Assembly: GCA_049511795.1 (NCBI GenBank)
Contig: JBEKXS010000001.1
Span: 1-32,000, forward strand
Source of the DNA: Candidatus Saccharimonadota bacterium
GTDB taxonomy: Archaea; Nanobdellota; Nanobdellia; Pacearchaeales; GW2011-AR1
Length of the DNA: 32,000 nucleotides
Reading direction: 5' to 3'
The position numbers and the translations under genes were made by a program. Under the pieces are notes generated by a model that made no database searches, was not told the origin of the DNA, and was given only the letters and a program-made list of their open reading frames with translations. Shown piece after piece: positions 1 through 32,000 of the stretch (the stretch's first letter is position 1; the number at the start of each line of letters is the position of its first letter).

Positions 1-879
1 TCTTATTTCAACACGGCTTCAAACATAACAGGAGTTGGAACTGCAAACTACATTCCAATGTGGACTTCTGCAAGCAATTTGAATAATTCAGGAATATACC
101 AGAATGGCGGCAACGTCGGAATTGGAACAACGACACCACAGAATGTTTTGAATGTTTTGGGAGATGCAAATGTAACTGGGACGTTGTATGCGGGAACTTT
201 TTCTGGAGCAGGAACAAGCTTGACAGGAACAGCATCAAGCTTGACAGCAGGAACAGCTTCAGCTTTAGCTTCAACATCACAATGTTCTGCTGGTCAGGGT
301 GCAACAGGAATTTCCACATCAGGTGCAGCACAAGGATGTACAACATACTTACAGAGTTATACAGAGACAGATCCAAAGTGGACTGCAAATTATAGCGGTA
401 CAACAACAATTCCCGGAACATGGACATTTAGTAACACTGTAACCGCATCAAAATTCACCAACACTGGTGGTGTGTATGACCCAGCATATAATATAGATAA
501 CACAACTTATGCGACATACGCTCCTTCAATAAATGGAGTAAAGGAAGAAGTTTCTGACACAATTGAGTTGAACGGGACAAACAACACTTATGTGATTGAT
601 TTCAGCAAACTTCAGAAAAGCAGTGACTTATGGCTGTTCTACCAACTGACTGACTTCGGAACAAACTGGACAAATTTGCAGGTAATGCTTTCACCCGGAT
701 TCGACGGAAATACTTGGTATACAAAAGACCCAGTAAAGAATACATTGACAATACATGGCAGTTCACCAGGTGAAGTTTCATACAGATTAACTGCAACCAG
801 AATGGATTATCAAAACTGGCCAAACTTAATGAACCAAACAAAAGATATTCCTCTTACTAATTTGACATCAAAGAAATGA
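1..879 (+). CDS. Surface / tail-fibre-like protein, 5' end cut by window edge
   Basis: Frame 1 is open from nt 1 with no stop before the listed ATG at 58, so the gene probably starts upstream of the window. It has the motif GNVGIGTTTPQNVLNVLGDANVTG and Gly/Thr/Ser-rich repeats typical of tail-fibre-like surface proteins. Several N-x-S/T sequons are present. Stop TGA at 877-879. Confidence 0.6.
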   Translation, partial: SYFNTASNITGVGTANYIPMWTSASNLNNSGIYQNGGNVGIGTTTPQNVLNVLGDANVTGTLYAGTFSGAGTSLTGTASSLTAGTASALASTSQCSAGQGATGISTSGAAQGCTTYLQSYTETDPKWTANYSGTTTIPGTWTFSNTVTASKFTNTGGVYDPAYNIDNTTYATYAPSINGVKEEVSDTIELNGTNNTYVIDFSKLQKSSDLWLFYQLTDFGTNWTNLQVMLSPGFDGNTWYTKDPVKNTLTIHGSSPGEVSYRLTATRMDYQNWPNLMNQTKDIPLTNLTSKK

Positions 880-958
880 ATAGATATTTATTCCCCCTTT
901 TTAGTAATAACACTCACAAGATTTAAATAGCAAAATATTTATGTTTTTACAGGTTAAA

Positions 959-2488
959 ATGGCAATGAAAAATGGTTTAGTTAGAAAGTTGATGAACGGA
1001 GTCTATGCTTTTTCAACAGCTGGCGTTTTAGGATTTGCTGCCTTAACTAGTGGAGTTTCTGGTTGCAGCGGCGATAAGGTTATTGGTCCTGATTCACAGC
1101 CACCTGCACAAAAAATCTCACAGACAGCTACAGTCTTTAATAATATAGGAATAAATTATACAGCAACACTTGAAAATCTTACTTCTGCAACAAGAAAAAC
1201 TTTCAGGAATGATACTTTAATTGACACAAAGACAATAACAGGTCCTGGTGTTTATTCTGAATCTCTTCCCCAGAATTTCAAGGGACAAACATGTTTTACA
1301 CTTGAAGCGCCAAATGTTCAGACAAATAAAGTTTGCGCAACTATTGCTGATTTTGCCCCAGTAGTTTATGCAACAATACCAAAACTTTATACAAGAGACA
1401 CTGTCATAGCTACAATTGACAGTGTTGTTGATATAAATCCAGAAGATAATCCTTCTACAGTTACAGGAGTTACTTCATTGGATGGAAAAGTTCACCCAAC
1501 ACTAATAGATAATAGCCATATACGACTTGTCTCTAGTGATTCTATGGGAAGTTATTCACTTGAAACACAAGTAAGAACAGCAACGGGAACTGCAAATCAG
1601 GCAGTTATTACAAATATTGTTAGCCCTGATGTCATTGCTTTTTCAAGTATTATTCCAGGCACAGGTAACAATCCTCCTGCAGAAGGTCCCCAAATTTATA
1701 CAATGGCATTAGATGGAACAGGATTAACAAAACTGACAAGCGGGATAGCGAATATTTCTTCTGAATGGTCCTCTGATGGTATGCAAATTGTTTATCAAAA
1801 TTCTGGAAATGGGCTTTATAATATTTATATTATGAATGCTAATGGAAACCATAATGGACCAATACCAAGAATACCAAGCACCTTAAACTTAGACTTGATG
1901 AATCCATCACTATCTCCTAATGGAAAAGAAATAGTTTTTGCATATGATGATTACTCAAATGCTACTGGTACGGGGACTGTTCAGGGAATAGGAAAATTCA
2001 ATCTAGATGGAACAGGATTTGTTTCTTTAATGTCTGAGCCTTACTCTGGCCATCCACCAGGAAATCCAAAATTTTCGCCCAATGGAACAATGATCTCTTT
2101 TGAAGATTTTTTTCATTATGGAAATTATGAAATATTAGTTATTGATTCAGCAGGAAGAAACAGTAACAATCCAACTAATCTTACAAATAACCCTGGAACA
2201 GATACAGAAGCAAGATGGCTTCCAGATGGTTCTGGATTAGTTTATGTTTCTGATAGAACCAATCCAAATTTTGATGTGTATGAACAGAAATTTCAGGGTA
2301 ATGCTAGAAACATAACAACTACTGGAGCACTTGCCCCTGATATATCACCTGATGGGAAAAAAATTATTTTTGCTAGACCAAACACTCCTTATCTTTATCT
2401 ACAAAACTTTGATGGAACAGGACCTGTAGACTCAGTTAAAACTGTGGGGTATGCTGGATTTCCTTCATTTAGGCCAAGGGTTAGGTAA
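959..2488 (+). CDS. TolB-like PD40 beta-propeller lipoprotein (secreted)
   Basis: Hydrophobic signal peptide ends in the lipobox-like GVSGC. PD40/TolB-type blade motifs recur: SPNGKEIVFA, SPNGTMISFE, WLPDGSGLVYVSD, SPDGKKIIFA. The ORF track starts at 941, but the ATG at 959 fits better with the TATA-like TTTAAATA at 922-929. Confidence 0.7.
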   Translation: MAMKNGLVRKLMNGVYAFSTAGVLGFAALTSGVSGCSGDKVIGPDSQPPAQKISQTATVFNNIGINYTATLENLTSATRKTFRNDTLIDTKTITGPGVYSESLPQNFKGQTCFTLEAPNVQTNKVCATIADFAPVVYATIPKLYTRDTVIATIDSVVDINPEDNPSTVTGVTSLDGKVHPTLIDNSHIRLVSSDSMGSYSLETQVRTATGTANQAVITNIVSPDVIAFSSIIPGTGNNPPAEGPQIYTMALDGTGLTKLTSGIANISSEWSSDGMQIVYQNSGNGLYNIYIMNANGNHNGPIPRIPSTLNLDLMNPSLSPNGKEIVFAYDDYSNATGTGTVQGIGKFNLDGTGFVSLMSEPYSGHPPGNPKFSPNGTMISFEDFFHYGNYEILVIDSAGRNSNNPTNLTNNPGTDTEARWLPDGSGLVYVSDRTNPNFDVYEQKFQGNARNITTTGALAPDISPDGKKIIFARPNTPYLYLQNFDGTGPVDSVKTVGYAGFPSFRPRVR

Positions 2489-2500
2489 CATAAATAAATA

Positions 2501-2510
2501 TTTATAAATA
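2501..2510 (+). promoter_or_regulatory. TATA-box-like element upstream of the pilin-like gene
   Basis: TTTATAAATA is centred about 25 nt upstream of the ATG at 2531. This is archaeal promoter spacing and implies a leaderless or very short-leader mRNA. Confidence 0.4.
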
Positions 2511-2530
2511 TCAAAACCCATTACTTTCTA

Positions 2531-4387
2531 ATGGATGAAAAGAGAGGTTTATCTGAGATTATTGCTACTCTTATAATTATTCTTATAACTTTAGTTGCTA
2601 TTGGAATAATTTGGGTTGTAATTAATGGAATTTTAAAAACCGGCACACAGCAGATTGCAAACAGTCAAAATAATGTTGATTTACAGATAACAAAAGTTCA
2701 GGTTGCATCAAACAATATTACAGTAAGTGTTTATGTAAAAAGAAATTCAGGACAAGGAAACTTTATTGCAATGGATTTTATTTTTAATAATGGTACTGAC
2801 ACAGAAATTATAAGAGAAAATCAAACAATACCTCAATTAGGGCAACAAAGCTTTAGTTTCATACTATCTAAACTGCCTGTAAATACTCTTAAAAGCGTAT
2901 CTGTTGCCCCTGTTTTCCAATCAGGTAGCACAGAATCTGTAGGAAATCCTACAAGCACATTTGATGTTTCGAAAATTGTTGCAAGTGTTGGAGCACCATT
3001 AATAACTGGCTTTGAAGCAATGGGATTTGGGGGGATGAAAGAAGTTGATTACAATATTTCAAATGGAAATCCTGTAACATATCCTGAATTCAAGAATTTT
3101 ACAGTTAATCCTTTAGATGTTTCGGTTGGACAAAATCAAACATTTAGCGTAACTGTTTATTCTCCAAATAATGTTACAAATGTCACTTCATTCACCCAAC
3201 TAGACCATGACAATCTGAGTTTGAATTTTGTAAAATTTTCTGATGATGGAATTGGAAATTCTATTTGGAATGTAACTTGGACAGCTTATGATACACATGG
3301 AACAACATATAGTACAAATGTAACTGCTATTGATTCCGCAGGAAATCAAAATAGTATAAATATGGAATGGACAGATACGACAGATTGCAATAACGTGATA
3401 CCTTTAAGCGCGCAAGGTAGTCCTTATCCTTTGTATTCTAATTGTGTTGTTGGTAGTGGCGAGGCTGGGGGGCTTACAGGAGCAAGACTTACAATCACTT
3501 CAGGAATTACTGTTACAGTAACTGCTGGGACATTAGTAACAAATGGATTTACTCTTTCAGGTGGTCACATAGCTTTAGCTTCAGGTGCAACTATTAGAAC
3601 AACAGGATATCTTTATTATTTTGATTCTGATAATGATGGATATGCAGACAATGCAACAGGGATATATAGCGCAACAACAAAAGGGGCTGGTTATGTTCTT
3701 GCTTCTCCTAGCGTCCATGCCCTAACCGACTGCAATCCTACTAATCCAAATGAAAATACTCTACAAACAGGTTACATAGATGCTGATGGAGATGGTTATC
3801 CCGGAACAGCTGTTTCAAATGCTTGTCTTCCTGCAAATACAGTCTATCCATCTTCAACAGATTGTTTTGATAGCAATGCTAATGCTCGCCCTAATCAAAC
3901 TGGCTGGTTTACTACTGATCGTGGTGATGGCTCATATGATTACGATTGTAATAGCGGAAGTACTCCAGAGACTCTTTCTGGTACTGGTTCGATGCCAGGA
4001 AATGGAAAATGTGATGACAATAGTCACGCGGCATGTGATAATATTTACCCTGATGGTGTAGCTGGTTTTGCAACTATTACTACTTGCGGGCAGAATGGTA
4101 CTTGGATTGTTCCCGGTCTTGTTTGTGGAGACATAAGTTGTTCAAATTATTCGAAACAAGCTGTCTGCTCTAACGCTCCAACTTTAGAATACACAAACCA
4201 GACAGGTGTATGTGATACTAATAGTGGCAACCCATGTGACAATCTTTATCCTAATGGAAAAGTTGGGTTTATTGGTGCAAAACCCAGTGTTGGTTCAACT
4301 GGTACTTATGTTTCTGACCCAGGCCTCAAGTGTGCTGATCCTGTTCAAAACTGTGTATACGGAACAGTAACCCAAGCTGTTCATTAA
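2531..4387 (+). CDS. Archaeal type IV pilin-like protein (class III signal peptide) fused to a large Cys-rich adhesin-like domain
   Basis: The N-terminus MDEKRG/LSEIIATLIIILITLVAIGIIWVV matches the archaeal prepilin/archaellin signal: a charged stretch, G then S, then a hydrophobic helix. The C-terminal half carries DCNPTNP...DADGDGY and DC..N motifs resembling MopE-type putative metal-binding repeats. It also has a duplicated CD.N...CDN(I/L)YP(D/N)G..GF module. Confidence 0.65.
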   Translation: MDEKRGLSEIIATLIIILITLVAIGIIWVVINGILKTGTQQIANSQNNVDLQITKVQVASNNITVSVYVKRNSGQGNFIAMDFIFNNGTDTEIIRENQTIPQLGQQSFSFILSKLPVNTLKSVSVAPVFQSGSTESVGNPTSTFDVSKIVASVGAPLITGFEAMGFGGMKEVDYNISNGNPVTYPEFKNFTVNPLDVSVGQNQTFSVTVYSPNNVTNVTSFTQLDHDNLSLNFVKFSDDGIGNSIWNVTWTAYDTHGTTYSTNVTAIDSAGNQNSINMEWTDTTDCNNVIPLSAQGSPYPLYSNCVVGSGEAGGLTGARLTITSGITVTVTAGTLVTNGFTLSGGHIALASGATIRTTGYLYYFDSDNDGYADNATGIYSATTKGAGYVLASPSVHALTDCNPTNPNENTLQTGYIDADGDGYPGTAVSNACLPANTVYPSSTDCFDSNANARPNQTGWFTTDRGDGSYDYDCNSGSTPETLSGTGSMPGNGKCDDNSHAACDNIYPDGVAGFATITTCGQNGTWIVPGLVCGDISCSNYSKQAVCSNAPTLEYTNQTGVCDTNSGNPCDNLYPNGKVGFIGAKPSVGSTGTYVSDPGLKCADPVQNCVYGTVTQAVH

Positions 4388-4398
4388 TTTAGTTTAAT

Positions 4399-5106
4399 AT
4401 GCCAAGAAAAAAATCAAATGATTTTTTTGTTATTAAAAAAAGTATTTTTTTAGTTTTTCTCTGCCTTTTACTTTTAATTTTTATCTTTTTTGTTTTGAGC
4501 AGACAAAATTATTTAATAAAAAATATTAATCAATCATTATTAAAATTATCAGGAAACAATGTTCAGAGCAATTGGCCAGTCTATCAAAATGAATCTGAAA
4601 TTAATATTCCAAGCAATTGGACAACTTATCAAGATAAAAGATATGAATTTGAATTAAGGATTCCTCCAGGATGGACTGAAAAGAATTTTCAACAATTAAC
4701 ACCAAATCAATATTATTTTGCAATTCAGGCACCTGATTCTGCGACAGCTAATGTAAAACCATTTGAAAAACAAAATCTAGGGGTAATAGTACAGATTTTT
4801 GAACCATCTCTTTTCAATAGCACTGAAGATAGAACTTGCGAAAAAGTATATACTGGAGATCAAAAAAACTGCATTACACAGTATATTTACATTGGTAATG
4901 GTATAAAAGCCATAGAAAAAACATACCAAGTGCCTGATTTAGGCTACACTAACATTACTGCGAAAGACATTGATTTTGTTCAAAACAACACGTTTTTTCA
5001 TTTTTATACCTCTTCTTATTCTTATGGCGAACCAATTCAAAATTTATCCAATAAAGAGTTATACCTTGATGAAATTATGTCTACTTTTAAGTTTGTTTCT
5101 ACTTAA
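4399..5106 (+). CDS. N-terminally membrane-anchored hypothetical protein
   Basis: ATG lies 11 nt after the pilin-like gene stop. A basic N-terminus is followed by one TM helix (IFLVFLCLLLLIFIFFVL) and a soluble domain. I recognised no family. Confidence 0.55.
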   Translation: MPRKKSNDFFVIKKSIFLVFLCLLLLIFIFFVLSRQNYLIKNINQSLLKLSGNNVQSNWPVYQNESEINIPSNWTTYQDKRYEFELRIPPGWTEKNFQQLTPNQYYFAIQAPDSATANVKPFEKQNLGVIVQIFEPSLFNSTEDRTCEKVYTGDQKNCITQYIYIGNGIKAIEKTYQVPDLGYTNITAKDIDFVQNNTFFHFYTSSYSYGEPIQNLSNKELYLDEIMSTFKFVST

Positions 5107-5173
5107 TTATAAATTAAGGCTGTTTTTTCTAAATCATGATTAACTTTATTAATGATTTTTGATTAAAGATAGT

Positions 5174-6193
5174 ATGAAAAGAGATGAAATAAAGACGACA
5201 GAATTAAAGTTCATTTTTTTACTAATTTTTTCTCTTTTTTTAATAATAATATTTTATTCACAACAAATTCGTGCGGATGTTATTTCAATCAATGCAGGCG
5301 GAGACAACAACACAGCAGTCACGCCGAGCAATTATATTGAAAACTTTTTTAGTGGGATAGAGAATGCTGTGGGGATAACACCACCTCCACCACCACCTCC
5401 ACCACCTCCAGGAGGAGGCGGAGGAGGAGCACCACCTGCAAACATATCCTTGAATCCAAGCGAATTTAACATAAATCTTGCAGTAAATACAACTACAGAA
5501 AGAACAATAACTGTAACAAATACAGGAACAACCCCTGTTACTGTATTTGCAAGCTCAAATCTGCCGGATCATATAATACTTAATCCAACAAACCTGACAA
5601 TTGCTGTTGGCCAATCTGCGACAGTTAAAGCCACTTTTGTTGCCTCGAGCAAGCCAGGAATTTACACAGGAATTATTACAATTGGAGGAATGCCTGTTCT
5701 TGTCTCAATTAATGTAAAAACAACCTTCTTGCTTTTTGATTCGAACATTGTTGTATTGAATCCAAATTATCAAGTCCAGCAAGGTGACCAATTATTGACG
5801 CAGGTTACACTAATTCCATTAGGCAGCCAGGAAAATACAGATGTAACACTTGTTTTCACAATAAGAGACTACAATAGCAAAATATTCCTTACAAAATCAG
5901 AGACAATGATGATTAACAAGCTGACAACAATAGACAGAAACTTTGACACGGGAACATTGCCTCCTGGTAAATATGTTGTAGGATTGCAGCTTACATATGG
6001 AACATCTGTTGCCCCATCAAGCGCACATTTCGAAGTCACGAAGAAAAAATCAACGATAGTAAGCACAATAATCCTTTACTTAATACTATTGATATTGTTA
6101 ATAATGATACTCATCTTGATAATCTTAATCTGGAGAAGAATTAAGAAGATGAGGGAAGAGGAAATAGCAAGGGGAGCAGAATTTAGTGCCTAA
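5174..6193 (+). CDS. Cell-surface protein with Pro/Gly linker and C-terminal TM anchor
   Basis: The ORF track start at 5159 is TTG; the first ATG is 5174 (MKRDEIK). The protein has an N-terminal TM/signal helix, a run of about 10 Pro then 6 Gly, and two beta-rich Ig-like-looking segments (TITVTNTGTTPVTVFA). The C-terminal TM helix is followed by the basic RRIKKMREEE. Confidence 0.6.
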   Translation: MKRDEIKTTELKFIFLLIFSLFLIIIFYSQQIRADVISINAGGDNNTAVTPSNYIENFFSGIENAVGITPPPPPPPPPPGGGGGGAPPANISLNPSEFNINLAVNTTTERTITVTNTGTTPVTVFASSNLPDHIILNPTNLTIAVGQSATVKATFVASSKPGIYTGIITIGGMPVLVSINVKTTFLLFDSNIVVLNPNYQVQQGDQLLTQVTLIPLGSQENTDVTLVFTIRDYNSKIFLTKSETMMINKLTTIDRNFDTGTLPPGKYVVGLQLTYGTSVAPSSAHFEVTKKKSTIVSTIILYLILLILLIMILILIILIWRRIKKMREEEIARGAEFSA

Positions 6194-6230
6194 TGATAAA
6201 TTTTAATACCTTTATTACTAAAAAACAAAC

Positions 6231-7421
6231 ATGTTAATCGGACTTGTAGGAAAGCCATCGAGTGGGAAATCAACATTCTTCAAAGCAGCGACGCTGGCAG
6301 AAGTTGACATTGCCCCATATCCCTTCACGACAATAAAGCCGAATCATGGAGTTGGATATGTAAAAGTTGATTGCATTGACAAAGAGCTTGGAGTTCAGTG
6401 TCAGCCAAACCATGGATTCTGCATAAACGGAAATAGATTTGTGCCTGTTGATTTGATGGATGTTGCAGGCCTTGTTCCTGGAGCAAGCGAAGGAAAAGGG
6501 CTTGGAAACCAGTTTCTTGATGATCTAAGGCAGGCAGATGTTTTCATTCATATTCTTGATGCTTCTGGAACAACAGATGAGGAAGGAAAACCTGTTGAAG
6601 CGCATGACCCTGCAAAAGATATTATGTTTTTGGAAAATGAGCTGAACAGGTGGTTTTACAACATACTGGTTAAGGCATGGAAAAGCTTTGCAAGAAAAGT
6701 TGAGCAAGAGGAAGGAGGAAGTTTTTCAGAAGCTATTGCAAAACAATTCTCTGGATTGAAAGTAACAGAGACACAAGTAAAGAAAGTTTTGCTGAGAATG
6801 AAGAATCTTCCAGAGCAACCGACAAAATGGACAGAGGATCATTTGTTCTGGTTTGCGTCTGAATTAAGGACAGAAAGCAAGCCCACAATAATTGCCGCAA
6901 ACAAAATCGACCTGGAAAAAGCAAATTCAAACTATATTCTTTTGAAAATGAAATTTCCTGGATTGATGATAATTCCGTGCTCTGCTGATTCAGAGCTTGC
7001 CTTGAGGGAAGCTGCTAAATCTGGATTAATTAATTATATTCCTGGAGAAAAAACATTTGAAGTAAAAAAGGAATTAACTCCAGGACAGAAAGAAGCTTTA
7101 GACAAAATTAAAGCAAATGTCCTTGACAAATTTCCAGAGGGAACAGGTGTTCAAGCAATTTTGAATCATGCTGTATTTGACCTTTTGAAGTATATTGCAA
7201 TTTTCCCTGCAGGAGCTACAAAGCTTGCAGACAGCAAGGGAAGAATTCTGCCAGACTGCTTTCTTTTGCCACATGGCTCAACTGCCCTTGATTTTGCATT
7301 CTATCTGCACACAGATTTCGGGAATAATTTCATAAAAGCCATTGATGCAAGAACAAAAAAGGCAATTGGAAAGAATTACGAGCTGAAAAATAGGGATGCA
7401 CTTGAAATAGTTACCAAGTAA
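6231..7421 (+). CDS. Obg-family P-loop GTPase/ATPase, YchF / Ygr210-like
   Basis: G1 is GLVGKPSSGKST, followed by YPFTTI; G3 is DVAGLV and G4 is NKID. The C-terminal part looks TGS-like. At 396 aa it fits the archaeal Ygr210 subgroup. TATA-like AAATTTTAATA lies about 25 nt upstream. Confidence 0.85.
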   Translation: MLIGLVGKPSSGKSTFFKAATLAEVDIAPYPFTTIKPNHGVGYVKVDCIDKELGVQCQPNHGFCINGNRFVPVDLMDVAGLVPGASEGKGLGNQFLDDLRQADVFIHILDASGTTDEEGKPVEAHDPAKDIMFLENELNRWFYNILVKAWKSFARKVEQEEGGSFSEAIAKQFSGLKVTETQVKKVLLRMKNLPEQPTKWTEDHLFWFASELRTESKPTIIAANKIDLEKANSNYILLKMKFPGLMIIPCSADSELALREAAKSGLINYIPGEKTFEVKKELTPGQKEALDKIKANVLDKFPEGTGVQAILNHAVFDLLKYIAIFPAGATKLADSKGRILPDCFLLPHGSTALDFAFYLHTDFGNNFIKAIDARTKKAIGKNYELKNRDALEIVTK

Positions 7422-7602
7422 TCTTGCTTAAATTTACTGCCTTAGAAATCTTACAAACTTGTATATAAAAATAGGAGGAAGAATTATTAAAAGCCCTGCT
7501 GTCATAAAAAATATCTGTATCCCGTTTACTATTTCCTTGAATACCATGAAAAAGAGCAAATTTTCTGATATTTAACCTTTTCTGTCTGGAACCCAAGAGA
7601 AA

Positions 7603-7610
7603 TTTATAAA
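7603..7610 (+). promoter_or_regulatory. TATA-box-like element upstream of the mini Pol X gene
   Basis: TTTATAAA is centred about 28 nt upstream of the ATG at 7635. Confidence 0.4.
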
Positions 7611-7634
7611 TCCAGATATCTTATTTAAAGAATA

Positions 7635-8144
7635 ATGAAATTGAAGCACGTTTTCAAAAAAGGAAGAGAGGTTACAACAAGGGAAGGCAGCTTTGTCATA
7701 AAACTAGCGAAAAAAATTGCTTCTGACATAAAACAATTCTGCAAAAAAATTGAAATTGGGGGAAGCATAAGAAGAAAATCAAAAAATCCTACAGATATTG
7801 ACATAATCCTTATACCAAAGAATGAAGGAAGCAAGAAAGAAATAGAGGAAGTTTTGTCAAGGAAAGGGAAAAGAGTTTTGGGTGGAGAGCAAAAAGCTTA
7901 TTTTAAGATAGATGGAGTTGAAACAGAGATTTATTACACGACTCCTGAAGAATGGGGTGCTGCTTTAATGGCCTATTCAAGTCCTTTTGGTGCTAGCATT
8001 GGCCTTCGTGTCATTGCAAGGGCAAAAGGATTCAAATTAAACCAGCATGGACTTTTCAAACACGGAAAAATGGTCGCTGGAAGAACAGAAGAGGAAATTT
8101 ACAAGGTGCTTGGAAGACCCTGGAAACCTCCGGAGAAGAGATAA
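7635..8144 (+). CDS. Minimal family X DNA polymerase / Pol beta-like nucleotidyltransferase (palm + thumb only)
   Basis: GGSIRRKSKNPTDIDIILIP matches the Pol X hG[GS]-x-RR...DxD motif. The C-terminus GFKLNQHGLFKHGKMVAGRTEEEIYKVLGRPWKPPEKR matches the Pol X thumb consensus (LN.YGLF ... E.EIF..LG..YI.PE.R). At 169 aa there is no room for the 8-kDa or fingers domains. Confidence 0.7.
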   Translation: MKLKHVFKKGREVTTREGSFVIKLAKKIASDIKQFCKKIEIGGSIRRKSKNPTDIDIILIPKNEGSKKEIEEVLSRKGKRVLGGEQKAYFKIDGVETEIYYTTPEEWGAALMAYSSPFGASIGLRVIARAKGFKLNQHGLFKHGKMVAGRTEEEIYKVLGRPWKPPEKR

Positions 8145-8150
8145 ATTAAA

Positions 8151-8633
8151 ATGAAATATGAACCAGCACCAGATTTGCAGAGAATAGCAGAAGAAATATC
8201 AAAGCTGCTTTTTCCTCATGTTCACATTGACAGAATGAGATGTTTTAGGAGCTATGGAACCAGCTCAAAAGGAACAATTGCAAGATGCCATACTGTTGGA
8301 AAGCTTTTGCAGCGTGCGATGAATGTAGAAGCTTTTTATGCCCTTGAATTTATTTCAGAGCGATTTGATAAGCTGTCAGAAGAGGAAAAAATAAAGACAA
8401 TAATTCATGAATTAATGCATATTCCACAGACTTTTGGCGGCGGATTCAGAAATCATGATCACGTTTGCGAAAGAAACGTAAATCGATGTTACAATGAATA
8501 CAAAGAAAAGAAAAAAATGGCTGAAGAAACAGATTTTTTGAAAATAAAGGAGTTAAAATGGAAAAATGAGGATAATGTTAAACAACTCAAAAACATAAGA
8601 AAAAATGCAAGTAAAAGTTGGTTTTCAATATAA
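8151..8633 (+). CDS. Putative zinc metallopeptidase (HExxH; COG4900-like predicted archaeal metallopeptidase)
   Basis: Starts 6 nt after the Pol X-like gene. It contains IIHELMHIPQTFGGGFRNHDH, an HExxH motif with a downstream His cluster. The overall pattern resembles the small archaeal/phage putative-metallopeptidase family. Confidence 0.6.
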   Translation: MKYEPAPDLQRIAEEISKLLFPHVHIDRMRCFRSYGTSSKGTIARCHTVGKLLQRAMNVEAFYALEFISERFDKLSEEEKIKTIIHELMHIPQTFGGGFRNHDHVCERNVNRCYNEYKEKKKMAEETDFLKIKELKWKNEDNVKQLKNIRKNASKSWFSI

Positions 8634-8949
8634 AAAAAAGAAGTTTTCTTTTAGCGCAAGGAAATGCAGTGAACTTGGAAAAGTTATTGGTTTGATGTTT
8701 TCCCGACGTGAAAATGCAAAAATACTTTTGTTCGAATTTAGTAAACCTGTCAGATTTAGCATTCATTCTCTGTTTGTTTTCTTTCCCTTTGTAGCTATAT
8801 GGCTTGATGAAAACGGCAGAGTTATACAAATCAAGACAATAAAACCATTTACCTTGTCAGTAAGACCAAGAAAATCGTACAAAAAGCTGCTGGAAATACC
8901 GATAAACAAAAAAGAACAGCAAAAATTGCAATTCTTCGTCGGTAATTAG
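8605..8949 (+). CDS. DUF192 (UPF0127/COG1430)-like protein
   Basis: GLMFSRRENAKILLFEF...FVAIWLDENGRVIQIKTIKP...LLEIP fits the DUF192 pattern (GLM.R ... LD..f.D.nG.V..i ... vLE). It overlaps the previous gene by 29 nt, so the exact start is uncertain. Confidence 0.6.
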   Translation: MQVKVGFQYKKKKFSFSARKCSELGKVIGLMFSRRENAKILLFEFSKPVRFSIHSLFVFFPFVAIWLDENGRVIQIKTIKPFTLSVRPRKSYKKLLEIPINKKEQQKLQFFVGN

Positions 8950-9017
8950 AAAGATTTAAATACAGAATTCGGCTTTATTAAATTAGATACTAAAAATATC
9001 TAAAAAGGAGGTGCTAA

Positions 9018-9143
9018 ATGGGAAAAGTACTTGTAAGGAATGCAATCAAAAGAAAGCCAGGATATCTTTACTATGTAGATGGAAAGGGAAATGTATGTGA
9101 AGCAAAAATGGCTAGAGGCGGTAAGAGAAAGAAAAGAAGATAG
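9018..9143 (+). CDS. 41-aa highly basic micro-protein (not in ORF track)
   Basis: ATG is preceded by a very strong SD, AAAGGAGGTG, at a 5-7 nt spacing. Translation is MGKVLVRNAIKRKPGYLYYVDGKGNVCEAKMARGGKRKKRR, with stop TAG at 9141-9143. TATA-like TTTAAATA sits at about 8955 and a T-rich tract follows the gene. Confidence 0.55.
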   Translation: MGKVLVRNAIKRKPGYLYYVDGKGNVCEAKMARGGKRKKRR

Positions 9144-9205
9144 ACCTCCAAATTTATTATTTTTATTTAACTTTATTGCGTTTAAATATTTCTAAGAATC
9201 AAATT

Positions 9206-9496
9206 TTAAAGAGCATTAACTACTAGGCTCTCTAATTTCTGTCCAAAATCAGTTGGAATCTGCATGCCATCCATTCTTTTGTATTTGTAAGAATCTATTC
9301 TGTAATAAACTACCATCATTTGCCCGTGGATATTGTGCAATCCCAAATCAGAAGCTTTTATTTCATCAGGCAAATAAACAGCCTTCTTTATTGCCTTGCC
9401 CCCTGCCTTTGTTTTTACATGAACACTTGCAACTATTCCTCTGTCTTTTGTATCTCTGAAGATAACTTTTGCGTCATAAATTCTCTTATTCTCCAT
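9206..9496 (-). CDS. Hypothetical protein (96 aa from MENKRIY)
   Basis: The long ORF is divergent from kae1. The first ATG at 9514 is only about 10 nt from the shared TATA element, whereas the second ATG at 9496 is about 28 nt from it and is therefore preferred. I recognised no family. Confidence 0.45.
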   Translation of the reverse strand: MENKRIYDAKVIFRDTKDRGIVASVHVKTKAGGKAIKKAVYLPDEIKASDLGLHNIHGQMMVVYYRIDSYKYKRMDGMQIPTDFGQKLESLVVNAL

Positions 9497-9517
9497 ATAA
9501 AACCCAAAATTCATGAA

Positions 9518-9530
9518 TTTTATAAATATA
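9518..9530. promoter_or_regulatory. Shared near-palindromic TATA element between divergent genes (kae1 and the 9206-9496 ORF)
   Basis: TTTTATAAATATA is centred about 24 nt from the kae1 ATG (9548, + strand) and about 28 nt from the ATG at 9496 (- strand). The whole divergent spacer is only 51 nt. Confidence 0.4.
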
Positions 9531-9547
9531 CTTTTACTGAAACATAT

Positions 9548-10534
9548 ATGATAATTTTAGGCATTGAAAGCACTGCACACACTTTCGGTATTGGAATTGT
9601 AAGAAATGGCAAAATTATTGCAAATGCAAAGAAAACTTATACAACGGAAAAGGGCGGAATTATTCCAATGGAAGCTGCAAAACATCACCAGCAACACAAG
9701 GAAGAGATTTATTCAGAGGCATTATCCAACGCAGGAATAAAAGAAGAAGATATCGACGCTCTTGCAATCTCGCATGGGCCTGGCCTTTCTCCATGCCTTC
9801 TTCAGGGAATGCATTTTGCAAAAGAGCTTTCTGAAAAACTGAAAAAACCGGTTGTGCCTGTCAATCATTGCATTGCTCATCTGGAAATAGGGAGAACAAC
9901 AGGAGCAAAAGATCCTGTAATGCTTTATGCTTCCGGAGCAAACACACAGATAATTGCATATGCATCTGGAAAATTCCGTGTCTTTGGTGAAACTCTTGAC
10001 ATCGGAATTGGCAATTTTATTGATACATTTGCCCGTTATGCAGGAATTGGATTTCCAGGAGGACCGAAAATCGAAAAACTTGCACTTGAAGGAAAAGAAT
10101 TAATCAAACTTCCTTACAAAGTAAAGGGAATGGACATTGCGCTTTCAGGAATACTTACAAACTTGAAACAAAAACTTGAATCAGGAAAATACAAGCTTTC
10201 TGATTTGTCTTTTTCCCTTCAGGAACAAGCATTTCCTATGCTTGTTGAAACTTCTGAACGTGCTTTGGCACATACAGGAAAAAAAGAGCTTTTGCTTGGA
10301 GGAGGAGTTGCATGCAACAAAAGGCTTCAGGAAATGTGCAAAATAATGTGCAAAGAACGAGGAGCAGAATTTTTCTGCCCTGAAAATTCTGTTCTTACTG
10401 ATAATGGAGCAATGATTGCTTATCTTGGAGAAATTATGTTCAAATCAGGAATAAAAATCGAGGGAAAAAAGCTCAAGGAACTTGACATAAAACCAAGGCA
10501 AAGAACAGATGACGTTGAAGTTACATGGAGATAA
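9548..10534 (+). CDS. kae1: tRNA N6-adenosine threonylcarbamoyltransferase Kae1
   Basis: MIILGIESTAHTFGIGIV..., HGPGLSPCL, VNHCIAHLE and GGGVACNKRL are Kae1/TsaD hallmarks. The ORF track's 76-codon N-terminal extension runs antisense through the neighbouring gene and is rejected. The protein is 328 aa and is not fused to Bud32. Confidence 0.9.
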   Translation: MIILGIESTAHTFGIGIVRNGKIIANAKKTYTTEKGGIIPMEAAKHHQQHKEEIYSEALSNAGIKEEDIDALAISHGPGLSPCLLQGMHFAKELSEKLKKPVVPVNHCIAHLEIGRTTGAKDPVMLYASGANTQIIAYASGKFRVFGETLDIGIGNFIDTFARYAGIGFPGGPKIEKLALEGKELIKLPYKVKGMDIALSGILTNLKQKLESGKYKLSDLSFSLQEQAFPMLVETSERALAHTGKKELLLGGGVACNKRLQEMCKIMCKERGAEFFCPENSVLTDNGAMIAYLGEIMFKSGIKIEGKKLKELDIKPRQRTDDVEVTWR

Positions 10535-10572
10535 ATTATCTAAAAAGATTTAAAAAGCTATTTTTTCTCACT

Positions 10573-10605
10573 AAATAATCCGATGAGCGAAAGTGAGGAT
10601 AATTT
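10573..10605 (+). promoter_or_regulatory. Kink-turn (K-turn) hairpin in the rpl7ae 5' leader, a candidate L7Ae autoregulatory site
   Basis: The RNA reads UCC-GAU-GA-GC-GAAA-GU-GA-GGA over 10579-10599. This gives a C-stem UCC/GGA, a 3-nt bulge GAU, tandem sheared G.A/A.G pairs, a 2-bp NC stem (G.U, C-G) and a GAAA tetraloop. The lower stem extends to 10573/10605 with one A.A mismatch. It lies 27-59 nt upstream of the rpl7ae ATG. Confidence 0.6.
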
Positions 10606-10631
10606 CTTTCGTTTTAATTGGAAACAACAAA

Positions 10632-10931
10632 ATGGATGTTTACAGCATAATCGAAAAAGCAAGAAAGACAGGAAAAGTCGAGAAAGGAACAAATGAAGTT
10701 ACAAAAGCAATAGAAAGAGGAACCGCAAAACTTGTCGTTTATGCAGCAGACGTTTCTCCAAAAGAAATAATTCAGCATATTCCAATGCTTTGCAAAGAGA
10801 AAAAAATTTTATGCAAAGAAGTTGACAGCAAACAGAAGCTGGGAATTGCTGTCGGAATTTCTGTACCCGCATCTTCAGTCGCAGTAATAAATCCCGGCGA
10901 TGCTGAAAAAGACATTGCTTCTTTAAAGTAA
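10632..10931 (+). CDS. rpl7ae: 50S ribosomal protein L7Ae
   Basis: [29 protein letters not shown]...LC.EK.I is classic L7Ae/L30e-family sequence. The ATG at 10632 is preferred over the GTG at 10593, which lies inside the K-turn. The conserved archaeal operon order L7Ae-S28e-L24e follows. Confidence 0.9.
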
Positions 10932-10932
10932 A

Positions 10933-11241
10933 ATGGCAGGCTCATCACAAAAAAAATCAAAACAGCAACAGCAGCAGCAACAAAATCAGGCAACAAAAGG
11001 CAGCGAGAAGATTCTCGGAGAAGCTGTTCCAGCTCTTGTTCAGGAAATAATAGGAAGAACAGGATTTCGAGGCGAAATTACACAGGTTAAATGCTTTGTA
11101 ACAGCTGGAAGAGACAAAGGAAGGGAAATAAGAAGAAATGTTAAGGGTCCTATCCGTGTTGGTGATTACTTAATTCTCAGGGAAACAGAAATTGAGGCAA
11201 GAAGAATAAAATCAAAAGTCACAAAAGGAGCTTACACTTAA
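10933..11241 (+). CDS. rps28e: 30S ribosomal protein S28e with N-terminal Gln-rich extension
   Basis: The core [19 protein letters not shown]...[30 protein letters not shown] is S28e. Start is 1 nt after the rpl7ae stop. At 102 aa it is longer than the roughly 70 aa usual for this protein. Confidence 0.85.
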
Positions 11242-11242
11242 A

Positions 11243-11404
11243 ATGCCAAAATGCAGCTATTGCGGAAAAGATTATGAGCCTCCACACGGGCTTACAATGG
11301 TAATGAATGATGGTACTTTGAAGTATATTTGCTCCTCAAAATGCAGAAAAAACATGCTTATGAAGAGAAGGAAAGTCCGCTGGATTTCCAAAAAAGAGAA
11401 GTAG
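11243..11404 (+). CDS. rpl24e: 50S ribosomal protein L24e (not in ORF track, 53 aa)
   Basis: MPKCSYCGKDYEPPHGLTMVMNDGTLKYICSSKCRKNMLMKRRKVRWISKKEK shows the typical L24e C..C...C..C zinc ribbon and basic tail. ATG is 1 nt after the rps28e stop and AAGGAG lies 12 nt upstream. Confidence 0.85.
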   Translation: MPKCSYCGKDYEPPHGLTMVMNDGTLKYICSSKCRKNMLMKRRKVRWISKKEK

Positions 11405-11596
11405 TTTTAATTCTGCAAAATTTCAAAAAATAACCCTGTTTTTCATGCAAAAAATGGTTTTATCGACGATAAAATCGGAAAAAGGTTTATAAACCAAGCT
11501 TTCGTTTTTCTGATATCATAGGGTAAAAAAGGACAGATTTTCTTGTCCAAAATTCACCAAAAACCTGAGAATTTAGCAAAAGCTTTCAAAAACAAA

Positions 11597-13489
11597 ATGG
11601 CAGACACAAAAGGAAGTAATAACTACACAGCAGCAGATATTAAGGTGCTTGAGGGCCTTGAAGGAGTAAGAAAAAGGCCTGCAATGTACATAGGAAGCAC
11701 TGGAAAAGATGGTTTGCATCATCTTGTTTATGAGGTAGTTGACAATTCTGTTGATGAAGCACTTGCAGGATACTGCAAAAAGATAGTTGTTACAATAAAT
11801 AAAGATGGTTCTGTGACAGTTATAGATGATGGCAGGGGAATTCCAGTAGATATGCATCCAACTTTGAAGATTCCTGCTGTTGAAGTTGCGCTTACAAAGC
11901 TTCATGCAGGCGGAAAATTCGATAAAAAAGCATATGTCATTTCAGGAGGATTGCATGGTGTTGGAGTCAGCGTTGTAAATGCATTATCAAAAAAGCTTGT
12001 TGTTGAAGTAAAACATGAGGGTAAAATCTATACACAAGAATATTCAAGAGGAATAACAAAAACAAAACTGAAAGAAAGCGGAAAATCAGAGGGAACAGGG
12101 ACAACAATCACTTTTTGGCCTGATGAAGAAATATTTTCTACTGTAGTTTTTGATTACAAAGTTCTTGAAAACAGGTTTAGGGAAATAACATTCTTAAATC
12201 CTGGATTGAAAATTCTTCTTGAAGATGAAGAAAAAGGAAAGAAAGAAGAATTTTATTCTTCTGGCGGGCTTATCGAGTTTGTAAAATGGCTTAACAAATC
12301 AAAAGAAGCTCTGCACAAGCCGATTTATTTCAAAAAAGAAATTGACCACAGTGTCATAGAAGCCGCAATACAGTACAACAACAGCTATCAGGAAAATATT
12401 TTCGGTTTTGTAAATACAATTAACACAATTGAAGGAGGAACTCATGTCTCTGGCTTCAAGACAGCTTTGACAAGAGTAATTAATGATTATGCAAAAAGCA
12501 AAGAGCTTATCAAAGGAGAATCTTTGCAGGGAGATGATGTTCGTGAAGGGCTTACAGCTATTATCAGCTTGAAAATGCAAGAGCCACAATTTGAAGGACA
12601 GACAAAAACAAAATTAGGCAACAGTGAGATGAAGGGTTTTGTTGATTCTGCTACAACTCAGGCACTTGGAGAATTTTTTGAGGAAAACCCTGGAATTGCA
12701 AGAATAATAACTGCAAAAGCACTTGACTCCGCGAAAGCAAGGCTTGCTGCGAAGAAAGCAAAAGACCTTGTAAGGAGAAAAAACGCTTTTTCTCTCGGAG
12801 GTTTGCCTGGAAAACTTGCAGACTGCTCTTCAAGAAAAACAGAAGACACAGAAATTTACATTGTAGAAGGTCTTTCAGCAGCAGGAACAGCTAAAGATGC
12901 AAGAAACAAGGAAATACAAGCTATTCTTCCATTAAAAGGAAAAATTCTAAACGTGGAGAAGTCAAGTCCTGTTCGTTCTCTTTCCAGCGAGGAAATTGCA
13001 AATTTAATAACAGCAATAGGAACAGGTGTTGGCGAGGATTTCAATGTTGAAAACCTGAGATACAATAAAATAATAATTATGTCTGATGCAGATGTTGATG
13101 GAGAGCACATCAAAACTCTTTTGCTTACTCTTTTCTATAGATTTATGCCGCAGCTTATTGAAGGCTCACATATTTACGTTGCTCTTCCTCCATTGTACAG
13201 GATAAGAAAAGGACAGAAAGACCAGTATGTTTACACTGATGAAGAATTGAAGAAAGAAGTCGGAAGCCCTGAAGGAAACAATGTCACAAGGTTCAAGGGT
13301 CTTGGAGAAATGTCATCACAGCAATTATGGGAAACAACAATGAATCCAAAGACAAGGAAAATAAAAAAGATTTTCATAGAAGATGCTGTTGAGGCAGACA
13401 GTGTTTTCACAATGCTGATGGGTGATGACGTGCAGGCAAGAAAACTTTTCATTCAAGAAAATGCAAAGGAGGCAAATCTTGATATCTAA
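11597..13489 (+). CDS. gyrB: DNA gyrase subunit B
   Basis: Motifs present: VLEGLEGVRKRPAMYIGS, HHLVYEVVDNSVDEA, DDGRGIPV, GGLHGVGVSVVNALS, QFEGQTKTKLGN, PLKGKILNVEK and IMSDADVDGEHI. The ORF track start is TTG at 11543. ATG 11597 gives a canonical N-terminus, but either start is possible. Confidence 0.93.
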   Translation: MADTKGSNNYTAADIKVLEGLEGVRKRPAMYIGSTGKDGLHHLVYEVVDNSVDEALAGYCKKIVVTINKDGSVTVIDDGRGIPVDMHPTLKIPAVEVALTKLHAGGKFDKKAYVISGGLHGVGVSVVNALSKKLVVEVKHEGKIYTQEYSRGITKTKLKESGKSEGTGTTITFWPDEEIFSTVVFDYKVLENRFREITFLNPGLKILLEDEEKGKKEEFYSSGGLIEFVKWLNKSKEALHKPIYFKKEIDHSVIEAAIQYNNSYQENIFGFVNTINTIEGGTHVSGFKTALTRVINDYAKSKELIKGESLQGDDVREGLTAIISLKMQEPQFEGQTKTKLGNSEMKGFVDSATTQALGEFFEENPGIARIITAKALDSAKARLAAKKAKDLVRRKNAFSLGGLPGKLADCSSRKTEDTEIYIVEGLSAAGTAKDARNKEIQAILPLKGKILNVEKSSPVRSLSSEEIANLITAIGTGVGEDFNVENLRYNKIIIMSDADVDGEHIKTLLLTLFYRFMPQLIEGSHIYVALPPLYRIRKGQKDQYVYTDEELKKEVGSPEGNNVTRFKGLGEMSSQQLWETTMNPKTRKIKKIFIEDAVEADSVFTMLMGDDVQARKLFIQENAKEANLDI

Positions 13490-13497
13490 AAACAAAA

Positions 13498-13731
13498 ATG
13501 AAACTGAAAATGAATTGTCCAAAGTGCGGTTCTGAGAAAATCAGCATAACATCTGATGAAAAAGACCCAACTCCTATGTACAAGTGCGCAAAATGCGGAT
13601 ACAAAGGAAGACTTTTTCCAAAGTTTGAAAGTGACAAGAATGTAACAGATGAAGAAGCTGACGAAGACGAACTTGGTGAAGACGAAGATGAGGAAGAATC
13701 AACTGAAGACGAAGAAACAACACAATTTTGA
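13498..13731 (+). CDS. Small zinc-ribbon protein with extreme acidic C-terminal tail
   Basis: ATG is 8 nt after the gyrB stop. The zinc ribbon is CPKC-x19-CAKC. The last roughly 30 residues are almost all D/E (DEEADEDELGEDEDEEESTEDEETTQF). Confidence 0.6.
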   Translation: MKLKMNCPKCGSEKISITSDEKDPTPMYKCAKCGYKGRLFPKFESDKNVTDEEADEDELGEDEDEEESTEDEETTQF

Positions 13732-13743
13732 GGAAAAACAATC

Positions 13744-14034
13744 ATGGGAAAACTGGCAACGCCTGAATGGATATTGAAAGGCTACAAATCAAAAGAAGAA
13801 TTCGACAGAAAAACAGGAAAGAAAACCAGCGGAAGCAGCAACAAAGGCGGAAAAACTTACAAAGTTAAAAAATGCCCAAAATGCGGAAGCACAAATGTTT
13901 CTGTTATTCTGGGACAGGAAGAAGGAAGGGGAAAGAGCGAGTGGGAATGCAAGAAATGCAAATGGGTAGGAAAAGATGTTGAGGAGAAGGAAGTTGGAGA
14001 AGAAGAATTTATGAAAATAGGAGAAGAAAAATGA
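13744..14034 (+). CDS. Small zinc-ribbon protein (basic N-terminal region, acidic C-terminal tail)
   Basis: GAGGA lies 9 nt upstream of the ATG. The zinc ribbon is CPKC-x20-CKKC. The N-terminus is Lys-rich and the tail is Glu-rich. It resembles the preceding ORF and may be a paralogue. Confidence 0.6.
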   Translation: MGKLATPEWILKGYKSKEEFDRKTGKKTSGSSNKGGKTYKVKKCPKCGSTNVSVILGQEEGRGKSEWECKKCKWVGKDVEEKEVGEEEFMKIGEEK

Positions 14035-14330
14035 AAGTCCACATTGGAAAAGTGACGCACTTAGAGGATTTTAAAAAACTAATAAAAATGAAAGAAGGAT
14101 TTAAAATAATTATTTTAGGAAATACTTATGAAATAGTAAAAATTGACTATGATGTTTATCCTAGGAATTGGAAGAAAAATGAAGATTACGAACTTGTTAA
14201 AAAATTTTTACTTCATGATACTGAAAGCTCTATGATTTTACCTACAGATCATCTTACAGAAGATTTGAGAGGAAACATTAAACTCAATGGAAAAAAAGTA
14301 AACAAGAGAGACATTAAATTATTAAAATGA
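14031..14330 (+). CDS. Hypothetical 99-aa protein in the gyrase operon
   Basis: It has ATGA start/stop overlaps with both neighbours (14031-14034 and 14327-14330). AGGAG lies 7 nt upstream. I recognised no family. Confidence 0.5.
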
Positions 14331-16801
14331 TAGATGAAAAAGAAGAAAAAGAAAAACAAGAAACAGAGAAACCAAATGAAAAAGGCGTTATTGACGCAGA
14401 AATCTCACAAGAGATGAAGAAAGCATATCTTGATTATGCAATGTCTGTTATTGTTGCCAGAGCGCTTCCAGCAATTGAAGATGGAATGAAGCCTGTTCAG
14501 AGAAGAATTCTTTATGCAATGAAAAGAGCTGGCATGACTTCTGACAAGCAGACAAAAAAATCAGTTGCTGTTGTCGGAGATGTTCTTAAGATGTATCACC
14601 CTCACGGGGATGTTGCTGTTTATGACGCTCTTGTAAGGATGGCACAGGATTTTACTCTTAGATACCCACTTATTTTCGGTCAGGGAAATTTTGGAAGTAT
14701 TGATGGAGATCCTCCTGCTGCATATAGGTATACAGAAGCAAAGCTTGCGCAGATATCTGAAGATTTGCTTGAAGACATTGACAAAAATACTGTTAACATG
14801 ATTCCTAATTTTGATAATTCAACAAAAGAGCCAGAGCTTCTTCCTGGAAAGCTTCCTGCTTTGATGCTGAATGGTGCTTCAGGAATTGCAGTTGGAATGG
14901 CGACAAATATTCCTCCGCATAATTTGACAGAAGTTTGCGATGCAATAACAGAATACATAAAAAATCCGGAAACAAGCATTGAAGAGCTTGCAAAGATTGT
15001 CACAGGTCCTGATTTTCCGACAGGTGGATATGTTTCAGGAGACATGCTTGAACTTTACAAGACAGGAAGAGGGCAAATGATTCTTAGGGGAAAGACAACA
15101 ACAGAAACAATAAGGAACAAGGAAGCAATAGTTATTACAGAAATTCCATACATGCTTAACAAATCAGATTTGGTGACGCAGATTGCAGATATGATTCAGA
15201 AGAAAAAAATTGGAGACATTTATGATTTAAGGGATGAAAGCTCAAAAGGAAAAATAAGAATTGTTGTAGAGCTTAAGAAAGGTGCAAATCCAAAAATGGT
15301 TACAAATGCGCTTTACAAATATACAAGGCTTCAGGATTCTTTCAATGTTAATTTCCTTGCGCTTGTAAAAGGCCAGCCACGTGTGCTCAATTTGAAGGAA
15401 GTTGTGAAAGAGTATGTTGAATATAGAAAAAAGATAATTACAAACAGGACAAAATTCGATTTGAAAAAGGCACAGGAAAGGCAGGAAATTGTTCTTGGCC
15501 TTATTATTGCCTTGAAGAACATAGATGATGTTATTTCAACGATAAAGAAATCAAAAAACACAACAGAAGCAACAGATTCTCTTATGAGCAAGTTTAAGCT
15601 TACAAAAAATCAGGCTCAGGCTGTTTTGGATACAAAGCTTCATCAGTTGACAACACTAGAACAGGACAAGCTGAAAAAAGAAGAGAATGAGCTAAAGACA
15701 GAAATCGAAGAATTAAAGAAAATACTTGCTGATATCAAGGAAATTCTGAGAGTTATTTTGAAGGAAGTTTCTGAAATGAAGAGAAATTACGGAGATAACA
15801 GAAGAACATATGTTCTGCAAAAGATTTCTGAAATTTCTGAAAAAGATGTCATACAGAAAAAAGAAGTTGTTGTAACAATAACTGACAAAGGATATTGCAA
15901 GAGAATGGACATTCAGTCATACAAGGAACAGAAAAGAGGAGGAAAAGGAAGTATTGGAAGCAATCTTGCAACAGGAGATTTTGTAAAACAATTGATAACA
16001 TGCTCAACGCACGATTACATGATGTTTTTCACCACAAAAGGCAGAGTTCTCTGGCTAAAGGCTTATGATATTCCTGAAACAGAAAAATACAGCAAGGGAA
16101 AAGCACTTGCAAATCTTTTAAGTCTCAAGGATGAAAGCGTTGCTAATGTTATTTCAGTGAATAAGTTTGAGGATTCTTTGTTTATGGTAACAAAGCTTGG
16201 AGTTGTCAAGAAAACGCCATTGGATAATTTCTCAAGCCCAAGAGCTTCTGGAATAAAAGCAATTAATCTTCCTGAAGACAATACAGACACGCTTATTGGA
16301 GTCCAAGTTGTTAAGAAAGGTGAGGAAGTTCTTTTAGCTACAAAAAAAGGACAGGCAATAAAATTTGATGCAGACGATGTTCGTGACATGGGAAGAGCAA
16401 GCTATGGTGTTGCTGGAATAAAGCTAGAGAAAGGAGATGAAGTTGTTAGCTTGGAAGTTTTGAAGAGCGAATCAATTCTTACAATAACAAGAAATGGCTA
16501 TGGAAAAAGAACAGAAGTAAAAGATTACAGAAAAACAGCGAGAGCTGGAAAAGGAGTAATTAACCTAAAAGTTTCTGACAAAACAGGAGATGTTGTGACG
16601 ACTGTTTCTGTAAATCCTGAAGATTCAATAATTATCACAACTGCAAAAGGACTCGTTATGAGAACTTCTTTGAAAAATATAAGAATAATGGGAAGAGCTG
16701 CGCAAGGAGTCAGAATTGTAAAGCTTGCGCCAGGCGATACTGTTACAGATTTAGTTCGTGTTGTTGAAGACACAAATGGGAATGGAGAAGAGAAAAAATA
16801 A
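14327..16801 (+). CDS. gyrA: DNA gyrase subunit A
   Basis: Motifs present: SVIVARALP...[20 protein letters not shown], the active-site region [10 protein letters not shown], and C-terminal beta-pinwheel repeats. The protein is 824 aa. Confidence 0.93.
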
Positions 16802-16805
16802 TTTC

Positions 16806-17645
16806 TTAATTATTCAAATTAAATCCGCATCTCTGACTTGTTGAATTCCAGAAATTAAATCCTCTTGTCTGGCAGCAAGCATCATTCTGTCCTGGTGTGA
16901 CTGTCCCGCAGCTTGCTCCGAGAACATTTAGTGTTTTTGTTTCAGCAATAAGGAATCCATACCAAGGCTTGTGCTCTCCCGAAACAGATGCATTTTCAGG
17001 GTCAACGTTCCAGGAAACTCCTTCATGCATATTGAACAATCCAATGAACTTCCCTTGCCTGTTTGCGTGAACTTCATATTGCCCGTTGTTGTTTAAATCA
17101 ATGTTTGTTACATTGTCAGCAGATATTGTTGCATTTGTTTCTTGGACAATCAAAGCTTGAACTTGGTCTGGAAGAAGATTTATCAGTTTTGTCTTATTAT
17201 TATTAAAGACTCCGTAAAGAGTCCCGTTAATATCTTTGTACAATTGAACTTCTGCTGATGCATTAATTCCTTTTGATTGGATTATTACATTTCCAGACTC
17301 TCCTGCAAAAATTATCATTGTTCTGCTTCCGTTTATGTTACATCTTAATGTAACACCTGTAACAGTACAATTGTCAGGAATTTGTGTACTCGTAAGGTTT
17401 AGTCTGTTTCTTTCCTGCAATCCGTTTTTTATTCTTTCAACATCTTCACTATGAACTGCTTTGAACACCATTGTCCTATTTGTTTGATTGTCATGAACCT
17501 CTATTTGGTTGTCATTGTTTCCTGAATTTGCAGTAATAACTCCATTAGCGCTAGTGCCTAGACTTACTCCATTATTATCTGCACTAACAGCCAAAATCCC
17601 AAATAAGAAAATAGCTGCAAGAACGAAAATCAGCCCTTTTTTCAT
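16806..17645 (-). CDS. Secreted hypothetical protein with Cys-rich C-terminus
   Basis: Signal peptide is MKKGLIFVLAAIFLFGILAVSA. There are many N-x-S/T sequons and a C-terminal CGTVTPGQNDACCQTRGF...RCGF. TATA-like AAATATATAAAA lies just upstream on the minus strand. It is convergent with gyrA, leaving a 4-nt gap. Confidence 0.6.
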   Translation of the reverse strand: MKKGLIFVLAAIFLFGILAVSADNNGVSLGTSANGVITANSGNNDNQIEVHDNQTNRTMVFKAVHSEDVERIKNGLQERNRLNLTSTQIPDNCTVTGVTLRCNINGSRTMIIFAGESGNVIIQSKGINASAEVQLYKDINGTLYGVFNNNKTKLINLLPDQVQALIVQETNATISADNVTNIDLNNNGQYEVHANRQGKFIGLFNMHEGVSWNVDPENASVSGEHKPWYGFLIAETKTLNVLGASCGTVTPGQNDACCQTRGFNFWNSTSQRCGFNLNN

Positions 17646-17676
17646 CGGTTTTTTAAGAAAATAGGTTTTATATATT

Positions 17677-18876
17677 TTATGAAAGAATTCTGCCCCAGCC
17701 TATAAGGCGCCAGTGGCCTTCAATGTTTCTTGCTATGCCTACATTGTCATCTTTCAGGGCAACTATTGGAATGTTCAATGACATTTCAACTTCATTCTTT
17801 GAGATTTTTTCTACTGTTCCAACTGTTATCGTTGTATTTATGCTTAGCATCAGCAATTCCTTTATTCTTATTGAATCAACAGGCTTTTCATTTCCCAAGC
17901 CAAGAACTTGTGGGAAAAGCTTTGATTCAATCTTGATTCTGTGTTTTATTTCAGGCAAACTTCCTTTTAATGAAGCAATGCAGCCTGTCAGGGAATCTGC
18001 TTTTGTTATAAAAGCGTCAAGACCTGTTTCTATTGAAATGCTTGCGCCAGGTGTTATTTCTTTTACTTCTTCATTTCCTTTTCTCAATGAAAGAATTTTC
18101 GTGTAAAGCGTTTTGTAAATTATTTCATCATGCTTCTTCGAGCTTATTCCTGGCTTTATTTCAATTTCATCGCCAACTTTTAGAATACCTTGTTTCAAAA
18201 TTCCGCCTAGAACACCACCTTTTATGTTTTTGATTTCTGTTCCAGGCCTGTTTATGTCAAAGCTTCTTGCAATAAGGAAGAATGGAGCTGATTTAGTATC
18301 TCTTTCTGGAATTTTAACCATTGCCAGTTCTTCAAAAATCCTGTCAAGATTTATTTCCTGCTGGGCAGAAACAGGAATTATAGGAGCATTTTCTGCGATA
18401 GTTCCTTTAAGGAATTTTTTTATCTCTTTGTAATTTTCCAGCGCCTGTTTTTTATCAACCAAGTCTATTTTATTCTGTACTACAATTATATTCTTTACAT
18501 TTTTCGCCTGCAAAGCCATGAAGTGCTCTCTTGTTTGTGGCTTTATTCCTTCATTTGCAGCAATCACAAGAATAGCAGCGTCAATTACAGCTGCTCCAGA
18601 AAGCATTGTAGCCATAAGCATTTCATGCCCTGGTGCATCAATGAAACTTACATACCTGAAAGGAGTGCCTTTTTTCTTATTGTTATAATTGTTCCCATCT
18701 TTGTAAATAATTGTCTCTGCATATCCAAGCTTTATTGTAATTCCTCTTTTTAGCTCTTCAGAATGAGTGTCTGTGAATTTTCCTGTGAGCTTGCTGAGCA
18801 ATGTTGTTTTTCCATGGTCAATATGGCCTACAACACCAACGTTTAACTCTGGAAGATTTTTTTCATTTTGATTCAT
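17677..18876 (-). CDS. eif2g: Translation initiation factor aIF2 gamma subunit
   Basis: Contains NVGVVGHIDHGKTTL, RGITIKLGYA, FIDAPGHE and NKIDL, followed by EF-Tu-like domains II and III. The protein is 399 aa. Confidence 0.9.
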   Translation of the reverse strand: MNQNEKNLPELNVGVVGHIDHGKTTLLSKLTGKFTDTHSEELKRGITIKLGYAETIIYKDGNNYNNKKKGTPFRYVSFIDAPGHEMLMATMLSGAAVIDAAILVIAANEGIKPQTREHFMALQAKNVKNIIVVQNKIDLVDKKQALENYKEIKKFLKGTIAENAPIIPVSAQQEINLDRIFEELAMVKIPERDTKSAPFFLIARSFDINRPGTEIKNIKGGVLGGILKQGILKVGDEIEIKPGISSKKHDEIIYKTLYTKILSLRKGNEEVKEITPGASISIETGLDAFITKADSLTGCIASLKGSLPEIKHRIKIESKLFPQVLGLGNEKPVDSIRIKELLMLSINTTITVGTVEKISKNEVEMSLNIPIVALKDDNVGIARNIEGHWRLIGWGRILS

Positions 18877-18937
18877 TGAAAAATTAAGATAGAACGACTT
18901 TTTAAGGGTTTTGAGGCTTGAAAATTTGTATAAATAA

Positions 18938-19264
18938 TTACATGCTCCTTACGGGATGCATACCATTTTGAATCTTCAAATTTTTTGGGCCACCGACTAT
19001 CGGTTCTATAAATGTAAAGCAGTATCTTACCCCTTCTGTTAATTTGCCAACAGTATCTTGATCACCTTCTATTGCAAAACGTGGTGAATAATTTGGATAA
19101 CTTTCTCTGTATTCTTTAGGCATTGGATCGAAAATATAAGTTCCAGTTCTCCCCTCTCTTCCTTGATAAATTTCACAGTGATTTCTAGTAGGGCCAAGGT
19201 TATTTACTGCTCCACCTAAGCAAGCAACAAATCCAGCTGTTAGTAAAAATGTTAATGTTTTCAT
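18938..19264 (-). CDS. Small secreted hypothetical protein
   Basis: Signal peptide is MKTLTFLLTAGFVACLGG. TATA-like GATTTAAATAGG lies about 30 nt upstream on the minus strand. Confidence 0.55.
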   Translation of the reverse strand: MKTLTFLLTAGFVACLGGAVNNLGPTRNHCEIYQGREGRTGTYIFDPMPKEYRESYPNYSPRFAIEGDQDTVGKLTEGVRYCFTFIEPIVGGPKNLKIQNGMHPVRSM

Positions 19265-19346
19265 ATTTTTTACAGAAAAAACGCCTATTTAAATCTTGCT
19301 ATTTTGTTACTACTTTAAAGGTAACACTAAAACACCTGGCATACTT

Positions 19347-19532
19347 TTAACTGTCAATATAATTATTCCAATATTCAAAATCGCTTATTTCTTCCGGGAT
19401 AATATGAGAATCATCTAAAGAATCTAATCTACTACCATATTTTCTTACAAAATCATTTATATCATAACCCCGCTCAAAACTTATTCCGGAAAAATCAACA
19501 TGGTCAAAATCAAGCCTGAGCGAAAGTGTCAT
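19347..19532 (-). CDS. Hypothetical acidic 61-aa protein
   Basis: The ORF lies 24 nt downstream of rps6e on the same strand. I found no SD or TATA and recognised no family. Confidence 0.3.
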   Translation of the reverse strand: MTLSLRLDFDHVDFSGISFERGYDINDFVRKYGSRLDSLDDSHIIPEEISDFEYWNNYIDS

Positions 19533-19556
19533 TTTAAGCGTTTGGTATACTAAGAA

Positions 19557-20066
19557 TTATGGTGCTGGAGAAGCCTCTTCTTTTTTCTCTGCTTTTGGGG
19601 TTTCACGCGCCTTTTTCCTTCTCATAGCACGATTTTCTTTTTTCTCTTTTCCTTTTGCTTGGTCAGGAAATATTTCAGAAAGTGGTTTGCTGCCGGTCTT
19701 GAGAACTTTTAAATTAATTTGCATTGTATCTGCTGAAAGAACTTTTCCGCGGACAGTTCTTCGCAATCTTAGGCCATGTGGTCTTGGATTTGAAACTTTC
19801 TTTTTTCCCTCTCTTTTTGGCCTTTTATGCATTGATTTTCCGTATGTAAGTAGAAGTCTTCTTAATGCAGGTCCTTGAGCATTTTCATGGGAAGAAAAGC
19901 CAGCTTTGTCGCTTGCACCTGTAATTTCAAGTTCATAGCCTTCCAAGGCAGGAAGTATTTCCTTCCCCTGAATTTTTTCATGAAGCTCTTTTCCGAAGAG
20001 ATCTTCTGTTTCCAGCTCAAACTTGTATGTTTTTCCGGTTTTGTCTGAAACATTTATCTTGAACAT
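19557..20066 (-). CDS. rps6e: 30S ribosomal protein S6e with Lys/Glu-rich C-terminal extension
   Basis: MFKINVSDKTGKTYKFE...GYELEITGASDKAGF...RRTVRGKVLSADTMQINLKVL is the S6e pattern. At 169 aa it exceeds the typical archaeal length of about 130 aa. Confidence 0.85.
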   Translation of the reverse strand: MFKINVSDKTGKTYKFELETEDLFGKELHEKIQGKEILPALEGYELEITGASDKAGFSSHENAQGPALRRLLLTYGKSMHKRPKREGKKKVSNPRPHGLRLRRTVRGKVLSADTMQINLKVLKTGSKPLSEIFPDQAKGKEKKENRAMRRKKARETPKAEKKEEASPAP

Positions 20067-20114
20067 ATTAGTTAATTGAGAAAATGATTTTTAAACCTTA
20101 TTATATCTAAAAAA

Positions 20115-20306
20115 TCAGATATTTATTCCTATAAGGAACAATACTAAAGCTATAATTAATTCCCAATATCCTACTTTTCTCATTATTTTGTGACTTCTTA
20201 GGATTTTTTCGCCTTCTTTCTTGCTAAAATGTGGAAAGATAAGGAACAAAAGTCCCTTTAAGAAAACAAGAATAGCTATAGTTAGCAAGATAATATTCCA
20301 ATTCAT
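20115..20306 (-). CDS. Small two-TM membrane protein
   Basis: Two hydrophobic helices flank a basic loop. TATA-like GATTTAAAAATT lies about 30 nt upstream on the minus strand. Confidence 0.5.
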   Translation of the reverse strand: MNWNIILLTIAILVFLKGLLFLIFPHFSKKEGEKILRSHKIMRKVGYWELIIALVLFLIGINI

Positions 20307-20349
20307 TATTTATCAAGGATTATTTAATTTTTAAATCTGATGATGAAGT

Positions 20350-22089
20350 CTACATTCCCCAATCTGCCTTTGATTTCCTCTTGATTTCTGCAATTTCCTG
20401 AAGAAGATTTATTTCTTTTCCAGACAAAAGGTCCTTGTTCTTCCTGAAATTTCTGAACTCGCTTTCTCCCATGTCTGAATAAAGGAAATTAACATCTTTC
20501 ATTCTTCTCTCGAAATTTATTCCTGGAACAGAGACAGCCAGCTCTTCGCCATCAGAAGCTGTTTCAACGCTTCTTTTTTCTGCCTGCATGTTCTTTATTT
20601 TTCCGACTTTTTCATTTTTCTCGTCAATTAAATGTATTCCAGGCACAAGCTTTCCTGCCTCAACTTTAACGCCAAAAATTGCAGGGCTTGTATTTCTGAA
20701 AACATACTGCTTCAAAACCCTGAGTTTACACAATTGTGTTAGTCCAAGAAGCCTTGTTTTTTCTATCTCTTTTCTTTTTTCATCCCTGAACTTAACTAAA
20801 TCTTCTATAAGCTTGTAAATAACTTCATCTGTCAATACTTTTACATTTCCCTGCATTTGCCTTGCTTCATCATCCATTGTAACATTGAAACCAAGAATTA
20901 CTGCATCAACCTCGTTAATTTCAAGATTTGCCTTCGCATTTATTACATCTGTCTTGTTTATTTTTCCAATGCTTGCTTTTAGCACAGGAATATTTGCCTG
21001 CTCCAAGAGAATCATCAATGCTTCCAGGCTTCCAAGAGAATCTGCTTTGGCAATTATTCCGCTTTGGTCTGTTTTTATGTTTTCAGACAATTCTTTTTTG
21101 AACATTTTTTCTATTTCATCCAAATTATTTTTGAAAACAACAAAGGGCATTCCTGGAAGAATATCAATATTTTCTGTTAACTGAAGACGAAGCCCTGTTG
21201 CAGCTGTGACTTTTTCTTTTGGAGAAAACTTGTCGCTGATAGGCTGTATCTCTTCCAGAACACGAATTTTTACAACAACGGGCTTTGCTTCAAGATTTGC
21301 AACAGCTATCTGATCTTTCTTTGAAAGCTCGCCATCATAAAGAATTGATTCAATATAATACTGATTTTTTTCCTGCTTTACTTCAAGAACAACTCCTTTT
21401 GCCTCGCTACCAAGCTTAATTCTGTTTTCAAGATATTTCTGGCTTAAGCCACATAACATCAGAATAAGTTCGGGAATTCCCTCTCCTGTTTTTGCAGAGC
21501 AAGGAACAAGAGCTATTTTTTTTGTAAAATCAGTTATGTTGTAATAAAGGTCTGCATCAAAGCCATAACTGTTAAGTGAGCCAACAAGTGTGAGATATTT
21601 TTCAGTGAAATCCATTTCTGTATTCTTCGCTTGCGATTCAATGCTTTCCTTAAGTGTATCTGAATTTTTCTTCCAGCCGTGAATATTGTCTATTTTATTC
21701 AGAGCAATTACGAACGGAGTTTTATTGTGTTTTAAAATTTGTATTACCTCAGATGTCTGTGGTTTTATTCCTTCATTTATGTCAATGACAAGAACAGCAA
21801 GGTCTGCTAATGAGCCTCCCCTCTTTCTCAGATTTGTGAAAGCAGCATGTCCTGGCGTGTCAATCAGCAAAAAGCCAGGAATATCTAGTTTGATTCCGCT
21901 TTTTTCAATCAATGGGCAAGCTTTTTTTAGATTTTCTGCAGGGTACAAAGTAAAAGAAATTTTTTGAGTTATTCCGCCAGCTTCACCTGTTGCAACACTG
22001 CTTTTTCTCAGCCTGTCCAGTATGCTTGTCTTCCCATGGTCCACATGACCGCAGACTGTTACAATTGGCTGTCGAATTCTTGTTTTCAT
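20350..22089 (-). CDS. infB: Translation initiation factor aIF5B (IF-2 homologue)
   Basis: Contains RQPIVTVCGHVDHGKTSILD, DTPGH and NKID. Length (579 aa) and domain order are typical of archaeal aIF5B, with no intein-sized insertion. Confidence 0.9.
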   Translation of the reverse strand: MKTRIRQPIVTVCGHVDHGKTSILDRLRKSSVATGEAGGITQKISFTLYPAENLKKACPLIEKSGIKLDIPGFLLIDTPGHAAFTNLRKRGGSLADLAVLVIDINEGIKPQTSEVIQILKHNKTPFVIALNKIDNIHGWKKNSDTLKESIESQAKNTEMDFTEKYLTLVGSLNSYGFDADLYYNITDFTKKIALVPCSAKTGEGIPELILMLCGLSQKYLENRIKLGSEAKGVVLEVKQEKNQYYIESILYDGELSKKDQIAVANLEAKPVVVKIRVLEEIQPISDKFSPKEKVTAATGLRLQLTENIDILPGMPFVVFKNNLDEIEKMFKKELSENIKTDQSGIIAKADSLGSLEALMILLEQANIPVLKASIGKINKTDVINAKANLEINEVDAVILGFNVTMDDEARQMQGNVKVLTDEVIYKLIEDLVKFRDEKRKEIEKTRLLGLTQLCKLRVLKQYVFRNTSPAIFGVKVEAGKLVPGIHLIDEKNEKVGKIKNMQAEKRSVETASDGEELAVSVPGINFERRMKDVNFLYSDMGESEFRNFRKNKDLLSGKEINLLQEIAEIKRKSKADWGM

Positions 22090-22164
22090 GTTGCATTGTT
22101 TTTCGTTTTATGATATATTTCTCAGTGTAGATTTATTTTTAAAGCTTGAGATGCATGTTTTTAT

Positions 22165-22458
22165 GTGACAGACAGAACATTGCCTAAATCTTGCGAATAT
22201 GTAGAGTATATTAATTCTGCCCCATTATGTACAATAGCAGGATTGTATTGTTTAGATGTTTCAAGCCCTCCTCTTTGTCCTTATATATCTCCTATTAAAA
22301 TATCTGTTAAGAAAATAGCTGAATGTACTTTAAGACTTAGTCAATTAGAAGGAAGAAAGAATGCAGAGAAATCAATAACTCTAGGCCCTGATGAAGAAGT
22401 TCCTTTTGGTAAACTTGAAAGAGATGTTAAAGACCTTGAGGCTTCTCACAACTGCTGA
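22165..22458 (+). CDS. Hypothetical Cys-containing protein (GTG start)
   Basis: The only support is the ORF and a T/A-rich element about 30 nt upstream. The start is GTG and I recognised no family. Confidence 0.3.
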   Translation: MTDRTLPKSCEYVEYINSAPLCTIAGLYCLDVSSPPLCPYISPIKISVKKIAECTLRLSQLEGRKNAEKSITLGPDEEVPFGKLERDVKDLEASHNC

Positions 22459-22497
22459 CCCTAATTAATTTTAAAAACTGGATTCCTTTATACTAAT

Positions 22498-22659
22498 ATG
22501 GTATTTTGGTTTTACATTCCCGGAATTGTTATAGGATTAATTGGAATATTAATGATGACACTCAGCTTTGATAACAGAAGAGTTGTTACGTGGGGCCTTA
22601 CTTTGCTTGTAATTGCGCTTGTCGCAGAAGCTGCTATCTGGTTTGCCAGTTTAGTTTAA
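22498..22659 (+). CDS. 53-aa two-TM membrane micro-protein (not in ORF track)
   Basis: Translation is MVFWFYIPGIVIGLIGILMMTLSFDNRRVVTWGLTLLVIALVAEAAIWFASLV. TATA-like ATTTTAAAAA at 22468-22477 lies about 25 nt upstream of the ATG. Confidence 0.45.
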   Translation: MVFWFYIPGIVIGLIGILMMTLSFDNRRVVTWGLTLLVIALVAEAAIWFASLV

Positions 22660-22667
22660 AATTAGAA

Positions 22668-22967
22668 TTAATAATCCTGAATTTCTTCTTCCTCATCTGA
22701 GAGAGTTTTCTGTCCTGCTTCAGACTTTTTGCCTTCTTCTTTTACTGGCTCTGCCTTCAAGTCTTCTTCAGATATAGAATTTATCATTTCCTTGAATTTT
22801 GGGAAATCTGCTGCGCCGATTTTCACTCCAGATTTTGTGAAGCCAGTGTATCTCTCTGATGTTACAAACTCACGTATTGTTACTCCGGGCCTACCACCAA
22901 AATCATCCAGTCTTATGATTATGTCTGTTGTATCATTCTTTTTTATCTTTCCAAGGTCTTTTTCCAT
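22668..22967 (-). CDS. PC4 / YdbC-like ssDNA-binding protein with acidic C-terminal tail
   Basis: IIRLDDFGGRPGVTIREFVTSERYTGFTKSGVKIGAADFPKFKEMINSIS aligns by eye to the PC4 C-terminal domain (VSVRDFKGKVLIDIREYW...GRKGISL...W..LKEQI..I). TATA-like CTTTATATAAAC lies about 25 nt upstream. Confidence 0.65.
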   Translation of the reverse strand: MEKDLGKIKKNDTTDIIIRLDDFGGRPGVTIREFVTSERYTGFTKSGVKIGAADFPKFKEMINSISEEDLKAEPVKEEGKKSEAGQKTLSDEEEEIQDY

Positions 22968-23019
22968 GATTTAGGGTTGTTTTTTAGTTTATATAAAGTT
23001 TGTGATGATTGAAAATGAC

Positions 23020-23340
23020 TTATCTCCTCTTGTTCTGGTTGCTTATGTGGAATTCATGCTCAATCTGCTGCTCTATTTTCTTGAAAACCATATGGAACAC
23101 CTTTCTAAGGTCAAAATCGCTTGCTTCTGCATCCATTGTCTTGCCTGCATAGGTTACAAGGGCATGAATGCTAAATTTGGTCTTTCCTCCTTTGCTGTGC
23201 TCTTTTAGCCTTACTCTGAATGATTCTGCATCACCAAGCATTCGGTCTATTTTTTTGGAATTCTCCTCAAATATCTTCTCAAATTCGTTTCTAGTATTAT
23301 CTGTAAGAATTTCAAACCCTATTGTCTGGAGTTCAACCAT
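23020..23340 (-). CDS. Ribosome hibernation factor-like protein (HPF/RaiA, S30AE family-like)
   Basis: Size (106 aa) and pattern resemble bacterial HPF: MVELQTIGFEILTDNTRNEFEKIFEE..., FSIHALVTYAGKTMDAEASDFDLRKVFHMVFKKIEQQI. HPF reads (I)TG..vE.T.alr.yv..k...l...f... then a.l.v.g...ha.a...DmyaAID...dKl.rQl. The start is 8 nt downstream of the cupin gene. Confidence 0.5.
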   Translation of the reverse strand: MVELQTIGFEILTDNTRNEFEKIFEENSKKIDRMLGDAESFRVRLKEHSKGGKTKFSIHALVTYAGKTMDAEASDFDLRKVFHMVFKKIEQQIEHEFHISNQNKRR

Positions 23341-23348
23341 GTTTTGTT

Positions 23349-23744
23349 TTAGTCTTTTCCTAACCTTTCTGCTTTTTCAGCATCTCTTTTTGTTTTATGG
23401 ATTGTTCCAGGCTTGTGGTTTGGAGGAGAATAAATAGTGTAAAGCTTGAGCTTTTTTGTTTTTGAAACATTTATCACATTGTGCCATGTTCCTGCTGGAA
23501 CAACGACAGCATAACCTTCTTTTGCCATATGCTTGTCTTTTCCGTTGTTTAGGACAAATTCTGCGTTTCCACTTTCTATTCTGATAAACTGGTCTGTTTT
23601 TGGATGGACTTCGTTTCCTATTTCTTCTCTTGGTTTCAGAGACATTACAACAAGCTGTTCATGCTTGCCTGTAAAAAGAACTTTTCTGAAATAGTTGTTC
23701 TTCAGCGTTTCTTTTTCTATAGAACGTACGTAATGCTTTATCAT
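23349..23744 (-). CDS. Cupin-domain protein
   Basis: G.EVHP..DQFIRIESG.AEF and VVVPAGTWHNV are classic two-motif cupin signatures. The protein is 131 aa. Confidence 0.75.
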   Translation of the reverse strand: MIKHYVRSIEKETLKNNYFRKVLFTGKHEQLVVMSLKPREEIGNEVHPKTDQFIRIESGNAEFVLNNGKDKHMAKEGYAVVVPAGTWHNVINVSKTKKLKLYTIYSPPNHKPGTIHKTKRDAEKAERLGKD

Positions 23745-23795
23745 CTCTCTTATTCAGAATAAAACACGAAGATTATATAAATTTTATGAAGACAA

Positions 23796-23876
23796 CGCCC
23801 CAACCAGGACTCGAACCTGGATGCCATTTCTGGCCGAGATTTCCAATCTCGCGCAGTACCCTTGTGCCATTGGGGC
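23796..23876 (-). tRNA. tRNA-Ser (anticodon GGA), type II with long variable arm, no encoded CCA
   Basis: I folded the reverse complement GCCCCAA-TG-GCAC..TGC-G-CGAGA-TTGGAAA-TCTCG-GCCAGAAATGGCAT-CCAGG-TTCGAGT-CCTGG-TTGGGGC-G by hand. The acceptor stem is 7 bp, the anticodon and T stems are perfect 5-bp helices, and the anticodon loop UUGGAAA gives GGA. The variable arm is 14 nt. Confidence 0.85.
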
Positions 23877-23897
23877 ACGAGATTAATTCATTTGAGA

Positions 23898-23909
23898 AAT
23901 ATATAAAGT
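23898..23909 (-). promoter_or_regulatory. TATA-box-like element for tRNA-Ser
   Basis: On the minus strand CTTTATATATTT is centred about 27 nt upstream of the tRNA 5' end at 23876. Confidence 0.4.
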
Positions 23910-23952
23910 TAACTAGAATTAATTTTATAAACCCATGAAAGATGCTTAAAAT

Positions 23953-24261
23953 ATGAGTAAACCTCTGGAGACAGTAATTGTTAATACAGGAGACCAACAC
24001 AAGGTTCAAAGAAAAATAGATAAATTCTTTTCTGAATTAGTAGAATTTCTTGAAAGAAATGATGGTGCAGATAGCAGGTTTTTTGAGATAAAATCCGGAA
24101 ATATTGCATATGGTGGCAGACAGGTAACAGATGATAGGGTAACTTGCTTATTTTACAGAGATACTGTTATGGCATGTGTTACTGAAACAAGAACAGAATT
24201 TAATTATGTCAGTTATAGTTTCTTTAGAAATATAAATCAAACTCCACCAGTTCGTCTTTAA
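23953..24261 (+). CDS. Hypothetical 102-aa protein
   Basis: TTTTATAAA at about 23923-23931 lies about 25 nt upstream of the ATG. I recognised no family. The 3' end overlaps the rps10 stop by 4 nt in convergent orientation. Confidence 0.45.
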   Translation: MSKPLETVIVNTGDQHKVQRKIDKFFSELVEFLERNDGADSRFFEIKSGNIAYGGRQVTDDRVTCLFYRDTVMACVTETRTEFNYVSYSFFRNINQTPPVRL

Positions 24262-24566
24262 TCCTTCATCTCTATCTTGATATTGACATTCTTAGGAATC
24301 TGCATCCTCATTATGTGATGCAAAACTTTTTCGTTTGCAGGAAGGTCTATCAGTCTTCTGTGAATTCTCATTTCAAAATTATCAAAAGTAGCTGTCCCGT
24401 TTCCACAAGGCGATTTTCTTGTCGTGATTTTCAGCCTTTTAGTAGGCAAAGGAACAGGGCCTGAAACAGCTATGCCTGCTTTTTTTGCAATATCTTTTAT
24501 GGATTCGCAAATAGCATTAATCATTTCTATGTCAGTGCTGTTTAGCTTGATTCTTACTGTTGGCAT
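24258..24566 (-). CDS. rps10: 30S ribosomal protein S10
   Basis: MPTVRIKLNSTD...SGPVPLPTKRLKITTRKSPCGNGTATFDNFEMRIHRRLIDL is the S10 pattern. The ORF track's 50-codon N-terminal extension (to 24716) overlaps serS and is rejected. Confidence 0.9.
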   Translation of the reverse strand: MPTVRIKLNSTDIEMINAICESIKDIAKKAGIAVSGPVPLPTKRLKITTRKSPCGNGTATFDNFEMRIHRRLIDLPANEKVLHHIMRMQIPKNVNIKIEMKD

Positions 24567-24587
24567 TAAATAAAATTTCAGAGGAAG

Positions 24588-24606
24588 TTTAAAAACCTTT
24601 TTATAT
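24588..24606. promoter_or_regulatory. Back-to-back TATA-like elements in the 60-nt rps10/serS divergent spacer
   Basis: TTTTTATAT at 24598-24606 is centred about 25 nt from the serS ATG (24627). GGTTTTTAAAC on the minus strand at 24588-24598 is centred about 26 nt from the rps10 ATG (24566). Confidence 0.4.
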
Positions 24607-24626
24607 GAATAAATCCTAATCAGAGC

Positions 24627-25907
24627 ATGATTGACCTTAAGGATTTGAGGGAAAGACCTGAGATTTATAGGGCAAACATGAAGAAAAAAGGGAAAGATGA
24701 GAAAAAAGTTGCCCATGTGATTTCTATTGATGAAAAATGGAGAAGCGTAAAGCCAAGAGCTGACTCTTTGCGTTCAGAAAGGAACAAAATTTCAGAGCAA
24801 ATTAATCAGGCAAAGAAACAAGGAAAGGATGCAAAAGAATTGATAAAAAGGGCGAGAGAGATTCCTGAAAAACTCAAGCAACTCGAAGAAGAAGAGAAAG
24901 AAACATACGAACAGCTGAAAAAAGCGCTTTATGAAATTCCAAACTTAATGCATAAAGATGTTCCTGTCGGGAAATCAGAAAAAGATAATCCTGTAACAAA
25001 AACTGTTGGAAAGCCAGCAAAGCTAAAATTCTCTGCAAAAAATCATGTTGAGCTTATTGAAGCTTTGGATTTAGGAGATTTTGACGCTTCTGCGAAAGTT
25101 GCAGGCAATGGATTTTATTATCTAAAAAAAGACTTGGCTCTTTTGAACAGGGCTTTGATAAATTTTGCAATAGATATTATGAACAAGAAAGGCTACCAGT
25201 ATATTGAGCCTCCTTTGATGATGAGCAGAAGAATTGCAGCTGCTGCAGGCGATTTAAATGCATTTGAAAATGCTCTTTACAAAATAGAAGGGGAAAATTT
25301 GTATCTTATCCCAACTTCAGAGCACGGAATTCTTGGAATGCTTTCGGACAAGACAATATCTGAAGACAAACTGCCTTTGAAATTCTTTGGCTATTCTATA
25401 AATTTCAGAAAAGAAGTAGGGAGCCATGGAATAAATGAAAAAGGGCTTTGGAGAACCCACCAATTCAACAAAGTTGAGCAGTTTATTTTCTGCAAGCCAA
25501 AGGATTCTTGGAAATATTATGATGAATTAAGAAAGAATTCAGAAGAAATAATGAAAAAGTTGAAGCTTCCTTATAGAATTATAGAAATCTGCACTGCAGA
25601 TCTTGGCGACTGGAAATCAAGAAGCCATGACATTGAAGTTTGGAGGCCGACTACAAAATCGTATGGAGAAGTAGCAAGCTTGAGCAATTGCACAGATTAC
25701 CAAGCAAGAGACCTTAACATTCGCGGATTGAGCAAGAAAGGGGATCGCTATATTTTGCATACCTTGAACAACACTGCTTTGGCAACTTCAAGAATAATGG
25801 TTGCAATTTTGGAAAACAATCAGCAGAAAGACGGCAGCATAAAGATTCCTTCTGTTCTGCAGAAATATATGGGCGGAAAAAAGAAGATTTCTTCATCAAA
25901 AAACTAA
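24627..25907 (+). CDS. serS: Seryl-tRNA synthetase
   Basis: The protein has an N-terminal coiled-coil arm. Class II motifs are present: FRKEVGSHG (motif 2) and TLNNTALATSRIMVAILEN (motif 3). It is 426 aa. Confidence 0.92.
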   Translation: MIDLKDLRERPEIYRANMKKKGKDEKKVAHVISIDEKWRSVKPRADSLRSERNKISEQINQAKKQGKDAKELIKRAREIPEKLKQLEEEEKETYEQLKKALYEIPNLMHKDVPVGKSEKDNPVTKTVGKPAKLKFSAKNHVELIEALDLGDFDASAKVAGNGFYYLKKDLALLNRALINFAIDIMNKKGYQYIEPPLMMSRRIAAAAGDLNAFENALYKIEGENLYLIPTSEHGILGMLSDKTISEDKLPLKFFGYSINFRKEVGSHGINEKGLWRTHQFNKVEQFIFCKPKDSWKYYDELRKNSEEIMKKLKLPYRIIEICTADLGDWKSRSHDIEVWRPTTKSYGEVASLSNCTDYQARDLNIRGLSKKGDRYILHTLNNTALATSRIMVAILENNQQKDGSIKIPSVLQKYMGGKKKISSSKN

Positions 25908-25942
25908 ACCTTTAAAAACAAATTCTCTTATTCTTTAATTAA

Positions 25943-26014
25943 GCTCACGTGGTCTAACGGCTATGACGCTAGCCTGTCGCGCTGGAAACCCGGGTCCGAT
26001 TCCCGGCGTGGGCG
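25943..26014 (+). tRNA. tRNA-Asp (anticodon GUC), no encoded CCA
   Basis: My hand fold is GCTCACG-TG-GTCT..TGAC-G-CTAGC-CTGTCGC-GCTGG-AAAC-CCGGG-TCCGATT-CCCGG-CGTGGGC-G. The acceptor stem is 7 bp with one G.U pair, and the anticodon loop CUGUCGC gives GUC. TATA-like TTTAAAAA lies about 27 nt upstream. Confidence 0.85.
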
Positions 26015-26117
26015 TGTTCTTCATAGAAAATGACTATTAGAACTTATGGAAACCTTTTTATATAATCTTCTCTTTTAAAATTAGAGTGATGACTAAAATG
26101 AGGGGTAATTATAAAAG

Positions 26118-26855
26118 ATGGTGAGAAAAAGTAAGTATCATATTTCTAACAGGCTTCTTTATACTTTAATAACAATAAGCATACTGGTAATTTTAGGTGT
26201 TGGAGTTTATGCTACTACAACAATTTCAGATAGCTCTATTTCAACTTCAATTCTAAATTCCACAACAGATGTATTTGCTTATAATAATCTTAATCTTACA
26301 ATTCCATATTATTTAGCAACAAATGGAACATTCCCATCAGCAGCAAGCATCTGGAATAATATAGGAAACGGAACAGTTGCATTTTATAATTTTGGGGCTA
26401 ATAATCATAACGGAACAGGATACTTTAATACAAGTGGGCAAGTTAATGGCTCAACTGTTTATTCTGGTTTAGAAAATTTGACAATTGCTTATCTTTTAGC
26501 AACAAATGGAACACTTATTTCAAATGCTATTTTAAATAATGGAACGTATAATGCATGGGCAAATCTAATGAATGGAACAATGGTTAACTTTACAATTCTT
26601 AACAATGGGAGTTATAGTAATATTGCAGATAGGAATAATACCTTTGCACAATTATCTGGAGCAACATTTACAGGAGCTGTTTCATTGACAAATACAACAA
26701 TAAATTATGTCTTGAATATGACAAGTGCAGGACCGACAAGTCTTCCAAACAATGGAACAGCAGGATTTTGTTTGGGAAATGGAAGCATAGCGAGAAATGA
26801 TTCAGGAGTCTGGGGCTGTCAGGCATCAAGTTTGACTTGGAAATTGATATTTTAA
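26118..26855 (+). CDS. N-terminally anchored, sequon-dense surface glycoprotein (tail-fibre-like C-terminus)
   Basis: There is one N-terminal TM helix. I count about 19 N-x-S/T sequons in 245 aa. An internal duplication reads NLTI.Y.LATNGT. QLSGATFTGAVSL resembles the tail-fibre LSGGTMTG motif. GAGGGGT lies 12 nt upstream of the ATG. Confidence 0.6.
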   Translation: MVRKSKYHISNRLLYTLITISILVILGVGVYATTTISDSSISTSILNSTTDVFAYNNLNLTIPYYLATNGTFPSAASIWNNIGNGTVAFYNFGANNHNGTGYFNTSGQVNGSTVYSGLENLTIAYLLATNGTLISNAILNNGTYNAWANLMNGTMVNFTILNNGSYSNIADRNNTFAQLSGATFTGAVSLTNTTINYVLNMTSAGPTSLPNNGTAGFCLGNGSIARNDSGVWGCQASSLTWKLIF

Positions 26856-26856
26856 A

Positions 26857-27834
26857 ATGAAAAAAAAAACTTATTTTGTAATTATATTATTCTTAAGCAT
26901 AATTTCAATTAATTTAATTTCTGCAGTAACTTTAAATTCTGGAACAATATCCTCTGCTGGATTAAATTCCACAATAAAAATTACTTTTTCTTTAACTTTT
27001 GATTTATTAAATGTATCAAATAATTCAATAACTTTTTATAATTTAAGTTATGTTCATCCATCAAGTTGTGGGCAATCTTCGTTTTATAGTGTTTATAACT
27101 ATACTAATTCAAATCAGAATACCACAATAGATAATGTATTACCAAGCATTTCTTGTGTTACAGCAGCAACTAATTCTACTAACAACCAGATGGGTCCTTC
27201 TCCTTCATCTTCTCCAGCAATATCAACCCAATCTAATTGGCAAGTAACATTAACTCCAGGAAGCGTTTCTGTATTAAATTTTTCTAATCCTATCCTTGGT
27301 TTTAGTTCTTCTCTTAGTTTAAGTGAAATGGACATAAATGTAAATCAGACAGAAAATACGAATGTTTTTGTAACCCAATATTATAATACTCCTACCGGAA
27401 TTCCTACTGAAAACTCAGGACAAGTTTATCAATATTTGCAAATAAGTCTTAGCAATTCTACAAATGTACAGCAAGCAAATTTGATTTTTAAAGTGAATAA
27501 ATCATGGATTTCTAGTAATAATTTAAATCAAAATAATATTTCTATTTACAAGTTAGACAACTCAACAAATAATCAATGGATGATACTTCCAACTACTTAT
27601 AATGGAGCCGATGCTAACTTTTATTATTATCAAACAAGTGTTAATTCATTTAGCTATTTTGCTATTATTGTATTACCACAACAGGCAGCAAATTCAGGCA
27701 ATACTATTCCAAATGGTACTCAGCAGCAGTCTCCTGTAACAACACAAAAGGAGAATTTAGAATTGGTTTTGATTTTAATATTAGTTGTTATTCTGATTGC
27801 AATATTTATTGGAAAGAGAAGAAAGAAGAAATAA
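26857..27834 (+). CDS. Archaeal surface protein with PGF-pre-PGF-like domain and C-terminal TM anchor
   Basis: ATG is 1 nt after the previous stop. It has a signal peptide and is Asn/Ser/Thr-rich. YQYLQISL...ANLIFKVNKSWISSNNL..NNISIYKLD...NQWMILPT...YYYQTSVNSFSYFAI fits the pre-PGF domain pattern. The C-terminus is LVLILILVVILIAIFIGKRRKKK. Confidence 0.65.
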   Translation: MKKKTYFVIILFLSIISINLISAVTLNSGTISSAGLNSTIKITFSLTFDLLNVSNNSITFYNLSYVHPSSCGQSSFYSVYNYTNSNQNTTIDNVLPSISCVTAATNSTNNQMGPSPSSSPAISTQSNWQVTLTPGSVSVLNFSNPILGFSSSLSLSEMDINVNQTENTNVFVTQYYNTPTGIPTENSGQVYQYLQISLSNSTNVQQANLIFKVNKSWISSNNLNQNNISIYKLDNSTNNQWMILPTTYNGADANFYYYQTSVNSFSYFAIIVLPQQAANSGNTIPNGTQQQSPVTTQKENLELVLILILVVILIAIFIGKRRKKK

Positions 27835-27959
27835 GGTTATAACCACAACTTGTAACACTAAATTATGAAGTCCAAACTTTTCTCTTGTTCTCAAAGTGGG
27901 CATTTGTAATATTGTGTAACTACTGTAATTTTTATAAATATACTAAACATAGATTATGT

Positions 27960-28871
27960 ATGAATTCAGAAAAGAGAGTAAAGGTCTTGTTAATAACTCT
28001 TTTTATTAGTCTGGTTTTTATTATTCTTCTTATCTATTTTTACACAAGTATTCAAAAACAGCACATAGTTAAAAGTTTGGTAAATGAGAGCTATTGTTCT
28101 CTTTATAATAATGATACTGTTTTGTCATTTGAAATTGATGATATAAGTTTTTCCCGATATGACTTACCTATCTTAGAGAATGCATTATTTTTGGCAAAAA
28201 AATATGGAATTACCTTTGACTTAGGTGTAATTGCTAACCAATTTAATGAAACTATGGATAATAATGTCTTTAATCTTTATCAAGACAATCAAAATTATTT
28301 TGAAGTTGTTGCACATGGATTTAATCATAAATTAGATCAGTCTATTATTGATGAATATCCTAACAACAATGTTTATGGCGAATTTTATGTTTTTTCAGCA
28401 GATACTTCAGTTCCATCAGACATTCAAGAATATCATATCAAAAATATGAAGCAGATATTTGAAGAATATAATCTTACAACTGCCACTCAAATATTTACAG
28501 TTCCTTATCATACAGGAGATTTTAACACTATTTCATTAGCTGCTAAATATGGGTATAAACTAATTATACAAAAAATAACTACACCTCAGACTTTTTCAGA
28601 AATATATTTTGGAAATATTACTAATTCCCAAGATTATATTGATATTCCTCAACAATTTAATAAAATTAATCAGAGTCAGATAGTAAGTTATACTGATCGA
28701 GTGAATGAAGCTATAAAAGAGGGTCAAAAAAGAATAGATATTACTTTGCATACTATTAATTTTGGTAACTTAACAGATATTAATTCATTTTTCAACCAAT
28801 CATTGACAACTATTAAAGAAAATAACCCAAAGGTAAGATTTGATTTTCTTTCAGACAGGTTTAGATGCTGA
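27960..28871 (+). CDS. DUF2334 / polysaccharide-deacetylase-like membrane-anchored protein
   Basis: ATG 27960 lies about 24 nt downstream of the centre of TTTTTATAAATA (27930-27941). The ORF track start at 27885 is TTG. After one TM helix come SFEIDDIS...GITFDLGVIAN...EVVAHGFNH, reminiscent of DUF2334 or NodB-like deacetylases. Confidence 0.5.
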   Translation: MNSEKRVKVLLITLFISLVFIILLIYFYTSIQKQHIVKSLVNESYCSLYNNDTVLSFEIDDISFSRYDLPILENALFLAKKYGITFDLGVIANQFNETMDNNVFNLYQDNQNYFEVVAHGFNHKLDQSIIDEYPNNNVYGEFYVFSADTSVPSDIQEYHIKNMKQIFEEYNLTTATQIFTVPYHTGDFNTISLAAKYGYKLIIQKITTPQTFSEIYFGNITNSQDYIDIPQQFNKINQSQIVSYTDRVNEAIKEGQKRIDITLHTINFGNLTDINSFFNQSLTTIKENNPKVRFDFLSDRFRC

Positions 28872-28925
28872 TAATATACATTTACATACAATAATCCTTA
28901 TAAATAAAAAATTGTAAATTTATCT

Positions 28926-29252
28926 ATGGGAATTTTAGGATTTGGGAAAAAGAAAGTAAATCTTGAACAGATGGCAAAGGATGCAATTATAGAAAGAAAA
29001 ATAACTCTTGTTGAAAATCCTCCTGATGGAGATTACATCGAGGTAACTATAAAAGGTACTGGGACCTCTGAATCAGATTACAAAGGAGCATTAGAACACT
29101 TTTCAGCTAATCTTTTGAGACTTTCTCCAGCATTAATACTCTCCTCTTCAATAAGAGATGGCACAGAAATATTATATGCAAGTATAAGCAAACCAAGAGT
29201 CAAAGCGATTTATGCTACAGGGTATGTTCCCAGAAATCCTTCAGCAGCCTGA
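28926..29252 (+). CDS. Hypothetical 108-aa protein
   Basis: TATA-like CCTTATAAATAAAA lies about 22 nt upstream. I recognised no family. Confidence 0.45.
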   Translation: MGILGFGKKKVNLEQMAKDAIIERKITLVENPPDGDYIEVTIKGTGTSESDYKGALEHFSANLLRLSPALILSSSIRDGTEILYASISKPRVKAIYATGYVPRNPSAA

Positions 29253-29328
29253 TTTTCCTTCTATTTTTCTCAACCAAAATATTTAAAAAACTTGTAGAGG
29301 GTATATCTGCATATCTAAGGAGGTTTAG

Positions 29329-29466
29329 ATGAAACACAAACACAAAAAAGACGAGAAAGAGGGAGAAGATAAGGAAAAAGAAGATGACATGGATGAAATT
29401 GTTTCTGATGAAAACGAAGATGAAGATTCCCTTGGACTTGATGATGCTGAAGACTCAGACTACTAA
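29329..29466 (+). CDS. 45-aa extremely acidic micro-protein (not in ORF track)
   Basis: A strong SD, TAAGGAGGT, lies 4-6 nt upstream of the ATG, and TATA-like ATATTTAAAAAA sits at about 29280. Translation is MKHKHKKDEKEGEDKEKEDDMDEIVSDENEDEDSLGLDDAEDSDY. Confidence 0.45.
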   Translation: MKHKHKKDEKEGEDKEKEDDMDEIVSDENEDEDSLGLDDAEDSDY

Positions 29467-29541
29467 ATCCTGAATCTTTTCTTTTAACCTTTTTATTTTA
29501 TAATCCTAAAATTTATATATAACAATTCTTTTTAACTAAAA

Positions 29542-30474
29542 ATGGGGTGGAAAGCTGTTCTTAGCTATTTGATTGGACTTCTTTTAATTGCGCTTCTTGT
29601 TTTTTACTTGATAGTGCCATTAAACAATATAGACTTTGGCTCATGGTCATCATCCGGAAACAGCAATTTCAGCATTAACAGCTCAGTCAATACAAGCATG
29701 CAATTTTATCCCAATCTCAGGTATTCTTACACAAATATTTCATACAGAATAATAAACTGCTCAATAAAAAGAATAGATGACATGAATACAGCTTTTGCAG
29801 CAATCCAAAATGTTACATCTCTGCAATTTTATCCTGTTGCAAACAATGAGCAGATTTCTGTTGCATGTGATTATGGAGCGCAGATTGCAGAAGGACAGCC
29901 AGGATATTTCATTGCAGGAGAAGGAGGGCCGACAAATATCACTGAATCTGGCATGTTTAATGTCATAAATCACGGAAGCATTTTGCTTTTGAAGGATTCA
30001 AATTGCCCTCAGCCAAATATTGCAATACACGAGCTGCTCCATGCTCTTGGCTTCAACCATTCTGCAAATCCAAACAACGTGATGTATCCTGTAAGTTCAT
30101 GCTCTCAAACAATAGGACAGGACATTCCAGACACATTAAACCAGCTTTACACATATCCTAGTCTGCCAGACCTTGCATTTGAAAATATTTCTGCTGTAAT
30201 GAACGGCCCCTATCTTAATATGAACTTCACTGTAAAAAATAATGGATTAATTGATGCGCCTGCAGCAACAGTTGATGTTTATGCAGACAATAATCATGTT
30301 TACAACATACAATTGAATCCCCTAAGTATAGGGGAAGGGAGACGAATCTTTGTAACTAGCGTTTTTGTTCTTCAGAAAAATGTAAATCAGTTGAAATTTG
30401 TTATAAATTCGGATTTTGAAGAATTGGACAAAAGCAACAATGAAGCGACACTAAATTATAATAATAGCAATTAA
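29542..30474 (+). CDS. Membrane-anchored matrixin-like metzincin zinc protease with C-terminal CARDB-like domain
   Basis: There is an N-terminal TM helix. HELLHALGFNHS is the HExxHxxGxxH metzincin motif and the downstream VMYP is a candidate Met-turn. The C-terminal PDLAFENIS...FTVKNNGLIDAPAATVDVYADN resembles a CARDB fold. TATA-like TTTATATATA lies about 25 nt upstream. Confidence 0.75.
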   Translation: MGWKAVLSYLIGLLLIALLVFYLIVPLNNIDFGSWSSSGNSNFSINSSVNTSMQFYPNLRYSYTNISYRIINCSIKRIDDMNTAFAAIQNVTSLQFYPVANNEQISVACDYGAQIAEGQPGYFIAGEGGPTNITESGMFNVINHGSILLLKDSNCPQPNIAIHELLHALGFNHSANPNNVMYPVSSCSQTIGQDIPDTLNQLYTYPSLPDLAFENISAVMNGPYLNMNFTVKNNGLIDAPAATVDVYADNNHVYNIQLNPLSIGEGRRIFVTSVFVLQKNVNQLKFVINSDFEELDKSNNEATLNYNNSN

Positions 30475-30563
30475 AGGGTTTCGTCGAGTTCTAAATCATC
30501 TATCTCTTCATCAAATTCTGCTTCTTCATCATCAAATTCTTCAATCTCTTCTTTTTTAGCCAT
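30471..30563 (-). CDS. 30-aa extremely acidic micro-protein (not in ORF track)
   Basis: Translation is MAKKEEIEEFDDEEAEFDEEIDDLELDETL. GAGG lies 8 nt upstream of the ATG and TATA-like AAATATTTAAAAAG about 60 nt upstream, both on the minus strand. Its stop overlaps the metzincin stop codon by 2 nt in convergent orientation. Confidence 0.3.
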   Translation of the reverse strand: MAKKEEIEEFDDEEAEFDEEIDDLELDETL

Positions 30564-30683
30564 TTTTTCAGCCTCGTTTCCACCTCAATTTTATTGAAAT
30601 CTTAAGAAGGATTTGCTTTTTAAATATTTCTATAGACGGAGATATAGGTTTTTTCCGTCGATAATTTTGGAGAAAATTTAAAA

Positions 30684-30740
30684 GATAAGAAAAATCCCTA
30701 CCCCGCATCGATTAAAAGTAATCGATTCTGTAAGAAAAAG
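30684..30740 (-). terminator. Candidate terminator region for the minus-strand FG-GAP operon
   Basis: On the minus strand, just after the 30756 gene stop, comes CUUUUUC. A perfect 7-bp hairpin AUCGAUU-ACUUUU-AAUCGAU (30707-30726) follows, then GGGAUUUUUCUUAUCUUUU. Oligo-U tracts are the usual archaeal termination signal. Confidence 0.35.
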
Positions 30741-30755
30741 TTGGATTCCCTAAAT

Positions 30756-31445
30756 TTAACTAAAATCAGAAACATCTAGCTCTTCTAATTTCTTACCTTT
30801 TGATGCAGTCTGCTCTGCCTTATACTTATATTTTTCCTGTTCTTCTTGGTATATTCTTAATAAAAGAGAAGGAATTAAGTTTAGCATAGCAGGTAAAGAA
30901 TCATAACGTCCTTCTTCCCTCCCATTTTTAGACATTAGAAAATCCATAAACTTTGCAGTGAATTCTTCTATAGTTCTTGCCTTTAATTTAGGAACATAAC
31001 TTTGTTTATATTTTTTCCAAGAAAGAAATTTATTAGGAAATTCATAATTCAAAAAAGATATTTCTGTTGGAGAATTTGAGTCTTTTTCAAATTTAAGTTC
31101 TATAGCATATTTTATAAAATTATCAATTCTTAAACTAAAACCTTTTTTTGATTTCTTTTTGCCAATTTCTATTCTAGCACTTTCGCCAGATAAGTCTACG
31201 GGGTAAAAGGAGTGATAATCATCTTTCAAACCTGAAATTTGGTTTCCTAATAAATAAATATTTCCTATAACTTTGGGAAGTTTTTCACGCATTAAATCCA
31301 TGTATCTGTATGATTCTTGTTCAAGATTATCTGCAACTGCTTCAGTCTCTAATTTAGTCCTTTCAACTTCGCCAATTACTCTTTCTACATTTCCTACTTC
31401 AAGAGATTGAAGTGCCTTTAGTCTTCCCTCTAAATTTTCTGTCAT
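30756..31445 (-). CDS. Hypothetical 229-aa cytoplasmic protein (coiled-coil N-terminus)
   Basis: The long ORF starts 3 nt after the upstream gene stop. It has no signal peptide and I recognised no family. Confidence 0.5.
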   Translation of the reverse strand: MTENLEGRLKALQSLEVGNVERVIGEVERTKLETEAVADNLEQESYRYMDLMREKLPKVIGNIYLLGNQISGLKDDYHSFYPVDLSGESARIEIGKKKSKKGFSLRIDNFIKYAIELKFEKDSNSPTEISFLNYEFPNKFLSWKKYKQSYVPKLKARTIEEFTAKFMDFLMSKNGREEGRYDSLPAMLNLIPSLLLRIYQEEQEKYKYKAEQTASKGKKLEELDVSDFS

Positions 31446-31448
31446 TTT

Positions 31449-31898
31449 TTATTGTGCCCTTCTAGGATAATCAAATGTTCCATTGCCCCTACCTTTTGCG
31501 AACATAGTTTTGTTTCCCCATACAGTATAAACAAGATCTGCTTTTCCATCTCCATCTAGATCCTTAACAGTAAAGTCTCTTATTGCTGCATCTGCGCCAC
31601 TATTATGATCTCTTAAAACTTCTTTTTTTGGTTCAAAGCTTCCATCTCCTTTATTGCAGGCAACATAAAAAACATAATCTACATGATAAGGTCTGTTATC
31701 AAGGTTAGGAAATTCAACTCCTTGTTCATGTTTTCCATTATGCCAGTTATAAAAGTTATCCATTTGTAAAGAAATTATATCTAATTTTCTATTTCCACAA
31801 ACATCAGCATAAACAGCAGGATATTCTCTTGGTTGATGACATGAAACACTAAGTGCAGACAATCCAGCTAATGCCAATGTTTTTAATGTTTTTGTCAT
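31449..31898 (-). CDS. FG-GAP/VCBS-repeat secreted lipoprotein
   Basis: The signal peptide has a lipobox-like LSVSC. FTVKDLDGDGKADLVYTVW is an FG-GAP/VCBS-type Ca-binding repeat. Confidence 0.6.
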   Translation of the reverse strand: MTKTLKTLALAGLSALSVSCHQPREYPAVYADVCGNRKLDIISLQMDNFYNWHNGKHEQGVEFPNLDNRPYHVDYVFYVACNKGDGSFEPKKEVLRDHNSGADAAIRDFTVKDLDGDGKADLVYTVWGNKTMFAKGRGNGTFDYPRRAQ

Positions 31899-31901
31899 TT
31901 T

Positions 31902-32000
31902 TTATTGTGCGCTTCTTACTTTTGTTAGTATAGCCTTCATATCTTCTCTTTTTCCAGAACAATCAAAAGCAATATCACCTACAAAGACATCAAGTCCGGA
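31902..32000 (-). CDS. 3' end of an upstream operon gene (partial; C-terminus ...DVFVGDIAFDCSGKREDMKAILTKVRSAQ)
   Basis: The frame is open to the window edge. It ends in ..SAQ-TAA with the same stop/spacer/start junction as the next gene pair. Confidence 0.4.
   Translation of the reverse strand, partial: SGLDVFVGDIAFDCSGKREDMKAILTKVRSAQ

Follow-up and report, generated by a model that had tools for sequence, protein, structure and literature searches.

A previously undescribed and unnamed family of small zinc-ribbon proteins, represented here by ORF2, appears from its sequence and context to be a fixed component of the gyrB–gyrA gene unit in Pace- and Woesearchaeota-type DPANN archaea, and we give roughly even odds (about 50%) to the reading that it is a clade-specific gyrase accessory factor. 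The synteny of ORF2 with gyrB and gyrA is exclusive and near-universal. In the window, the 32,000-nucleotide stretch of DNA from a Candidatus Pacearchaeota MAG that we analyzed, three small ORFs lie between the two gyrase genes, and the initial annotation had proposed that all three may be gyrase accessory or regulatory subunits. A gyrase-linked accessory role fits ORF2, but the three do not form a unit: ORF1 is optional, and ORF3 is an orphan whose place is taken by an unrelated gene in the two closest relatives.

Organization of the gyrB–gyrA locus

The coordinates of the five genes (Table 1) bear out the compact layout first described for this locus, with spacers of 8 nt between gyrB and ORF1 and 12 nt between ORF1 and ORF2, followed by ATGA overlaps at the ORF2/ORF3 and ORF3/gyrA junctions. 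The HATPase_c, DNA_gyraseB, Toprim, and DNA_gyraseB_C domains of GyrB all scored above the curated Pfam cut-offs, and GyrA comprises a DNA_topoisoIV domain and six DNA_gyraseA_C repeats, or blades (Pfam), with a GyrA-box-like KRGGKG in its translation. The gene unit ends at gyrA because the next gene lies on the opposite strand. Upstream, the L24e–gyrB spacer (138 nt) holds a candidate TATA box, TTTATAAA, that is a possible promoter of the gyrB-to-gyrA unit, and we infer that the five genes are co-transcribed.

Table 1 Features of the gyrB–gyrA locus in the window
Feature	Coordinates	Strand	Description
Candidate archaeal TATA box TTTATAAA	11486..11493	+	Read from sequence, in the L24e–gyrB spacer
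gyrB	11543..13489	+	Complete DNA gyrase B, intein-free, TAA stop
ORF1	13498..13731	+	77 aa, short C4 zinc ribbon, acidic tail
ORF2	13744..14034	+	96 aa, zinc ribbon, constant element of the gap
ORF3	14031..14330	+	99 aa (80 aa from M20), AT-rich orphan, variable slot
gyrA	14327..16801	+	Complete DNA gyrase A, intein-free
Convergent ORF	16806-17645	-	Directly after gyrA

NCBI sets later starts for two of the small ORFs, M5 for ORF1 (73 aa) and M20 for ORF3 (80 aa). The longer ORF1 start is supported because homologs conserve MK[LV]K[MI]xCP, and a start of ORF3 at M20 would abolish the ORF2/ORF3 overlap. The wider neighborhood, TsaD-L7Ae-S28e-L24e-gyrB...gyrA-(eIF2-gamma, S6e), is made up of informational genes, and 43–70% of loci keep these neighbors.

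ORF2 is confined to the gyrB–gyrA gap

In all seven long contigs that were looked up, the ORF2 homolog is flanked by gyrB on one side and gyrA on the other, all in the same orientation. A scan with the family alignment, in which each species was represented by one genome, yielded at least 153 relatives. When the best 80 were examined by tblastn, the relative followed gyrB and preceded gyrA, with all three on one strand, in 78, which is every informative case, the other two loci being cut by contig ends. Every profile match in 1.36 Mb of related loci, 140 of the ORF2 type and 34 of the ORF1 type, fell in the gap, and the flanks had none; a few matches flagged as outside were open frames that start at a contig end or within the 3'-terminal part of gyrB. 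Each locus has a single ORF2 copy in a fixed position and orientation, with one exception among those examined. ORF2 was present in 100% of the loci surveyed for gap content, compared with 33/47 for L24e upstream and 21/49 for eIF2-gamma downstream. The synteny proposed for all three ORFs is upheld for ORF2 in every readable context, holds for ORF1 as an optional member, and fails for ORF3.

We reversed the test by picking 80 metagenome loci solely on similarity to the C-terminal half of GyrB. Twelve were uninformative; among the other 68, ORF2 followed gyrB in 55, with gyrA also in view in 45, and the 13 gyrB–gyrA loci without ORF2 were those with the most divergent GyrB. In these ORF2-less loci the two gyrase genes are 50–107 nt apart with no small gene between them, from which it follows that gyrase does not intrinsically need ORF2, whereas the minimum gyrB–gyrA spacer in the ORF2-bearing clade is ~294 nt.

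A midpoint-rooted neighbor-joining tree of the GyrB C-terminal half placed 109 ORF2-bearing tips in one clade and the 14 tips counted as ORF2-less (the 13 loci above plus L163, whose only ribbon is a weakly matching, short one of the ORF1 type) in another, with the ORF2-bearing locus L146 as a single neighbor. This grouping fits vertical inheritance. No indel in the GyrB C-terminal half marks the presence of ORF2, and the one position that does is a conservative I/V exchange; likewise, the GyrA C-terminal tail has a similar length and charge whether or not the clade carries ORF2. GyrA proteins of the ORF2 clade have few residues past the last blade and no long acidic tail in cis.

ORF2 is a conserved, narrowly distributed zinc-ribbon protein

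ORF2 has the N-terminal motif K-L-x-T-P-[DE]-W-[IV], runs through a Lys-rich flexible linker into a four-cysteine zinc site, and closes with an acidic C-terminal helix containing E-E-F (EEFMK...). In an alignment of 81 homologs (40–92% identity), the zinc-site residues C44, C47, C69, and C72 are invariant, as are W67, W74, and G76, giving the ribbon motif E-W-E-C-K-x-C-x-W-x-G. Direct counting corrects the CPKC-x20-CKKC given in the initial annotation to CPKC-x21-CKKC (C-x2-C-x21-C-x2-C). Conservation of at least 90% extends beyond the ribbon to K3, T6, P7, W9, G13, E86, E88, and F89, and a low-confidence, insertion-prone linker separates the N-terminal motif from the ribbon; this is the layout that would be expected of a protein contacting a partner at several sites. 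The 10 C-terminal residues of the window ORF2 are a shortened variant of the family consensus EEFMKYLDEKGEEVA, and all family-defining elements (TP[D/E]W[IV], basic linker, C4 ribbon, and EEF helix) are present in it.

The AlphaFold2 model of ORF2 (pLDDT 72) has strands at residues 38–43, 52–55, 66–69, and 80–85 and a C-terminal helix, and the predicted fold is a zinc ribbon with two CxxC knuckles. Charge is distributed in a bipolar manner (linker +4, ribbon +4, tail -5), and the protein as a whole is basic, with a pI of 9.1 and, across the family, a median net charge of +3. Computed against the two closest relatives, dN/dS was 0.06–0.08 for ORF2 and 0.12–0.13 for ORF1, compared with 0.04–0.14 for gyrB and gyrA; both small ORFs are genuine genes and are subject to purifying selection.

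The family is narrow, with just 86 profile matches among 1.84 billion representative proteins. None of the 86 fuses the ORF2 domain to GyrA or GyrB, and the sole fusions are to an acidic module (P0098) or between tandem ribbons (P0122 and P0153). All 81 aligned members are 80–133 aa long and carry no further domain. Neither Pfam nor the PDB contains a relative of the family: a profile search of PDB sequences returned nothing below an E-value of 0.2, and a Foldseek search with the ORF2 model retrieved from the PDB only generic ribbons, such as the C-terminal ribbon of Rpb2, at a best E-value of 0.09. PHROG and PADLOC scans gave no informative match for ORF1, ORF2, or ORF3. Some databases label members of the family 'transposase', and some database names, like weak Pfam matches, suggest Elf1.

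ORF1 is an optional relative with a lineage-specific acidic tail

The reported CPKC-x19-CAKC ribbon of ORF1 (C-x2-C-x19-C-x2-C; C7, C10, C30, and C33) was confirmed, and its four cysteines are invariant, together with F40 and P41, across 26 ORF1-type proteins. The suggested kinship of the two ribbons is also borne out, the ORF1-type and ORF2 profiles aligning with a probability of 98% and an E-value of 6e-14 in hhalign. ORF1 is a short, optional paralog of ORF2; five close homologs were found, and an ORF1-type ribbon occurs in about a fifth (~20%) of loci.

Residues 46–77 of ORF1 form an acidic tail that ends in EETTQF, and the whole protein has a pI of 4.2 and a net charge of -13. The tail had been described as almost purely D/E, but these residues account for 19 of its 32 positions (59%). 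A long D/E tail is limited to the window ORF1 and its four closest homologs; the tails of other ORF1-type proteins are 4–15 residues long, or basic. The tail has a dN/dS of 0.28, compared with 0.06 for the ribbon.

The gap is a gene-insertion hot spot

ORF3 was said to match no recognized family, and database searches found only ORF3 itself; tblastn in 90 related loci found nothing, and there was no Pfam, NCBIfam, PHROG, or PADLOC match of any weight. Nucleotide homology to the closest relatives breaks at position 14036 and restarts at 14314, and the two closest relatives have a gene for a Nuc_deoxyrib_tr-like protein of 132–133 aa in this slot. We rejected the possibility that ORF3 is a decayed copy of that gene, since neither blastn nor tblastx detected meaningful similarity. 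ORF3 has a G+C content of 25.7%, compared with 36–40% in its neighbors, and a single-sequence AlphaFold2 model reached a pLDDT of 40, too low for the model to be of use. Its standing as a gene draws just on 99 uninterrupted codons in DNA of 26% G+C, and it is a lineage-specific orphan outside the conserved module.

Gene turnover is pronounced in the gyrB–gyrA spacer of these genomes, which is a hot spot for gene insertion: we found 57 clusters of inserted genes and spacers ranging from 294 to 4184 nt. Inserted genes include unrelated housekeeping genes (NUDIX, HD, cytidylyltransferase-like, HAD, tRNA-binding, and PNPOx), packed as tightly as the small ORFs of the window, with a median spacer of 1 nt. 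Because unrelated genes sit in the gap in the same tight array, neither position nor apparent coupling is specific evidence of a gyrase-related function, and the hot spot cautions against reading function from position alone. Insertions occur on both sides of ORF2, which alone is constant in the gap. A family of strongly acidic small proteins was found in 33 related loci, in each case within the gap, and in P0098 such a protein is joined to an ORF2 homolog. The gyrase locus of relatives is also rich in inteins and LAGLIDADG genes.

Possible roles of ORF2

As an accessory factor, ORF2 would be translated from one mRNA together with GyrB and GyrA. Its Lys-rich linker and basic zinc ribbon could contact DNA or an acidic enzyme surface, and two conserved peripheral elements, the flexibly tethered TP[D/E]W motif at the N-terminus and the amphipathic, acidic helix at the C-terminus, could dock on the GyrB/GyrA core; ORF2 would thereby adjust how gyrase binds DNA, wraps it, or assembles into the holoenzyme. 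ORF1 would be a trimmed ribbon paralog, present as a second copy in some lineages, that acquired its long acidic tail in the lineage of the window, and ORF3 would be unrelated cargo in a freely turning-over operon slot. Physical binding of ORF2 to gyrase, and the direction of any effect on activity, are matters that we infer. Dandekar and colleagues are said to have reported in 1998 that conserved gene order in the operon of a heteromeric enzyme predicts physical interaction. Against a special role, the gene order flanking gyrase is fairly conserved anyway, since L24e is kept in ~70% of loci, and a generic zinc ribbon fold is more often a nucleic-acid-binding module. A stronger form of the proposal, which we regard as doubtful, would make the ORF2 family a stoichiometric third subunit or obligatory gyrase cofactor that bridges GyrB, GyrA, and DNA and alters activity, with the ORF1-type ribbons and the acidic module as optional, swappable partners. 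The changes envisaged for such a subunit concern wrapping, the supercoiling set-point, or assembly.

A less likely alternative, in our view, is that ORF2 is a general nucleic-acid-binding zinc ribbon serving transcription, translation, or chromatin that rides along in a conserved informational cluster, kept there by operon inertia in compact DPANN genomes. That the informational neighborhood is itself conserved in 43–70% of loci would suit such a passenger, as would the many unrelated housekeeping genes accepted in the gap, the basic, Lys-rich character of ORF2, its sub-threshold matches to Elf1, TFIIS, IS1595, and PaaD ribbons, and the functioning of gyrase without it where GyrB is more divergent. 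Yet ORF2 is retained more faithfully than any flanking gene despite insertions on both sides, and it was never seen outside the gap in the 1.36 Mb searched; the GyrB tree separates ORF2-bearing from ORF2-less loci, and the ORF1-type ribbons and the acidic module are gap-confined as well, which points to a locus-tied function. It is unlikely that ORF2, ORF1, or both act in the manner of YacG, docking on GyrB, inserting a Trp, and blocking DNA binding as a reversible inhibitor or protector. YacG itself acts through its zinc finger, a Trp, and its C-terminal tail (PMC10886550), and ORF2 is likewise a small C4 zinc protein with invariant W67 and W74, W9 at ≥90%, and conserved elements beyond the metal site; but homology is lacking (hhalign 7.5%), the spacing of the metal site differs, and both Foldseek and the PDB profile search missed YacG. 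A constitutive inhibitor co-translated with its target at similar levels would also be counter-productive, and yacG, encoded apart from gyrA and gyrB, is not known to lie in the gyrase operon.

The initial annotation also suggested that the small proteins act as acidic DNA mimics, and a version in which acidic tails in trans mimic DNA or stand in for the acidic tail of E. coli GyrA, tuning wrapping by competing with DNA on the GyrA C-terminal domain, seems to us quite improbable. The charge of the window ORF1 (-13; pI 4.2), the conserved acidic helix that ends ORF2 homologs, the acidic family of the 33 related loci (confined to the gap, and in P0098 fused to an ORF2 homolog), and the lack of a long acidic tail in cis on the clade's GyrA all speak for it. 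Set against these, the long ORF1 tail is restricted to the window and its four closest homologs and evolves faster than the ribbon (dN/dS 0.28 vs 0.06), ORF2 as a whole is basic (pI 9.1), GyrA tails have the same length and charge with and without ORF2, and the proteins bear no signature of pentapeptide repeats or another structured DNA mimic. Least probable is that the ribbons are remnants of mobile elements, either an IS1595/IS1-type transposase ribbon or a homing-endonuclease accessory, stranded in a recombination hot spot. The weak Zn_ribbon_IS1595 match in 64/81 family members, the 'transposase' names, the intein- and LAGLIDADG-rich locus of relatives, and gap turnover could be read in this way, but the matches of the window ORF1 and ORF2 fall below cut-offs, the family has no transposase catalytic domain, purifying selection is strong, one copy of ORF2 keeps its position and orientation in all but one locus examined, and the grouping of ORF2-bearing loci in the GyrB tree fits vertical inheritance.

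As a potential new partner of gyrase, ORF2 is a strong candidate, though an unproven one. Gyrase is usually regarded as a self-sufficient A2B2 enzyme, and to our knowledge its known protein partners (YacG, GyrI, MfpA/Qnr, and toxins) are bacterial, with none encoded inside the gyrase operon. Locked in the gap across well over a hundred DPANN species under selection similar to that on gyrase, ORF2 is a candidate lineage-specific modulator or subunit, and if the third-subunit proposal were true, no earlier gyrase holoenzyme would have had an additional, dedicated subunit whose gene lies within the gyrBA operon. What led archaea to acquire gyrase, and what they use it for, is an open question (Villain et al. 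2022, PMC9348778). ORF2 is cheap to test, as it has 96 residues and would likely be expressed in E. coli, and standard gyrase supercoiling and pull-down assays exist; its strict synteny also supplies ready-paired alignments for co-evolution analysis or multimer modeling.

Comparison with known systems

Among zinc-binding proteins that partner gyrase, only YacG, which is proteobacterial and described as stress-induced, is well characterized; its action relies on the zinc finger, on one critical Trp, and on a C-terminal tail reaching across both GyrB and GyrA (PMC10886550). ORF2 resembles E. coli YacG (PDB 1LV3 and 4TMA) in being a small C4 zinc protein (roughly 65–100 aa) with conserved Trp residues and elements outside the zinc site. 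The analogy drawn in the initial annotation does not extend to homology, which we rejected: using a YacG query identical to chain I of PDB 4TMA, hhalign gave a probability of 7.5% over 10 columns that cover only the CPxCG knuckle. The cysteine spacing of YacG is C-x2-C-x15-C-x3-C, as opposed to C-x2-C-x21-C-x2-C in ORF2 and x19 in ORF1, and the predicted fold class of ORF2, a two-knuckle zinc ribbon with four strands, also differs. YacG was not retrieved by Foldseek or the PDB profile search and was absent from the Pfam and NCBIfam matches. Unlike YacG, ORF2 is archaeal and encoded inside the gyrBA unit.

Generic zinc ribbons (Zn_ribbon_IS1595, Zn_ribbon_Elf1, Zn_ribbon_PaaD, Lar, and TFIIS) share with ORF2 the two CxxC knuckles, beta-hairpins, and basic knuckle surroundings, and the succession of a basic N-terminal region, ribbon, and acidic C-terminus in ORF2 is Elf1-like. 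The ribbon matches of ORF1 and ORF2 all fall below curated cut-offs, with best E-values across the 81 members of ~1e-5, and the TP[D/E]W motif, the EEFMKYLDEKGEEVA C-terminus, and the linkage to gyrase are absent from the generic families. An identity as Elf1/ELOF1 (PF05129) was rejected on scores of 14.8 bits against a cut-off of 29.8 in Pfam and 17.9 against 109 for NCBIfam PRK14892, and homology of the family to human ELOF1 on an hhalign probability of 1.1%, with a query that matched PDB 8B3D_M over its full length (E-value 1.7e-56). Zn_ribbon_IS1595 is the commonest weak Pfam match (64/81 members at E ≤0.01, best 1.3e-5), and one member only (P0081) has a weak precomputed hit; we rejected the IS1595/IS1 transposase ribbon (PF12760) for the window ORF2, which scored 20.3 bits against a cut-off of 25.4 and has no catalytic domain.

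The acidic gyrase regulators (MfpA/Qnr, phage Igy, and the E. coli GyrA tail) are matched by the ORF1 tail and the acidic module of the gap in negative charge and in proximity to gyrase. Unlike MfpA/Qnr, these lack pentapeptide repeats, and a rigid surface resembling DNA is not predicted for them; no pentapeptide family was among the Pfam and NCBIfam matches at E ≤1, and the sequences show no five-residue periodicity.

No archaeal gyrase partner of this kind was known to the initial annotation, and in our literature search, likewise, no published account of a gene separating gyrB from gyrA in archaea came up. Gyrase is present in the majority of Woese- and Pacearchaeota, and archaeal gyrB precedes gyrA on one strand in a putative operon, with no mention of any intervening gene (Villain et al. 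2022, PMC9348778). Compared with the gyrBA units of other archaea, the ORF2 clade always has at least an ORF2 homolog between gyrB and gyrA.

Organization of the gyrase locus

The initial annotation described gyrB, ORF1, ORF2, ORF3 and gyrA as a five-gene array with 8-nt and 12-nt gaps followed by two ATGA overlaps, and this layout is present in the sequence. The gene 3' of gyrA is on the opposite strand, and TTTATAAA upstream of gyrB is a possible archaeal TATA box. Two details had to be corrected: the ORF2 cysteine motif is CPKC-x21-CKKC rather than x20, and the ORF1 tail, described as almost purely D/E, is 59% D/E. NCBI annotates shorter versions of ORF1 (from M5) and ORF3 (from M20).

Several other features of the window and of related gyrase loci (handles L001–L170, from genomes and metagenomes) were recorded. 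Of 49 related genome loci, 16 carry a homologue of the window's gyrA-convergent ORF downstream of gyrA. The DNA_pol_B_thumb and PhageMetallopep genes also occur upstream of the gyrase neighbourhood in L005 and L006, and the metallopeptidase in L009 too; given this recurrence, the two appear to form a conserved pair of cellular genes and not a prophage. Inteins interrupt GyrB, GyrA or both in many relatives, giving proteins of about 1060 aa for GyrB and about 1260 aa for GyrA, the latter with LAGLIDADG_3; many relatives also have a free-standing LAGLIDADG_2 gene directly upstream of gyrB.

Features of the window and of related gyrase loci
Feature	Sequence	Position	Strand	Remarks
DNA_pol_B_thumb protein, then PhageMetallopep (putative phage metallopeptidase) protein	window	7635-8633	+	
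Candidate archaeal TATA box	window	11486-11493		in the 138-nt spacer between the L24e gene and gyrB
gyrB	window	11543-13489	+	complete; intein-free per Pfam
ORF1	window	13498-13731	+	77 aa; 8-nt gap from gyrB
ORF2	window	13744-14034	+	96 aa; 12-nt gap from ORF1
ORF3	window	14031-14330	+	99 aa; shares ATGA with the ORF2 end
gyrA	window	14327-16801	+	complete; intein-free per Pfam; shares ATGA with the ORF3 end
279-aa ORF	window	16806-17645	-	convergent with gyrA; hydrophobic N-terminus; no Pfam match
tRNA-Ser(GGA)	window	23795-23877	-	ARAGORN; not reported by Rfam at gathering threshold
tRNA-Asp(GTC)	window	25943-26014	+	ARAGORN; the only one of the two reported by Rfam
Acidic gap family	L007	6345-6554		
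Acidic gap family	L009	6346-6546		
Acidic gap family	L032	6312-6617		
Acidic gap family	L170	5726-5959		sole gene in gap
Intein/LAGLIDADG	L001	1563-5757		
Intein/LAGLIDADG	L003	3019-10147		
Intein/LAGLIDADG	L007	2511-5690		
Intein/LAGLIDADG	L010	1412-10632		

ORF2 sits between gyrB and gyrA in the loci examined

Seven ORF2 homologues were examined on long contigs, and gyrB and gyrA flank every one of them. At least 153 ORF2 relatives emerged when one genome per species was scanned. By tblastn, 78 of the best 80 of these loci have ORF2 preceded by gyrB and followed by gyrA, all on one strand, and the remaining two are interrupted by contig ends. The context covered around each locus was 5–6 kb, and a genome may carry a second copy of ORF2 at another site. 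In the reverse test, 80 metagenome loci were picked by similarity to the C-terminal half of GyrB alone; an ORF2 homologue followed gyrB in 55, gyrB and gyrA occurred without ORF2 in 13, which had the lowest GyrB identities (66–71%), and 12 were uninformative. Midpoint rooting was applied to a neighbour-joining tree of the same GyrB region, which is in substance unrooted and, lacking bootstrap support, indicative. In it, 14 tips without a scored ORF2 (these 13 loci and L163, where the sole ribbon is a short one of the ORF1 type) make up a clade of their own. L146 is the single ORF2-bearing neighbour of that clade, and the remaining 109 tips with ORF2 make up a second one. No feature of GyrB or GyrA was found to track the presence of ORF2.

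In total, 138 loci contained an ORF2-type gene (127 distinct sequences). The ORF2-bearing genomes are labelled Pacearchaeota, Woesearchaeota, Nanoarchaeota or just archaeon, with one 'Diapherotrites' and one 'Omnitrophota'. The latter, L063 (contig DATJPO010000030.1, Candidatus Omnitrophota bacterium), has the full gyrB-ORF2-gyrA arrangement, and the 74% identity of its GyrB C-terminal half to that of the window suggests a mis-binned DPANN contig. One further homologous protein, P0036, is labelled Patescibacteria group bacterium.

The gyrB-gyrA gap is an insertion hot spot

Across 84 ORF2-bearing loci, the shortest gyrB-gyrA spacer, holding ORF2 alone, measures 294 nt and the longest, with seven genes, 4184 nt. 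The inserted ORFs formed 57 clusters, 42 of them singletons. This cargo included cytidylyltransferase-like (13 loci), HD (10), NUDIX (7), DUF1653 (6), deoxyribosyltransferase-like (6), tRNA-binding (4), HAD (4), PNPOx (3) and NYN (2) proteins and a membrane-anchored Cys-rich protein (13). SIS proteins were also seen, and links to nucleotide metabolism are common (NUDIX, HD, cytidylyltransferase-like, deoxyribosyltransferase-like and HAD). Inserted genes occur both before and after ORF2, and their packing is tight (median spacer 1 nt), indicating that stop/start overlaps characterise these genomes and do not signal functional coupling. Because the gap is a hot spot for gene insertion, position within it means little by itself. 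Despite this turnover, ORF2 was never lost from the ORF2-bearing loci, and the flanking genes were less often retained: 33 of 47 loci have L24e upstream, and 21 of 49 have eIF2-gamma downstream.

ORF3 is lineage-specific cargo. As initially annotated, it belongs to no recognised family: family libraries yielded no match of any weight, 5.8 billion proteins contained no homologue other than itself, and its single-sequence structure prediction (pLDDT 40) was unusable. Its G+C content is 25.7%, versus 36–40% in its neighbours. The two closest relatives (88% and 83% nucleotide identity) are homologous to the window through gyrB, ORF1 and ORF2 up to 14036 and again from 14314 inside gyrA, and their ORF3 slot holds an unrelated 132–133 aa Nuc_deoxyrib_tr-like gene. 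The expected gyrB-x-x-x-gyrA synteny survives in part: ORF2 is constant in the ORF2-bearing clade and ORF1 is optional, but tblastn found no ORF3 in 90 related loci.

ORF1 is an optional paralogue of ORF2. Only four close homologues exist besides itself, and more distant ORF1-type short ribbons were drawn from related loci and an exhaustive profile search. The resulting 26-sequence alignment has invariant C7, C10, C30, C33 and an F40-P41 motif, and matches the ORF2-family profile with 98% probability (E 6e-14), a partly circular comparison because some members came from a search with that profile; the window's ORF1 alone scores 20 bits against it. All 34 ORF1-type matches in 1.36 Mb of related loci lie within the gap, and in several loci of the ORF2-lacking clade a basic-tailed ORF1-type ribbon is the sole small gene there. 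Only the window's ORF1 and its four closest homologues have the long D/E tail that ends in EET[TED]QF; other tails are basic or 4–15 residues in length. With a dN/dS of 0.28, versus 0.06 for the ribbon, the long tail is also the faster-evolving part.

A third gap-specific family, absent from the window, consists of strongly acidic proteins of 55–120 aa with a core like EISLSDEEIxEWIxKLxxLKExKExIxLEIDDENELLINY and poly-D/E on either side. It has no Pfam match. Each of its 33 profile matches in 1.36 Mb falls within the gap, most often immediately behind an ORF2 homologue; in L170, which lacks ORF2, the acidic protein stands alone between gyrB and gyrA, and in P0098 the module is fused to an ORF2 homologue.

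Sequence and structure of the ORF2 family

Among 5.8 billion proteins, a word-indexed search recovered 81 ORF2 homologues (40–92% identity), almost all unnamed, whose rare automated names conflict ('transposase', 'Elf1', 'DUF1610'). Their alignment has invariant C44, P45, C47, W67, C69, C72, W74 and G76, an N-terminal K-L-x-T-P-[DE]-W-[IV]-x-x-G motif conserved at 90% or more, a Lys-rich linker that tolerates insertions, and a conserved C-terminus, E-E-L-x-E-E-E-F-M-K-Y-L-D-E-K-G-E-E-V-A, shortened in the window. The AlphaFold2 model of ORF2 (pLDDT 72) starts with two short helices at the N-terminus; a linker predicted with low confidence leads to four strands, and the model closes with a C-terminal helix. 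ORF2 is under selection as strong as gyrB and gyrA (dN/dS 0.06–0.08).

When 1.84 billion representative proteins were searched exhaustively with the family profile, only 86 matches emerged, with no gyrase-domain fusion among them. Three distant relatives from the exhaustive search, P0122 (432 aa), P0153 (273 aa) and P0148 (176 aa), contain two to four tandem ORF1-like ribbons, each followed by a short helix, and one has a C-terminal membrane region. Pfam and NCBIfam matched the window's ORF1 and ORF2 to generic ribbons only, all below curated cut-offs, with best E-values across the ORF2 family of about 1e-5. Foldseek of the ORF2 model against the PDB gave a best E of 0.09, and an ORF2 profile search of PDB sequences gave no match. 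With comparator sequences verified against the PDB, homology to the elongation factor ELOF1 was rejected (hhalign probability 1.1%).

Possible role of ORF2

We propose, at a probability of about 50%, that ORF2 is a gyrase-associated accessory factor produced from the gyrBA transcript, a functional link that we infer from genomic context only. This reading draws on its exclusive position at gyrase loci, kept across the whole ORF2-bearing clade, the clustering of these loci in the GyrB tree, the strength of selection, and the conservation of peripheral motifs on flexible tethers. Translated from the gyrBA transcript, ORF2 would bridge or modulate gyrase. Inhibition is less attractive because ORF2 is basic, not DNA-like, and because a constitutive inhibitor co-translated with its target would be counter-productive. 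The latter point also weighs against a YacG-like inhibitor, which we consider unlikely; hhalign of the ORF2 family against PDB-verified YacG, the analogue initially suggested for these ORFs, gave a probability of 7.5%.

The main competing explanation, a gyrase-unrelated nucleic-acid-binding protein kept in place by operon inertia, is possible though less probable than an accessory role. It gains from the gap taking in unrelated genes and from loci with a more divergent GyrB, where just 50–107 nt, and no gene, separate gyrB from gyrA. Acidic tails or DNA mimicry acting in trans are somewhat more doubtful than YacG-like inhibition: the acidic family in the gaps of 33 related loci, once fused to an ORF2 homologue, favours them slightly, but the acidic DNA-mimic idea does not suit ORF2, which has a pI of 9.1, a family median net charge of +3 and a bipolar charge layout (linker +4, ribbon +4, C-terminal tail -5). 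Least probable is a mobile-element remnant.

A full-text literature search returned nothing relevant on a gene between archaeal gyrB and gyrA. In their survey of archaeal gyrase, Villain et al. (PMC9348778) reported that most Woese- and Pacearchaeota have the enzyme, and their discussion of gyrBA operons mentions no intervening gene; the partners listed in a 2024 review of gyrase protein partners (PMC10886550) include no archaeal or operon-encoded one. Small protein partners of gyrase are already known as a kind, and genomic context suggests that ORF2 may be linked to gyrase as well.
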